Assembly: GCA_965367815.1 (NCBI GenBank)
Contig: CBDUKN010000021.1
Span: 1-44,182 of the forward strand
From: an uncultured Thermoprotei archaeon
GTDB lineage: Archaea; Thermoproteota; Thermoprotei; Thermofilales; B15-G2
Length of the DNA stretch: 44,182 bases
Reading direction: 5' to 3'
Notes under the pieces: generated by a model
The model's database searches: none
What the model saw: the letters and a program-made list of their open reading frames with translations, nothing else
Told to the model about the DNA's origin: nothing
Position numbers and translations under genes: made by a program
Shown here: in pieces, positions 1 through 44,182 of the stretch
Position numbering within the stretch: the stretch's first letter is position 1
Layout: every line of letters starts with the position of its first letter

Positions 1-81
<81 letters not shown>

Positions 82-121
82 GCGTTAGTTTTAAATATTA
101 TGAATACATACTCTTAACGAT

Positions 122-925
122 ATGGAGATAGAAGAAAAAAGAATAATGTTACCTCGCTATATTCCTTGGATGTTTCACTCAAGAAACCGCAACTTGTGTG
201 AATTATCCTTTGTAGTCGATATGAATAAAATGTTAAAAGTGCTTGAAGTTTTATCTAGATACCATGTTAAAGTACTTTACATAGCTGGGTATTCTTTTTC
301 TAAAGAAGATAAAATAAATATACTTCTCTTTGTTGATGTCTCTGAAGTATCTTTAGATATTTTTCAGAAAATAGTAAGCGAGCTAAAGAAATTAACTAAA
401 TCTCCTATTCAATATACTAGAAGTAGAAGTAATGATGAAGTATTTATTGAAGAATTAAGCTTCCCGCTTTACGCAGATCCGGAAACAAGAGTGCTTCTTC
501 TTTCAGCAGATTTTCTGGCCAATATTATTAGGGGGCTTTATGAAAAATATGGAGATGTAGCGTCAACTATTCTGTATAATTTTGCTTACTGTGGTGGAGA
601 ATATATAGTAAAGAATTTTTCGAGAAGATACCGTTTCGAAAGAAAAGAGAAGTTAATATGTGAGATGACTAAGCTTTGTCAGGCTACAGGATGGTGTAGA
701 GTAGAGATAGAGGAGTTAGACTTAGATAACTATTATGTTGTTCTTAAAGTGTATAATAGTTTTGAGTGTGAAGCCCTTAAGTACAGGAAAAAGCCTTCAA
801 GTCACTTACTTAGAGGACTCTTTAGCGGGGTTTTTTCAGCTATACTTGAAAAAGACGTATATTTTGAAGAAAAAGCTTGTATAGCTAAAGATGATCCATA
901 TTGTTTATTTTACTTAAAGATTTAA
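122..925 (+). CDS. ACT-like + V4R domain protein
   Basis: C-terminal V4R signature (GWC...SFEC...RGLFSG...EEKACIAKDDPYC); N-terminal ACT-like region. Confidence 0.8.
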   Translation: MEIEEKRIMLPRYIPWMFHSRNRNLCELSFVVDMNKMLKVLEVLSRYHVKVLYIAGYSFSKEDKINILLFVDVSEVSLDIFQKIVSELKKLTKSPIQYTRSRSNDEVFIEELSFPLYADPETRVLLLSADFLANIIRGLYEKYGDVASTILYNFAYCGGEYIVKNFSRRYRFERKEKLICEMTKLCQATGWCRVEIEELDLDNYYVVLKVYNSFECEALKYRKKPSSHLLRGLFSGVFSAILEKDVYFEEKACIAKDDPYCLFYLKI

Positions 926-945
926 TTGTATAGTTTTAGAGCGGA

Positions 946-2160
946 CTATATGGGTCTGTTTAACAGGTCTAGTAGTTTGTCCCAAAGTCTTATGAATTTA
1001 TCTGTTTTCTCGAGAACGTATTCTAGAGCCGCTTTTATGTCGTGAGTATATGCGGGGCAGCATCCTACGAATACTCCTTCACCAGCATACTTCTTTAAGC
1101 ATTCTCCGACAATGATATTTGTTTTTCCGGGTACTGGTTTAGCTTCAGGTCCTACTATGATAGCTATTTCTGGAGCATTCTCGAAGTCTTCTGGCTTGAA
1201 TGTGGACAGTACTTTAGCAACGTTTCTTTCGCATGTTGGACAAGGGTTTCCCGAAACTACTTCTACTTTACCTAGCTTTGCTGCAACTTCTTCGGGTTTA
1301 GGCCATGTTGGCTCAAAGTAGACACCATATTTCTCGGCGTACTCTGATACATCTTTCCAGGAAATTCCCTCTAGCTCTATTTTCTCAGGGTCTGCTTCAC
1401 CGAGTTTTTCTTGATAAGCATACTTTATTGTCTCTAGTTTCATGGGATCCCAGCCGAGTATTTTTGCTGCTACTGTGTCGAGAGCCACGAAGTCTATGCT
1501 AGATAGAACTAAGCCTATTGGCGCTAGTACACCATTTGTTGTAGCCAGTATACCGTCCATTACTGTTAGTTTGAGTTTTTCCTTGACCGCCTTAGCTATG
1601 TCAATTAAGCCCCAGTAGAGGCTCCTAGAGTGCATGATATATCTCTGTCTAAGAGAAACGAGACCATAGAGGTTTTTAATAGAGAGAGTAAGACCCGATA
1701 AACCGTGTTTTCTCATAGTTGGGACATTTATTAAAACATCCGCTTCTACAACATATTTACTTAGTTCTATTTCTCCGTAGAGTTTTGCTTCAGGTACACG
1801 GACTTTAACGAACTCGTCGAATCTAAAGTTAACTACTTTTACTCCAGCTTTTTCAGCCACTCTCTTAAGTTCCTCGGACTCGTAGAGTTTTCTTGAAGGA
1901 GTATCTATTACAGGGTTTTCACCAATTATTACTTCGCAGCCCGCGTTACTAAATAAGACTGCTAGAGCATAGTATACTCTTCTATCAGCAGTAATCCAGA
2001 GATTATCTGAGCAAATATTTGGCTTAATTAAAACTTTATCACCGGGCCCTGCAAAAGCCTCGGGTCCGCCGAAGGGCTTGAGAACATTTTCCACAGCTTT
2101 TAGTACTTCTTCGTCAAAAGGCTTTGGAGAAACTCTTGAAGCTACTACTTTAGATCCCAT
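946..2160 (-). CDS. DUF362 family Fe-S protein
   Basis: KVLIKPN, INVPTMRKH, LSIKNLYG and D-x-VA-x-D motifs; C-terminal CxxC and GCCP. Confidence 0.8.
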   Translation of the reverse strand: MGSKVVASRVSPKPFDEEVLKAVENVLKPFGGPEAFAGPGDKVLIKPNICSDNLWITADRRVYYALAVLFSNAGCEVIIGENPVIDTPSRKLYESEELKRVAEKAGVKVVNFRFDEFVKVRVPEAKLYGEIELSKYVVEADVLINVPTMRKHGLSGLTLSIKNLYGLVSLRQRYIMHSRSLYWGLIDIAKAVKEKLKLTVMDGILATTNGVLAPIGLVLSSIDFVALDTVAAKILGWDPMKLETIKYAYQEKLGEADPEKIELEGISWKDVSEYAEKYGVYFEPTWPKPEEVAAKLGKVEVVSGNPCPTCERNVAKVLSTFKPEDFENAPEIAIIVGPEAKPVPGKTNIIVGECLKKYAGEGVFVGCCPAYTHDIKAALEYVLEKTDKFIRLWDKLLDLLNRPI

Positions 2161-2199
2161 AAGGTTCCCTCATACTAATCTCTCTGTGGCTATATATTC

Positions 2200-3051
2200 T
2201 TAAACAATAGTTAAAACAAAGTATAGAGAATGAAATGAAAGAGAAGTGACTACAAAGGAGTCAACAAATCTCTCCCATCCCCACTTATATCCTATAACAG
2301 CGGATACTACTGTAATTAAAAATATGCCTTCTAGAATATAGTTAGTCAAACCTAAGAAAACGAGTACACATAGAAAAGGAATAATAACTCCCAGGATATT
2401 TAAAACCATTCTAGATGCTTTAGGAAACACTACGAAACAGGTTCTATCGCCAGCACACATATCGTACTCAACGTCGTCTCTTAGGTTTCTTAGCTGTAGG
2501 AAAGCAGAATAGAGCATTATTAGAGCTACTTTATACCAGTAACTACTCTGTAAAGCAGCCTTCGTGTAGAAAAAGCCATAAAGATACAGTAAAGCACCAA
2601 AGAAAAGAGTATGCGATAAAACATCTAGCAGAGGTTTTCCTTTAAGCCTTAATGGAGGAACACTGTAGGCAATGCCTAAGAAACATAGAGCTAAATACAT
2701 AGAAAATACTTCTCTTTTCAGAAGAAGCAGTAGTAAAAGAGCAATAGCTTGATTTACTAAAAGAGCGTACACATGGATTTTCTTGCAGCAACCTGATACA
2801 AGGGGATTGCTTTTAGCCTTGTTTAAAAAGTCGCTTTTGATGTCAAATAAATTGTTTACAGCAAAAGCTGTAGCTAAGTAAGATATTAGAGCATATATGA
2901 AGAGCGTGTCGAAAACAAAGTTTTTGGCACCATCAATATATCCGAGAAAACTCATCCATAAGTATGCTCTCCAGCCCTTTGGTCTAGACACTTTTACAAT
3001 ACTTAAAATATTTTGCAGAACCTTGACTAAAAGATTCTGGAACATAAGCAT
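2200..3051 (-). CDS. UbiA family prenyltransferase
   Basis: SRP, NNLFDIKSD, YSVPPLRLK and NLRDDVEYD motifs; multiple TM segments. Confidence 0.85.
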   Translation of the reverse strand: MLMFQNLLVKVLQNILSIVKVSRPKGWRAYLWMSFLGYIDGAKNFVFDTLFIYALISYLATAFAVNNLFDIKSDFLNKAKSNPLVSGCCKKIHVYALLVNQAIALLLLLLLKREVFSMYLALCFLGIAYSVPPLRLKGKPLLDVLSHTLFFGALLYLYGFFYTKAALQSSYWYKVALIMLYSAFLQLRNLRDDVEYDMCAGDRTCFVVFPKASRMVLNILGVIIPFLCVLVFLGLTNYILEGIFLITVVSAVIGYKWGWERFVDSFVVTSLSFHSLYFVLTIV

Positions 3052-3149
3052 ACTGGTTCAAAAATATACCAGAATATAATTTATAGTTTTCTAACGGGCC
3101 TTAACTTCCTTAAAGGAGATCTTATTTATTGACCCGCCTAAATTAAAAT

Positions 3150-3380
3150 GTGGAAGAATATTTAAAGGAATTTAAAAAGCGAGAAGCAGAAGCTCGTGAG
3201 ATTAGGCGTAAGTGTGCTGACTGGAATTTTATTGAAAAACAGCCAGAACCAATTAAAACAGCACTAAAAATACTAATAGAAACAGGAGACCTTTGGTATG
3301 CCGCAAAAATAGCTGGAGTACCTTTAGGTAAATTAAATGAAATCAGAAGAAAGGCTAAGATACCGTTAGTCGTGATATAA
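3150..3380 (+). CDS. small HTH-type putative antitoxin (copy A)
   Basis: 76 aa, ETGDLWYAAKIAGV helix-turn-helix-like segment, abuts a PIN gene. Confidence 0.6.
   Translation: MEEYLKEFKKREAEAREIRRKCADWNFIEKQPEPIKTALKILIETGDLWYAAKIAGVPLGKLNEIRRKAKIPLVVI
3190..3290 (+). repeat. 101-bp perfect direct repeat, copy 1
   Basis: AAGCTCGTGAG...AACAGGAGAC identical to 3992-4092. Confidence 0.95.
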
Positions 3381-3893
3381 ATGAGCGCTGTAGTCGATGC
3401 ATGCTTTTTTATCAATTGGTCTTATTTCAGACAAAGAGACGATCTTTTCAAGCTATTTCATACACTAATAGTTCCTGAAATAATCCTAAATGAAATAAGA
3501 GATTCCTCTGCCAGAGACTATTTAAATCTACTAGCTTACCGCAGAAAGCTATCAATAGCCCCGAGAGTAAGCTTTGTTGACACTCAAGCACTTAAATTAT
3601 TTACACTCATAAACGCTAGCTCCGTTTTACCTAAAATAGATGAACCAGAATCTTATGGACTAGCACTAGCATTATTACTCAAAGTACCTTTTCTCACAGA
3701 TAATGCTGCTCCCAGACTAGCAACAAAATATATTGAAGAACTACAACAAGTAGCCGTTTATGACTCCCTGATAGTCTTAAAGAAACTCTACACAGGCACA
3801 AAACTTAAAATAAAAATTAAGGAATTTTCACAAGACACAGGCACAATCTTTTCTAAAGAAAGACTAAGTGAAGAGGGAATCGACTATGACTGA
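3381..3893 (+). CDS. PIN-domain protein (VapC/DUF3368-like)
   Basis: VVDAC, IDEPE and FLTDN acidic PIN motifs. Confidence 0.75.
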   Translation: MSAVVDACFFINWSYFRQRDDLFKLFHTLIVPEIILNEIRDSSARDYLNLLAYRRKLSIAPRVSFVDTQALKLFTLINASSVLPKIDEPESYGLALALLLKVPFLTDNAAPRLATKYIEELQQVAVYDSLIVLKKLYTGTKLKIKIKEFSQDTGTIFSKERLSEEGIDYD

Positions 3894-4182
3894 TAATGAA
3901 CTACTGAAACGAGTTGCAAAAGAATATAGTGTAAAAATTAAATGGAGCGAATACGATAAAGTAGTACGAGAATATATTCGCCGCGAAAATAAAGCTCGTG
4001 AGATTAGGCGTAAGTGTGCTGACTGGAATTTTATTGAAAAACAGCCAGAACCAATTAAAACAGCACTAAAAATACTAATAGAAACAGGAGACATTAAGCT
4101 AGCATCTATAGTAAGCGGACTTAAAGTAGGTCTACTTGACCAGTATAGAAGAAAGGCGAAAATTCCAATTGTGCTTTTGTAG
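3886..4182 (+). CDS. small HTH-type putative antitoxin (copy B, paralog of 3150-3380)
   Basis: shares an identical central segment with copy A; ATG at 3886 overlaps the end of the PIN gene. Confidence 0.6.
   Translation: MTDNELLKRVAKEYSVKIKWSEYDKVVREYIRRENKAREIRRKCADWNFIEKQPEPIKTALKILIETGDIKLASIVSGLKVGLLDQYRRKAKIPIVLL
3992..4092 (+). repeat. 101-bp perfect direct repeat, copy 2
   Basis: identical to 3190-3290. Confidence 0.95.
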
Positions 4183-4251
4183 CAACTGCCGTTATCATAG
4201 CGCCTTGGTTTAGGGAAACGAATATATATCCTATACGACTAGCAATTTAAT

Positions 4252-4539
4252 GTGAGCTATATTAAACTAGATACTTCTGTAGAAGAAAAGTTAAGAAACT
4301 ATTTAACTAGCCGCATGAGTCCCGATAAAATATATCTCCTATATCAGATTCGAAAATTATTAAAAGAATTCATTAAGAAGGAGAATTTTATACCAAAATA
4401 TGGTAATTCAGAAGAACTTCTAATATCAAAACTCATTAATTTAGCCGAAGAAAAGAAAATTATCGAAAGAGTTGTTTTTGATCACTCAGTAGGATTTATA
4501 CCTTTAGCTGAAGATTGGTATAAATTAGTATCAAATTAA
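4252..4539 (+). CDS. hypothetical protein
   Basis: 95-aa ORF with a TATA-like element upstream. Confidence 0.5.
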   Translation: MSYIKLDTSVEEKLRNYLTSRMSPDKIYLLYQIRKLLKEFIKKENFIPKYGNSEELLISKLINLAEEKKIIERVVFDHSVGFIPLAEDWYKLVSN

Positions 4540-4581
4540 AGCATTTTACAAAGAAACTAAGTAATAGATTTTACTTATTGT

Positions 4582-5300
4582 CTATCTGTTGATCTCAAAG
4601 CCAGCTGACACTAGTAAAGGGTTTTGAAATGCTTTATCTAAGTACATGTATATTGTTACAACAGCAGTATTAAAAGATAATAATGGAACATCGAATTCCT
4701 TTGAGAAAAAACATTTAGCTTCTATTTCTTTTTCACTATATTCTTTTATTTCTTCTATTTTAGGTAAATATACTTCTATGCCATGTGCTGACATAAAACC
4801 TATGTTAGTAAAATTGATTTTCTTTAATCCTTTATTAACTATTTTTAATTTGAAGCGAGCTTCTCTCCTAGTAGGATATTTTGTTCTTCTTTAACTACTA
4901 TGTTTAAGTGTACTTTACTATACTTTACGCAGACTCCAGCTATTCTCGCCATAGTTCCTCTAGGTGTTTGGCTGGACTGACCCTCAAAGTATAGCGATAA
5001 ATAGTTGTCTGAAATAATGTTCCCTAAGATTACTCTGTACAGTTTTCTTTCCTCAAAGCATACTCTATTTTTGGAAAATACTTTCTCTGCAAAAGGATAT
5101 TTAACAAAAACTCTTCTACAAAAGTATTTTTCGAGAATCTATGAAGCCACATGTCTCTGCTCAAACTTCTTTTCCTTAAAATGATGGCTGGAATAAAGCC
5201 GTATTTTACGTAGAGGCGACGCGCTATTTTATTTTCAATACTTGTCATAAGGTACCGTATGCAGTACACGACGCCTTAGACCTCTTATCAATATATTTTC
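4582..5300 (-). pseudogene. degenerate C-terminal part of a GNAT acetyltransferase
   Basis: YLMTSIENKIARRLYVKYGF (GNAT motif B-like) followed by frameshifted fragments continuing to 4582. Confidence 0.55.
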
Positions 5301-5946
5301 ACGAACTAGTACCACTATCAATTATAACACTAAGGCTTCTTCACGAAGACATCTGGGTAATCATACTACTAGCAATAATACACTTCGCTCACACCACTAT
5401 CACAAAAGAATATAAACACCTATTGAGCCACTGCAACATAGTACTCACTTAATAGAACATGCCAAGGATTTTCTGCAATACTCCTCCTCAACAAAACTTC
5501 TGCAAGACTTAAGTAGCAAAGCTACTGAAACTCCCTAAGGTACTGGTATAGGTGTCATAAATCAGAGTACTAGCACGGCTGCGCGATAAAAAGCACTATA
5601 ATAGCTAAGTACTCCCACGACATATTCTTCTCCTTAAACTCATTACTCACACAGTCGCCGAGAAAAATAGACAATTGAATCATTTAAGTATAGTGCCTCT
5701 AGTCTTCTTCAAGTTCTTTTTCAATTTTCTGTGCTAGTTCTCTGTAGTAGCCTAGTGCTTCCTCAAGCTCCCTGTGCTCTTTAACTAAGTCTTCTAGCAC
5801 TGCGACAAGCTCTTTTACTTCAGCTAAAGCATTTCTCAAAGAATCTTCTCTACTAACTCCCTTAGCTTCCTCAAAATACTCTTAAATTTTCTCGGTAAAT
5901 AGACTACAAGATAGTATATCGTTAAACATATTTACTCTGAGAAATA

Positions 5947-6123
5947 AAATTATTTAGATGAACTAGAGCAAGCCTAGGCTTGCTCTAGGGAAACAGACCG
6001 ATGGCGAGGGATGAAGCTTATAGGGTTTCCCAAGCTAGTCTACGAAAGGGAGGCCCCGAAATGTTTAGTTTCTTTACCTCTTCTCTCATCCCCCGCTACC
6101 GTTTCTTCTGGAGCGATGGGGGT
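5947..6123 (+). ncRNA. conserved structured leader / left-end RNA or ssDNA element (copy 1)
   Basis: aligns with 39891-40067; three stems with compensatory changes. Confidence 0.7.
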
Positions 6124-6127
6124 GTCT

Positions 6128-7591
6128 ATGGGGCGGGGAGAGTTTGTTGAGATAATAAGAAGTAATGTTTTGAGAATTGAGGCTAGTAGTGAAGTAGAGG
6201 AGTTGTTGAAGAGTCTTCAAAGAGGGTTTAAGAAGTACTTTGATGTAGCGAATAATTTCATTAAACAGTATTATCGAATAAATCACAGGCTTCCGAGGCA
6301 AATAGATGTTTATAGGATTCTCAGGGAATATGGTGTATCTAGTACTGCTGCTAACGAGGTTTCAAAAAAGGTTCTTGAGGCATGGAAAAGCTACTTTGAG
6401 CTTGAGAAAAGAGGATTTAAGGCTAAGCCACCAATATTTAGGAATATTCCAGTGATTCTTCATAATCAGCAGTACAGGGTTTACGCTAGGGGAAAGGACA
6501 ATGAGTGGATTGCTGAGAAAATTGAGTTTTCTTTAAACGGGAAATGGGTTTCACTTAAAGTTAAAGGGAAGCTTAGGTGGATTCCGAGGCTCAATGAAGG
6601 ACTAGTGTTTTATATTAGTGGATTAAAGTGCCCTAGTATAAAGTTAAGATATTGTTTAATAGAAAATTACTTAGTTTTAGGAGAGAGATGTCTTAGTAAA
6701 AATAAGGCAGAGATTTTTCAGCAAAACAATAAGTGGTATTTTGTTTTCAGTGTTTCTTTGAAGATTCCATTGCTGATGCTGAAAGGAAGTGGTGTAGTAG
6801 GGATTGATGTTGGTGTAAGGAATCTTGTAGCGCTGGTCGGAGTCAGTAATAGTGGCGAGGCTTTTTCAATGCTTTTTAAAAGCGGTACTCTTAGAGCTTA
6901 CTGGCTTAAATGTGAGAAGCTTGCAAGAAGAAGGCAAAAGATTGCTTATCGGTATTTCTGGAGAGCGGTACATTGTGCTGAAAACGGTGATAGGGAGAAG
7001 GAAAGAGAATGTTTTTGGGAATATAGGAGGTTTTTGGAGAAAGCTGGACGGTTTAAGAGGAAAGCTAGAGAAGTAAGGAAGAAGGCTGTTAACCAGATGG
7101 CTAAACTGGTAGCAGAGTACTTGGCTTCTAGAGGTGTTTCGGTTGTTTATGTTGGTAATAGTGTTTGTAGAGCTGTTTCTGATGTAGATTTAATTGAAAG
7201 AATAGTATCAAAGCCTACTAAAGAGCTTCTTAGAGGATTCTTTGCTCCAAGACAGATTATTAAGGCTCTTCAGAGGCACTGTGAGGTTAGAGGAATTAGA
7301 GTAATTGAGATTGATGAAATGGGGACTTCTAGTGTTTGTCCAGTATGTGAGAGTAGGGTTGAGAGGAGGTATCGTGGACTAGTTGTTTGTAGAGAACACG
7401 GATGCTTTAATGCTGACTTAGTGGCAGCGTTCAATATTCTTAAAAGAAATACTAGTGTAGAGCTGAGGAAAGAAGATTTGAAGGAATTACTTAATTATCC
7501 TAAGACATATGTTTACTTAGTTAAAGAACAGAAGTGGGTTGAAAGAAAATATTTAGTTTCTTTACCTCCCGAAAGGGAGATACCTCACTAG
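6128..7591 (+). CDS. tnpB: TnpB RNA-guided endonuclease with rearranged RuvC-II (487 aa from ATG 6128)
   Basis: VVGIDVG (RuvC-I), YVGN, IDEMGTS, CPVC...RGLVVC-x2-H and NADLVAAFNI; GGGGTG RBS before 6128; the upstream in-frame extension runs through the structured leader. Confidence 0.9.
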   Translation: MGRGEFVEIIRSNVLRIEASSEVEELLKSLQRGFKKYFDVANNFIKQYYRINHRLPRQIDVYRILREYGVSSTAANEVSKKVLEAWKSYFELEKRGFKAKPPIFRNIPVILHNQQYRVYARGKDNEWIAEKIEFSLNGKWVSLKVKGKLRWIPRLNEGLVFYISGLKCPSIKLRYCLIENYLVLGERCLSKNKAEIFQQNNKWYFVFSVSLKIPLLMLKGSGVVGIDVGVRNLVALVGVSNSGEAFSMLFKSGTLRAYWLKCEKLARRRQKIAYRYFWRAVHCAENGDREKERECFWEYRRFLEKAGRFKRKAREVRKKAVNQMAKLVAEYLASRGVSVVYVGNSVCRAVSDVDLIERIVSKPTKELLRGFFAPRQIIKALQRHCEVRGIRVIEIDEMGTSSVCPVCESRVERRYRGLVVCREHGCFNADLVAAFNILKRNTSVELRKEDLKELLNYPKTYVYLVKEQKWVERKYLVSLPPEREIPH

Positions 7592-7668
7592 CCCCACATA
7601 GGGGTAACTTGCCTGACCCCCAGGCAGGCAATGAAAGGCCAGCTGGCCTAGAGCCGAAAGAGGGGTCC
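7561..7668 (+). ncRNA. putative omega-RNA scaffold / right end of element 1
   Basis: GC-rich hairpins; near-identical to 26882-26987 (minus) although the adjacent coding sequence has diverged. Confidence 0.75.
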
Positions 7669-7870
7669 TGAAGTCTGGATGACCATTAAATTCGCTATTT
7701 CAGCATAAGGCTTGTAAGCTAAGTCTAGCGTGACTTTTCCTAAGACTCTATCTTCCTCATCGATTGCTATTAAAACTTTAACATACTTTCTTGCTTTAAG
7801 CCAGTAGCCAACAAGTTTCTCTGAGAGTTTTCTCCGTATGCCTCGTATAGTTTAGTCATTTTACTAGCAT
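7667..7870 (-). pseudogene. N-terminal fragment of a GNAT acetyltransferase cut by the element 1 right end
   Basis: frameshifted reading gives KVLIAIDEEDRVLGKVTLDLAYKPYAEIANLMV-HPDFR, ending at the element boundary. Confidence 0.65.
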
Positions 7871-7949
7871 ATTCGCGCTTGAACTCAACTATATTTATCA
7901 CGTTTTAGCTTACAGAAAACTGATTTAAATTTCAGATAGACTATTTTTA

Positions 7950-8750
7950 TTGATGAAAATAACTGTCACAGTATATAGTTTTAGCAAACTTTTCTCCAGA
8001 AAAGTGGTTAAAGTAAAAGACTTCGTGGACTTCTGCCATAAGCTGGGTACAGATGCTGTTGACTTAGGCTACTACTGGGAGAGCCGAGATGAAATGAGTG
8101 AAGTTAAGAAAATTTTAAAAGAATATGGTATGCCCGTGGCCTGCTACATTACTTCAAATGATTTCGCTAAATTGAGTAAAGCTGAAAGAGTTTCTGAAAT
8201 AGAGAAAGTAAAGAAAGCTATAGATGATGCTGTTTTCATGGAGTCTACCAAAGTTAGAATATTTGCCGGAGACTATAAGCCTGGCTTAAGCTATGAGGCA
8301 GCTAAACCGCTTGTAATAGAGTGTCTAAGAAAAGTAGCTGAGTACGCGGAGTCGAACGACATAACACTAGTTCTCGAGAACCATGGAAGACTTTTCGGTA
8401 AAGTATATCAAATAAGAGAACTCCTCGAAGGAGTATCTTCACCTTACCTTAAACTGAATTTCGATATAGGTAACTGGATGATTGTCGGCGAAGACCCAGT
8501 GGAAGCTGCTGAAGAATTATACAATAGTATTGGTCATGTGCATGTTAAGGACTGGCGTATTGTCGGCGGAGGATACCGTGGAACAACCATTGGTGAAGGT
8601 GTTGTACCATTAAGAGAAGTACTTCAAGTGCTTAAAAACAAGAAATACGAAGGATACTTATGTATTGAGTATGAAGGAGAAGAAGACCCCAGGCTTGGTG
8701 TTAGAAAAAGCTTTAATAATCTTAAAAACATACTACAGCAGCTAAACTAA
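7950..8750 (+). CDS. sugar phosphate isomerase/epimerase (AP endonuclease 2 TIM barrel)
   Basis: LVLENH, FDIGN, HVHVKD and CIEYEG motifs. Confidence 0.85.
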   Translation: MMKITVTVYSFSKLFSRKVVKVKDFVDFCHKLGTDAVDLGYYWESRDEMSEVKKILKEYGMPVACYITSNDFAKLSKAERVSEIEKVKKAIDDAVFMESTKVRIFAGDYKPGLSYEAAKPLVIECLRKVAEYAESNDITLVLENHGRLFGKVYQIRELLEGVSSPYLKLNFDIGNWMIVGEDPVEAAEELYNSIGHVHVKDWRIVGGGYRGTTIGEGVVPLREVLQVLKNKKYEGYLCIEYEGEEDPRLGVRKSFNNLKNILQQLN

Positions 8751-8917
8751 TCTATCTACAGTTATTTTATTTTATCTTATTTTCAAATATAGATTTAATA
8801 GTGTTATTAAGTATTCTCATTCTACACTAGATCTTTAGTGATAGAAAAGAAAAGATATTTCTGCAAAAGTGCTTAAAGTAGATTAAAAGAATGACAACCA
8901 ATCTCCCTGCCGGATAG

Positions 8918-9970
8918 GTGAGAACCTTGCTTAAAATTCTCGGCGTAGAAAGTCTAGGCGTAAGAGGCTTCTCATGTTTTATAAGCTCTGAGAGCATTCT
9001 TCTGGACCCAGGCATTGCGCTAGGTTATACTAGATATGGTCTTCATCCCCATCCACTACAGGCTATGAGAGGCTACTTTATTAGAAAAGAGATTATCAAT
9101 TTATGGCGTATATCGCGGATAGTAGTAATTAGCCATTTTCACGGAGACCATGTTCCTTTACCTAATGCGAATCCTTTTCAGTTAAGTTTACAGGCACTCG
9201 GTTTTTCACTAAATCTTGAGAAAATATATGTTCCTTCAGCTAAATATCTCCAAGGAAGATCTCTTCGAAGGTTTAACGCTATTAAAAAACTATTTGGTGA
9301 CAAAGTAGTCGAAATAGAAGGAGGATATAGTGAAGGAATACTATCGTTTTATGGCCCTGTTCCACATGGCTTAAATAGAACTGTTCCCGTGATAGCCACA
9401 TTAACAGACGCAGGGTCTATTCGCATACTTCATGCTCCTGACATTCAGCTACTACCTCAAAAGCTAGTAGAAATAGTCTTAGAAATTAAGCCCGAAGTCA
9501 TTCTTACAGATGGCCCCCCTATCTATAGATATTTGTCTGACCTAGAGACGGTAAAAGAACTTCTCTCACATGCAGAAAAGAATCTCTGTAAACTATGTAG
9601 AGTTGCTAATAAAATAATAGTAGATCACCATTTATTGAGATGTAATGAAGGATATGAGTGGCTTAAAGAACAGAAGAAAAGATTTATGAAAATAGGCTGT
9701 GAAGTATGCAGTGCTGCCGAGTACATGGGCCAGAAACCCTTATTGCTAGAGGCTTGGAGAAAAACACTCTATGAAATAATGCCTTTTGATAACAAGTGGT
9801 TCACTCCAGAACACAAGTATAAAGAAACATTAATAAGCTGTATGAGGGTTTACAAGCTGTTCATGAATGAACTTAGGAAATATAGCGAAGAAATAAATGA
9901 AAAAGCTATTGCCTGTATTCTTAACAAAATAGTTAATAAATCAAGTGACATAGTCGATCCGAAACAGTAA
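8918..9970 (+). CDS. metallo-beta-lactamase-fold protein (UPF0282-like)
   Basis: ESLGVRG, DPG, ISHFHGDH, DGPP and DHHLLR motifs. Confidence 0.8.
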   Translation: MRTLLKILGVESLGVRGFSCFISSESILLDPGIALGYTRYGLHPHPLQAMRGYFIRKEIINLWRISRIVVISHFHGDHVPLPNANPFQLSLQALGFSLNLEKIYVPSAKYLQGRSLRRFNAIKKLFGDKVVEIEGGYSEGILSFYGPVPHGLNRTVPVIATLTDAGSIRILHAPDIQLLPQKLVEIVLEIKPEVILTDGPPIYRYLSDLETVKELLSHAEKNLCKLCRVANKIIVDHHLLRCNEGYEWLKEQKKRFMKIGCEVCSAAEYMGQKPLLLEAWRKTLYEIMPFDNKWFTPEHKYKETLISCMRVYKLFMNELRKYSEEINEKAIACILNKIVNKSSDIVDPKQ

Positions 9971-9984
9971 AGAAACTAATACCT

Positions 9985-10689
9985 TCATGTAGCTGCAACA
10001 TTAGGTGCTTTGACATTATCTCTGATAATTTTTAAGATAATGTCAGGTCTATCTGTCACTATTCCATCTACGTCCATTTCAATGAACTGTTTTGCTTGGT
10101 TTTTATCATTTATTGTCCACGTTAATACCTTAAATCCTGCATTGTGGAGCTGGTCTATTATCCTTCTGTTTAAAAGAGATAAATGTATTGATACCATGTC
10201 GGCGTCGGCCTTCGAGGCAATATCTACTATGTCTATTGGTAGTATATTTATAGAGGCTATTGTCACGATGTCTCTGCGGCGCTCTTTAATCTCTTTTATA
10301 ACTGGATGCAGTTCAGATGTTACATAGATTTTTCCTTTAAAGCCGCTGACATCAAGAAGACTTAGCAGTTTATCAACTATGCCTAATTGCTTGATGTCTA
10401 TCATTATGTCAGCTTTACCATTTATCATTTCCAATATGCGGCTTAGCTTAAGTGGTTTTACGAGAGGATCTCGGTAGAAGAAATGATAGTCTATCCAAGC
10501 CATGATTTTACCGAAAATACTGGCTCTCCGTATAGGGCTCGGCCCGTGTACTGCATAAAAATCATCGTTAATGAACCTTGTGTCAACTTCTATAATGGGT
10601 GTGCCGACATGTAGATACCACCATAGGATTCTGAGAGTATTACCACGGTGACCTATAACTAACACCACTATATACCACTGGTGTAGCAC
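9985..10689 (-). CDS. glycerophosphodiester phosphodiesterase
   Basis: IGHRG, IEVD, IDIK, WTIND and GIVTDRP motifs; true start probably slightly inside the ORF. Confidence 0.85.
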   Translation of the reverse strand: MLHQWYIVVLVIGHRGNTLRILWWYLHVGTPIIEVDTRFINDDFYAVHGPSPIRRASIFGKIMAWIDYHFFYRDPLVKPLKLSRILEMINGKADIMIDIKQLGIVDKLLSLLDVSGFKGKIYVTSELHPVIKEIKERRRDIVTIASINILPIDIVDIASKADADMVSIHLSLLNRRIIDQLHNAGFKVLTWTINDKNQAKQFIEMDVDGIVTDRPDIILKIIRDNVKAPNVAAT

Positions 10690-10756
10690 TATTTTCTCTT
10701 AGAATAAATACATTACTCTTCTAGAAGCCGAAAGAAACTTGATGATAAATAAAGAC

Positions 10757-11935
10757 CTATATGTGATCTAGTGAAGTAAAGTGCATTGGCAGAGGCAGTA
10801 TTGATGCTAAAGCCGCGGGCACTTTAACTGGCACTTCGTATACTCCGTTGAAAAGAAGTTTTACAGCATCTCTCTCGCTTAAAACTACAATAGGCTTCTT
10901 CTCTTTACTCTCGATAGCTACACTTCCTTTACTTAGTTCTAAATGAACTGCTTCACCTGACTCTTTGATTTTAAGCGTGACTTCTACTTCTATTTCTTCA
11001 CATCTCTTTTCAAGTAACGGCCTGTATGCTTCAAGCAGTTTCTTTAAGTCTAGTATCTTTGCCATCGCCTCGTAGCCTATTCTCATTCCAGTAGACACCT
11101 TGAGGAGTTCGTGAAAAGTAGCATACGGGTAATATGGTGCGGCCACGACAGTACCGGATACACCAAATTCCTTTGACAAATCTGTTAGAAGAGAGTAGAG
11201 TAAATTGAGCAGTGATTCTGGTGAACCACCGTACTCAACTATGTCGCCGTAGCGTTCACCGAAGTGTACTACGTAAGCTGAGTTGTCTTCAGCGATGTAT
11301 GTTATTAAGCCGGGCATTTTAAAGACTCTTTCGTAGAAATCGTCGCTGCGCTCTAGTCGAAGAGGCTCTTTTTTATGAAGCTGCTTAATCACATTTAGTT
11401 TAGAGTAATCTACGTCGAGCCTATCGTAGTCTATTTTCTTGACCTTCGCTTCTATTTTAAGTGATCTAAGGGAAACGGTAATGTAGGCTAGTTTACCGGC
11501 GTTCTCGTAGCCGAAGTGCCCGTAGCGCTGACGGTCGCCCCAAAGTACTGAAAGAGGATAGCCGTCTTTCTTCATTTTCTCAATAGCAGCGTTCATTAGC
11601 TTCGTCATGTAGCCTCGTCCACGGTACTCTTGTAGAGTAGCTACACCTCCTATTCCTCCGACAGGTATAGTACAGTCTTCTACAATAAGCTTGAGAGGAA
11701 ATATGCCGACATGAGAAACTATTTTTCCGTCAATTTTCAAAATAAGCCTGTTCTCGTAATCAACTGTATCCTTGCACCATACATGAGGATATCTTCTCGG
11801 AAAATAGTCTCTCGTATGCCTATAACACTTCTCCAAGAACCGCATAAACCCGTCGTATTCCTCAGGCTTAAGATAACTAACACTCACATCTGATACTGCC
11901 ATTAAGAAAATAAATAAGTTAGGAATCTTCCTCAC
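10757..11935 (-). CDS. Eis-like GNAT acetyltransferase
   Basis: GIGGVATLQEYRGRGYM and YGHFGY motifs; C-terminal SCP2-like extension. Confidence 0.85.
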   Translation of the reverse strand: MRKIPNLFIFLMAVSDVSVSYLKPEEYDGFMRFLEKCYRHTRDYFPRRYPHVWCKDTVDYENRLILKIDGKIVSHVGIFPLKLIVEDCTIPVGGIGGVATLQEYRGRGYMTKLMNAAIEKMKKDGYPLSVLWGDRQRYGHFGYENAGKLAYITVSLRSLKIEAKVKKIDYDRLDVDYSKLNVIKQLHKKEPLRLERSDDFYERVFKMPGLITYIAEDNSAYVVHFGERYGDIVEYGGSPESLLNLLYSLLTDLSKEFGVSGTVVAAPYYPYATFHELLKVSTGMRIGYEAMAKILDLKKLLEAYRPLLEKRCEEIEVEVTLKIKESGEAVHLELSKGSVAIESKEKKPIVVLSERDAVKLLFNGVYEVPVKVPAALASILPLPMHFTSLDHI

Positions 11936-12101
11936 AAGGGTTCACTAAACTAAGCTATCTGAACTAATCTCAGTTATAGCTACAGAAGATAAATCTCCTT
12001 CATAAGCATCACTATTTTAGTTAAAATGATAAAACTTTGAAAATAATTAAATAAAGTGTATCTAATGTTAATAAAGATAGTATTGTTAAATTAATAGTGT
12101 G

Positions 12102-13388
12102 CTATGCACTTTTCTTTAATCTCATCCTTCTCCATAGAATCACAATAATTGCTATGATCAATGGAATAACCGCGACTACTATACCTATAAACCTTGGCAG
12201 AAACAGAGAAATACTCCTCCAAACCACAGGAGGCCCTATATCAACATTCGTATCAACCAGCCACATGGGCCACAGAAAAGCCTTTATCCCTACAGCTAAA
12301 AACACAGGCTCTGGCATGGGAATCCCCCATATAAGTAAACCTGTATCAGTATCATAAAAGTTGACTCCCTTTGCACTATATCTCCTACCTTCTACAGTCC
12401 ATAGAGTAGCATTAAAGTATACTATATAAACCCACTGGTCTTGAGGCTTAAAATGAAGAAGAGAAGCTTCTATTGATTCTTTACTCACAACTCCCTCAAA
12501 AACCTTGTCATATATTCCTACTAAAGTTATCTTTTTACCTACTTGTGGGAGCGGCCATATAAATAACCCAGTTATTCCAACTTTTTTACCTTTATAGTAA
12601 ACTTCTCTCGTTTCTAAAACTACCTCAATATAGCCTGTTTTCATAAATGAGGGAGACATAAACTCCTTACCATAAAATCTAGCTCTGTAGCCCACTGCTG
12701 TAAAGTTTACGAAGAGAAGTGCTCTTGATCCAGATATATTTATGTATTTCCACGAAAAGTATACAGTCCAGTTTCCATGAATAGCTGTATTGTTTTCAAG
12801 TAGAATAGAGGGTACACCCGGACTCCAGTATACTGCATATGTACCTTTTTTAAACCATAGTGGTTTACAAGCTATACGTGGTACTGGTAAAAGAGTTCCC
12901 AGAATAATAGCTATTAATAGTGCTGCAAGAACACGTCTTTTAATCACGTTCAAAATGTAAAGACTACAGCCCACTATTATTGCTATTAATCCGTGAATAA
13001 ACAAGTCTTTTTCGATACCATAAAATTCCGCCTTAAGATTTATAGTATATTCCTTTTTAGGATTAAGTGGTGTGAAAACAAGATATGAGTATGCTCTTTT
13101 CTCTATTTTAACTCTGTATATAAAACCTCTAGTATTACTCCATTTCTTTAAAAGAACACCGTTACAATATAGTGAAACATTCATTTCACCGCCTTCAATA
13201 ATTACATTTAAGTAGACTTCTCTAGGAGCCCATATGCCTTCTAAGGCCCTAATAGTCGCACCACCTGCAGTACCATAGACACATGTCAGTTTATTAGTGA
13301 AGTATCCCCTTACAATTGCTGCAGTAAGTAGTCCTATTCCACACGCAATTAATATTATAGCTAGAGTCCTAATATTCATAGATTTCAC
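12102..13388 (-). CDS. membrane-anchored hypothetical protein
   Basis: N-terminal, central and C-terminal TM helices; abuts the ABC permease. Confidence 0.7.
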   Translation of the reverse strand: MKSMNIRTLAIILIACGIGLLTAAIVRGYFTNKLTCVYGTAGGATIRALEGIWAPREVYLNVIIEGGEMNVSLYCNGVLLKKWSNTRGFIYRVKIEKRAYSYLVFTPLNPKKEYTINLKAEFYGIEKDLFIHGLIAIIVGCSLYILNVIKRRVLAALLIAIILGTLLPVPRIACKPLWFKKGTYAVYWSPGVPSILLENNTAIHGNWTVYFSWKYINISGSRALLFVNFTAVGYRARFYGKEFMSPSFMKTGYIEVVLETREVYYKGKKVGITGLFIWPLPQVGKKITLVGIYDKVFEGVVSKESIEASLLHFKPQDQWVYIVYFNATLWTVEGRRYSAKGVNFYDTDTGLLIWGIPMPEPVFLAVGIKAFLWPMWLVDTNVDIGPPVVWRSISLFLPRFIGIVVAVIPLIIAIIVILWRRMRLKKSA

Positions 13389-14141
13389 CTAATCTAAATC
13401 CATTCTCCTAAAAACAATAAGAGATAATATTAAACATATGACAGAAAAACTAATGTAAAGCACTAATGTGTAAAGTGCTCCTGACTCAATTAGTACCCTA
13501 AGCGGAGCTCGAGAAAGAAAAGCTCCATAAAAGCTGAGAGCCAGTCTATTCAAGTTAACTATATTTGCTAATTCCCAGAGTCTTAGTGCTCTAAAGAAAT
13601 CTGTGATAGATTCTACTATATATAGTGAAAAGAGAGTTCCGGCAAAAGATAGTAATGGTTCTCTCATTATTAAGCATAAAAGAGTCGCTAAACTAGAGTA
13701 AGAAAGCAACTTTAATACAAAAGTGACTATTACTGAAGTTACTGCTCTACTATCCACCGAGAAAACAATTTTCGCATAGAATATTGGTAGAAAGCATGCA
13801 GTAAGTAGAACTAAGAAATTGAGTACTACTTTCGCAGATAATACGTAGTCTCTTTTAATAGGATGACTTAGAAGAGACTTCATGAGACCTGAAGAAATAC
13901 AGTCAGCTATACTCTTAGAGTAAATATAGCTAATAATAACAACTAGAAAAATAGGTAAGTATAAACTTCCTGCTAATGCTTCGAGGATATATGTTTGATT
14001 ATAATTCGTGCTTACTACGGCCTTAGACCCTCCTAAGCTACACAAATGAAGAACAAAGAAAGCTCCAAATACCGCTCCCAAAACAGATGGTTTCCATGTT
14101 AAATTATATTCTAGCTCAAGAAATTTGAGAAAAGTCTTCAT
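13389..14141 (-). CDS. ABC-2 type transporter permease
   Basis: about 6 TMs; LLSHPIKR...AK motif; C-terminal FRRMDLD. Confidence 0.85.
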   Translation of the reverse strand: MKTFLKFLELEYNLTWKPSVLGAVFGAFFVLHLCSLGGSKAVVSTNYNQTYILEALAGSLYLPIFLVVIISYIYSKSIADCISSGLMKSLLSHPIKRDYVLSAKVVLNFLVLLTACFLPIFYAKIVFSVDSRAVTSVIVTFVLKLLSYSSLATLLCLIMREPLLSFAGTLFSLYIVESITDFFRALRLWELANIVNLNRLALSFYGAFLSRAPLRVLIESGALYTLVLYISFSVICLILSLIVFRRMDLD

Positions 14142-15034
14142 TTTCTCACCAATTTTTTAAATACTTCTTCTAGGCTCGCGCCCACAGTCTCTATTTTATA
14201 AATGTTGATGTTGTAGTCCGTTAGGAGTGCTAATGTCTTGTATAAATTCCATGCTTCACTAGCTTTTACCAGAATATAGTTTTCTTCAACTTCGATTTCA
14301 TATCCATAGTCTTTTAATAAGTTTGCTAAAGTATAGTTATCTGAGGAAAATATTTTAAATTCACTGTACTTTTGAGGAGAAATTATATCGCTTAGTTTGC
14401 CTTCAGCTACTATTTTACCCTCGTTTATTATTGATACCCAGTTTACGATTTTTTCTAATTCAGGCAAAATATGCGATGATAATAGGAAACTGATGTTTCG
14501 ATCTTTATTTAATTCAACTATTTTTTCTAGTATTTCTATTCTACCTAAAGGATCTAAGTTGGCTGTGGGCTCATCTAGTATGATTAATTCTGATTCACCT
14601 AGTAGTGTTTGAGCAAACCTAAGTCTTTGCATCATTCCAGCAGAAAGACTCCCAATAAGTCTATGTCTAAACTTCTCTAATCCCACTATTTTAAGAGCTT
14701 TGTTAATTTCTCTGAAATCAGCGTTATAGAGAAAAGCAATATATTTCATATATTTTTCTATAGTTAAGTGGGATGGTAAAGTTTGATTCTCTAACATAAA
14801 TCTCGCTCTTCTTCTTATTTCAAGACTTTCTTTCACAACATCTAGATCCAAAACTCTTGCAGAACCTTTATCGGGTTTAACAAGACCAGCTAAAATATTA
14901 ATGGTAGTTGTTTTTCCAGCGCCGTTAGGGCCAATAAAACCCGAAATCCCTTTAGGAACATGCATAGTTAAACCTCTAAGAGCCTCGATTCTCTCGAAAA
15001 ACTTAACTAAATTCTCTGTTTCTACCGTGTACAC
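14138..15034 (-). CDS. ABC transporter ATP-binding protein
   Basis: GPNGAGKTT, LSAGM, ILDEPT and SSH motifs. Confidence 0.95.
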   Translation of the reverse strand: MYTVETENLVKFFERIEALRGLTMHVPKGISGFIGPNGAGKTTTINILAGLVKPDKGSARVLDLDVVKESLEIRRRARFMLENQTLPSHLTIEKYMKYIAFLYNADFREINKALKIVGLEKFRHRLIGSLSAGMMQRLRFAQTLLGESELIILDEPTANLDPLGRIEILEKIVELNKDRNISFLLSSHILPELEKIVNWVSIINEGKIVAEGKLSDIISPQKYSEFKIFSSDNYTLANLLKDYGYEIEVEENYILVKASEAWNLYKTLALLTDYNINIYKIETVGASLEEVFKKLVRK

Positions 15035-15088
15035 AATTTTATAGAGTAAAGACCGATATATATATAGCGATTTGTACAGATATAATTA

Positions 15089-15532
15089 ATGCTAGGTAAG
15101 AATGAAGTTTTAATAGTATTTTTAGCGTTTGCATTATCAGTTATATTAGCGACGATAACTTATTGTAGCTATCCTGGACCAGATTCAGAAACAAAAAGTG
15201 TAGGCGATGTACTTCCCTACGGTTCATGGATCTTAAGAGCAAGCATTACTGCTTACTATATTACAGATGACCCATATCACTATGGAAAAGCAGTTCACAG
15301 TGCAGGCTCTAGTGCGACAGGCTACGTTGTATACAAGGATTGGCTTACCATGTATATGTATACAGAGAATTATGAAGATTGGACTTACACTGGTGGAGAC
15401 TCCATTAGTGTATCGTACAGTGGTCTATACACTCGATTTGCTAAGACTAAGGCTATGAGAACATTTGAAGACACTAGGCTAGGATACTTTTGGACTGCTT
15501 CAGTAGAGGCAGACGTGGTTGCTTCTCCCTAA
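15089..15532 (+). CDS. secreted small protein
   Basis: signal peptide followed by a Tyr/Thr/Ser-rich beta-type domain; divergent from the ABC operon. Confidence 0.65.
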   Translation: MLGKNEVLIVFLAFALSVILATITYCSYPGPDSETKSVGDVLPYGSWILRASITAYYITDDPYHYGKAVHSAGSSATGYVVYKDWLTMYMYTENYEDWTYTGGDSISVSYSGLYTRFAKTKAMRTFEDTRLGYFWTASVEADVVASP

Positions 15533-15690
15533 TATTTAAATTTATTTTTTACCCTCTCTTCTTTTGTGTTTCAGTGATAGTTTAAATATACTTTGGAAAC
15601 TATTTTTATGAAAACTTCTATTATAGTCAACTTACATCTTAATTACTAAAAACTTTTATTTACCGTAGTTCATGTAATATTAGGAATTTG

Positions 15691-15747
15691 GCTATGATGA
15701 CCGCTTCTGATAAGGATTTGCGGTGACATAAAACCGCGGGTCTGAGC
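15691..15747 (+). ncRNA. candidate box C/D sRNA
   Basis: ATGATGA at 15694-15700 and CTGA at 15742-15745, intergenic GC-richer patch; internal D'/C' boxes degenerate. Confidence 0.55.
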
Positions 15748-16021
15748 TCTTCTAATTTTCTGCATACTGCCCTAATGATATTGTCTTTGAGCCTACTCTT
15801 CTTTAACTATTGTTTAGTAAGCTTGGAAAACTTCAAATAACTTAGAAAATGTCTTCATTCTGTTAATTGAGATTCAGAAAACTTAGTCTTCTAAGGGAGG
15901 AAAGTAGGAGGTAAAAAAGCTAAGAATATTTAAACGAAAAGGTGCCTTTAAGTAGTATGCGAAACTTAACTGTAGACTTCTCTCATAAAATAATCTTTAT
16001 TTACTTGTAAACAAGTATTAC

Positions 16022-16423
16022 TTGGTGTCTGTTGTTTCAATAAGGGGTATTGATACGAAAATATATAGGAAAGTCAAGGCTATCGCTGCCTTAAGGGGAA
16101 TTAGGATAGCCGATGCTGTAAACGAGGCTCTGAAGATATGGCTTTCAATAAAGCCTCCTCTTTTAACTGAATTAGAGGAAATAGAAGAAGAAGCTAAAAA
16201 GAACATAAAGGCGTATGAAGCTATGAAAAACGAACTTTTTTCCAAATATAAGGGATACTATGTTGCCTTCAGTAGAGGTAAATTTCTCGGAGCTTACAAG
16301 ACTTTAGAAGAAGCTGCTGAAGTAGTAGAAAAAGCTGGAGGAAAACATGGTTTAATCGAGTTAATAGGAGAAGAAAAAGTAGAAGAGGTGGAGCTAGGTT
16401 GGAGTTTAGTGGAAATAGAGTAG
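16022..16423 (+). CDS. RHH + DUF5678-like putative antitoxin
   Basis: N-terminal RHH-like VSIRGID...VNEALKIW; KYKGYYVAF motif; coupled to an aspartic protease gene. Confidence 0.65.
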   Translation: MVSVVSIRGIDTKIYRKVKAIAALRGIRIADAVNEALKIWLSIKPPLLTELEEIEEEAKKNIKAYEAMKNELFSKYKGYYVAFSRGKFLGAYKTLEEAAEVVEKAGGKHGLIELIGEEKVEEVELGWSLVEIE

Positions 16424-16808
16424 TTAAAGGAGAATATAGTTTTGAAGAAGATCCTCCTGTACCTGTGGTATCTATTAAAGTATATTCTCCTACTAAACGG
16501 AAGTGCATAAATGTTAAAGCAAAAATAGATACAGGTTTTTCGGGGAGTCTACTTCTTTCACTAGAGAATTATCTTAAACTTGGGCTACACTTATATGAGA
16601 GTAGAAAGGTGCATGGAGTATTTGCAGGAGGCTATGGAGTAGAGTTGAGAAAATCTAGAGGTTTTGTAGAACTGAACAACACTTTAATGTTATGCGATAT
16701 TTATACAACCATTTTAGCTAAGAAAATATTCTCAGTAGAGCTATTTTAAATAAGTTTAAGCTAGTTTTATGGCCAAGGAATAATATAGTTGAAATACATC
16801 TAGTCTAG
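16399..16808 (+). pseudogene. clan AA (retropepsin-like) aspartic protease, frameshifted near its 3' end
   Basis: KIDTGFSG; adding one A in the run near 16723 restores NILSRAILNKFKLVL...HLV* ending at 16808. Confidence 0.7.
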
Positions 16809-16857
16809 AAGACTATCCACTAGCTAAGTTGCTGTTAAATTAAGTTAATTTACAAAC

Positions 16858-17349
16858 TTAGTCTACTGGAAAGGGCTGTGGTGTTTTAGGTACTCTTTCT
16901 AGTATCATGAATGTTTCTGTTGAAGCTATTTCATCTAGTTTAGCTAGGTAGTATATAAGGAAATTTGTTAAGTGGTCCCATGACTTTATCCATATTTTTA
17001 GGGCTATATCGTAGACTCCCGTAACTATGTAGGCTTCTTCTACAAAAGGCATGTTTTTCTTTTTCCTGCAGTCTTCTATTATTTTCTTGGCGATTTCGAT
17101 TTGATTGTATTTAGCTACTCCAACTCCTCTTTTTACTTTAATCATTACGATAGCTGAGTAATTGAAGCCTATCTTAGCGGGGTCGACTACTGCTCTATAG
17201 CCTACAATATAGCCTTCTCTTTCAAGACGGGCGACACGGTCATTTATTGTTGTGCGAGCTCTTCTTAGTTTTTTAGCTATTTGTGTTAACGGTATTCGTC
17301 CATCTTTTTGTAGTATTTCGAGTATTTTCTTATCTACGTTATCGAGCAT
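16858..17349 (-). CDS. Lrp/AsnC family transcriptional regulator
   Basis: LDNVDKKILEILQKDGR HTH; VTGVYD. Confidence 0.95.
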   Translation of the reverse strand: MLDNVDKKILEILQKDGRIPLTQIAKKLRRARTTINDRVARLEREGYIVGYRAVVDPAKIGFNYSAIVMIKVKRGVGVAKYNQIEIAKKIIEDCRKKKNMPFVEEAYIVTGVYDIALKIWIKSWDHLTNFLIYYLAKLDEIASTETFMILERVPKTPQPFPVD

Positions 17350-17393
17350 TGGGAAAGAAAAATAGAAGAGATTAATTAATGTAGTGTCCCACT

Positions 17394-18401
17394 TTAAGGC
17401 GAGGGAGCTATTCCGGGAACTTTAGGGAAAGGTACTGCTTCCCAAATGTACTTTAGCTTCATTACGTAGCGTGTTAGTCTCTCTATACCAAGACCGAAGC
17501 CCGCGCTGGGCGGTATTCCGAGATCGACTAGCTCTAGGAACCAAGAGTATTTTTCTAGAGGCTCTCCTAGCATTTTAATGCGTTCACGTATTTCACGCGG
17601 CCTATATTCGCGTTCGCCTCCATCTATGACTTCTCCGTAGCCTTCAGGCAGAAGTAGGTTGAAATCTCTGTTGTACTCTGGTTCATCTGGATCTGGCAGG
17701 TAGTAAAATCCTCTAGAGGTGACAGGGTAGTGCGTTATCCAGACGAAGTCTCCCACTATTTTGCTGAGAACAGTTTCTCCTTCTTGAGTAAACTCTTTGC
17801 CCTCTGGAGTCGTGTACCCGTGTTTTTCTAGTAGTTTAACTGCCTCAGTGTAGCGTAGCCTTTTAAAAGGCTTGCTTGGTACACGTAGCTCTACTCCATA
17901 TTTCTCTAAAATACCGCCGCACTTCTCTTTGAGCTTTGTAAACGCATAAATTATCATGTCTTCGGCTAAGCTTATTACATCGTCTATTGTAGCGTAAGCC
18001 CACTCAACGTCGAGTTGAGTAAATTCGCAGAGATGTCTTCCTGTCTTCAAGTTTTCTGGGGGCTCTTCTCTAATGTTTCTCGCGACAAAGAATACTTTCC
18101 CTAATCCAGCTACACTAGCTTGCTTATACATTATTACGCTTGAAGTAAGCTCGTATTCGACACCATAGAGTCTCGTTTTCAGTTTGCGCGCGCCTCTCAA
18201 ACCGGGGTCACTACATGGGCTCGCCATAGGTGCCAGCAGTTCAGTAAAGCCTTTCCCGTACAGGAACTCTCTGAGGTAGTACAGTAGCCACTGCTGTACT
18301 TTTAACACATCTTTGTACTTAGGCTCTCTTAAGGCAAGATAGCTATATTTTACGAACTCTTCTACTCGGCCGGGGTCTAGTTTTATAGTAGCCGACTTCA
18401 T
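17394..18401 (-). CDS. asnA: archaeal asparagine synthetase A (AsnRS-like catalytic domain without anticodon domain)
   Basis: class II aaRS motifs IREE...RHLCEFTQLD, GEVIDGGERE and AGFGLGIERL; no OB-fold. Confidence 0.85.
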   Translation of the reverse strand: MKSATIKLDPGRVEEFVKYSYLALREPKYKDVLKVQQWLLYYLREFLYGKGFTELLAPMASPCSDPGLRGARKLKTRLYGVEYELTSSVIMYKQASVAGLGKVFFVARNIREEPPENLKTGRHLCEFTQLDVEWAYATIDDVISLAEDMIIYAFTKLKEKCGGILEKYGVELRVPSKPFKRLRYTEAVKLLEKHGYTTPEGKEFTQEGETVLSKIVGDFVWITHYPVTSRGFYYLPDPDEPEYNRDFNLLLPEGYGEVIDGGEREYRPREIRERIKMLGEPLEKYSWFLELVDLGIPPSAGFGLGIERLTRYVMKLKYIWEAVPFPKVPGIAPSP

Positions 18402-18544
18402 GTGCGAATGGAAGGCTTTAAGGAATAAAAATATTGCCTTCGCTTAGACGTTTTTTAAATAAAAAATAACTTATTTAAACGATTTTTATCCAAAAAATAT
18501 TATATTTAGACGGAAAAATTCTCTAAAATCGTCTACTGTACGAC

Positions 18545-19999
18545 ATGGTATTGGTGAAGGTAAAGGCTATTATACTGCTTTACCTCATAATTTATGTGCA
18601 CAAGCTGGAGTTCTTAGTAGCAGGTCTCCCAGACGATGTAAGAAGATTAATTGAACTAGGAGAATTCAAGCAGGCTTTAGCCTGTATTGATAGATGGATT
18701 CATGATAAAAGAACACCTAAGTTAATGAAGTTGAGGCTAGAGTATGAGAAAGAGAGGCTCGCGAGAATAGAATACGATTACTCTTTCTCGAGAGAAGAAG
18801 CTTTCAATAAGCTTAAAGGAGAAATTCCTGATTTAAGTGAAGAGGACTTCGAGAAGTGGATTAAAGAAGGCTACATTGACTGTAGACTAATAAACGGCGA
18901 ATTAAGGTTCTTTAGAACATTTATACCCAATTTGTTTAGATTCTGTGAGGAGGCTGAAAAAAGAAGAATTAAGAAAGTAGACGAAAAGCGTGAAAAAGCT
19001 CGAAAAGCTCTCCACGAACACGTAGATAAGCTTATAGAGTTAGGGCAGAAAACTGGACAAAGATTCCTCCTTCCTGTCAAGAACACTATTAGAATGAAAA
19101 TCACTGTTAAGCCCAGAATAGTACCTGTCGGCGAGAAAATTAGAGTATGGATGCCTCTTCCACGCAGAGATCCTCTGCAACCCGAAGTAAAAATTATCTC
19201 AGCTAAACCTGAGCCTAATCACATTGCCCCCGAAAACCATATCCACAGAACAATCTACTTCGAGCAAACAGTTGAAAACGAAGATAAGAGCCTAGAGTTC
19301 GAGGTAGTCTACGAGTATACTGTAAGAGGATTTTATCTTAAAGTAGATCCCTCCAAAGTAGAGCCTTACGACGAAAGCGAAGAAATATACTCAAAGTACA
19401 TTATAGAAGAACCCCCTCACATAGTGTTCACACCTTACTTAAGGAAATTAGCTGAAGAAATAGTTGGCGGCGAGAAAAACCCGTACCTCAAAGCGAAGAA
19501 AATTTACTACTGGATAACAACGCACGTAAAATACGCTTCAGCCTACGAGTACTCTACTTACGAGTGTATAAGCGAGTATGTTGCTAGAAATCTTAAAGGA
19601 GACTGCGGAATGCAGGCACTACTTTTTATAACATTGTGTAGAATAGCAGGTATACCTGCGCGCTGGCAGTCAGGCTGGTACATTAACCCATATCTGCAGT
19701 CTCCTCACGACTGGGCCCAATTCTACATTAGACCTTACGGCTGGCTATACGCAGACTGCAGCTTTGGCGGAGCGAGAATAAAGGAGCCTAAGTACCATGA
19801 GTTCTACTTCGGCAACATAGATCGCTGCAGACTAGTAGCAAACATAGCTATCTCAGAACAATTTGAGCCACCCAAACAGCACATAAGATCTGATCCAGTA
19901 GACAATCAGCGCGGCGAAGTAGAGTGGCGGGGAGGAAACCTCTACTACGATAAGTGGAGCTATAAACTCGAGTTAATTAAATACGAAGAAGTAGCTTAG
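18545..19999 (+). CDS. transglutaminase-like domain protein
   Basis: GDCG, HDWAQFY and YAD catalytic triad pattern; true start may be GTG near 18596. Confidence 0.85.
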   Translation: MVLVKVKAIILLYLIIYVHKLEFLVAGLPDDVRRLIELGEFKQALACIDRWIHDKRTPKLMKLRLEYEKERLARIEYDYSFSREEAFNKLKGEIPDLSEEDFEKWIKEGYIDCRLINGELRFFRTFIPNLFRFCEEAEKRRIKKVDEKREKARKALHEHVDKLIELGQKTGQRFLLPVKNTIRMKITVKPRIVPVGEKIRVWMPLPRRDPLQPEVKIISAKPEPNHIAPENHIHRTIYFEQTVENEDKSLEFEVVYEYTVRGFYLKVDPSKVEPYDESEEIYSKYIIEEPPHIVFTPYLRKLAEEIVGGEKNPYLKAKKIYYWITTHVKYASAYEYSTYECISEYVARNLKGDCGMQALLFITLCRIAGIPARWQSGWYINPYLQSPHDWAQFYIRPYGWLYADCSFGGARIKEPKYHEFYFGNIDRCRLVANIAISEQFEPPKQHIRSDPVDNQRGEVEWRGGNLYYDKWSYKLELIKYEEVA

Positions 20000-20035
20000 G
20001 AAAATATAAAAATGTGGAATGATAAATTCCACTAG

Positions 20036-20326
20036 GTGTATAGAGTGGAGTGGACTGTCAGCATAGATAAGCAAGGGCGCTTGACTATTCCTGCTCCTAT
20101 ACGCGAGCTACTAGGACTAAAGCAGGGAGGAAAAGCTATAGTAAGGCTAGAAGATAACCGAATAATAATTGAAGTAATTAAGGAGGATTTAGAAGAGAAA
20201 GTAGATAAGTGGGCTAGCGAAGTATTGGCAACAGAAATAGAAGCTAAGGGCCTTGATCTTTCTATAAAAAAAGATAAGTGGGGTATCGATGTAGACTATG
20301 TTTTACGCAAACTCGGGCTTTATTGA
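20036..20326 (+). CDS. AbrB/MazE-type antitoxin
   Basis: IDKQGRLTIPAPIRELLGL. Confidence 0.9.
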   Translation: MYRVEWTVSIDKQGRLTIPAPIRELLGLKQGGKAIVRLEDNRIIIEVIKEDLEEKVDKWASEVLATEIEAKGLDLSIKKDKWGIDVDYVLRKLGLY

Positions 20327-20792
20327 AGGAGTAGTCGATGTGAGCATAATTATTCCGGTATGCTTTAAGAACCCGCTTAAAAAGTATGCAGTAGACTTCC
20401 TCTCAAATATTCTAAAACTCAAAAGAGTATGCATTATACCAGTTTCAGCCATAATAGGTGCATATCACATTGTTACAAAGTACTTAGGTGTTCCTCGACT
20501 TCATGCAAAGAAAACTCTTGTAGGCTTGCTGGAAACAAGATCTCCTGTACTCTATCCACCAATAGAAATCGGCGTAGCAATAAATGCTCTAGACTATGCT
20601 TCAGCTTATAATATTGAGTCATGGGACGGCTATCTTGTAGCACTAGCTAAAAGTCTTAAAACTAATGTAATTTATTCTCTTGACAAAAAACTTGCTTCAG
20701 TAGTTGAAGACTTAATAGTAATAAACCCTTTCCCAGAAAAAGCTACTAAAGAATATCACTCCTATTTAAAGAGTATAGTGAAAAGGCCCTGA
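20298..20792 (+). CDS. VapC-type PIN toxin
   Basis: VVDVS, SWDGYLVA and YSLD motifs; downstream of AbrB. Confidence 0.85.
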   Translation: MFYANSGFIEGVVDVSIIIPVCFKNPLKKYAVDFLSNILKLKRVCIIPVSAIIGAYHIVTKYLGVPRLHAKKTLVGLLETRSPVLYPPIEIGVAINALDYASAYNIESWDGYLVALAKSLKTNVIYSLDKKLASVVEDLIVINPFPEKATKEYHSYLKSIVKRP

Positions 20793-20823
20793 ACTTTAAA
20801 TACCTTTTCTGAAAACTGTTTTC

Positions 20824-21342
20824 ATGTCCTCGAGTGCTCTTGATACTATCTATAGAGATTCTTTTCCAGCGAAAACGTTTGCTGAAGAGACAGTGAAGTA
20901 CTGGAAAGCACAGGGTATAGAGGCTGTCTTAGTTGTAGCTACAGATGAAGACGCTGAGGCTTGCGGATGGAGTAACATAGATGAGTATATACAATATCTT
21001 TCTGAGAAAGGCTTTGAAGTAATGCATTTACCGGTAGAAGACCACCGTGCTCCAAGCAACGTGGATATACTGCTTCAAGCACTTGAATGGCTTAAAAATA
21101 AGGTTAATTTCGGTAAGAAAATTGTAGTACATTGCTATGCTGGTATAGGGCGGACAAGTACTGTTCTTGTGTGCTTTCTAATTAAGTACTATGGACTGAG
21201 TCCTAAAGAAGCTCTAGCCGAGGTCTTCGAGAAATATGGAATAGAGCCCGATGCTTATAGTCAATACAGGTTTATTCACTGGTTTTACGAAAACTTCGCG
21301 AAAAAAGTAGTCAAAAAGAAACTTAAGCAAAAAAAGTATTAG
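20824..21342 (+). CDS. dual-specificity protein phosphatase
   Basis: HCYAGIGRT (CX5R) and VEDH general-acid loop. Confidence 0.9.
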   Translation: MSSSALDTIYRDSFPAKTFAEETVKYWKAQGIEAVLVVATDEDAEACGWSNIDEYIQYLSEKGFEVMHLPVEDHRAPSNVDILLQALEWLKNKVNFGKKIVVHCYAGIGRTSTVLVCFLIKYYGLSPKEALAEVFEKYGIEPDAYSQYRFIHWFYENFAKKVVKKKLKQKKY

Positions 21343-21364
21343 CGAGAAAAGCGAAAAGAAAAGC

Positions 21365-22405
21365 GTGGAAGTAAAGCTTACTCCTCTCGGACTCTACGTT
21401 TTAGACTACTCGGAGGACGAGCTTTCATACTCATTTATAGTTAATTCTGCGCGCAAATACTTGAGAAAACGAGACTTCCTGCACTATGCAAGCCAGTTTG
21501 TACCATGTAGAATTGGGTCAGAGACGTGGTCTCTGGCGTGGGCCTATATAAGAGAAGTCGACGACGTAATAGACTCTCCCCTCAACGCCTTTAAGAGACT
21601 AGAGATTATTGAAAAAGAGTGGGAAATAGTAGAAGATATTAGGAGAAATACATTTGTCGAAAAACCACCCCTGCCTTTTAGGTATTTCTGGTTAAACCAG
21701 TTTATAGAAAATATTGAGCTATATTACTCTAGTTCTGAGAGGCAGAAAATATGGAGTACGGTACACGGGCTCTACGAAAGCGCTGTACTCGACGCAAAAA
21801 GATACATGAAAGTAGTCCCCCGCAAACTGATGTATAAGCTCCTCGAAAAGAAAGCAGTATGTTTCTTTAGACTATACTTCCTCGTAGGAAAACTGAATTT
21901 AGAAAAATACTTAGATGATATAGCTGAATGCTTAGGATTGGCTCTAGGAATGCTCGACGATATACTCGATATCCTCTACGACTGGAGAAGCGGCTACATA
22001 AACATCACAGCCGAAGACTTAGAGGAAATAGGATTAAAGTATGATCCAAGAGACAGAAACTTCATAGAGAAAATTCTCGAAAAGAAAGTGATACATAAAA
22101 AGAGCCTTGAAATACTAAAGCTTCTATTTAAAGCGAGAGCCTTAGCATGGAAACTTAGAGACAATATAGTTAAGAAGCTTGTTTTAAGGCTAACAGAAGT
22201 TTTCGCAGCACCAATACTCGAGGGAAGATTCCTTCCCGGAGAAAAATACTTCTTCAAAGGAGGTCACTTACTCCTAAAAATTCTTCCTGAAAACGAAGAA
22301 GCAGCCTACGAAATAGGCCATCGCTTTATAAGTTTTATTCTATCAGTGCCTCAGATATCGCCTCTACTGATTAAAACATGGATTAGACTTATTGAAAAAT
22401 ATTGA
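21365..22405 (+). CDS. class I isoprenoid synthase-fold protein
   Basis: two Asp-rich motifs, REVDDVID and MLDDILD. Confidence 0.6.
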   Translation: MEVKLTPLGLYVLDYSEDELSYSFIVNSARKYLRKRDFLHYASQFVPCRIGSETWSLAWAYIREVDDVIDSPLNAFKRLEIIEKEWEIVEDIRRNTFVEKPPLPFRYFWLNQFIENIELYYSSSERQKIWSTVHGLYESAVLDAKRYMKVVPRKLMYKLLEKKAVCFFRLYFLVGKLNLEKYLDDIAECLGLALGMLDDILDILYDWRSGYINITAEDLEEIGLKYDPRDRNFIEKILEKKVIHKKSLEILKLLFKARALAWKLRDNIVKKLVLRLTEVFAAPILEGRFLPGEKYFFKGGHLLLKILPENEEAAYEIGHRFISFILSVPQISPLLIKTWIRLIEKY

Positions 22406-22571
22406 AAAGGACTGTAAGATTCTAAACATTAGTATATTATTTTTACTTGAAATAATCTACTCTTCATTATTCGTAAAGCGTTTTAAGCTACTGCAAAAGG
22501 GATATATAAATATTTCTGCTATTCAAACAAAAATTATATATTTGCTAGCCGCGCGGGTGGTTCTTGGGATA

Positions 22572-23489
22572 ATGGATACAAGTTTGATAGCCGTATCATA
22601 CTACCCCTTCGGCAAAAAGGTCGTAGAAAAAGCCCGAGAAATTCTCCTAACTAAACGCGACCCAATAGAAGCTGTAGTCGAGGGTATAAAAGTCATAGAA
22701 GAAGACCCCAGCATAGGTAGCGTAGGCATTGGAGGACTACCGAACATAGAGGGAGAACTAGAGCTAGACGCAGCCATAATGGATGGTAAAACACTACGAT
22801 GCGGTGCAGTAGCCGCAGTCAAGAGAGTAAAGCACCCAATTTCACTAGCAAAGAAAGTCATGGAGTGCACTCCTCACGTAATGATTGTAGGTGAAGGAGC
22901 ACTAAAGCTAGCTAAGCTAGTCAAAGAAGAAATATCCGACGTACCTGCCGAAGAAGGCTACGTCAAGTTCATTCAGCGAAGGAAGAAGGCTAAAAAGAAA
23001 AAGGGTAACAGTAGTATTTTCGATGAAGTAAAAGAAGTAGCCGGTTTACCAGAGTCGCACGATACTATCGGCGCAATAGCTGTAGTAGGCAACTGGTTTG
23101 TAGCAGGAACTTCTACAAGTGGCCTCGCCTGCAAATTCCCTGGCCGAGTAGGAGACACACCTATAATTGGTGCAGGACTCTACGCAGACAACAACTTGGG
23201 AGCAGCCATATGCACAGGCTACGGCGAAGCAATAATAAGAGTAGTTGCCGCTAAATCAGCCTTAGACTTAATCGAGAAAGGATACACTCCCGAAGAAGCA
23301 GTAGTAGAAATAGTTGAGAAAGTAAACAAGCTGGCTAAAGAAGAAAACATAAATTATCACCTAGGAATTGTTGCAGTAAGCAAAGACCTCACTATAGCGT
23401 CTGCAGCAAACTTCAACTTCAAGTATGTTTACTGGACAAATGAAGAAGACCAAGTAGTCATGAAAAACGCCATTGTTATTAAGCCTTAA
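22572..23489 (+). CDS. Ntn-hydrolase: isoaspartyl peptidase / L-asparaginase / glycosylasparaginase
   Basis: ELDAAIMDG, HDTIG, TSTSG, GRVGD and TGYGE motifs; start placed at ATG 22572. Confidence 0.9.
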   Translation: MDTSLIAVSYYPFGKKVVEKAREILLTKRDPIEAVVEGIKVIEEDPSIGSVGIGGLPNIEGELELDAAIMDGKTLRCGAVAAVKRVKHPISLAKKVMECTPHVMIVGEGALKLAKLVKEEISDVPAEEGYVKFIQRRKKAKKKKGNSSIFDEVKEVAGLPESHDTIGAIAVVGNWFVAGTSTSGLACKFPGRVGDTPIIGAGLYADNNLGAAICTGYGEAIIRVVAAKSALDLIEKGYTPEEAVVEIVEKVNKLAKEENINYHLGIVAVSKDLTIASAANFNFKYVYWTNEEDQVVMKNAIVIKP

Positions 23490-23724
23490 ACTTCTCTAGT
23501 AAACTGCTTATTGTTTTAATAGATTTTATAAAAACTATTTTCTGTCTCAAAGTAGATAATGCTTCTTTGACTTCACTATCACTTAAGGAACTCAAATCTA
23601 GGCAAAAGACCATACCGTAATAGTATGCTAGCAGGTAAGGATCTATTCTTAGAATAAAGTCTACTTTATCAGCGAGCTTTAAGAAGTCTTCAAGAGACTC
23701 TACTTCAAATACTTCTCTCGCCAC
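23479..23724 (-). CDS. hypothetical protein
   Basis: 81-aa ORF with protein-like composition. Confidence 0.65.
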   Translation of the reverse strand: MAREVFEVESLEDFLKLADKVDFILRIDPYLLAYYYGMVFCLDLSSLSDSEVKEALSTLRQKIVFIKSIKTISSLLEKFKA

Positions 23725-23815
23725 GTTTTTCTAACATTAGTAGCGCTAATATCCTTAACTAAATCGATGATTCAATATTTTTAAGTACCTGCGAATAACA
23801 TTAGGCGCTGATAGC

Positions 23816-24829
23816 ATGCTAATAGAGTCACTAGTAGTCTTCACGGTGTCTTTCATAGTCACTTTCATTGCGACAAAACATGTAATAGAGTTTCTTAAGA
23901 AGAGAAACTTAGTTGCTCCGGATGCGCATAAGCCAGATAAACCACTTGTTCCAAGAATAGGGGGAATAGCTATATTCATTGGAGTCTCATCCGGAGTAAT
24001 AGCTACTCTACTGCTCTTCCTTCTAGGCTACTTGAAGTACCTGACATTAGAGAGAATACTCGTATTCTACTCTGTTTTCATACTAACAGCTATTATAGGG
24101 CTAGTAGACGACCTTAAGGTTCTAAAAGCTAAAGTAAAGACCGCGCTCACTATTCTGGGAGTCCTGCCTCTACTTGCGGCAGGATACTTCGGTATAATCA
24201 CAATAGGCAGACCCGAGCTACCTATTATCGGCAGACTACGCATGACTCTCATCTACTGGCTTCTACTTCCTCTCGCTGTAGCCGCTCCAGCAAACGCAGT
24301 CAATATGCTCGAGATAATGAACGGAATAATGCCCGCCACGTGTTCACTAGCCCTAGTAGCAGCCATTTTATCCGCCCTCATACTCGGCGGAAGAATAGAC
24401 GCTATATATATTTCGCTGATTATGCTAGGTACCCTACTAGCCTACTATCGCTACAACAAGTACCCCGCCAGAATATTTAGCGGAGACATGGGCAGCCTAT
24501 CTGTAGGTGCAGCTCTTGGAGCACTCGCAGTAATAGGGAGAATAGAGTTCATCGTAATGGTAACACTGTTCCCCCACATTATGAACGCTTTCTACGTAAT
24601 CTCTTCAGTCAGAGGACTCAAAGAAAGAAGAGAAATAGCTAGACCAACTATAGTTAAAGAAAACGGACTAATAGAAGCTTCAAGAAACCCTAAAGCCCCC
24701 TTGACTCTAGCTAGACTCATATTAGCTAAGGGTCCTCTAAGAGAAAAAGAAATAGTAGACGCAATAATACTCCTCGAACTGGTAGCCAGCATACTTGCAG
24801 TACTCTCAGCAATACTAATGAAAATTTAG
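23816..24829 (+). CDS. MraY/GPT family UDP-GlcNAc:dolichol-phosphate GlcNAc-1-P transferase (AglH-like)
   Basis: DAHK, GLVDD, NAVNM, YNKYPARIFSGDMG and NxLT-like PLTL motifs. Confidence 0.85.
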   Translation: MLIESLVVFTVSFIVTFIATKHVIEFLKKRNLVAPDAHKPDKPLVPRIGGIAIFIGVSSGVIATLLLFLLGYLKYLTLERILVFYSVFILTAIIGLVDDLKVLKAKVKTALTILGVLPLLAAGYFGIITIGRPELPIIGRLRMTLIYWLLLPLAVAAPANAVNMLEIMNGIMPATCSLALVAAILSALILGGRIDAIYISLIMLGTLLAYYRYNKYPARIFSGDMGSLSVGAALGALAVIGRIEFIVMVTLFPHIMNAFYVISSVRGLKERREIARPTIVKENGLIEASRNPKAPLTLARLILAKGPLREKEIVDAIILLELVASILAVLSAILMKI

Positions 24830-24857
24830 TCCATAAAATCAGCTTAGATAGCTGAAA

Positions 24858-25571
24858 TCACCCCTTCACATATGCTATATAGGCGTGTCTAAGATCTATG
24901 TACTTTATTTTTTCTGGTGGGTAGGGTGGAATTATTACTAGTGCTATAGCTTTAACTCTCTCTGGGTACTTGCCTCTACTTCCTCCTCCTGTTCGTAGAA
25001 TAGAAGAATCTAAGTTGAAGGTAAATATTTTTGATGTGGGCTGAATATCGTTGAAGCCGTCAGCTAACCCGATCCAAGTATAGGCCATATAAGCGATCAT
25101 ATAGGATGTTTTCCCACCAGCAACAACAGGTATAGCTGTTATAGGCTCATTAGCTAAGAAGCCGAGAGCTACTGAATCAGAAATTCTTTTCTCTAAAGGC
25201 CACTTAGAGTAAACAATAGACACATTCATTAACACCAGCCTAGAACCATTCTTGACGAATAGAAGAGGCTTCTTAAAGAAAACAAAATACCCCGAAACAG
25301 TCAAATTAACCTTACAGCCCCGACACACAATAGTATAATTCCTATAATACCTACTAATATTAGACATATAGATTACCAGATTCTTTTCAGCAATAACATT
25401 ATCTATTGGAATAATTTCTGCTACTTTCGGCTTTTTGCTACCTGAAAAATAGTAGTAAGTAGCCCATGTCATTAAAATAGCCTCAGCTATTACTAAAATA
25501 AGTAAAACTTTTTTAGAAAAATTCATAGATATCACCTCATACAAATCCATAGAAGAAAAACAAGATTCCAT
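24858..25571 (-). CDS. membrane-anchored hypothetical protein
   Basis: N-terminal TM, CRGC motif; true start probably at MNFSKK. Confidence 0.6.
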   Translation of the reverse strand: MESCFSSMDLYEVISMNFSKKVLLILVIAEAILMTWATYYYFSGSKKPKVAEIIPIDNVIAEKNLVIYMSNISRYYRNYTIVCRGCKVNLTVSGYFVFFKKPLLFVKNGSRLVLMNVSIVYSKWPLEKRISDSVALGFLANEPITAIPVVAGGKTSYMIAYMAYTWIGLADGFNDIQPTSKIFTFNLDSSILRTGGGSRGKYPERVKAIALVIIPPYPPEKIKYIDLRHAYIAYVKG

Positions 25572-25897
25572 ATTAGCGCTATTGTAAAAGCATAAAAATG
25601 AGATTTCCAGTCTCTAGTTAAAAGAAGCTTTGCTTTAGTCTCCTTATATACTAAAGGAGAACAAATCAGCATCAAAGCTTCTATAATGAAAATGAGTATT
25701 CCAATTAATGAAAATAACTTTATTTTAAGAACCCTGAAAAAGTAGAGGAGAGCACCATAAATAAGAAAGATCCATACAAAAACTCCATAAAGAGAAACAA
25801 GCTCATACTTATACTTACTTAATTTAACTCTCATTAAATTTATTAAACTTAACTTGTTCTTTAACGACACCATAGACATCACCTTTATATTAAACAC
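25532..25897 (-). CDS. small 3-TM membrane protein
   Basis: three hydrophobic segments. Confidence 0.55.
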   Translation of the reverse strand: MFNIKVMSMVSLKNKLSLINLMRVKLSKYKYELVSLYGVFVWIFLIYGALLYFFRVLKIKLFSLIGILIFIIEALMLICSPLVYKETKAKLLLTRDWKSHFYAFTIALIWNLVFLLWICMR

Positions 25898-26013
25898 GAT
25901 TTAAAAACAAATCCTTAACACAGCTACAGTAACTATATGTAAACAGAAAAATAAATAATATTTGTCTCCTCAGTATCCTATTAAGCACTGTTCAGCACCT
26001 CAATAATAGCTTA

Positions 26014-26485
26014 CTATGTAGTAGTACATACATAGCCTGATCCACGTGATAAGCAATAGTTTTTGAGACAGCCAGCCCTTTCAGCAATGCAGTCAGCACA
26101 CTGTGGACAATCATTCTTAATAGCAAAATAAATACAGTTAGCAGCTCGTCCTACAATCTGGATAATCACTGGAATCTGACCACTCTTATATAAAACGTAT
26201 TATTGCACCTACTGTGAGTGGAGTCACCACGTAAATTGCGAGAAAACAGTTATCGCATTCTGGACAGGGATATGTTGATAAACAGTCTTGGACACACTCT
26301 GGTTTCCAGTCTGTGCAGTATTGGCATGTATAGCACTCTGGCTGTACTTCTGCTGTAAGAGATATTGATTGTGGCTGGGCTACTGCAGGAAGTATGTTAG
26401 CCGCTATTATGGCTAAAATTACTGTTATTGCTGTTAATATAGTATTCTTCTTATTCTTATTTATAATTTTCCTCATGTATCCCAC
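26014..26485 (-). pseudogene. secreted cysteine-rich protein, frameshifted near 26192
   Basis: signal peptide ending AVA, 8 Cys before and 7 Cys after a +1 shift in a T4 run. Confidence 0.65.
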
Positions 26486-26667
26486 AAATAATTGAAAGAA
26501 AATAGAAATATTTATTTGTTTTTAAAAAAGTAAAAAATTTTACTTAAGATTAGTACTCCATAGATATTTAGTTAAAGAATTATTTTACTTAGTTTAATGT
26601 TTTCATGGTATGTATAAGTAAGTAGAGGCGATGAAAATATACTAGAGTAACTGGAATAATATGTACG

Positions 26668-26715
26668 GTGATGATGAACCGGGTTCTGAGCGATGACGAT
26701 GTGTGGCATCGCTGA
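26668..26715 (+). ncRNA. box C/D sRNA
   Basis: C GTGATGA 26668-26674, D' CTGA 26686-26689, C' GCGATGA 26690-26696, D CTGA 26712-26715. Confidence 0.85.
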
Positions 26716-26778
26716 TAAAATTGAGTTACTTTACTCGTATTCGCTGGATTTATTTTCTTATTTAGTGAATAGATTTTG

Positions 26779-26883
26779 ATGCCGCGTGTAGAGAGATATT
26801 CTTTCAGAGAAATAGTAATTGATGGAAAGCTTTACACAAAAGACTTGATTATTACGCCTACTCGAATTAAGCTGAATTGGTGG
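26779..26883 (+). pseudogene. Mth938-like gene, N-terminal fragment interrupted by a TnpB element end
   Basis: VERYSFREIVIDGKLYTKDLII...NWW, then an abrupt switch to element sequence. Confidence 0.7.
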
Positions 26884-27175
26884 ACCCCCTCTTTCGGCTC
26901 TAGGCCAGCTGGCCTTTCATTGCCTGCCTGGGGGTCAGGCAAGTTACCCCTATGCGGGGCTAGTGGGGTATCTCCCTTTCGGGTAAAAAGTATTTAATTT
27001 AATTTTTAGGCACCCATTTCTGTTCTCTAATTAAGTAAACATATGTTGTAGGACTGTTAAGTAGGTTCTTTAATTCTTTTTCACTCAATTTAACATTAGT
27101 ATTTCCTCGTAAAATATTATATGCCGCTGCTAAATCCGCGTTAAAGCTTCCACATTTTTCGCACACAAAATAAGC
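26882..27175 (-). mobile_element. truncated TnpB element (C-terminal remnant 26999-27175 + omega-RNA 26882-26987)
   Basis: FVCEKCGSFNADLAAAYNILRGN...TYVYLIREQKWVPKN* is homologous to the end of TnpB1; RNA part near-identical to 7561-7668. Confidence 0.9.
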
Positions 27176-27314
27176 CTACTTCGATTAATCCCTAGAGAAC
27201 AAAGCATTTAGGAGGGAAAAACTCCAAGTATTTTATACGAATTCTCCTATTGTACATTACCTACTGGTATGCTCGGTAAATAACAGTATATATTTCTTTT
27301 AAATGAAATAAGTA

Positions 27315-28010
27315 GTGGGGATATCGGTGATTAAAGGAGGATTTGAATTGTTTAAAAACACTCTTAAGGAAAATGAATTCGTATTCACTTACCTCGAGTA
27401 CTCTTCAGTTATTTTCAAAATAGGAGACTACTTAATAAGTATAGATCCAGCAGTTTTTCCACCAGACATATTTAATAAGATAAGTAAATTACACTTCGTT
27501 TTGTACACTCACAGCCACAGTGACCACTTTAACTTAGATACAGCTCTGAAAATCTACGAGACTTGGGCTTCTATAATCTTCGCTCCAGAAGACGTTCATA
27601 AAGAACTTTATCCCTACTTGCCTTCAAGCCACTTAATTAAGCTAAAGCCCCGCATTAAAGCCAGAGTAAAGAACTTGACTATAGCTACAATAGAGGGAAA
27701 ACACGTGTGTCCTATTCTACTTTACTTAATTTCACTAGGAAGTCTCTCTGTTTTCCATGGAGGAGACTCAGGTCACGTAGATCTATCTAAGCTGTCTGCA
27801 AAAATAGCTTTCGTGCCAGTAGGCTATCCCTCGCCAACAGCTTCTCCCGAAGATGCTGTACGTATGGTAGAAGACCTAAAACCTAAGTACACAATACCTA
27901 TACACGGAAGGCAACCCGACTTCAAGGAATTTATCGAGATCATTAAGAAAAAGAAAATAGACACAACAGTTATTGAAGCAAAGCCCGGAGAAGTGTACTT
28001 ACTGTCTTAA
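27315..28010 (+). CDS. metallo-beta-lactamase-fold hydrolase (UlaG/UPF0173-like)
   Basis: IDP, THSHSDH, FHGGD and IPIH motifs. Confidence 0.9.
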   Translation: MGISVIKGGFELFKNTLKENEFVFTYLEYSSVIFKIGDYLISIDPAVFPPDIFNKISKLHFVLYTHSHSDHFNLDTALKIYETWASIIFAPEDVHKELYPYLPSSHLIKLKPRIKARVKNLTIATIEGKHVCPILLYLISLGSLSVFHGGDSGHVDLSKLSAKIAFVPVGYPSPTASPEDAVRMVEDLKPKYTIPIHGRQPDFKEFIEIIKKKKIDTTVIEAKPGEVYLLS

Positions 28011-28077
28011 ATCTAGCTACGTGAACTGGAGTTCACATAACAGCTAATAGTGTCTCTTATTAATGAGGTAAGGAACT

Positions 28078-29037
28078 GTGATAACGATGAAGAAAACTAT
28101 AGGAGTTCCCTTAGCAATAGTATTAAGCATAATACTCGTGCTAGGATACTCTATACCACCGAATGTGGCTCAGAAAATGATAACGCTAGCAGAAGAAGCC
28201 AGAGAACAACTTATTATCAGAATACAGCTTATTAACGAAAGCACCGTAAACGCCACTATATTAGAGCAAGTGAATCAGAGCCTCGCACAGGGAGACCTCC
28301 TCTTAGAGCAAGCTAAAAGCGCTTACAGCGCAGGCAACTACACTGAAGCAGCTAAACTAGCACTAGAAGCTATGAAAACTTACAGGCAGGCAGTATGTCT
28401 ACTCTGCGACTATATTGAAAACGCCTCACTGAAAATAAGAGAAAGAATACAGCAGCAAAACGCCACAAAGTGCCCAGGCTTACTTGTAGCAATTGAACGA
28501 CACTTAGCAGTAATTGAGCACTTAAGAGACGTCTTAGCACACCTAGCTACCAAGGGATTCAATGTCACTGAAGCATACCAAGTGCTCTCTCAGGCTGAAA
28601 ACTTACTGCTTCAAGCAAAAGAGCTAGCTTTAAGCGGTGGAAACTGCAGCGAAGTAGCAAAACTAGATGCACAAGCAATGTCTCTTATAGGCAAAGCAAT
28701 GAGCTGCGTAAAGAAAGATGTAGCTGAGCAAGCTAGAGAAAAGAGAGTAGAAAAAGTCCTTGAAGCACTTAGTAGAAAGCTTCAAGCAATGAAGAAGAAA
28801 CAGTTCAACAGTACTGAAGTCAAAAAGCTGCGCAAAGTACTAGAACACATATCAAATATGACCAAGAAGCATAAGGAAAAAGCAAAACAGATGCTTAAAG
28901 AAGTAAACAAGATGGCTAAAGGGGCAAAAGAAAAAAGTAAGCCCGGTGTAGGAGAAAAGGAGAAACATGCACCAAGTCATTCAAGTCGTGGAAACAGTGA
29001 AAAGAAACCTTGGTGTTCAGGTGGTAAGAAACCTTAA
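28078..29037 (+). CDS. secreted or anchored alpha-helical protein
   Basis: signal peptide, two helical repeats, Lys-rich tail. Confidence 0.7.
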   Translation: MITMKKTIGVPLAIVLSIILVLGYSIPPNVAQKMITLAEEAREQLIIRIQLINESTVNATILEQVNQSLAQGDLLLEQAKSAYSAGNYTEAAKLALEAMKTYRQAVCLLCDYIENASLKIRERIQQQNATKCPGLLVAIERHLAVIEHLRDVLAHLATKGFNVTEAYQVLSQAENLLLQAKELALSGGNCSEVAKLDAQAMSLIGKAMSCVKKDVAEQAREKRVEKVLEALSRKLQAMKKKQFNSTEVKKLRKVLEHISNMTKKHKEKAKQMLKEVNKMAKGAKEKSKPGVGEKEKHAPSHSSRGNSEKKPWCSGGKKP

Positions 29038-29911
29038 GTATTTTATCATATTTTCACTATTAAGCATAATTTTTATTCAAGTTATTTTTACTCAGCCTTA
29101 TACCCCTCTAAAACTATCTTTTAGAATCTACAGTACTGGACTTGTCGAAGTAAATTACGTTGTTGAACTAAAAAGCAACGAAACTTTGACTACTGAAATT
29201 ACTTTAATAGGAGCCCCCTTTATTGAAGATAAAACAGCCTACGTAATAATTTTAGATGAAAACGGAGTTCCAGTGCCATTCAATTTAACTGAAAACAAAA
29301 TTACTGCAGACACACTTGGAGTCTCATTGCTCAACATCACTTACTTTACTTATGACCTTACAGAGAAAAAGAAAGCTTTATGGAGATTCGAAGTATTTTC
29401 TCCAATAAACTTTACAGTAATACTTCCCGAGAACACTACTATAGTAGGACTTTCTGCAGTACCTATTAAAATAGACACAGTAAACGGAAAAGTTGTAGTA
29501 GTCATGCCAGCAGGAAAACAGTGCATCGAATATGTTCCTTCGTTACCGAAGACTATTATTCCATCTAAGTCTTCACAGAAACCTTCTCAAGAACAGTCCA
29601 CTGTAAAAGAACAAAAGAAATATCCTTTTGAACTGACTATAGTTATTTTAAGTGCTGCAGCTATAGCAGCTATTGCAGTAGCTCTCCTATTCTTTAAAGG
29701 AAGAAAGAAAGTTATCTTAACTGAAGAAGAGGAAGCCATAGTGAAAGCACTTAAGCGTCACGGTGGAGAAGCTTACCAGTTTGAAATAGCTAGGGAGTTA
29801 CCTTTCCCTAAGACAACTCTATGGAAGTATGTAAGAAAACTAGAGGAAAAAGGTATTCTAGTTATAGAGAAGAGAGGCCCTCAAAACTACTTAATTCTAA
29901 AGAAAAGTTAG
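28967..29911 (+). CDS. membrane protein with extracellular domain and C-terminal winged HTH
   Basis: signal/TM, beta domain, TM, then GGEAYQFEI...KTTLWKYVRKLEEKG. Confidence 0.8.
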   Translation: MHQVIQVVETVKRNLGVQVVRNLKYFIIFSLLSIIFIQVIFTQPYTPLKLSFRIYSTGLVEVNYVVELKSNETLTTEITLIGAPFIEDKTAYVIILDENGVPVPFNLTENKITADTLGVSLLNITYFTYDLTEKKKALWRFEVFSPINFTVILPENTTIVGLSAVPIKIDTVNGKVVVVMPAGKQCIEYVPSLPKTIIPSKSSQKPSQEQSTVKEQKKYPFELTIVILSAAAIAAIAVALLFFKGRKKVILTEEEEAIVKALKRHGGEAYQFEIARELPFPKTTLWKYVRKLEEKGILVIEKRGPQNYLILKKS

Positions 29912-30671
29912 CTCTCTTCATTAAATTAAATAACATATTCTTTATTTCTTTTCCTCTAGTGGACGCCCACAGAATGTATGCTTCATCAATATTGTTGCAC
30001 TTAAATAAATACTCTTCAATGAACTTTACATATTCTTTAACAAGGAAAATTATTTCTTTTTCTGAGAGAAGCTTGTTTACGCAGATAAGGACTTCTATAG
30101 GCATAGGAATATAGTCTTTAGGAACAATAATTCTAGCTCCAGTCTTCTTCAAATATTTTAAAACACTCTTGTTGCAGTATTCAACTAGTATAATAGCTTT
30201 ATCAAGTGTAAGCTTGTTAAATACACTAAAATCGGCCTCAAGTTCTGAGGAACTTACTTCGCTTAAAAACTCTTTCCAGTATTCAACATCTATTTTTCTG
30301 CTTACAATGACTCTAGCCACTAAAGCTAGTAGTTTTTCAATGTAATTTACTTCAGCTAGCTCAGTGTCTAAGCTCTTGTAACACACTAGCTTAATTTCTT
30401 TTATCTTTATAATTATTTTTAATGTATTATAAATAGGCTCAATATAATGGTATCTTTTTCTATAGACTTCAGATAATCCTAAAAAATTCAGCATTTCTTT
30501 TAAAAACTCTTCAAAAGACTTATTTTCTGAAAGAAACTCGCTCAAAAGATTTTCTATTTCTATAGGGAGAGGTAAGGCAATATAGCTGAAGTCTTTTTCA
30601 AAAAGCTTCTCGCAGATCCTGCTGGAGAAAATCTTTATTCTAGGAATAACATAAACTAATAGACTGTTCAT
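29862..30671 (-). CDS. hypothetical protein
   Basis: 269-aa ORF. Confidence 0.7.
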   Translation of the reverse strand: MNSLLVYVIPRIKIFSSRICEKLFEKDFSYIALPLPIEIENLLSEFLSENKSFEEFLKEMLNFLGLSEVYRKRYHYIEPIYNTLKIIIKIKEIKLVCYKSLDTELAEVNYIEKLLALVARVIVSRKIDVEYWKEFLSEVSSSELEADFSVFNKLTLDKAIILVEYCNKSVLKYLKKTGARIIVPKDYIPMPIEVLICVNKLLSEKEIIFLVKEYVKFIEEYLFKCNNIDEAYILWASTRGKEIKNMLFNLMKRANFSLELSSFEGLSSL

Positions 30672-30682
30672 TCCTAATATAG

Positions 30683-31831
30683 ATGACTATTGGAGTGAGA
30701 TTAATGGCTTACTTTATTTACACTCATGAGTACATGAAATACAATTTCGGCGAAAATCACCCGCTTTCACCTAAGAGATATTATTTAACTTATACTCTCC
30801 TAAAATCATATGATATTGAGGACTCAATTAGAGTACTCGAACCCGCTGACTACAGTGAAAATATACTTGAGTTAGCTCATAGCAAAAAGTACATAGAGTT
30901 TGTTAAAGAGAATTCGCGGCAAGGATATGGTTACTTAGATTACGGCGATACTCCGGCTTTTAAGGGATGCTTTGAGGCAGCATTTCTTCACGTAAAAGGA
31001 ACTCTTACTGCAGTCGAGAAAGCTCTAGAGACAGGAGATCCCTCTTTTAATATAGCTGGTGGATACCATCACGCTAAAGAAAATAGCGCCAGAGGATTCT
31101 GCATATTTAATGATGTCGCTATAGCTGTTAAATACTTAGAAGAAAAAGGCTTCAATAAAGTAGCTGTAGTAGATACAGACGCTCATCACGGAGATGGAAC
31201 ACAGGAAATACTCTACAGAGACCCTGTACTGAAAATAGATATTCATGAAAGCGGCGAGTACTTGTATCCTGGAACAGGATTTGAGCATGAGCTTGGCGAA
31301 GGCGATGGATACGGCTTTATGATAAATATTCCTTTACTGCCTTATACAGGTGACAAAGAATACCTTAAGATAATAGATGAACTAGTTTTACCTTTACTAA
31401 ACTGGTATAAGCCTCGCGCTATTATACACCAGCTAGGTATAGATACTTATAGAGCAGATCCATTAACTCATCTAGCCTTATCAATCAATGTTTATGAAAA
31501 AATAGTTGAGAAAATTATGCTAACTGCAGAAAAAATAGGATCCTTTTACATAATAGTGGGAGGAGGAGGCTACAACTTATACGCTGTTCCTAGAGTATAT
31601 GTTCTAGTCTTGGCGAAAATAGCTAAAAAATATTTAAGTGAAGAAATTCCTTTAGAGTGGATTGAACTATATGAAAAGAATGTAGGAAAACCAGCACCAA
31701 GACTTCTTCATGAAGACAATATCTCGGGAAGACAGCCTTCCGAAGACTTCACTGGAACCTATGTACTTAGTCTTATAAACAGGATTAAAGATAAGCTTGA
31801 GGAAATTCATGGAACAATTTTTCACAGTTAA
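30683..31831 (+). CDS. AcuC / histone deacetylase family protein
   Basis: HPLSPKR, GGYHHA, GFCIFND, DAHHGDG and GGGGY motifs. Confidence 0.92.
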   Translation: MTIGVRLMAYFIYTHEYMKYNFGENHPLSPKRYYLTYTLLKSYDIEDSIRVLEPADYSENILELAHSKKYIEFVKENSRQGYGYLDYGDTPAFKGCFEAAFLHVKGTLTAVEKALETGDPSFNIAGGYHHAKENSARGFCIFNDVAIAVKYLEEKGFNKVAVVDTDAHHGDGTQEILYRDPVLKIDIHESGEYLYPGTGFEHELGEGDGYGFMINIPLLPYTGDKEYLKIIDELVLPLLNWYKPRAIIHQLGIDTYRADPLTHLALSINVYEKIVEKIMLTAEKIGSFYIIVGGGGYNLYAVPRVYVLVLAKIAKKYLSEEIPLEWIELYEKNVGKPAPRLLHEDNISGRQPSEDFTGTYVLSLINRIKDKLEEIHGTIFHS

Positions 31832-31955
31832 ATTATTCCATACTTTTACTTAATTAGTTGCAAAAAAGAATACATCAAATAACCAATTAATCTGTAAAAG
31901 CTGTAATATTTATGTATATAAGAAAGCTTATATTTTTCTTTCAGCATATTTTATT

Positions 31956-33110
31956 GTGAAGAGTTTAATGGAAATAAAAGAATACATTGAAAGATTCACA
32001 GAAGAAGTATTTGACGAGAAGAATATTAAAATATTGCATTATCTTCCTGAGAATCCAAGGAACTTCGCTAAAATTTCTCGCTTAGCTAAGCTTCCATATG
32101 AAACTACTAGATCTAGATTAATTAAATTAATTAAAGAAGAAAAGGTTCTTAGAATAACAGCTAATGTAGACTACTATAGGCTAGGATTAAGTATATACAC
32201 GGTTATCGCTTCAGCTCAGCCTTATCTTATTTCAGAAGCAAAAGATCTTCTTAAAACAAAGTATACTCTTAGCATAGTTAGATGCTATGGTGAATGTAAT
32301 GGATATCTCGTAGATTTTTGTTTCCCTGTAGGTAGGGAGGAAATTTTACTAAATTACTTGTCAAAGCTAAGAGAATCAGAAGTATTTACACGAATGCTTA
32401 TTTTCAAGAGAACCCCCTTTAAAATAAATAGAGTAAACTTTCTAGAGTACTACGACTTAGCTTCACATAAGTGGAAGGTAAATTACCTTGATTGGGCTGA
32501 AGAAGTTCTTTCGGCAAGTATTTCAAGCGAAAAAGTTCCTTTCGAGGGGCCCCGTATAGCATTTTTTGATTCAACAGATCTAGTTATTTTAAGAGAGCTT
32601 GAGGTAGACGGTACTAAAGACTTCGTAGATTTGGCTAAAATCGTCGGAATAACTCCGCAAGGCGTAAGGTATCACTACTATAGACACGTAGTAGGTAAAA
32701 ACCTCATAGACGGCTACGATATATCGATTTACCCCTATCCTCCGCTACTTACTACAAATTTAGCTGGAATAATAAGCTTTAATGGATTCGATGAAATGTG
32801 CCGCTACATAAACGCTACTTATGGAAAACCCTTCTTACACGCCTATGCTAAAATTTTCGGCGAAAACAAACTATTAGTTTACATGCGAATACCCTCTGTT
32901 AGCATAAATGAATTTTATGAAGCACTAGATTATTTATGTGCTAATAAAATTATTCAAGGATACTTTTTAGCACGAGTAAATGAAAGAGGTCTTCAAAAAT
33001 ACATTGACTTATATAGAAACTATAGTGAAGGAGAATGGCTTATAGATGAAAACGAATTCTTAAGTAAAATAGAAAAAGCGAGAAGTCTTACAGGAATACG
33101 AATACTTTAA
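31956..33110 (+). CDS. tandem Lrp/AsnC-like HTH regulator
   Basis: two wHTH + effector-like units (NPRNFAKIS...; FDSTDLVILRELEVDG...). Confidence 0.7.
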   Translation: MKSLMEIKEYIERFTEEVFDEKNIKILHYLPENPRNFAKISRLAKLPYETTRSRLIKLIKEEKVLRITANVDYYRLGLSIYTVIASAQPYLISEAKDLLKTKYTLSIVRCYGECNGYLVDFCFPVGREEILLNYLSKLRESEVFTRMLIFKRTPFKINRVNFLEYYDLASHKWKVNYLDWAEEVLSASISSEKVPFEGPRIAFFDSTDLVILRELEVDGTKDFVDLAKIVGITPQGVRYHYYRHVVGKNLIDGYDISIYPYPPLLTTNLAGIISFNGFDEMCRYINATYGKPFLHAYAKIFGENKLLVYMRIPSVSINEFYEALDYLCANKIIQGYFLARVNERGLQKYIDLYRNYSEGEWLIDENEFLSKIEKARSLTGIRIL

Positions 33111-34839
33111 TTATCTTCTTGAAAAATAATACAGCTTCTACAACAACTACTACCATAAATAAACATACACTAGCTATATATGCATTAAAGTAAAAAACTT
33201 TCTCTTCTTCAAGCTTAGGTAACTCTACTTTAAGCTCATATATTCCATTTTCTAAATAATTAATTCTTTTCTTTAAGTACTCGTTCTCATCTAAGATCTT
33301 TCCTATACTTTCATTGATATTCGCAACGTCAGCTTCTAGTAATATAACAGTGTTATTTAATTTGCTAACAATTTTTCTTAATTTTTTAATAGTTTCATTA
33401 AGATATGATATCTGACTAGAAAATAAAATATTTTTGCTTCTAAGACACCTAATGCAAAATACATCACTGAAATTAAATAGTTTCATAAAGCTATGAAATA
33501 AATCTCCTTTGAAACTATAAATAAGTACTATAACCGAATATTCTTCAAAAGATTGTACACTACTTAAATTAAAGTCTATTTTCAGTAAGTAGCTGCACTC
33601 TTCTTCAAAAGGTATTCGTGAATCATAGTTTTCTGACTTTAAAAATAAGCCTTCTACGTAATATTTTTCTCTAGTTAAACAGGTATAAGAGAATTCACCT
33701 ACCCAGCCTAACCCTGTTTTATCTACTCTGAACAAGTAGTCTATTCCACTTAATGAAATATTCTCGTTAACTAAGAATACTGCCTTACACAATACATGGA
33801 TATTTTTATTCAATTTTGTAGTGACTTCAAGTTTCCATATAGCAGAAGTCACAGTAACGAATGAATTAGATTGAGGGAAAGTTAATTGAGGAAGAAGTAA
33901 AATCACTAATATAGCTAGTTTTCTGCATCTATATTTTATTGAACCTGCTATGAGTAATAAACTGGCTAGGAGAAATATAGCTGTCTTTAACTTATAGCTA
34001 TTTACTTCTTTAACAATATTTTCTTTCTTTGAATAAAGTTTTTTGTATTCTTTCTCAACTTCACTTAAATTGTTTTTAAGGTAAACATTTATTTTATTTA
34101 ATGTATCTAATTTTTCTAGCAAACTTCTTCTAGTATTGTTTAACTCTACTATCTTATTTTCAAGAATTTCTATTTCTTTTTTCAGCGCTGAAGACTCGTT
34201 AAGTAAGCTTTCAAAAATACTTTTATAATGTCTATTTTTGTACAGGAGTTTTTCATAATATTTTACTTCATTTAATGCCCTATTATAGTTTTCTTCATAG
34301 AATCCTATTTCCTTAGAATAGTTTACAATAACTGAAAAAACATACATTCTTGAAATGAGGTTTTCTGAAGATAAGTGTTTTCCATAAAGCTCTACTACCA
34401 GTACTAGTATTCCATTACTCTGAGGGAGCTTTACTTTGAATGTTTTCTTGAAATTTGTTTCGTTAGCCAGTATTTGGGCAAAAAACTTTCTTGAACTATC
34501 TAAAAACCAGCTGTTTCTGTATGTATCACTGAATCCTATTAATATTAAGTAAGTTGGTGCAGGTTCTCCTAGGTATTCTTCTACTCCGTTCCATGAATAT
34601 TCTACTGTAATGTTAATCTGTGCTCCTGGTTTTCCGTATACTGGATACCATAGGATTATGTTTCCGAAGGGTATTCGCATGTAATCTGCTTTTATTTCAT
34701 GTCTCCAAAAGAGACTTCCATTAATGAAGTAAAGTTCGCGCAGTGCCCACGGGCTTTCAATTAGCTTAAGTGGACGAGGCTTAGAGAGTACACTAGGCAA
34801 AATAATTAGCAGAGTAAGTAGCAGCAGTGTTTTTCTCAT
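33088..34839 (-). CDS. membrane protein with two beta-domain + coiled-coil + TM modules
   Basis: signal peptide, two coiled coils each followed by a TM. Confidence 0.7.
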   Translation of the reverse strand: MRKTLLLLTLLIILPSVLSKPRPLKLIESPWALRELYFINGSLFWRHEIKADYMRIPFGNIILWYPVYGKPGAQINITVEYSWNGVEEYLGEPAPTYLILIGFSDTYRNSWFLDSSRKFFAQILANETNFKKTFKVKLPQSNGILVLVVELYGKHLSSENLISRMYVFSVIVNYSKEIGFYEENYNRALNEVKYYEKLLYKNRHYKSIFESLLNESSALKKEIEILENKIVELNNTRRSLLEKLDTLNKINVYLKNNLSEVEKEYKKLYSKKENIVKEVNSYKLKTAIFLLASLLLIAGSIKYRCRKLAILVILLLPQLTFPQSNSFVTVTSAIWKLEVTTKLNKNIHVLCKAVFLVNENISLSGIDYLFRVDKTGLGWVGEFSYTCLTREKYYVEGLFLKSENYDSRIPFEEECSYLLKIDFNLSSVQSFEEYSVIVLIYSFKGDLFHSFMKLFNFSDVFCIRCLRSKNILFSSQISYLNETIKKLRKIVSKLNNTVILLEADVANINESIGKILDENEYLKKRINYLENGIYELKVELPKLEEEKVFYFNAYIASVCLFMVVVVVEAVLFFKKIIKVFVFL

Positions 34840-34866
34840 TTATTATTTACTGCTGGCTAAAAGCTA

Positions 34867-36141
34867 TTAGAATGTTTGCTTCGCTAGTAGTTCTACTAAC
34901 TCCTCTTTATGGCGCCGCACTAGCTCTAGTAAAGCTTTAGAGAGCTCAGTATAAGATGCTTTTATTCCTGTTAGCTTCTTTACTTCAGCAAAAAAGTCTT
35001 CTTTCTCGGCTTTACTATACTTCATTAATAGCTCGGATACTTCGGCTAGTTTTTCTGAAGAAAAACCTATGTTTTCGAATACTATTAAACCCATTTCCTC
35101 TATTTCGCTTTTTATGTTAGGAGGTACTTTTGTTCTGGTTACTAGAATCATTTCATCGGGATTATAGAAGTTTTTATAGAGCTGTACAAGCCTATATTCT
35201 TTGACTCTCCAGCCCTTCCTAGTCTCGCTTTTAGTCTCATCGACTGTTTTCTTTAAGCCCATCGCTTCCCCTAATCCCTCAAGAAGTCCTTTAAGCCAGA
35301 GAAAACGCCACTCTTCAGCAGACATTGCTTTAGCCCACCATCCCCTAAGGTCTCTGCTGCGCTTATACCAGTCTTTTAGTTCTTTGCACTCAATTATTAC
35401 GTCAGGTTTCTTTACTGGAGGCATTTTGTCTAAATCAAGTATGTTCATTACACTGCCGCCGTAGACCATGAAGTCTGGTCTAAGGCATACATAGAGCTTC
35501 CATATTTTCTTCAAGTCTCCTGAGTCTTCCCAAGCAATGGGCCTCGGAGCTTCGATAAAGAAACTCAGTCTACCTCCACTTCTGGTTTCGACAATACAGT
35601 TGGGCGGTATAATTCTTATTTTCTGTCTAGCGTTTCTTTCTAAGTAAAGGTATCCGTGCTCAGGGTACACTATTCTGCCTTCCTTAGCTAAATACTCTAT
35701 GAGACTTAGGAAAACCCATGTCTGGTAAATAGTCCTCATATTTGTTCTAAGAGAAGTCCTAATAGCCGCTGATGCTTTAGCAATAAACTCTTCTAATGTA
35801 AGATTCCCTGCAAACAAGTCGAAAGTATACACAAAAATCTTTTTCTTCAAGTGTTCTAAGGGGTCTTCAATAAAACTTCTTAATTCGCGTGTAAATGTAA
35901 CTCCTTCTAACTTTAGCTCCTCCTTTACTTCATCTACTTTAAGCAGCAAGTATTTAACCCATTCCTCCGCCTCTTTTACTGCCTCAGTACTTACAACGCT
36001 GTAAAGAAACTTTTCTCTGAAAACATCAGTTTGCATTAAGAAATACTGTTGCTCCAGCTTGCTCATTTTTAATATGTGTCTTTCACCTATTTTGAGCCGC
36101 TCCTTTAAGTCTTCGTAAATACTGATCCACGAATCATCCAT
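34867..36141 (-). CDS. PD-(D/E)XK-like nuclease-fold protein
   Basis: IYQTWVF...LRPDF...VIIECKE...VQLY pattern. Confidence 0.55.
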   Translation of the reverse strand: MDDSWISIYEDLKERLKIGERHILKMSKLEQQYFLMQTDVFREKFLYSVVSTEAVKEAEEWVKYLLLKVDEVKEELKLEGVTFTRELRSFIEDPLEHLKKKIFVYTFDLFAGNLTLEEFIAKASAAIRTSLRTNMRTIYQTWVFLSLIEYLAKEGRIVYPEHGYLYLERNARQKIRIIPPNCIVETRSGGRLSFFIEAPRPIAWEDSGDLKKIWKLYVCLRPDFMVYGGSVMNILDLDKMPPVKKPDVIIECKELKDWYKRSRDLRGWWAKAMSAEEWRFLWLKGLLEGLGEAMGLKKTVDETKSETRKGWRVKEYRLVQLYKNFYNPDEMILVTRTKVPPNIKSEIEEMGLIVFENIGFSSEKLAEVSELLMKYSKAEKEDFFAEVKKLTGIKASYTELSKALLELVRRHKEELVELLAKQTF

Positions 36142-36174
36142 TCTAGGAAAATTTTAAAGAAAACCTAAATTAAT

Positions 36175-37137
36175 TTAATCTCTTAGCTCTCTTCTGGGCT
36201 TTTCTAGGCCTAGAGCTAGAGCAACTGCGCCGTAGAGCACTATATCTCCTCCTAGGGGAGTAGCTTTGATTTCAGGCGGCCTGTTAATAATATAGTCTTT
36301 TACGGCTTCCTGCAGAGGATCTATTATGTAATCCTTATTGTTTAAAGCAACACTACCTCCTACTGTTATTAGGCTGGGGTCATACATGTCAATTATGTTA
36401 GCAAAGCCTATGGCGTTGAACTTCTGTATTAGCTTAAGAGCTCTTAAAGCAAACTCGTCACCCTGCCTTACTGCATCAAAAAAGTCTTTGGCAGTGAAAT
36501 CTCCGCTTAGAACTGTTTCTTTGACACCCCACTCTTCTTTAAGTAGCTTAACGAAACGCGGAATACATCTGCCTGAACAATAGGCTTCCCAGTGTCCTCT
36601 TTTGCCGCAGCTACATTCTAGCTTGCCGTACGGATCTATTACTGTGTGTCCTGGTTCGCAGAAATTGCCGTCTTTTCCTAAAAGCAAGTACCCGTCGACA
36701 TATGCTCCTCCGCCAATACCAGTACTTATTGTCACGTATACTATATTGTCTTTGCCTTTACCTGCGCCAAAATGCTTTTCGCCTACAACGGCTGTAGTAC
36801 AGTCATTAAGCATTCTAACAGGCTTACCAAACTCTTTTTCAAGAGGCTCTACAATAGGTATTTCCTCAAAAGGAAGATTAGGTGTCTTCAGAATTACTCC
36901 TCTCCTTAAGTCAAGAGGCCCTATTGCTCCAACACCTATTCCTGCAACCTCTCTTAAATCAACTCCACTTTTAGTGAGAGCTTCTTTAATCATTCTAATA
37001 ATCTGAGCTGTAACATTCCATCCTGTGCCCTCATGGACAGTATGTTCACTTATTTTTACTAGAAATTCACCATTCTCATCAGCTACTACTACCCTAAGAT
37101 TTGTAGCGCCTAAATCAACGCCCACTGCATACATCAA
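36175..37137 (-). CDS. ROK family sugar kinase (glucokinase-like)
   Basis: GVDLGAT, NDC, STGIGGG and EPGH...CSCGKRGHWE motifs. Confidence 0.92.
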   Translation of the reverse strand: MMYAVGVDLGATNLRVVVADENGEFLVKISEHTVHEGTGWNVTAQIIRMIKEALTKSGVDLREVAGIGVGAIGPLDLRRGVILKTPNLPFEEIPIVEPLEKEFGKPVRMLNDCTTAVVGEKHFGAGKGKDNIVYVTISTGIGGGAYVDGYLLLGKDGNFCEPGHTVIDPYGKLECSCGKRGHWEAYCSGRCIPRFVKLLKEEWGVKETVLSGDFTAKDFFDAVRQGDEFALRALKLIQKFNAIGFANIIDMYDPSLITVGGSVALNNKDYIIDPLQEAVKDYIINRPPEIKATPLGGDIVLYGAVALALGLEKPRRELRD

Positions 37138-37307
37138 CCAAAATAACCAGATGTTCTAAAAATAACTTTGCTTTCATCTAAGTAGACCTACATACAGATC
37201 TTTCCATATTCTAGTTGAAAATATTGCAGGAGTAAATTACTAGAATCTCTGTCTGAAAATGAGCGAAAGCATGTACAGAGTCTAATAGACTCTGTTTTTA
37301 GGTGAAC

Positions 37308-37958
37308 TTAAGTAGATTTCTGTTTAATTTTCTTGCTTTTATTTTGTTTAAGATGATTTATACTCTCTTTTATTGCTATTTCAACTGCTTTCTGGCTTAA
37401 ATGTAGACACATGCTTGGAGCATTTTTCTCTACTGCCTGCTGCGGCGTGTAAGGTATATGAATGAATCCTGAAATAGTTTCTAGTTTATGTGTAGCTATT
37501 GTATGTAAGGAAATATACATTGCGCAGTTACAGAGAAATGTTCCAGCAAAATATGATAAGGCTGCCGGTATTCCCTCTTTTTTCAGTCTCTTCACTATTC
37601 TTCTAGTAGGTATTGTAGCGAAGTACGCCGCAGGCCCTCCTGGTACTATTGGCTCGTCTCTCGGCTTAAATCCATCTACATCTCCTTTCTCAGTGTCCAT
37701 GAGGTTTAACGCTACTCTCTCTACGTATACTTGATGAGAGCGAGGAGCTAGTCCTAGATGTATTGCTATGGTCGGCCTATGTTTAAGTAGTATTTCAGGC
37801 AGCTCTTTTATTACTCTTCTAAAAGATACTGGTAAAACAACTCCTATTACTCGATAGCCTTCTATTACGACATTATTTAGCTTTAAGGCTATTTCAGCTG
37901 AAGGATTATATTTCTCGCTTCCCCATAGACTAAAACCTGTTACAAGTACTTTCGTCAT
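37308..37958 (-). CDS. pcp: pyroglutamyl-peptidase I
   Basis: VLVTGF, NPS, VERVA, AGTFLCN and GFIHIP motifs. Confidence 0.93.
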   Translation of the reverse strand: MTKVLVTGFSLWGSEKYNPSAEIALKLNNVVIEGYRVIGVVLPVSFRRVIKELPEILLKHRPTIAIHLGLAPRSHQVYVERVALNLMDTEKGDVDGFKPRDEPIVPGGPAAYFATIPTRRIVKRLKKEGIPAALSYFAGTFLCNCAMYISLHTIATHKLETISGFIHIPYTPQQAVEKNAPSMCLHLSQKAVEIAIKESINHLKQNKSKKIKQKST

Positions 37959-38254
37959 GTAGCCTCAGCCCTATAGAGAAGTTCCCTGTACTCAGGGTGC
38001 TTGTCAATATAGTGTTTTGCAAAGGAGCACAGAGGATGTACTTTAAGGTTTATTGACTTAGCGTATTCTAAGACATGCTTCATTAATGTTGAAGCTATTC
38101 CACGTCCTCTCAGCTCAGGCGGAGTATATGTTTCCATAATCATTAAAACTCCGCGTCCTCTGTGAATATAGTACTTGAGGAACGCTTTTTTGCCTTCTAG
38201 CTCAATATAGAATTCTCCTCCATCTCCGCTTACACTATGATTTACTTGATACAC
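37955..38254 (-). CDS. small GNAT acetyltransferase (YjdJ-like)
   Basis: TPPELRGRGIA and PLCSF motifs. Confidence 0.85.
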   Translation of the reverse strand: MYQVNHSVSGDGGEFYIELEGKKAFLKYYIHRGRGVLMIMETYTPPELRGRGIASTLMKHVLEYAKSINLKVHPLCSFAKHYIDKHPEYRELLYRAEAT

Positions 38255-38341
38255 TACAGTAGCCCCACTGACTAGTATATAACACTACTCTATTAATTAC
38301 AGTGTAGGAAAACTTATTTTACGGTCTACGTTGTAGGCTAC

Positions 38342-38614
38342 GTGAAGAGAATACATGCTTATGTAAGCGGAATTGTTCAGGGTGTAGGATTCCGGTACTT
38401 TGTTTACCGCCACGCTAAAATGCTAGGACTTAAAGGATTTGTACGAAATCTGCCTGACGGTAGAGTAGAAGTAGTAGCTGAAGGAGAAGAAGAAAACTTA
38501 CGTAGACTAGTATCGCTTTTATGGCAAGGACCTGTAGGAGCATATGTTAAAAACGTTGAAGTAGAGTGGAGCGAAGCAAAAAATGAGTACAGCGACTTCG
38601 AGATAATATGGTAA
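38342..38614 (+). CDS. acyP: acylphosphatase
   Basis: VSGIVQGVGFR and GFVRNLPDGRVE motifs. Confidence 0.95.
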   Translation: MKRIHAYVSGIVQGVGFRYFVYRHAKMLGLKGFVRNLPDGRVEVVAEGEEENLRRLVSLLWQGPVGAYVKNVEVEWSEAKNEYSDFEIIW

Positions 38615-38619
38615 ATAAA

Positions 38620-38674
38620 TCAGTTAGCCGCCACCTCATCACTACTCAGCATCGGAGTTGTCTTAGTTCATCAT
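38620..38674 (-). ncRNA. box C/D sRNA
   Basis: minus strand reads ATGATGA-actaagacaactccgatg-CTGA-gta-GTGATGA-ggtggcggctaa-CTGA. Confidence 0.85.
38650..38660 (+). repeat. 11-bp direct repeat CATCGGAGTTG (also at 41806-41816)
   Basis: exact match; both copies are followed by an antisense box C (TCATCA). Confidence 0.8.
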
Positions 38675-39446
38675 CTTAAGTTCTCTGCTATATTTATGTT
38701 AGTCTCTTAAATTTACTAACCATGAAGATATATATGTTTAGTAGATTTAAGAAAATAAAACAAAAATATTTCTATCCAGACAAATTTGATACTTTATTTG
38801 ACTTAACTATTTTATGTTTAAGCTGTGTTCGGATAAATATCTGAATGTTTTTAGTAGAAGTTGAATATTTTTTCAAAAATATTTTGAAAACATACTAGAA
38901 AAACTATGGAATAAATACATTCACTTAAATCGCGTAGATCATTTTGTAGAAAAACATAGTCAGAGTGATTTAATAAAAAATAGGTGTGCTATTATCGTGT
39001 TTCAAAACTAAAATAATGATTCTATTACAATATTTTTCAAATAATTCTCTCTAGGAAATAACATTTAATTGGTCTTGGCGAGAAATATTGCGTGGATATT
39101 TTAGCAGAGTGAAGTTACTAGTATTTTTAAAAATAATTATAATGGTTTATTTATTTTATAGTCTAGCACTTAAAGAATGTGACTGATAAATTCAATATAT
39201 TTTAAGGAGTTTATTTTAAAAATGTAGGAGGCTTAGTCTGTGAAGAGTGAGCGTATTTGATTCCATATGCTTATTTTGGGTTCTTCTATCCACCATCCGC
39301 CTATAACAGTAAGTATTCCGTGAAACGAGTCCACGATAACTCTTCTCGCTTGATACCTGCGGTTTTCGAGTTCAATTGATTAAAGATTAGTAGAAAATAC
39401 TGCTTTGTGCAAAATTCTGATATAGAATATATGCTAAAATATCGTG

Positions 39447-39870
39447 ATGAGAAAAAGAACTCTACTCCATTATTAGAGAAAAGTTCGAAGAACTCTTTAA
39501 ACTGAAAGGTTTTAAGGAAGTATATCTTGAAGAAACTCATACTGGAAAATTCAGCAATAAACTTAAAGAAAAATACCTGATTACATGCACATAGTATTTG
39601 TTTTTCTCAATGAAATAGCACCAGATATAACAGGCTTTGTTGAAAAGAGTACCAGGGATTTACTTCAACAGAATTTGTTGTAATTGAAGTCAAAACAAGA
39701 AAATAAAACTTGACCACATATACCAGGTCAAAAAGTACGCCGAACTACTTAATGCAACCTATGCATTTCTAGTATCAACAGAGAAAATACCAGTAGAAAT
39801 AAAAAGGCTATGTAAAAAAGTTTACTCGATCTTCTTGGCAAATGGACTACAAGAGAGTACACAATAAAGT
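39447..39870 (+). pseudogene. PD-(D/E)XK restriction-like nuclease, multiply frameshifted
   Basis: joined frames give EKELY...IAPDITGF...VVIEVK...IYQVKKYAELL. Confidence 0.65.
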
Positions 39871-39890
39871 ATTTATTTTTGATAATATAT

Positions 39891-40238
39891 AAATTATTTA
39901 GATGAACCGAGGGTAGCTGAGCTATCCTCGGGGAAACAGACCAATGTAAGGGATGAAGCTTATAGGGCTTCCCTAGCCTGTCGAGTAAAAGGGAGGCCCC
40001 GAAATGTTTATTTTCTTTACTTCTCCTCTCATCCCCCGCTACCGTGTTTTTCTGGAGCGATGGGGGATGGGAGGAGAGGAGCCCCGCGACCAAAATGAGC
40101 GGGGACTAGGGGAAACGGCTATAGCCGAATGCTCCCCTGCTCCTAAGGCATTTAGCTGATGAAGGGGTGATTCCGGGGGCCTTACAGTACACAAGTATAC
40201 AGTGTACGGTGCGCTGGGGGTCGTCACGGGGGTTTAGT
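39891..40238 (+). ncRNA. structured leader RNA (copy 2 of shared leader plus extra module)
   Basis: GC-rich stems in AT-rich context; 39891-40067 homologous to 5947-6123. Confidence 0.7.
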
Positions 40239-40339
40239 AAACAGTGTTCATTGATGTTTAGCCTATATACCGATATTTGATTGACTATATTGGTTTATTG
40301 TATGCAGTGTTTTTGAGTAATGTTTCAGAGGTACTAGAG

Positions 40340-40440
40340 CTCTCTGGGGGAGTGGAGCTTTCTCCCAGGGCTCCCGCCACCGTTTCTTTTGGGGCGATGG
40401 GGGCTCTGGGGGAGGCGATGAAACTCCCCCAGAGAGGTGA
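40340..40440 (+). promoter_or_regulatory. 5'-UTR hairpin with K-turn overlapping the Shine-Dalgarno GAGGTGA
   Basis: 14-bp stem 40340-40353/40423-40436; GGA-GC / GC-GAT-GAA K-turn pattern; SD at 40434-40440. Confidence 0.65.
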
Positions 40441-40444
40441 AAAT

Positions 40445-41629
40445 ATGAAAAAAGAAGTATTTGCAGCTTTTAGATTTAGAGTAAAGGTAAGAAAAGAGGA
40501 GGCGAGGAAGATATACGAGGTAATGAAAAGGTACCGAGAGAATATTAAGAAAATTAAGGTTCTAGTGAAGCTTCTGACAAAGCAGGGTTATAGCGAAGAA
40601 GAAGCGCTTAGGATTGCTGTTCAACGCTATAGGATGAAGAATTTGATTATACGTAATAGAGAGAAGTTGGTTGAAGCGTATATTAAGTCGAAGTGTTATC
40701 GAGCGGATTCATTAATTCTATTTAACAGATATGGCTACAAGTATACCTGCTATATAGGTTTGAAAAACAAGGCTTTCCTTAGAATTGGAGGCGAAATTAA
40801 CACATGGCTCCCAGTAAAGAGAAGCATATTCAAAGCTGTTAAGAAGAGGGAAGAGTGGGGCTGGAAACCAGTATTCATTATACTGAAGTTTCTTGGCTTT
40901 AGTAAGAGGAATGGATTATTTGAAGTCGCTTTGATATTCAAGGTTCCAGCGAAGAAGATTTCTTTAAGTGATGTTAAGAGTGCGTTAAGTGAGAATAGGC
41001 TTTCGGTAATTAGTATTGATATTAATGCTATTCATGGTACTTATACTGGTTTATTTAGAGTTCAGGGTAGTGAATTGAAGTTAATTAATGTTAGAAAAAC
41101 TAATACTAGCTGGCGTCTAGTGGAAAGACATATTGAAAGAATTTCAGAGCTTAAGAGTAAGCTTAGGAAGAAAGGATTGTCTCCAAGAGAGTTCAGAGAA
41201 CTAAGGCAACTTGAAAGAAGGATAAGAAACCTTATTCAGTATCCTAAGAGAAAGGGTCTCGGAGTTCTAAGAGAATTGATTAGGAGAGAACAGAAATTAG
41301 GTAGGGTTGTGGTTATTGCAGTAGAGAATATTGATAAAAGGGATATTGAAAAAATGTACAACAATACTAGTAGTGTTAATAGGGCTATTCACTTATTTAT
41401 GCAGGGATGGTTTAAGAAAGTAAAGTTCTTAGCTAGAATAGAGGGGGCGTTCTTCATGGTTGTCGATAAAAGTTGTTCTTCGAAACAGTGCCCAGTATGC
41501 GGTAAATTAATGAAGTTTATTGACAATAGATGGCTTTACTGTAGTCAATGTAGTAAAAGTTATCATAGAGACTTAGCTGCTTTGAGAAATTTAGCGAAAA
41601 GAGCATTAGAGAAAATAAAGGAAACATAA
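40445..41629 (+). CDS. tnpB: TnpB / Cas12f-like RNA-guided endonuclease (394 aa from ATG 40445)
   Basis: ISIDIN, IAVENI, SSKQCPVC...CSQC and HRDLAALRNL: D-E-D triad plus Zn finger; GAGGTGA RBS. Confidence 0.85.
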   Translation: MKKEVFAAFRFRVKVRKEEARKIYEVMKRYRENIKKIKVLVKLLTKQGYSEEEALRIAVQRYRMKNLIIRNREKLVEAYIKSKCYRADSLILFNRYGYKYTCYIGLKNKAFLRIGGEINTWLPVKRSIFKAVKKREEWGWKPVFIILKFLGFSKRNGLFEVALIFKVPAKKISLSDVKSALSENRLSVISIDINAIHGTYTGLFRVQGSELKLINVRKTNTSWRLVERHIERISELKSKLRKKGLSPREFRELRQLERRIRNLIQYPKRKGLGVLRELIRREQKLGRVVVIAVENIDKRDIEKMYNNTSSVNRAIHLFMQGWFKKVKFLARIEGAFFMVVDKSCSSKQCPVCGKLMKFIDNRWLYCSQCSKSYHRDLAALRNLAKRALEKIKET

Positions 41630-41634
41630 GACTT

Positions 41635-41805
41635 TTTACCTTAAAGAGCCTTCTAGGGACAATTGTCCCTAGAAGGGACGATATCTAGTCAGAACTGACC
41701 CCGTGACGACCCCCAGCCCCCGCGATGAAGGCGGGTGCTCCTCCTCTCGATTAGGGGGAGATGACCCCCTTAAAGGAGCTCCGCCCAACACGCGGGGAAA
41801 CAGAA
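41635..41805 (+). ncRNA. putative omega-RNA / right end of element 2
   Basis: 28-bp palindrome 41649-41676; nested stems CCCCGCG/CGCGGGG and GGCGG/CCGCC; GATGA motifs. Confidence 0.65.
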
Positions 41806-41824
41806 CATCGGAGTTGATCATCAC
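41806..41824 (-). pseudogene. orphan 5' half of a box C/D sRNA
   Basis: minus strand GTGATGA + 12-nt guide TCAACTCCGATG, with D' replaced by the element end. Confidence 0.55.
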
Positions 41825-41862
41825 TCAATTTCAAATATACGTTCTAACAAATTAGTATTTAA

Positions 41863-42378
41863 TTATAGTTTTTCTAGTCTTTTTCGCATCTCTAAGTATA
41901 CTTCAGTAGACAGCCTAAATCCACTTACTACAAGTCTATTTAGCAGCTCTAATGCTTTTGTCGATGAAATAAGTCCTTTTCTTACAGCCATGGTAATAAT
42001 GTATAAAGTACCATGAACTTCAATACCCAGCATACGCGCAGCGATCCGCCCTAGTTTGTCGTCAATAATTACATGGCAAGGCTTGTAGGCTAAAGCTAAC
42101 GCTAAAACTTCTGCCTCTCCTCTATCAAGACACGGAAAAAGACGTAGTATACGCTCGACTTCTCGAGAAGAAACCTCTAAAATAGATAATTGTCTACTAT
42201 CAACAGCTTTCTTTACGGCTATAGCGTCTTTGAATCCTTTTTCTAAGCCTTTAATTACAACCTCTCTATACACTTCTAGTGGAATGAGTACCTCTGTGTA
42301 AATGGATAAAAGAAGATTTAGGGCACAGGCTTTCGCTAAATAAATCAGAGGAGAAGAGTTAACTACTGCTCTCTTCAC
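41863..42378 (-). CDS. DUF3368 PIN-domain protein
   Basis: VVNSSPLI, LDRGEAE, IIDD and HGTL motifs. Confidence 0.9.
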   Translation of the reverse strand: MKRAVVNSSPLIYLAKACALNLLLSIYTEVLIPLEVYREVVIKGLEKGFKDAIAVKKAVDSRQLSILEVSSREVERILRLFPCLDRGEAEVLALALAYKPCHVIIDDKLGRIAARMLGIEVHGTLYIITMAVRKGLISSTKALELLNRLVVSGFRLSTEVYLEMRKRLEKL

Positions 42379-42673
42379 TTAAAGCCGCCTCAAAGTCTTC
42401 TTTAAGATCTCTTAGAGTATACTGAATAGTTACTCCATACTTTTCAAGCATATCTACTAACTCCCATAGACTAACACCAGCCAACCGTGCCGCTTTCCAG
42501 AGCGTAACTTTACCTTCAGAGTATAACTTTAAGGCAATCTTAATTTTTCGTTCTCTAACTCCTTCTTCAAGTATTTCTCTAATCACCTCTGCTTTATCTC
42601 TTCCCTCAAGTTCAGCTAGTTCCTCTAACTCTTTCCTAATTTTCTTTGGTACCCTAACAGACAGCACTTCCAT
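42359..42673 (-). CDS. UPF0175 family antitoxin with N-terminal RHH
   Basis: LSVRVPK and YSEGKVTLWKAARLAGVS motifs. Confidence 0.9.
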   Translation of the reverse strand: MEVLSVRVPKKIRKELEELAELEGRDKAEVIREILEEGVRERKIKIALKLYSEGKVTLWKAARLAGVSLWELVDMLEKYGVTIQYTLRDLKEDFEAALSEESSS

Positions 42674-42774
42674 TAATGTCTCCTTGTATACGAGTGTATA
42701 CTAGTATTTAAACTCATTTCACTGAAATACCAACGCAGTCGAGCTGGTCGCTTTTTACACTAAGAGGCTCCTTA

Positions 42775-43212
42775 TTAAGCTCTTTTAGTAGCTACTTTGC
42801 TTTGAAGAGACTCCTCTAATGCTTTCTTAATTGATATATAAGCTGGTATTAGAAAGAAGAGTGCTGGAAGTAAGAAAAGCCATATTCCTGTCGAGTGGAA
42901 GCCAAAGAAACATAATCCTGGTATCAGGCACATTATACCGAATACTTGAGAAAGAAACAGTTCATAATTCTTTTTAGCAACAAGTAAACTATGTAAGGTA
43001 CCGCGAATCCTACTATAAACAGCGGCGAATATACAGTAGCAGGAAAATCCTGCAAAGGATGCGAAAACGCAGATTATGCATATAACTATGCTATTCCAGT
43101 ATATTCTCCTTTCATGAAAATCAATTCTTTTTCTAACAATATATATTTTTCTTAATAACTTTAAGTAAGTGGGTCTCTGCCCTTTCAAAATTTTTAGCTG
43201 AACATACTTCAA
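42775..43212 (-). CDS. hypothetical membrane protein (possibly frameshifted)
   Basis: hydrophobic segments; start uncertain. Confidence 0.4.
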   Translation of the reverse strand: MKYVQLKILKGQRPTYLKLLRKIYIVRKRIDFHERRIYWNSIVICIICVFASFAGFSCYCIFAAVYSRIRGTLHSLLVAKKNYELFLSQVFGIMCLIPGLCFFGFHSTGIWLFLLPALFFLIPAYISIKKALEESLQSKVATKRA

Positions 43213-43752
43213 TAACTATTTTAAGTTTGCTGAAGACTTTACTTAAAAATACACTTAATTTTTATAATTCCTTATTGTCTGAAAAATTCTTTTGTCCTCA
43301 AATAGCTTGTACGGCTATTAACTCCCTTAAACACAACCTTAGCAATATTAAATAGCTTTAATATATCTACTTAATTTTTATCAATATCTTTATAGAACAT
43401 GCTATTACCTTATGTAATATTTTTAGCTATATTAGCTAATTATATATTTATGAATATATTTTAATTAACTAAAAAATATAGGAAGTTCATTAAAATTCAT
43501 TATATCTAACTACTGCAAGAAAATGTAACTCTACCATTAGAAATTTTTTGTACAAATACAAAATATAAAATATTAACTTAGTGCTTTAAAAATCAAACAA
43601 AACGTTCTTTTGACCCTTACCTTTAGTATCTAAAACTATTATTCATAAACTAGCGCATGCCAATTATTAAAATTAGTCTAGTACAAATGTACTTCAAGAT
43701 TAAATTATAAATAAAAACTATAGTAAATGTTTTCCACAGCTTGCTTGTGTAA

Positions 43753-44061
43753 TTAAAGGTTTAACTCTTTTTTAATTATTTCAAGTACTAAGTAAGCAAT
43801 ATCTCTATCTGCTATAATAAATATCTCATTATCTCCTCTTCTGTACATCACTATAGCCTTACCCTCTTTTGTTTCTAGAATAATCTTAGATGCTTTTACT
43901 TTCTTAAAATAATCGTGAAGTTTGTATGCTATCTTAGTGGTACTAGGATCACCGCCTTCAATTATTTTCCTGTGTTTGCTAATAATAGCTAAGTAGGACA
44001 AATTATATCTTCTTAAAATAGCTTTTGTTTTATTTATTTTACTACTATTTATATTAATCAT
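43753..44061 (-). CDS. hypothetical protein, possibly Roadblock/LC7-like
   Basis: 102 aa, helix-beta2-helix-beta3-helix pattern (IILETKEGKAIV). Confidence 0.45.
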   Translation of the reverse strand: MININSSKINKTKAILRRYNLSYLAIISKHRKIIEGGDPSTTKIAYKLHDYFKKVKASKIILETKEGKAIVMYRRGDNEIFIIADRDIAYLVLEIIKKELNL

Positions 44062-44182
44062 ACTATCACTTTAAGAATGATTTAAAGAATGCGGTCAAAA
44101 ATAAGACTACTCTGGATATATTTTTATTCTGCATGTTGTGTATCCTGTTGCCCAGCAGTGTGTTTCTATTGCGTGGTGTTGT

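What the first reader, a model, noticed from the sequence alone, without database searches (positions are those of the whole stretch)
5947..6123. Two very different TnpB nucleases share one covarying ~175-nt structured leader
Seen: 5947-6123 aligns closely with 39891-40067. The downstream proteins share little beyond RuvC/Zn motifs and differ in RuvC-II type, and their 3' RNAs are unrelated. Stem 1 changes sequence but stays paired (CTAGAGCAAGC/GCTTGCTCTAG vs CCGAGGGTAGC/GCTATCCTCGG). Stem 2 is GGGTTTCCC vs GGGCTTCCC against GGGAGGCCC. The linkers are invariant (TAGATGAAC, GGGAAACAGACC, GGGATGAAGCTTATA, CCCCGAAATGTTTA). Known: TnpB omega-RNA normally lies 3' of the gene, and GAUGA/GA motifs form L7Ae-binding K-turns in archaea. 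Inference: this is a conserved 5' RNA or ssDNA module acting as a common chassis into which different tnpB+omega-RNA cassettes are swapped. It could be a transposon left end, a tracr-like partner RNA or a ribozyme. G-U pairs on the + strand favour a single-stranded function on that strand.
Basis: partly seen in the sequence, partly recalled or inferred. Interest (0 to 1): 0.85.

Follow-up and report, generated by a model that had tools for sequence, protein, structure and literature searches.

The report
Shared K-turn leader of selfish nucleases
Two barely related TnpB nuclease genes in this archaeal genome begin with the same folded RNA leader, which also precedes homing-endonuclease genes in related archaea and probably controls whether these selfish genes are translated.

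Summary
Window 5883-6122 matches 39829-40066 at about 80% identity. Both lie upstream of TnpB genes that share only 24% identity over 168 residues. The segment matches no Rfam family.

It belongs to a small leader family with a fixed order:
- a TATA-like run, then about 25 nt;
- UAGAUGA;
- a covarying hairpin P1;
- a K-turn pattern (GA, C-stem, loop, C-stem, GAU, GA);
- a variable middle;
- a terminal hairpin that covers the G-rich ribosome-binding-like run before the start codon.

A second leader type with the same order precedes all metagenomic relatives of TnpB-A that have upstream DNA. Covariance-model searches found the same 5' module in two other genomes of the class. One copy precedes a LAGLIDADG homing endonuclease gene.

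Copy B is not adjacent to its gene. A 330-nt extension lies between them and holds 19 nt perfectly complementary to the element's own 3' omega-RNA. Family-A long forms hold 19-27 bp at the same place, matched to their own omega-RNA.

Best reading: a transcribed cis-regulatory 5' leader that is exchanged by recombination. Transcription, L7Ae binding and pairing with the omega-RNA are all inferred. No RNA data were available.

The parts
5883..5954 (+). AT-rich left part of element A, shared with copies B and C6. It holds a TATA-like run (ATATTTA) that starts about 26 nt before the predicted RNA start.
   Evidence: Homology boundary. A/T-run distance. The promoter role is inferred.
5955..5962 (+). 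5' motif UAGAUGAA, the predicted start of the leader RNA. It is also the point where type-1 and type-2 leaders and different promoter regions are joined.
   Evidence: The motif or a close variant lies directly before P1 in 16 of 16 leaders examined.
5963..5988 (+). Hairpin P1 (11 bp, loop CUAG).
   Evidence: I7, 13/13 complementary; 6 of 11 pairs have changes on both sides; a P1 of 7-12 bp in 16 of 16 leaders.
5991..6019 (+). K-turn pattern: AAACA-GA-CC [GAUGGCGA] GG-GAU-GA-AGCUU.
   Evidence: with chance rate. The K-turn definition comes from passages of PMC6298567. L7Ae binding was not tested.
6023..6056 (+). Stem 2 (GGGUUUCCC with GGGAGGCCC) and its loop.
   Evidence: Weakly supported: only one-sided changes.
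6059..6080 (+). U-rich stretch that repeats, in direct orientation, the start of omega-RNA A (7547-7568; 21 of 22 identical).
   Evidence: D4. Meaning unknown.
6090..6124 (+). Terminal hairpin: CCCCCGCU, loop, AGC(GAU)GGGGG. It covers the G-rich Shine-Dalgarno-like GGGGGUG 4 nt before the ATG at 6128.
   Evidence: In copy A the fold is -19.3 kcal/mol, z -1.0.
6128..7591 (+). tnpB-A (487 aa, intact).
7545..7668 (+). Canonical 3' omega-RNA region of element A. Family homology ends at ...GAAAGAGGGGUC.
39829..39898 (+). AT-rich left part and TATA-like run of element B.
39899..40066 (+). Type-1 leader, copy B. It holds UAGAUGAA at 39899-39906, P1 at 39907-39931, the K-turn pattern at about 39934-39961, and hairpin HP1 at 40033-40066 (extended stem 40022-40077).
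   Evidence: (I4).
40067..40372 (+). Long-form extension: a GC-rich structured part followed by a conserved AT-rich part. It is homologous to the extensions of family-A long forms.
40213..40231 (+). Segment perfectly complementary (19 of 19) to omega-RNA B at 41699-41717.
   Evidence: (I2).
40340..40436 (+). Second terminal hairpin (HP2 core 40373-40403 inside a 14-bp outer stem). It abuts GAGGUGA and the ATG at 40445.
   Evidence: I5, D6.: -71.4 kcal/mol, z -7.6.
40445..41629 (+). tnpB-B (394 aa from the ATG at 40445).
41630..41806 (+). 3' omega-RNA region of element B. It ends at ...GGGGAAACAGAAC and includes 41699-41717, the partner of 40213-40231.

Best explanation
The segment is the transcribed 5' leader of two non-autonomous tnpB insertion elements. 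It is one member of a small, undescribed family of archaeal leaders.

The family has a fixed order:
- a TATA-like box, then about 25 nt;
- 5'-UAGAUGA;
- a variable hairpin P1;
- a K-turn (GA, C-stem, loop, C-stem, 3-nt bulge that is usually GAU, GA);
- a variable middle;
- a terminal hairpin that buries the G-rich ribosome-binding-like run just before the start codon.

It most likely acts in cis as a gate on translation of selfish nuclease genes. The K-turn is a likely docking site for L7Ae.

Modules are exchanged by recombination at UAGAUGA and at the repeated terminal hairpin. That explains why two TnpBs with 24% identity, and LAGLIDADG genes in other genomes, carry the same leader.

In full-length tnpB elements the leader continues into a 330-nt extension. 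One segment of it pairs with the element's own omega-RNA.

Shown: conservation, covariation, the motif pattern, gene association and complementarity.
Inferred: transcription and its start, L7Ae binding, translational gating, and pairing in the cell.
For: Repeat and copies.
- The repeat is real and there are four type-1 copies in the genome.
- P1 covaries: 6 of 11 pairs change on both sides.

Type-2 leader.
- It has the same order and precedes TnpB-A relatives in 10 of 10 metagenome loci that have upstream DNA.
- Its 47-pair consensus is 97.5% paired and 5 pairs change on both sides.
- Its covariation score is 0.193 against 0.158 in shuffles; 1 of 500 shuffles reached it.
- It has 38 G.U cells on the + strand.

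K-turn and promoter signals.
- A K-turn pattern follows P1 in 16 of 16 leaders under the loose rule. The bulge is GAU in 10.
- The C-stem occurs in four sequence versions.
- Chance of the pattern in a 6-nt window is 5-12%.
- An A/T run starts 25-30 nt before the predicted RNA start in 11 of 16 leaders.

Terminal hairpins.
- They cover the GGGGGUG or GAGGUGA region.
- B HP2 folds at -71.4 kcal/mol (z -7.6) and C8 HP2 at -46.2 kcal/mol (z -5.6).

Other genomes.
- The same 5' module lies before a LAGLIDADG gene in G018: PF14528 at E 4e-9, I-DmoI at E 1e-3.
- It also lies before a probable LAGLIDADG gene in G058.

Not coding.
- The frame that is open through leader A (from 6011) stops after 7 codons in copy B.

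Precedent.
- L7Ae regulates its own mRNA through a 5'-UTR stem-loop with a GAU bulge and tandem G:A pairs (PMC6298567, passages).
Against: - No RNA data: no RNA run was listed. The transcript, its start and its strand are therefore inferred.
- The hairpin of copy A folds no better than shuffles (z -1.0). The whole leader A has z -2.1.
- Type-1 covariation rests on 4 copies that form about two haplotypes.
- The K-turn lies 100-450 nt from the start codon. Direct occlusion, as in the l7ae mRNA, does not apply.
- The assembly holds no 16S rRNA, so complementarity of GGGGGUG to the anti-Shine-Dalgarno sequence is recalled, not tested.
- Two of the extra-genomic model hits are weak (E 0.04-0.05) and were accepted by eye.
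- In 5 of 7 type-2 leaders the pattern has AA where a standard K-turn has GA.
- The leader lies inside the repeated DNA unit, so a role as a DNA end is not excluded.
Confidence: 0.58

Rival explanations
1. Anti-omega or tracr-like partner RNA. The RNA made from the leader plus its extension (about 430 nt) pairs with the element's omega-RNA. It either blocks the omega-RNA's pseudoknot strands (copy-number or expression control) or forms a two-piece guide scaffold for TnpB.
For: Extension against omega-RNA.
- 19 of 19 in element B (I2).
- 21, 19 and 27 bp in L020, L022 and L024; shuffles give a 95th percentile of 13.
- The segment sits at the same alignment position in both families but has a different sequence, matched to each family's own omega-RNA.

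Type-2 leader against omega-RNA.
- A second 12-15 bp match is present, including a matching one-base loss on both sides in L022.

Specificity and ORF state.
- In 16 other TnpB loci of the class the longest inverted match is 8-12 nt, which is shuffle level.
- Type-2 long forms keep intact ORFs in 4 of 6. Type-2 short forms do so in 0 of 3.
Against: - The finding's own 175 nt (type 1) shows no such complementarity.
- Element A lacks the extension yet has an intact gene and omega-RNA.
- The TnpB-B paralog on C15 has no leader at all.
- 9 of the 19-21 nt (CUGGGGGUC) are the same in both families, so the covariation rests on about 10 bp.
- Within family A, the changes in C8 and L026 weaken the pairing instead of being compensated.
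- An inverted partial duplication of the right end could give the same pattern.
- No RNA data.
Confidence: 0.17
2. DNA-level transposon left end. P1 and its neighbours are single-strand DNA hairpins bound by an IS200/IS605-type transposase, and the RNA fold is incidental.
For: - The segment lies inside the repeated unit, about 70 nt from its left boundary.
- P1 is a perfect palindrome.
- The three type-1 left flanks end in TACT (read by eye).
- The elements carry tnpB and a 3' omega-RNA, as IS1341-type elements do.
Against: - The genome holds no Y1 transposase. Its one resolvase-type gene is not next to a tnpB and has the catalytic domain first.
- No similar hairpin is found at the right ends.
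- The same module precedes LAGLIDADG genes that are not in such elements.
- G.U pairs, the K-turn pattern and the hairpin over the start region are features of RNA.
- Different promoter regions are joined to the module exactly at UAGAUGA (L024).
Confidence: 0.12
3. A separate small RNA gene (C/D-box-like or other L7Ae-bound sRNA) that merely sits upstream of these genes and has its own function in trans.
For: - UAGAUGA resembles a C box, and CAGA/CUGA with GAUGA resembles a D'/C' pair (box consensus recalled).
- Long forms have an AT-rich stretch after the structured part that could hold a second promoter.
Against: - No C/D family of Rfam matches. The best snoRNA-type hits score 11-15 bits against gathering scores of 42-55.
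- There is no terminal D box or guide-length spacing.
- In short forms the leader runs straight into the start codon.
- It is always found in the sense orientation directly before a gene.
Confidence: 0.06
4. Self-splicing or endonuclease-spliced intron-like RNA (an archaeal counterpart of IStrons) that removes the element from host transcripts.
For: - The architecture resembles IStrons: a long structured 5' RNA, tnpB, and a 3' omega-RNA with interplay between the 5' and 3' parts (10.1101/2023.11.20.567912, passages).
- LAGLIDADG genes are typical intron passengers (recalled).
Against: - No group I or group II intron match even at permissive thresholds.
- The RNA appears to start at an internal promoter, not at the element boundary.
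- I saw no bulge-helix-bulge at the complementary segments when reading the sequences by eye.
- The LAGLIDADG loci lie between ordinary genes, not in rRNA.
Confidence: 0.03

Closest known systems
K-turn stem-loop in the 5' UTR of archaeal l7ae mRNA, an L7Ae translational off-switch (PMC6298567, passages; PMC5539422, listing and start of abstract only)
   Same: [quoted passage not shown] It gives protein-dependent control of ribosome access.
   Different: There the K-turn stem itself covers the ribosome binding site of one housekeeping gene. Here the K-turn is 100-450 nt upstream, a separate hairpin covers the start region, and the genes are selfish nucleases. Binding was not tested.
IS200 tnpA 5' UTR stem-loop that hides the Shine-Dalgarno sequence
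   Same: A transposon-borne leader hairpin that sequesters the ribosome binding site of the element's own gene.
   Different: That case is bacterial, short, precedes tnpA rather than tnpB, and has no K-turn or P1 module. It is not shared with homing endonuclease genes.
IStrons: a group I intron in the left end of tnpB elements that competes with the omega-RNA (10.1101/2023.11.20.567912, passages)
   Same: A several-hundred-nt structured RNA in the left part of a tnpB element whose function interlocks with the omega-RNA in the right end.
   Different: No intron model matches. There are no splice-site features. The system is archaeal. Here the interplay is plain complementarity.
tracrRNA of tracr-dependent type V (Cas12) systems (recalled)
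   Same: A separately encoded RNA next to the nuclease gene, with a stretch complementary to the scaffold part of the guide RNA.
   Different: The omega-RNAs here look complete on their own. The pairing would compete with the omega-RNA's own hairpin. The 175-nt type-1 leader has no such stretch.
IscB omega-RNA, encoded upstream of the gene (PMC10691335, passage)
   Same: A structured RNA upstream of an IS200/IS605-superfamily nuclease gene.
   Different: The 5' end is not variable, so it is not guide-like: the RNA starts at a conserved motif inside the element. Rfam found no match. The proteins are TnpB, not IscB.

Membership tests
IS200/IS605-family (IS1341-type) tnpB element | TnpB gene with RuvC-like and zinc-ribbon domains | tested here: met
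   PF07282 for both genes and PF01385 for A. NF040570 scores 99.1 bits for A, just under its cut-off of 100.
IS200/IS605-family (IS1341-type) tnpB element | Structured omega-RNA at the 3' end, with homology ending sharply at the right end | tested here: met
   Family-A copies end at ...GGGGUC and family-B copies at ...GAAACAGAnC. Flanks differ beyond that point.
IS200/IS605-family (IS1341-type) tnpB element | Y1 transposase TnpA in the element or elsewhere in the genome | tested here: not met
   PF01797 gives 0 matches in the genome, which is 99.4% complete; the control search rang in 6 named genomes.
IS200/IS605-family (IS1341-type) tnpB element | Similar subterminal hairpins at the left and right ends | tested here: not met
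   The repeat search within each element found no right-end copy of P1.
IS200/IS605-family (IS1341-type) tnpB element | Conserved short target motif abutting the left end | tested here: inconclusive
   The 3 type-1 copies all have TACT at the approximate boundary. The boundary is not exact and no empty site was found.
K-turn (L7Ae-binding RNA motif) | [quoted passage not shown] | tested here: met
   The pattern follows P1 in 16 of 16 leaders under a loose rule. The standard GA on the non-bulged strand is present in 11 of 16 and AA in 5. The C-stem covaries. Chance is 5-12% per 6-nt window.
K-turn (L7Ae-binding RNA motif) | Binding by L7Ae and a kinked geometry | not testable with these tools
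   Needs EMSA, RIP or a solved structure.
C/D box sRNA | C, D, C' and D' boxes with guide-length spacers, and a match to the family models | tested here: not met
   Rfam gave nothing at gathering scores. The best snoRNA-type hits score 11-15 bits against cut-offs of 42-55.
tracrRNA-like partner of a guide RNA | Stretch complementary to the scaffold of the guide RNA | tested here: not met
   For the 175-nt type-1 leader there is no run of 10 or more in A and nothing above shuffles in B. The feature is met only by the long-form extension (19-27 bp) and by the type-2 leader (12-15 bp).
Group I intron / IStron | Match to the intron core model, and splice-site features | tested here: not met
   No Intron_gpI hit at E up to 10 on the two window regions, nor at E up to 0.1 on 5 loci.
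IscB-type 5' omega-RNA | Upstream scaffold with a variable guide at its 5' end, outside the element | tested here: not met
   The 5' end is the conserved UAGAUGA, about 70 nt inside the repeat. Rfam gave no match.

The most novel reading that the evidence does not exclude
Full-length elements of this family make a roughly 430-nt, K-turn-bearing 5' RNA. Its 3' part, and in type-2 leaders a second segment, base-pairs with the element's own omega-RNA at the strands that form the omega-RNA's hairpin and pseudoknot.

This would be a natural anti-omega-RNA, giving copy-number or expression control of an RNA-guided nuclease. Alternatively it would be a two-piece guide scaffold, an intermediate between the single omega-RNA of TnpB and the tracrRNA:crRNA pair of Cas12.

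The same leader chassis would then be a general control device that hyperthermophilic archaea, or their mobile elements, place in front of homing nucleases of unrelated kinds.
Probability: 0.2. Interest if true: 0.85.

Novelty: new variant of a known kind. Interest (0 to 1): 0.62.

Why it matters
TnpB is the ancestor of Cas12 and a compact genome editor. How its expression and its guide RNA are controlled in native hosts is poorly known, above all in archaea, where tnpB genes are most common (PMC10691335, passage).

A conserved leader shared by TnpB and LAGLIDADG genes would show a common control point for selfish nucleases. If L7Ae binds it, a core RNA-binding protein of the host is linked to the control of mobile elements.

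The matched complementarity between the 5' extension and the omega-RNA gives a testable candidate for RNA-level regulation of an omega-RNA, or for a split-guide stage in Cas12 evolution.

The family is small. It was found in 3 of 120 genomes of the class and in hot-spring-type metagenome contigs. Its reach may therefore be narrow.

Tried and rejected
Searches that found nothing useful.
- Rfam at gathering scores on the whole window.
- Rfam at permissive E-values on both copies, on 5 related loci and on L184. Only chance-level miRNA or snoRNA hits, far below the gathering scores.
- Plasmid and phage collections, distant mode: no match.
- Viral contigs with a degenerate 20-nt leader motif: none.
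- Genome contigs with TnpB-A as a single protein: 68 pattern hits, none confirmed.
- Genome contigs with a gapped hairpin pattern: 117 or more chance hits. Uninformative; my pattern was too loose.
- RNA evidence: no RNA holder was listed for window 39700-41950.
- Model R1 gave a hit in G104 that lies in AT-rich coding DNA. I judged it false.

Analyses that did not hold up.
- RNAduplex of whole leaders against whole 3' ends gave energies inside the shuffle range and meaningless long structures (after a timeout).
- The idea that element A is a simple insertion into one gene was rejected. The GNAT gene is split, but by a block (5267-7680) larger than the repeat.
- A bulge-helix-bulge at the complementary segments: I looked by eye only and saw none.
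- Anti-Shine-Dalgarno check: not possible, because the assembly holds no SSU rRNA.
- Complementarity between 5' and 3' parts in the two LAGLIDADG loci: at most 11 nt, within shuffles.

Literature.
- Six searches listed no paper describing a 5' leader RNA, a K-turn or a 5'-3' pairing for tnpB elements.
- The library lacks most subscription journals. ISfinder could not be consulted. Supplements were not seen.
Full report
OBSERVATION

The two stretches are homologous.
- Window 5890-6130 finds 39833-40066 at 80% identity, E 6e-48.
- Window 5947-6135 finds 39891-40066 at 83%.
- With a shorter word the match runs 5886-6122 against 39829-40066.

Both copies lie upstream of TnpB-type genes.
- PF07282 matches both, and PF01385 matches the first.
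- NCBIfam guided_TnpB scores 99.1 bits for A. B gets only weak IS607/IS200 TnpB hits.
- The two proteins share 24% identity over 168 residues, E 0.001.

No Rfam family matches at gathering scores, and nothing credible appears at permissive thresholds.

One correction matters. In copy A the leader runs straight into the gene, whose ATG is at 6128. In copy B about 380 nt (40067-40444) separate the leader from the ATG at 40445.

MORE COPIES AND A SECOND LEADER TYPE

The genome has 37 contigs, 2.45 Mb and 38.6% GC.
- TnpB-A paralogs lie on contigs C26, C8, C5, C7, C4 and C27.
- One TnpB-B paralog lies on C15.

Reading their upstream DNA shows four type-1 leaders:
- A, before TnpB-A;
- B, before TnpB-B;
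- a divergent copy on C27, before TnpB-A;
- a truncated copy on C6. It is fused to a fragment 37% identical to TnpB-B residues 102-141, E 9e-5.

C7, C8, C4 and C26 carry a second leader, type 2. It shares only three things with type 1: the 5' UAGAUGA, a hairpin directly after it, and the terminal hairpin. The C15 paralog has no leader.

A metagenome scan with a TnpB-A alignment returned 11 loci.
- Ten have upstream DNA.
- All ten carry the type-2 leader, and none carries type 1.

ANATOMY

I examined 16 leaders: 4 type 1, 7 type 2 and 5 from other genomes. The order is constant.

(i) A/T run.
- A run of at least 6 A/T starts 25-30 nt before the predicted RNA start in 11 of 16.

(ii) UAGAUGA or a close variant.

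(iii) Hairpin P1.
- It has 7-12 bp in 16 of 16, and its sequence differs between lineages.
- In the 4 type-1 copies, 6 of 11 pairs change on both sides and stay paired.

(iv) K-turn pattern, 1-11 nt after P1.
- The pattern is (G/A)A, a 2-5 bp C-stem, a loop, the other C-stem arm, three bases, then GA.
- The three bases are GAU in 10, AGU in 2, AAU in 1 and CAU in 1. They are unclear in the degenerate C6 copy and in C27.
- The non-bulged strand has GA in 11 and AA in 5.
- The C-stem occurs as CC/GG, CCC/GGG, GC/GC and GAGCC/GGCUC.
[quoted passage not shown] It also fits the GAU-bulge stem-loops of l7ae leaders (PMC6298567, passages).
- My rule is loose. It hits 0.8-2% of genome positions, which gives 5-12% per 6-nt window. 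The weight therefore lies in its recurrence at one place in unlike sequences.

(v) A variable middle.

(vi) A terminal hairpin.
- Its form is CCCCC-GCU, loop, AGC-(GAU)-GGGGG. The 3' arm is the G-rich GGGGGUG, 4-9 nt before the start codon.
- In long forms the hairpin is much longer and swallows the start codon. C8 HP2 folds at -46.2 kcal/mol (z -5.6) and B 40336-40450 at -71.4 (z -7.6).
- In copy A it is modest: -19.3 kcal/mol, z -1.0.

IS IT RNA, AND ON WHICH STRAND?

For the type-2 leader (8 sequences, 7 distinct), one search gives these figures.
- The 47-pair consensus is 97.5% paired.
- 5 pairs change on both sides; 20 of 500 shuffles reach that.
- The covariation score is 0.193 against 0.158; 1 of 500 shuffles reaches it.
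- Versions with the 3' partner slid by 1-3 columns fall to 36-53% paired.
- 38 cells are G.U on the + strand, including one pair that is G.U in all 7. These would be C.A on the other strand.

The structure was predicted on the + strand, so these figures lean towards it.

The frame that is open through leader A stops after 7 codons in copy B. The leader is therefore not coding. No RNA run could be listed, so transcription is inferred.

LONG AND SHORT FORMS

Elements B, C8, C27, L020/21, L022, L024/25, L026 and L027 carry a roughly 330-nt extension between a first terminal hairpin (HP1) and a second copy (HP2) before the gene. The extension has a GC-rich folded part and then a conserved AT-rich part.

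The folded part has 58 predicted pairs, 14 of them with changes on both sides.

Short forms (A, C7/L028, L029, L030) look like deletions between the two hairpin copies.

ORF state:
- Type-2 long forms: 4 of 6 distinct copies have an intact ORF.
- Type-2 short forms: 0 of 3 are intact.
- The type-1 short form A is intact.

The numbers are small.

LINK TO THE OMEGA-RNA

Both families have an ordinary structured 3' region whose homology stops sharply...GGGGUC in family A and ...GAAACAGAnC in family B.

Extension against omega-RNA.
- In B, 40213-40231 is perfectly complementary to 41699-41717 (19 of 19).
- In family A the equivalent position of the extension pairs with the family's own omega-RNA over 21 bp (L020), 19 bp (L022) and 27 bp with 2 G.U (L024).
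- In C8 only 11 bp remain.
- The shuffle 95th percentile is 12-14.

Type-2 leader against omega-RNA.
- A second stretch pairs with the 5' part of omega-RNA A over 12-15 bp.
- In L022 one base is missing on both sides.

Specificity.
- Sixteen other TnpB loci of the class gave longest inverted matches of 8-12 nt, equal to shuffles. Four further loci, and L002, were dropped for lack of flank.

Caveats.
- 9 of the paired bases are the same in both families.
- Within family A no change is compensated.
- The type-1 leader of the finding has no such stretch.

BEYOND tnpB

A covariance model of the type-1 leader (R1) and one of its first 74 positions (R2) were run over the 120 genomes of the class.
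- R1 matched G000, G058 and G104; I judged the G104 hit false.
- R2 matched G000 (4 hits), G058 and G018.
- A direct search of four genomes gave 3 hits in G058, 2 in G018 and none in the congener G001, which is 85% complete.
- A sample of 151 genomes of the phylum gave hits only in the window's own genome.

By eye, the five extra copies all show the hairpin and the K-turn pattern. Their downstream genes are as follows.
- G018:C28: a LAGLIDADG protein. PF14528 at E 4e-9, above its cut-off; I-DmoI at E 1e-3.
- G058:C6: a 347-aa protein with two LAGLIDADG-like motifs but only weak scores, E 0.06-0.1.
- G058:C26: a 130-aa protein of no family.
- Two copies run off their contigs.

The LAGLIDADG loci show no complementarity between their 5' and 3' parts.

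WHAT IT IS NOT

- No Y1 transposase is present in the genome.
- The one resolvase-type gene is not beside a tnpB.
- No hairpin like P1 lies at the right ends.
- No intron model matches.

READING

The best-supported account is a transcribed, cis-acting 5' leader family that gates translation of selfish nuclease genes.
- It probably holds an L7Ae site.
- It is exchanged between genes by recombination at UAGAUGA and at the hairpin repeats. L024, for instance, joins a type-1-like promoter region to a type-2 leader exactly at that motif.
- In tnpB elements the leader grew an extension matched to the omega-RNA.

That last point is the most novel and the least certain.

Six literature searches listed nothing comparable.

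Noticed in passing
window 4594-5266 and 7681-7827, minus strand: These are two parts of one GNAT-like gene, whose homolog in G068 is 334 aa. The block that separates them (5267-7680) is larger than the repeated tnpB element, and 5267-5882 is unique DNA of unknown origin.
   Followed up: partly
window 26886-27172, minus strand: A solo remnant: the last ~68 codons of a TnpB-A-like gene plus an omega-A-like tail, with no gene body or leader.
   Followed up: no
window 7620-7655 and relatives: The omega-RNA of family A holds a canonical-looking K-turn pattern (GGC-AAU-GA-AAGGCC ... GGCCUA-GA-GCC). L7Ae might therefore also bind the guide RNA. Read by eye only.
   Followed up: no
L005/L028, L029 and L030, about 250-350 nt upstream of the type-2 leader: Another conserved GC-rich long hairpin (...CUAUUGCUUCUGAGAC ... 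GUUUAGAAGCAAUAG...) recurs upstream of several type-2 elements. It has no explanation.
   Followed up: no
G000 contigs C4, C7 and C15, and L029, upstream of the elements, minus strand: A short paralogous ORF (...DEWLEYRLPKEFKVEGKVLGSWI...) recurs next to four tnpB elements of both families. It is either a preferred target or part of a larger unit.
   Followed up: no
L195 1592-2656 (G018:C28) and L184 1775-2818 (G058:C6): Free-standing LAGLIDADG-type genes between ordinary genes, each with its own TATA-like box and the same leader type. The G018 protein has two N-terminal helix-turn-helix regions.
   Followed up: partly
G000 contig C5, last ~70 bases: The contig end beside a TnpB-A paralog reads like a sequencing adaptor, so this end of the assembly is an artefact.
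   Followed up: no
window 41863-42673, minus strand: A DUF3368 (PIN-like) ORF overlaps a small upstream ORF directly to the right of element B. It looks like a toxin-antitoxin pair.
   Followed up: no
whole assembly G000: No SSU rRNA gene was found, although the assembly is 99.4% complete by marker genes. The rRNA operon is probably unassembled.
   Followed up: no
window 6059-6080 with 7547-7568, and 39929-39943 with 41793-41807: The type-1 leader and the 3' omega-RNA regions share short direct repeats: 21 of 22 in A, and GGGGAAACAGAnC in B. This hints at past recombination between the ends of the elements.
   Followed up: partly

Follow-up and report, generated by a model that had tools for sequence, protein, structure and literature searches.

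How a small guide RNA gene comes to be split by about 3 kb of TnpB-bearing DNA, with a complete set of boxes still in place on one side, is the question raised by a locus of an uncultured vent archaeon of the Thermofilales (B15-G2). The window, that is, the whole stretch of DNA analysed here, covers 44,182 nucleotides of contig CBDUKN010000021.1. Its first-pass annotation described a box C/D sRNA gene interrupted by an island that re-supplied the displaced box C, and likened the event to integration at att sites in tRNA genes. The insertion held up in our analysis and the likeness to att sites did not.

The sRNA gene and the repeat pair

Archaeal box C/D sRNAs carry the boxes C (RUGAUGA), D' (CUGA), C' and D in this order on one strand. 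All four were found in order on the minus strand at 38620-38674. Read along the plus strand, the gene consists of TCAG (38620-38623, antisense of box D), the 12-nt D guide (38624-38635), TCATCAC (38636-38642, C'), TAC (38643-38645), TCAG (38646-38649, D'), CATCGGAGTTG (38650-38660), TCTTAGT (38661-38667) and TCATCAT (38668-38674, box C). On the minus strand this gives ATGATGA-18nt-CTGA-GTA-GTGATGA-12nt-CTGA, with a D' spacer (38650-38667) of 18 nt against a norm of ~12 nt, and a D spacer of 12 nt. Its box C lies within the island, in agreement with the annotation.

Besides the directly read boxes, the gene assignment draws on a regular expression census of the genome, on an orthologue in a genome of the same genus (G001) and on Rfam matches below threshold. 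At gathering score, Rfam had no match anywhere in the window. In E-value mode, ten C/D-box families matched 38617-38678 (minus strand), all below their own cut-offs; the best was snoPyro_CD (31.4 bits, cut-off 45; E 6.7e-4), whose alignment has an insertion of 6 nt within the D' spacer. These scores are to be read with the make-up of the models, which are single sRNA families from other genera and also leave the G001 orthologue below gathering (34.3 vs 40). The census returned ten loci with four perfect boxes, six of them with 12/12 spacers; the occupied locus has 18/12. The assembly contained no rRNA genes. Against the rRNAs of genomes from two other families of the order (G004 and G005), the best pairings of the sRNA guides, 9-11 of 12 positions including G-U, were no better than expected, and no convincing target site was found in them.

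The annotation had also pointed to a direct repeat, and its two copies were confirmed as a pair unique in the genome: CATCGGAGTTG occurs at 38650-38660 and again at 41806-41816, where it is followed by A (41817) and an orphan antisense box C, TCATCAC (41818-41824). With up to one mismatch, the window had these two matches (shuffle mean 0.21; 2 of 100 shuffles reached two), and no third place was found on either strand of the 2.45-Mb genome. Four further exact 11-nt direct repeats (D15-D18) lie within the same 3.9 kb. By itself the 11-bp repeat is weak evidence; what gives it weight is where it lies, together with the empty sites. A metagenome contig (L023) provided an independent assembly of the island, 99.2% identical over 3975 nt. 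Its base at 38661 is an A, so that the left copy there extends to 12 bp (38650-38661) and makes up the entire D' spacer.

Island-free alleles

To the left of the sRNA gene, and convergent with it, lies acyP (acylphosphatase, 38342-38614, plus strand; PF00708, E 6.7e-31). Its orthologue in G001 also adjoins the sRNA, which there reads ATGATGA-12-CTGA-GTA-GTGATGT-12-CTGA. The G001 flank past box C is homologous to the window from 41817 onward (score 38 vs a shuffle mean of 16.7, reached by 0 of 500 shuffles), and not to the left end of the island (score reached by 234 of 500 shuffles). Metagenome contigs from three of the four vent runs (X2, X3 and X4) join 38649 directly to 41806, skipping 3156 bases with 11 shared letters. 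On their short side these contigs have at most 92 letters, and the identity of their flanks to the window is 98.5%. In the empty allele the sRNA has the textbook 12/12 form, with one copy of the repeat and a box C continuous with the rest of the gene, just what the annotation had obtained on paper by removing the block and one repeat.

The orphan box C (GTGATGA, 41818-41824, minus strand) is thus the original one. Behind it, 41825-41896 represents the original upstream flank or promoter of the sRNA, with a conserved TAAATACTAAT on the minus strand, as indicated by the G001 homology and the empty-site contigs. The latter follow the window as far as 41896 and then diverge. The right neighbours outside the island, a DUF3368 (PIN-like) gene and a UPF0175/RHH gene (41863-42673, minus strand), are missing here both from the empty-site strain and from G001. 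The annotation had looked to an adjacency of acyP and the DUF3368 gene, which was not found: agreement of the empty-site strain with the window ends at 41896, and in G001 other genes lie at this place. This is immaterial, because the part shared is the promoter flank of 80-90 bp. The annotation had further named, as the case that would speak against insertion, relatives free of the island with an 18-nt spacer. There were none; G001 and the empty allele have 12 nt.

Across 120 genomes of the class, the sRNA was detected in two only, both with the resident arrangement. Together, the G001 site and the empty joints identify the 3156-bp block as an insertion that is polymorphic between strains, in a box C/D sRNA gene specific to the genus.

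Occupied and empty alleles co-occurred in the vent metagenomes.

Make-up of the island

The island is a mosaic and not a single integrative element. It starts with AT-rich non-coding DNA (38661-39379, GC 0.24-0.32) that has no other copy in the genome and is unrelated to the resident flank. The first 14 nt supply 6-7 extra spacer bases and the new box C, and a TATA-like TAAATTTAA, recognized by eye, is located ~32 nt upstream of this box on the minus strand. On the plus strand there follows a pseudogene (39380-39864), a PD-(D/E)xK-like gene broken up over three frames, whose IPDY... and VIEVKT motifs were assigned by eye from the frame translations; it had one weak relative among the 120 class genomes. 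Next come the first ~17 codons of a gene that we call gene X (39813-39870, minus strand), where homology to full copies stops, and the GC-rich structured 5' region of the TnpB element (39886-40444, plus strand), with hairpins at ~40019-40080 and 40340-40436. The first ~180 nt of this region are common to a TnpB1-type element at window positions 5886-6122.

Homology to the related elements L025, L026 and C6 begins at ~39813-39828, inside gene X, which means that the left part of the TnpB element is missing. The left 1.15 kb of the island is single copy in the genome, and by comparison with the other copies its left end is not an element end. The exact left-end pattern was absent from the genome contigs searched, and an sRNA of the form RTGATGA-ACTAAG-N6-CTGA was found in none of the 120 genomes.

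In a list of open reading frames of at least 40 aa, only tnpB and a 114-aa frame reached 80 aa within the block; the latter runs from the gene X remnant back across the 5' RNA region. No integrase of at least 80 aa was listed inside the block (frames of 36500-44182, with Pfam run on tnpB only), in line with the annotation, which had seen none. Between the window and L023, tnpB differed by one SNP in 1185 nt and SNP clusters fell in the non-coding parts. Six SNPs with a period of three separate the two island haplotypes at 39750-39768.

The TnpB element and its right end

The right 2 kb of the island is a left-truncated, transposase-less TnpB element with an IS200/IS605-like layout. Its tnpB gene (40445-41629, plus strand) encodes an intact protein of 394 aa (PF07282, 38 bits vs a cut-off of 26.3). 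The RuvC residues D192, E294 and D376 and the zinc-finger cysteines C349, C352, C366 and C369 are invariant in four copies, and judged by these residues and by the single SNP against L023 the protein looks active. The NCBIfam TnpB models remained far below their cut-offs (21.9 bits vs 425 and 27.7 vs 350; NF038281 and NF038280, IS200- and IS607-type).

Behind the gene lies the omega-RNA (reRNA) scaffold (41630-41805, plus strand), which forms the right end of the element. Its minimum free energy had a z-score of -4.64. In four copies (window, C15, L024 and L025) it shows 37 consensus pairs, 14 of them compensatory, and the flanks diverge right after GAAACAGA[AT], where conservation stops. The genome has two solo right ends that break off at this point, C17 with the same motif and C2 with the variant GACTCAGGA. 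The right edge of the island is therefore the exact right end of the TnpB element, and it abuts the sRNA gene at the junction of antisense box D' (TCAG) and the 12-nt D' guide.

By analogy with ISDra2, the predicted omega-RNA guide is the sequence directly 3' of the scaffold (41806-41825, plus strand); it is antisense to the D' guide and box C of the sRNA and takes in the right repeat copy. This predicted guide, CAUCGGAGUUGAUCAUC, perfectly matches the island-free allele beside TCAG. The left copy in the occupied allele matches it at only 11 positions in the window, or 12 in L023.

A Y1 transposase (TnpA, PF01797) had no match in this 99.4%-complete genome, the control being positive in 6 of 14 known genomes. 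The single serine recombinase of the genome is not adjacent to a tnpB. Five tyrosine-recombinase genes were found elsewhere in the genome.

Other copies and relatives

None of the five other copies of the element repeats at least 10 nt of its right flank upstream; judging by these copies, the 11/12-bp repeat is not a transposition footprint. Upstream alignments of 5-6 copies gave no common left boundary or TAM, and no allele with a simple insertion, in which TCAG would be followed directly by the left end of the element, was seen. The C15 copy offered no usable empty site, since its synteny with G001 ends ~830 nt past the right end.

Relatives of the window TnpB family (family-2) were present at four loci in metagenome contigs and in none of the genome contigs, viral contigs, plasmids or phages searched. 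Within the same order, three other genomes of 41 had only distant partial matches.

X3 and X4 contain a further right end, a diverged one, with 2 nt, 12 nt, TCATCAC, TGCC and TCAG after it. It abuts, in antisense, another C/D sRNA broken at the equivalent place, and is known from 30 consensus letters. TCAG sites followed by N12-TCATCAY make up 33 of the 17,496 in the genome; with a random choice of TCAG sites, the probability of at least two of seven ends falling on them is ~7e-5, a figure that treats as independent seven right ends that are not independent samples. For the TnpB1-type elements (seven copies, six right flanks aligned), none of the six flanks looked like an sRNA.

Elsewhere, gene X is a divergently transcribed companion beside these TnpB elements. 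It had no Pfam or NCBIfam family above cut-off, with one copy giving a sub-threshold Cass2 match (20.1 bits vs 27), and Foldseek returned nothing at E ≤ 0.001. VIA-align gave only RNase H-like/RuvC/YqgF-type matches (Z 6-7.5, middling for this tool), and the alignment had no obvious conserved acidic triad. Gene X was considered as the missing recombinase and rejected, as neither the family and structure searches nor the alignment gave support.

Origin of the arrangement

We consider it on balance probable that a TnpB element entered the sRNA gene first, and that a rearrangement on its left side then added foreign DNA with a new box C. Elements of the TnpB kind land 3' of a TAM without target duplication. 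Here, insertion would have taken place at TCAG, the candidate TAM suggested by two junctions, severing the D' guide, box C and promoter from the sRNA. A second event on the left side of the element, by recombination or faulty repair, would have removed the left end of the element itself and put ~1.15 kb of AT-rich DNA of foreign origin there. This DNA opens with the 12-nt guide a second time, followed by six additional bases and a new box C with the TATA-like stretch upstream. The variant with the rebuilt sRNA would be the one that persisted. Because the new DNA starts exactly with the 12-nt guide and has a box C 6 nt further on (chance ~0.001), selection or a donor sRNA gene is needed; no donor sRNA or nuclease locus was found in the 120 class genomes or the genome contigs. 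Restoration of the sRNA is seen in the sequence only. For ISDra2 TnpB, the guide is reported to comprise ~16 nt of 3' flank, the TAM to precede the target on its 5' side and the cut to fall 15-21 bp away from the TAM, with homing at the donor joint (PMC8612924); TnpB is further reported to need ~12 TAM-proximal base pairs (PMC10097598). By analogy with this mechanism, the nuclease should cut empty alleles, favouring copying or retention of the island.

The reading nearest to the annotation takes the whole block for a decayed integrative element, which recombined site-specifically between an attP and the sRNA gene over a 12-bp core and whose integrase was lost or acted in trans. The element's own box C and promoter would have repaired the gene, as elements integrating into tRNA genes do. 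The exact 11/12-bp direct repeats at both borders, with one copy in the empty allele, the low chance of a box C so near the border and the tyrosine-recombinase genes elsewhere in the genome fit such an event, and associations of TnpB with tyrosine recombinases are reported (PMC10691335). We regard it as unlikely, since the repeat core abuts the last base of the omega-RNA scaffold, a coincidence of ~1 in 3000 positions that it does not predict, none of the five other copies carries a repeat of its right flank and the left border is no element end. The identity is only 12 bp, the displaced and replacing parts are not homologous, the block has no frame of at least 80 aa except tnpB and the 114-aa frame, and it is a mosaic with a truncated element and a pseudogene. 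Short direct repeats can also mediate deletion, and exact 11-nt repeats are common in this AT-rich stretch, so that the occupied state might be old and the island-free alleles precise deletions between the repeats. Alternatively, the whole structure might be an assembly artefact. Both are very improbable: the outgroup species G001 is empty with a homologous flank, the empty allele is a textbook 12/12 sRNA, and the island was assembled independently in L023 and in pieces in X2.

The left side may instead have been made by the nuclease itself, in one faulty homing event. TnpB would have cut the empty allele 15-21 bp from TCAG; the TAM-side end, keeping ~12 target bases, would have gained filler DNA, then invaded the element of an occupied allele, sister or homologous, and been extended by copying through the element's right end. 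Such a cleavage scar would jointly explain the start of the repeat after TCAG, a repeat no longer than the cleavage distance and the exact adjacency at the right end, along with the left truncation and the lack of repeats at other copies; the geometry and the 12-bp requirement are taken from PMC8612924 and PMC10097598. We hold this course to be improbable, as it is purely inferential, a box C within filler still requires selection or a donor sRNA gene, and the 12 bp may just mirror the spacer length of the sRNA. A related organism in which a longer-spacer sRNA is naturally followed by AT-rich DNA, the gene of the nuclease and a TnpB element with gene X could also have been the source: homologous exchange, within the sRNA at the left and within the element at the right, would have transferred that stretch to an allele already bearing the element. 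In favour of this third lineage, the island has a box C (ATGATGA) of the same kind as G001, the six period-3 SNPs suggest exchange with a functional homologue, and composite sRNAs formed by rearrangement are described in Pyrobaculum (PMC6009581). It is distinctly unlikely, given that both class genomes with the sRNA have the resident arrangement, that neither a donor-like sRNA nor a nuclease locus was found, and that the flank upstream of the island box C is unrelated to both known flanks. The order of events that we favour remains an element first and a left-side rearrangement second.

Comparison with known systems

We compared the element with IS200/IS605 TnpB systems that have an omega-RNA/reRNA at the right end, such as ISDra2 (Karvelis 2021, PMC8612924; Nakagawa 2023, PMC10097598; Meers 2023). 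As in these, the island TnpB combines a zinc finger with a RuvC D-E-D triad, a structured RNA overlaps and trails the 3' end of the gene, and scaffold conservation ends where the flank (guide) starts. The predicted guide matches the unoccupied allele, and at the five other copies no flank repeat was seen. Unlike these systems, it has no Y1 TnpA in the genome and does not come near the NCBIfam family cut-offs; the element is accompanied by a long GC-rich 5' region and the divergent gene X, and at this locus it lacks its left part and lies within a larger block that has the 12-bp repeat at its borders.

The hit on a small structural RNA gene, the border repeats and the supply of the displaced gene end by the inserted DNA all recall integration at tRNA genes. 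Integrative elements that use tRNA genes as att sites, for example the archaeal SSV- and pNOB8-type, restore the gene. The island differs from them in having no integrase, an identity of only 12 bp and a transposon end as one border; its replacement part does not duplicate the displaced one, and the resulting spacer is 6 nt too long.

In Pyrobaculum, composite, transposed and MITE-like C/D box sRNA genes are described (Lui et al. 2018, PMC6009581). The rebuilt gene shares with the composites of that study the assembly from parts of different origin, the modular exchange of a guide-plus-box half and the plasticity of the gene. Different from the cases described there, the new half arrived with a TnpB-bearing block, the old half persists as an orphan at a distance of 3.1 kb, and the two alleles occur side by side in natural samples. 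Our literature searches returned no report of a TnpB element within a C/D sRNA gene, and gave TCAG, searched for as a TnpB TAM, only as an IStron terminus in a review.

Significance

The locus offers a natural pair of occupied and empty alleles for an archaeal TnpB, with a predicted guide matching the empty allele, which is the substrate required by the TnpB homing model. The locus also shows that mobile DNA can split a methylation-guide RNA gene, which is then rebuilt with foreign parts, a concrete way in which the 'composite' sRNAs of comparative studies can arise.

It is conceivable, though doubtful, that elements of this archaeal TnpB family land preferentially in C/D sRNA genes, with the antisense box D/D' (TCAG) as TAM, and that the 12-bp repeat is the scar of a TnpB-cut empty allele that was misrepaired. 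If so, two RNA-guided systems would share the same 12 bp on opposite strands, and the omega-RNA guide, antisense to the sRNA, would be the sequence of the sRNA's own RNA target. Homing would then have produced an island with cargo together with a chimeric sRNA that can still be used. Should elements indeed land repeatedly at box D/guide junctions, a target rule would follow, TAM = antisense box D, linking two unrelated RNA-guided machineries.

Structure of the sRNA gene and its repeat

Read on the plus strand, positions 38620-38674 consist of TCAG, 12 nt, TCATCAC, TAC, TCAG, CATCGGAGTTG, TCTTAGT and TCATCAT; the minus strand is a complete box C/D sRNA, ATGATGA-18 nt-CTGA-GTA-GTGATGA-12 nt-CTGA. 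The sRNA ends 6 nt from the stop codon of acyP (PF00708), with which it is convergent. A second copy of CATCGGAGTTG lies at 41806-41816, followed by an A and by TCATCAC, an antisense box C. Direct reading thus bore out the first-pass annotation on two points: the repeat occupies the D' guide of the minus-strand sRNA and recurs before an orphan box C, and the D' spacer of the present sRNA is over-long at 18 nt. The 11-mer occurs twice in the whole 2.45-Mb assembly, both times here. Four other exact 11-nt direct repeats were present in the same 3.9 kb, and two matches at ≤1 mismatch appeared in 2 of 100 shuffles. An exact 11-nt repeat by itself is little proof; the position of the copies is what counts. 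In the metagenome contig L023, base 38661 is an A, which extends the repeat to 12 bp, CATCGGAGTTGA, exactly the D' spacer. The 11-12 guide bases adjoining box D' are kept unchanged in the occupied allele. The N+5 rule sets the guided nucleotide, which would therefore stay the same.

Rfam gave no match at the gathering score. In E-value mode, 10 C/D families matched 38617-38678 on the minus strand, the top alignment (snoPyro_CD) scoring 31.4 bits where the cut-off is 45, and requiring 6 nt to be inserted in the D' spacer. Ten loci in the genome have four perfect boxes; six of them have 12/12 spacers, and 18/12 is found at the present locus only. The sRNA was present in 2 of 120 genomes of the class and is genus-specific.

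Empty and occupied alleles

Among 41 genomes of the order, a nucleotide search recovered the acyP-sRNA stretch from G001 alone, the other species of the genus, with 74% identity and a match ending at window base 38660. Past acyP, the minus strand of G001 reads ATGATGA-GCAACCTCGATT-CTGA-GTA-GTGATGT-GGTGGCGGCTAT-CTGA. Its flank past box C aligned to the window from 41817 onward (score 38, shuffle mean 16.7, reached by 0 of 500 shuffles), including a conserved TAAATACTAAT ~30 nt upstream of box C. The same flank gave no alignment with the left end of the island, 234 of 500 shuffles being equally good.

Four metagenome runs from vents or sediments supplied Logan contigs, which were placed on 38000-42500; the runs share year and habitat, may belong to one campaign, and one may be the window's own source. 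In three of them (X2, X3 and X4), a contig joined 38649 to 41806, skipping 3156 bases, with 11 letters fitting both sides and a short side of 19, 41 and 92 letters, respectively. The joint was not found in the fourth run, X5. Over 650 flank positions, the empty-site contigs showed 10 differences from the window, indicating another strain of the same species, and X2 also held pieces of the island at 99-100% identity. The island is complete, at 99.2% identity, in the independently assembled JGI contig L023, which rules out an assembly chimera. The empty site proposed in the first-pass annotation thus exists, both in G001 and in the metagenomes, and the sRNA gene carries an insertion polymorphism. 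A secondary deletion or an artefact is very improbable as its source, opposed as it is by G001 and L023.

To the right of the sRNA promoter, a DUF3368 (PIN-like) and UPF0175/RHH gene pair (41863-42673) is strain-specific. The empty-site strain departs from the window at 41896, and G001 has at this place a rhomboid-like gene, whose homologue in the window's genome lies on contig C1 near 236 kb.

Make-up of the inserted block

From left to right, the block comprises AT-rich non-coding DNA (38661-39379, GC 0.24-0.32), a PD-(D/E)xK-like gene in pieces that spread over three frames (39380-39864, motifs recognized by eye), the first ~17 codons of a gene here called gene X (39813-39870, minus strand), and the TnpB element proper (39886-41805). 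The latter starts with a structured, GC-rich 5' region, continues with an intact tnpB of 394 aa and ends in a 3' RNA of 176 nt. Gene X is full-length beside TnpB elements of this kind, and divergently transcribed from their 5' side, in the metagenome contigs L025 and L026 and in contig C27 of the same genome, and homology of the island to these copies begins only at the gene X remnant. Sequence comparison thus shows the block as a mosaic, with a TnpB element truncated on the left. Between the window and L023, tnpB had one SNP in 1185 nt. At 39750-39768, in the supposed pseudogene, there were six SNPs at 3-nt spacing, a pattern that looks like a stretch copied in from a homologue whose coding function is under constraint.

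Gene X encodes ~210-230 aa (L026:333-965(-), L025:298-978(-), C27:1311-1958(+)), with remnants in the window at ~39813-39870(-) and ~5882-5910. A large protein search returned six homologues only. No copy passed a Pfam or NCBIfam cut-off, with one sub-threshold match to Cass2. In an AF2 model (pLDDT 80.8), the N-terminal ~125 aa gave middling matches to RNase H-like/RuvC/YqgF folds (Z 6-7.5).

A second TnpB family (487 aa, PF07282 and PF01385) has ~7 copies, at 5886-7680 of the window (element 1) and on contigs C8, C26, C5, C7, C4 and C27, plus a fragment at 26963-27166 of the window. GAAAG(A)GGGGTC closes its right ends, and the flanks past it bear no relation to each other. Element 1 shares the first ~180 nt of its 5' region with the element of the island.

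The right end of the element

The tnpB product matched PF07282 above the cut-off, with the D-E-D triad and four cysteines invariant. The 3' RNA folds better than 200 of 200 shuffles (z -4.64), and double changes among four copies (window, C15, L024 and L025) keep 14 of 37 consensus pairs. In these copies conservation ends at GAAACAGA[AT], past which the flanks are unrelated. Two solo right ends of the genome, lacking tnpB, stop at the same place, C17:16751-16590(-) in the GAAACAGA motif and C2:143490-143650(+) in the variant GACTCAGGA. The shared stop point identifies 41805/41806 as the true right end of a transposon, so that the predicted omega-RNA guide starts with the repeat copy at 41806.

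All seven right ends read CAG, two variable bases and C, the C always being the first base past the scaffold (41797-41806 in the window). Read antisense, the window's right end has CUGU, a box-D-like word, two bases past the orphan guide. A perfect 19-nt inverted repeat (40213-40231/41699-41717), also present in L023, L025 and L026, links the 5' region to the omega-RNA.

Another copy of the same right end, diverged at 4 positions over 41698-41803, was present in X3 and X4; past it come GA, 12 nt, TCATCAC, TGCC and TCAG. These 30 letters, from which this second junction is known, read as another C/D sRNA, antisense, with the break exactly a guide's length ahead of box C'. Together with the locus in the window, this places 2 of the 7 known right ends at such a junction. 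TCAG sites with N12-TCATCAY behind them number 33 of 17,496 in the genome; random TCAG use would give at least two of seven with P ~7e-5; the ends behind this figure are small in number and related, and some stem from other organisms. Repeated landing at TCAG/guide junctions is a lead, not a result.

Origin of the occupied allele

In the most probable history, the element landed 3' of the TCAG that is the antisense of box D', so that the D' guide, box C and promoter were severed from the remainder of the sRNA. Its own left end may then have been swapped out, in a coupled or subsequent event on the left side, for foreign DNA whose first bases repeat the 12-nt guide and which offers a box C six bases on. 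The chance of a box C at that spot is ~0.001, suggesting that selection kept a rare sRNA-rebuilding variant or that another sRNA gene was the source of the DNA. A donor was sought without success in the 120 class genomes and the genome contigs.

The first-pass annotation had likened the insertion to att sites in tRNA genes and had seen no integrase. The latter holds, the ORF list showing no frame of integrase size in the block. The analogy is not supported: the right border is the right end of the TnpB element, no element end lies at the left border, and none of the five other family copies repeats ≥10 nt of its right flank upstream. An att-type element whose recombinase has since been lost is thus unlikely. 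It would also leave unexplained why the core touches the last omega-RNA scaffold base, and the flank of the replacing box C is unrelated to the displaced one. The five copies further suggest that this TnpB family makes no target duplications; a review states the same expectation for elements like IS200/IS605 or IS607. A plain IS200/IS605 history has gaps as well: a Y1 TnpA was not found in the genome, its sole serine recombinase is unlinked to any tnpB, and the TnpB lies far below the NCBIfam family cut-offs.

A scar of faulty homing would explain in a single step the repeat and the filler, the element's missing left part and the position of the repeat directly at the right end, and we consider it about as doubtful as the att-type element. 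Somewhat less probable still is an exchange with a third lineage having the long-spacer arrangement natively.

The predicted omega-RNA guide, CAUCGGAGUUGAUCAUC, matches the empty allele beside TCAG. For ISDra2, the guide is described as ~16 nt of flank, with the TAM 5' of the target and a cut at the vacated donor site 15-21 bp from the TAM (PMC8612924), and ~12 TAM-proximal pairs are reported as decisive for TnpB (PMC10097598). On these grounds TnpB should cut island-free alleles, which, by analogy, would bias inheritance towards the island. In L023 the guide matches the left copy of the occupied allele at 12 positions, in the window at 11; we speculate that the window's T at guide position 12 is an escape change.

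The components are of known kinds, a TnpB/omega-RNA element and an archaeal C/D sRNA. Rebuilding of sRNA genes from modules is described in Pyrobaculum (PMC6009581), and association of TnpBs with several kinds of transposase has been reported (PMC10691335). In our literature search we met no published case of a C/D sRNA gene harbouring a TnpB element, or of such an element leaving a rebuilt sRNA behind. The value of the locus lies in a natural pair of occupied and empty alleles, and in the testable idea of a link between TCAG and box D.

Follow-up and report, generated by a model that had tools for sequence, protein, structure and literature searches.

A conserved antisense arm in the leader of an archaeal tnpB element, a candidate RNA-based restraint on its own guide RNA

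The tnpB2 gene studied here, from an uncultured, heat-loving Thermoprotei archaeon, is preceded by a non-coding leader that ends in an exact antisense match to the scaffold of the predicted guide RNA (omegaRNA) of the same element, which is encoded behind the stop codon. The long-range stem that the two would form is real and conserved as a sequence feature in a small lineage of archaeal TnpB elements, and as an RNA pairing it is probably functional. Our favoured reading, to which we give a probability of roughly 0.5, is that the antisense stretch of the leader pairs with its own guide-RNA scaffold and damps TnpB, as an anti-omegaRNA element. TnpB is the ancestor of Cas12, and how mistimed cutting is prevented is an open question; the arm offers a sharp way to test whether a TnpB element restrains itself through RNA, and compact thermostable editors might draw natural 'anti-guide' switches from it. 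Should the pairing turn out to build the scaffold, the element would be a living model for the origin of tracrRNA.

The window, that is the whole stretch of DNA analysed, is 44,182 nt long and comes from genome G000; the features of the element are collected in Table 1. The open reading frame looped out by the stem is a TnpB, judged by its sequence and predicted fold: the protein matches PF07282 above cut-off (E 1.8e-9), its model (pLDDT 81) matches Cas12f/TnpB structures (E ~1e-11), and D192, E294 and D376 together with four cysteines are invariant in 11 homologs. NCBIfam TnpB models match it only far below their cut-offs. The tnpB2 clade is very small and divergent, comprising 12 clusters at 90% identity and one further relative at 32%, and one of its members is labelled Thermoprotei in its source. 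A tnpB2 profile at E 1e-20 had no match in 400 other genomes of the phylum, and no wider homologs were found in viral contigs or in a GTDB pattern scan. G000 also carries a second, barely related nuclease family, tnpB1, which at E 1e-25 was found in 2 of 120 genomes of the class, G000 included. The genome, 99.4% complete, gave no match to Y1 TnpA (PF01797), and its single serine recombinase, a resolvase, stands alone, away from tnpB.

Table 1. Features of the tnpB2 element (window coordinates)
Feature	Position	Strand	Basis or remark
5' remnant of divergent gene d (~226 aa where whole), which precedes this leader type	39821..39859	-	79% over 33 aa (tblastn with the L034 protein)
Predicted overlapping divergent promoters for leader and gene d, BRE/TATA-like boxes	39862..39892	.	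sequence and position in homologs
Structured GC-rich leader RNA, ~340 nt, run of hairpins	39900..40245	+	composition, folds, homologs
Direct repeat copy 1 (copy 2 at ~40372-40403), bracketing the antisense module	40032..40066	+	repeat search, copy comparison
5' arm of the 19-bp stem, candidate anti-omegaRNA segment	40213..40231	+	unchanged in L033 and L034 (19/19)
Inward extension of the 5' arm	40234..40238	+	5 bp, one G-U, after a 2-nt bulge
AT-rich spacer with imperfect palindrome, possible second promoter/operator for tnpB	40239..40339	+	
5'-UTR hairpin with kink-turn-like motif, just ahead of the start codon	40340..40436	+	fold; conserved in L033, L034 and L032
tnpB2 ORF, 394 aa, RuvC D192/E294/D376 and zinc finger intact	40445..41629	+	PF07282, homologs, model
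Hairpin 1 of the predicted omegaRNA; a U-tract at the stop codon precedes it	41649..41676	+	folds
Antisense target: 3' arm 41699-41717 and extension 41694-41698	41694..41717	+	
Terminal stem-loop domain of the omegaRNA, formed by pairing of 41718-41724 with 41791-41797 and by upper stems	41718..41797	+	covariation
Predicted right end of the element, behind which the guide would follow; boundary approximate	41798..41811	+	

The 5' region of the element, antisense arm included, spans about 545 nt. Its leader has a GC content of 52-54% against about 25-35% in the flanks, carries an invariant 20-mer (39939-39958) and a U-tract (40007-40020), and ends with the 5' arm; it resembles window positions 5886-6122 (80% over 242 nt) and the leader of copy C27 (72% over 125 nt), and matches no Rfam family. 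Gene d is whole in loci L033 and L034 and in C27; family and fold searches with its protein gave no match, and the structure model has a pLDDT of 41. The promoter boxes are predicted from the archaeal consensus, and the kink-turn-like motif is so called for its likeness to the K-turn consensus; a sigma-70 promoter scan was set aside as uninformative for archaea. The spacers behind the arm are weakly homologous across the two families (2-43 of 500 shuffles reach the score in six comparisons). A likeness of the leader to RNase P RNA, noticed by eye from its motifs, was rejected because the motif order is wrong and L033 lacks the motifs, and neither Rfam model found an RNase P RNA in G000. Group I, hammerhead and H/ACA readings had no Rfam support.

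At the other end, similarity among the six type-2 (tnpB2) copies stops near 41804-41811, with a variable flank beyond, and a GG stands near the right end in five of the six. Within the terminal domain 7 of 18 pairs change on both sides among these copies; for the whole scaffold structure 93% of cells are paired, against 35-57% when the structure is slid, and eight pairs are two-sided (six copies). The 3' arm sits in the weakly structured stretch between the first hairpin and the terminal domain. Opening the antisense target costs only 1.1 kcal/mol at 80 C in the window, with the pseudoknot not modelled, and a 9-nt core of the target is invariant in 6/6 type-2 copies.

In the stem itself 40213-40231 would pair with 41699-41717 as a perfect helix of 19 bp, the two sequences being exact reverse complements that lie 1467 nt apart. 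The helix continues inward, past a 2-nt bulge (40232-40233), for 5 bp that include one G-U pair. When the leader (39900-40444) was compared with the 3' region (41630-41815) in 5000 dinucleotide shuffles, none gave a perfect complement longer than 15 nt (0/5000). Genome-wide (2.45 Mb) there are nine perfect inverted repeats of at least 17 nt at a spacing of 0.3-4 kb, four of them at least 19 nt long; the length alone is therefore uncommon, yet not unique, and conservation is the stronger argument for the stem. An earlier sequence-only reading of this DNA had proposed both the exact 19-bp complementarity and the inward extension with its G-U pair, and both are confirmed, as is its remark that the arms are internal, since homologs share sequence outside both of them. 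Two additional pairings that it drew are not supported. The letters for one with 41716-41722 are present, but they overlap the 19-bp arm and the covarying terminal stem, and L033 could form at most 4-5 bp there; those at 40163-40168 are present too, but lie in a stretch that has no counterpart in L033 by alignment.

Locus L033, whose TnpB is 80% identical in protein sequence, keeps the arm at 19/19 positions while the region as a whole is 69% identical to the window, and its same-molecule helix reaches 25 bp with two G-U pairs and no mismatch. L034 also keeps the arm at 19/19; its 3' end lies off the contig. Where window and L033 differ in the inward extension, the two strands differ together. 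L031 represents the locus of the window itself and was not counted as independent.

The arm has also been exchanged between families. The leader of C27 is homologous to that of the window in its 5' part and follows the same divergent gene, yet it precedes tnpB1; at the same position in this leader stands an arm of different sequence, complementary at 20/20 positions to the tnpB1 scaffolds of C26, C5 and C7 (the 3' end of C27 itself lies off the contig). Copy C8 has arm and scaffold on one molecule, with about 20 bp and one mismatch, and L095, a deleted derivative in a sister genome, has 15 paired positions with one G-U and one mismatch. Distinct same-molecule pairs thus number four (window, L033, C8, L095), from one genus-level lineage. 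This swap of the whole helix between families is the best evidence for selection on the pairing. The sequence-only reading had held that absence of the stem from homologs would speak against it; the stem is instead kept in homologs and re-targeted in the second TnpB family. Within a family no position of the 19-bp core has changed on both sides. About 14 of 15 independent substitutions in target copies, counted across alignments, are compatible with G-U pairing, which is what RNA pairing would lead one to expect; changes of this kind are also expected from the internal pairs of the scaffold and from the C-rich target.

Co-folding at 80 C is family-specific. The longest helix of type-2 leaders (window, L033, L034) was 10-26 bp (-16 to -24 kcal/mol) with type-2 scaffolds and 0-12 bp with type-1 (tnpB1) scaffolds, whereas the C27 leader gave 17-24 bp with type-1 and 4-8 bp with type-2 scaffolds. 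In minimum-energy folds of whole transcripts at 80 C, made with programs that leave out pseudoknots and kink-turns, the stem is present in the window and L033 and absent in C8, where the arm is held in local pairs, off the scaffold. The net gain at 80 C (duplex minus opening, pseudoknot not counted) comes to about -15 kcal/mol for the window, -14 for L033 and -3 for C8. Local partners of the arm exist in every leader, involving 12-19 positions in the predicted folds; they are short and differ among copies.

What the arm covers bears on its possible function. A pseudoknot with the last bases of the scaffold is conserved across TnpB systems and essential for cleavage according to the accessible parts of three sources (10.1101/2023.11.20.567912; PMC13521648; PMC11061315). 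The corresponding guide-adjacent pairing of type 2 can form 4 bp in 4/6 copies, with a two-sided change between C-G (two copies) and U-A (two copies); the window copy and C2 can form only one of the four pairs in the homologous register. In type 1 a 6-mer pairs with the last six bases of the scaffold, with 6/6 bp in seven of ten copies, C8 included, and 5 bp plus a G-U in one more; it is without covariation because its bases hardly vary. In both families the arm covers the 19-25 bases directly 5' of the terminal hairpin, among them the upstream partner of the guide-adjacent pairing. The long helix and the guide-adjacent pairing are mutually exclusive.

Complementarity, conservation, family-specific re-targeting and coverage of the guide-adjacent partner can all be read from the DNA itself; the off-switch that we build on them is a proposal. 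A predicted promoter near 39870 would drive the leader, which could be the start of a long tnpB message or an RNA of its own, and the leader would pair with the scaffold in cis or in trans. Pairing would displace the pseudoknot and block a productive TnpB-omegaRNA complex, so that the long transcript would remain a message and DNA cutting would be damped. Release might come through the weaker local partners in the leader, through processing, or through initiation in the AT-rich spacer downstream of the antisense stretch, and copies in which the module between the direct repeats is gone would escape the repression. Because the window copy forms one of four guide-adjacent pairs, the structure to be blocked is degenerate here, which counts against an off-switch.

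Among the eight tnpB1 and tnpB2 copies in G000 with a readable leader, the arm is present in three (window, C8, C27) and missing in five (window 6011-7591, C26, C4, C7 and C15), three of which (window 6011-7591, C26 and C15) keep open frames. Two arm-less copies are joined at a motif that is repeated on both sides of the module, which suggests that they arose by deletion between direct repeats. The module is apparently dispensable in cis. In type 2 the target has a 2-nt insertion in all three scaffolds that lack an arm in cis and in neither of the two known to have one. Since C17 and C2 no longer have their original leaders, the link of this insertion to arm loss is suggestive only.

The same pairing might serve construction, the leader being a tracrRNA-like partner in the active TnpB complex that is supplied in trans to copies lacking it, a reading that we regard as unlikely. 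Dispensability in cis is compatible with it, since arm-bearing copies could supply the leader in trans. Taken by itself, the 3' RNA leaves the target almost unpaired (opening costs 1.1-2.4 kcal/mol in type 2), and the target's 9-nt core is the same in all six copies; the window copy joins a perfect stem to a degenerate guide-adjacent pairing; the TnpB2 model is equally close to tracrRNA-using Cas12f and to TnpB; and a TnpB RNA split into tracr and crRNA is known in TranC, going by the available part of PMC13639567. Against this, the helix lies 60-90 nt upstream of the guide, or 87-113 nt when counted to the predicted end of the scaffold, whereas tracr:repeat pairing adjoins the guide, and it excludes a pairing conserved in the arm-bearing copies C8 and L033. 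Three ORFs are intact without a cis arm, arm-less type-2 targets carry the 2-nt insertion, and the sequences read show no repeat array behind the scaffold. This is the split scaffold of the sequence-only reading, whose interpretation as a whole is partly supported. That the stem is no one-off remnant is borne out; a scaffold assembled from halves is less well supported, the 3' RNA having a covarying terminal domain of its own and a guide-adjacent pairing that the 5' arm would displace. It is doubtful that the element is a natural two-RNA TnpB without a CRISPR array, with a re-programmable leader that has its own upstream promoter, must pair with the 3' RNA to build the active scaffold and was moved between two unrelated families by swapping nothing but its 20-base pairing tail; if it were, a tracrRNA-like RNA would have arisen before any array.

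Alternatively the match may have no present function, the arm being a remnant of an inverted right-end copy or one strand of the leader's local fold. Of 63 tnpB rows scored, at loci with a recognised ORF end, 6 belong to this lineage and 57 are distant, the latter representing 48 distinct loci. Three distant loci have long inverted copies of end sequence upstream of tnpB (L054, 155 bp; L070, 38 bp; L023, 118 bp), and three further ones exceed 40 shuffles marginally. Elsewhere, repeats of this sort do arise from inverted copies of the right end. These results indicate that the short fixed arm is not general, and among the 48 distinct distant loci it appears so far to be particular to this lineage. 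A leftover would also fit the local partners present in every leader, the local fold that wins in C8 at 80 C, a core without two-sided change and a module missing in five of eight copies. It is hard to reconcile with two unrelated scaffolds, each of which has a matching arm of its own at an equivalent position in homologous leaders, for neutrality would then need two independent inversions that landed on one spot and covered one and the same structural element. The shortness of the local partners and their differences from copy to copy, the arm's full identity in a region 69% identical, and the extension that changes on both strands in step between window and L033 also argue against it, and we think it improbable.

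The arms could instead act as DNA, as inverted sites for a transposase or regulator or by pairing in single-stranded DNA during mobilisation. They are strongly conserved, a similar 9-mer occurs twice in the right end (at 41700 and 41719), and the GG near the end of five of six type-2 right ends is as in IS607 elements. This reading is quite improbable: the arms lie inside the element, whose sequence is conserved beyond each of them, and their differences lean to plus-strand G-U rather than A-C. G000 has no detected Y1 transposase and only the solitary serine recombinase, and C15, which is without the 5' arm, has a 7-nt repeat at both predicted junctions.

Very unlikely is an intron or processing stem that would place the ORF in a spliced or circularised loop, like the homing-endonuclease ORFs of archaeal introns or like IStrons, an idea raised in the sequence-only reading and not upheld. 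An archaeal bulge-helix-bulge (BHB) intron has a stable BHB at its junction. The geometry does resemble long processing stems, and a BHB register can be drawn in the window and L033, but it is only a slip of the perfect helix, worse than it by 11.5 kcal/mol (80 C) to 20 kcal/mol (37 C), and none can be drawn in C8. No Rfam intron family matched the window region or nine related loci; in the scan for a group I core the two halves stood joined only in the natural deletion L095, and a P7-like match noted by eye is not kept in L031, L033 or L034. No host gene is interrupted, the flanks of the stem being element sequence. Circular omegaRNAs do exist in archaea, although the available part of that source reports that a BHB-type motif was not found there (PMC12558985). 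Least credible of all is a second guide, in which the leader would be loaded on TnpB and its 3' tail would target the element's own right-end DNA: the arm is of guide length and in both families its first bases repeat those of the scaffold end, but this identity arises because the arm is complementary to the pseudoknot partner, the leader lacks the terminal domain of the scaffold, and self-cleavage would be costly.

Among known systems, terminal-inverted-repeat cut-and-paste elements do not fit, since homologs share sequence outside both arms, nor do IS200/IS605 elements as defined by a Y1 TnpA in the element or genome, which PF01797 did not find in G000. The OMEGA elements of the IS200/IS605 and IS607 families (ISDra2, ISFba1; 8h1j, 8iaz; accessible text of PMC11061315) are close in build, with their RuvC D-E-D and zinc finger, TnpB/Cas12f fold and structured RNA after the stop codon with guide-adjacent pairing. 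The present element has the protein traits and a conserved 3' structured RNA giving way to a variable flank; the guide-adjacent pairing can form in four of six type-2 copies, and in its own copy with one of four pairs. It differs in belonging to a very small, divergent clade, in that no tnpA was found, and in its 5' region of about 545 nt with the arm.

In CboIStron (IS607 family), so far as its sources are accessible (10.1101/2023.11.20.567912; PMC13521648), one transcript carries a left structured RNA and a right omegaRNA, whose fates exclude each other through the pseudoknot. This element has a comparable arrangement of left structured RNA and right omegaRNA; IStron right ends have GG, and here a GG stands near the right end in five of six type-2 copies. 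Here, in contrast, there is no transposase gene and no group I catalytic core at the left end (none by Rfam, and the P7-like letters are not conserved), and the omegaRNA would compete with a simple antisense helix where an IStron has a splice site. Archaeal BHB introns differ further, as neither a stable BHB nor an interrupted host RNA is present.

The tracrRNA:crRNA pairs of TranC and Cas12f (Jin et al. 2025, via PMC13639567, consulted in its available part) are similar in having two pairing RNA pieces flanking or near the nuclease gene. An array with anti-repeat pairing beside the spacer, as in dual-RNA type V and TranC systems, was not seen here: for 38500-43000 the 20 largest repeat families include no such array, and the helix, well away from the guide, would displace the guide-adjacent pairing instead of building it. 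The antisense RNA of IS200 is named art200. Its control of tnpA, as far as PMC10278001 is accessible, is likewise self-restraint of a transposon by RNA pairing, with an opposite-strand RNA acting on the transposase message; here a same-strand leader segment would act on the guide scaffold.

The nearest functional parallel to the proposed off-switch is AmaTnpB (Nety et al. 2023, PMC10278001), which, in the accessible part of that paper, is inhibited in vitro by part of its own mRNA: a stretch of the transcript 5' of the omegaRNA reduces DNA cleavage, and complementarity to the omegaRNA was proposed. There the inhibitory 50 nt lie inside the coding sequence, the pairing is hypothesised and, in that text, conservation is left open; here the match is a non-coding one of 19-25 bp in a separate leader, conserved and re-targeted, and known from sequence. 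A full-text literature search, with subscription journals mostly outside its reach, found no description of a dedicated upstream anti-omegaRNA segment. An inhibitory mRNA stretch was already known; new here is a non-coding, exact antisense arm that is conserved and re-targeted, and it bears on the question, asked in that in vitro study, of whether such control is conserved.

The copies of the element in G000, the genome that holds both tnpB1 and tnpB2, combine tnpB families, leaders (structured 5′ RNAs) and divergent genes in mixed arrangements. The divergent gene of ∼226 aa, which precedes the leader type seen in the window and occurs in the tnpB2-homolog loci L033 and L034 and at C27, C6 and C36 of G000, has only three database relatives; its product has a predicted RNase H-like order of strands and helices, the structure model itself being unreliable, and L034 carries a tandem paralog. 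Another divergent gene, mostly fragmented, lies 5′ of several elements in G000 (C2, C7, C4, C15, C5 and C8). The hairpins in the middle part of the C27 leader were also found at locus L089 (G000 C35:3560–3710), upstream of a gene for a 603-aa membrane ATPase; tnpB is absent there, and the contig is small and resembles a plasmid or virus.

Two G000 leaders of the alternative, ‘e’ type, C8 (L037) and C7 (L044), contain an additional segment that is complementary to the beginning of the tnpB1 scaffold, the predicted omegaRNA 3′ of tnpB: 14 of 14 positions are complementary in C8, and 13 positions plus one G-U pair in C7. A decoy copy of the target is present within the C8 leader.

An AT-rich 9-mer is common to the spacer at 40239–40339 of the window, where it is palindromic, and to the region upstream of the C8/C7/C4 leader; it precedes the leader and also the tnpB UTR, and is possibly an operator. 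In L031, the same locus as the window and otherwise near-identical to it, ∼10 bases of the 5′-UTR kink-turn strand (L031:1470–1480) appear to be inverted against the window sequence. Distant tnpB loci (L054, L070, L023 and L008) have inverted copies of the end sequence upstream, and these are listed below with the features mapped in the window and the ∼226-aa gene.

Coordinates and properties of the features associated with the tnpB elements
Feature	Location	Strand	Details
tnpB1 element	window 5886–7680		first ∼240 nt of leader common with tnpB2 element; antisense module (scaffold-complementary leader stretch) absent
Right-end remnant of this tnpB1 element	window ∼26886–27166	(−)	98% identical
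Box C/D small RNA-like gene	window 38617–38678	(−)	upstream of tnpB2 element; Rfam snoPyro_CD, 31 bits, below gathering score of 45
DUF3368 (PIN-type) + RHH/UPF0175 gene pair	window 41863–42673	(−)	directly 3′ of right end of tnpB2 element
Divergent ∼226-aa gene	L033:276–965	(−)	
Inverted end-sequence copy	L054		155 bp, perfect
Inverted end-sequence copy	L070		38 bp
Inverted end-sequence copy	L023		118 bp
Inverted end-sequence copy	L008		26 bp; adjoins tRNA-like gene

Searches of G000 (assembly 99.4% complete) with RF00373 and RF02357 found no RNase P RNA. This RNA may be missing from the assembly or divergent in sequence, or a protein enzyme may have taken its place. The DUF3368 and RHH/UPF0175 pair flanking the tnpB2 element is likely to be a toxin-antitoxin module.
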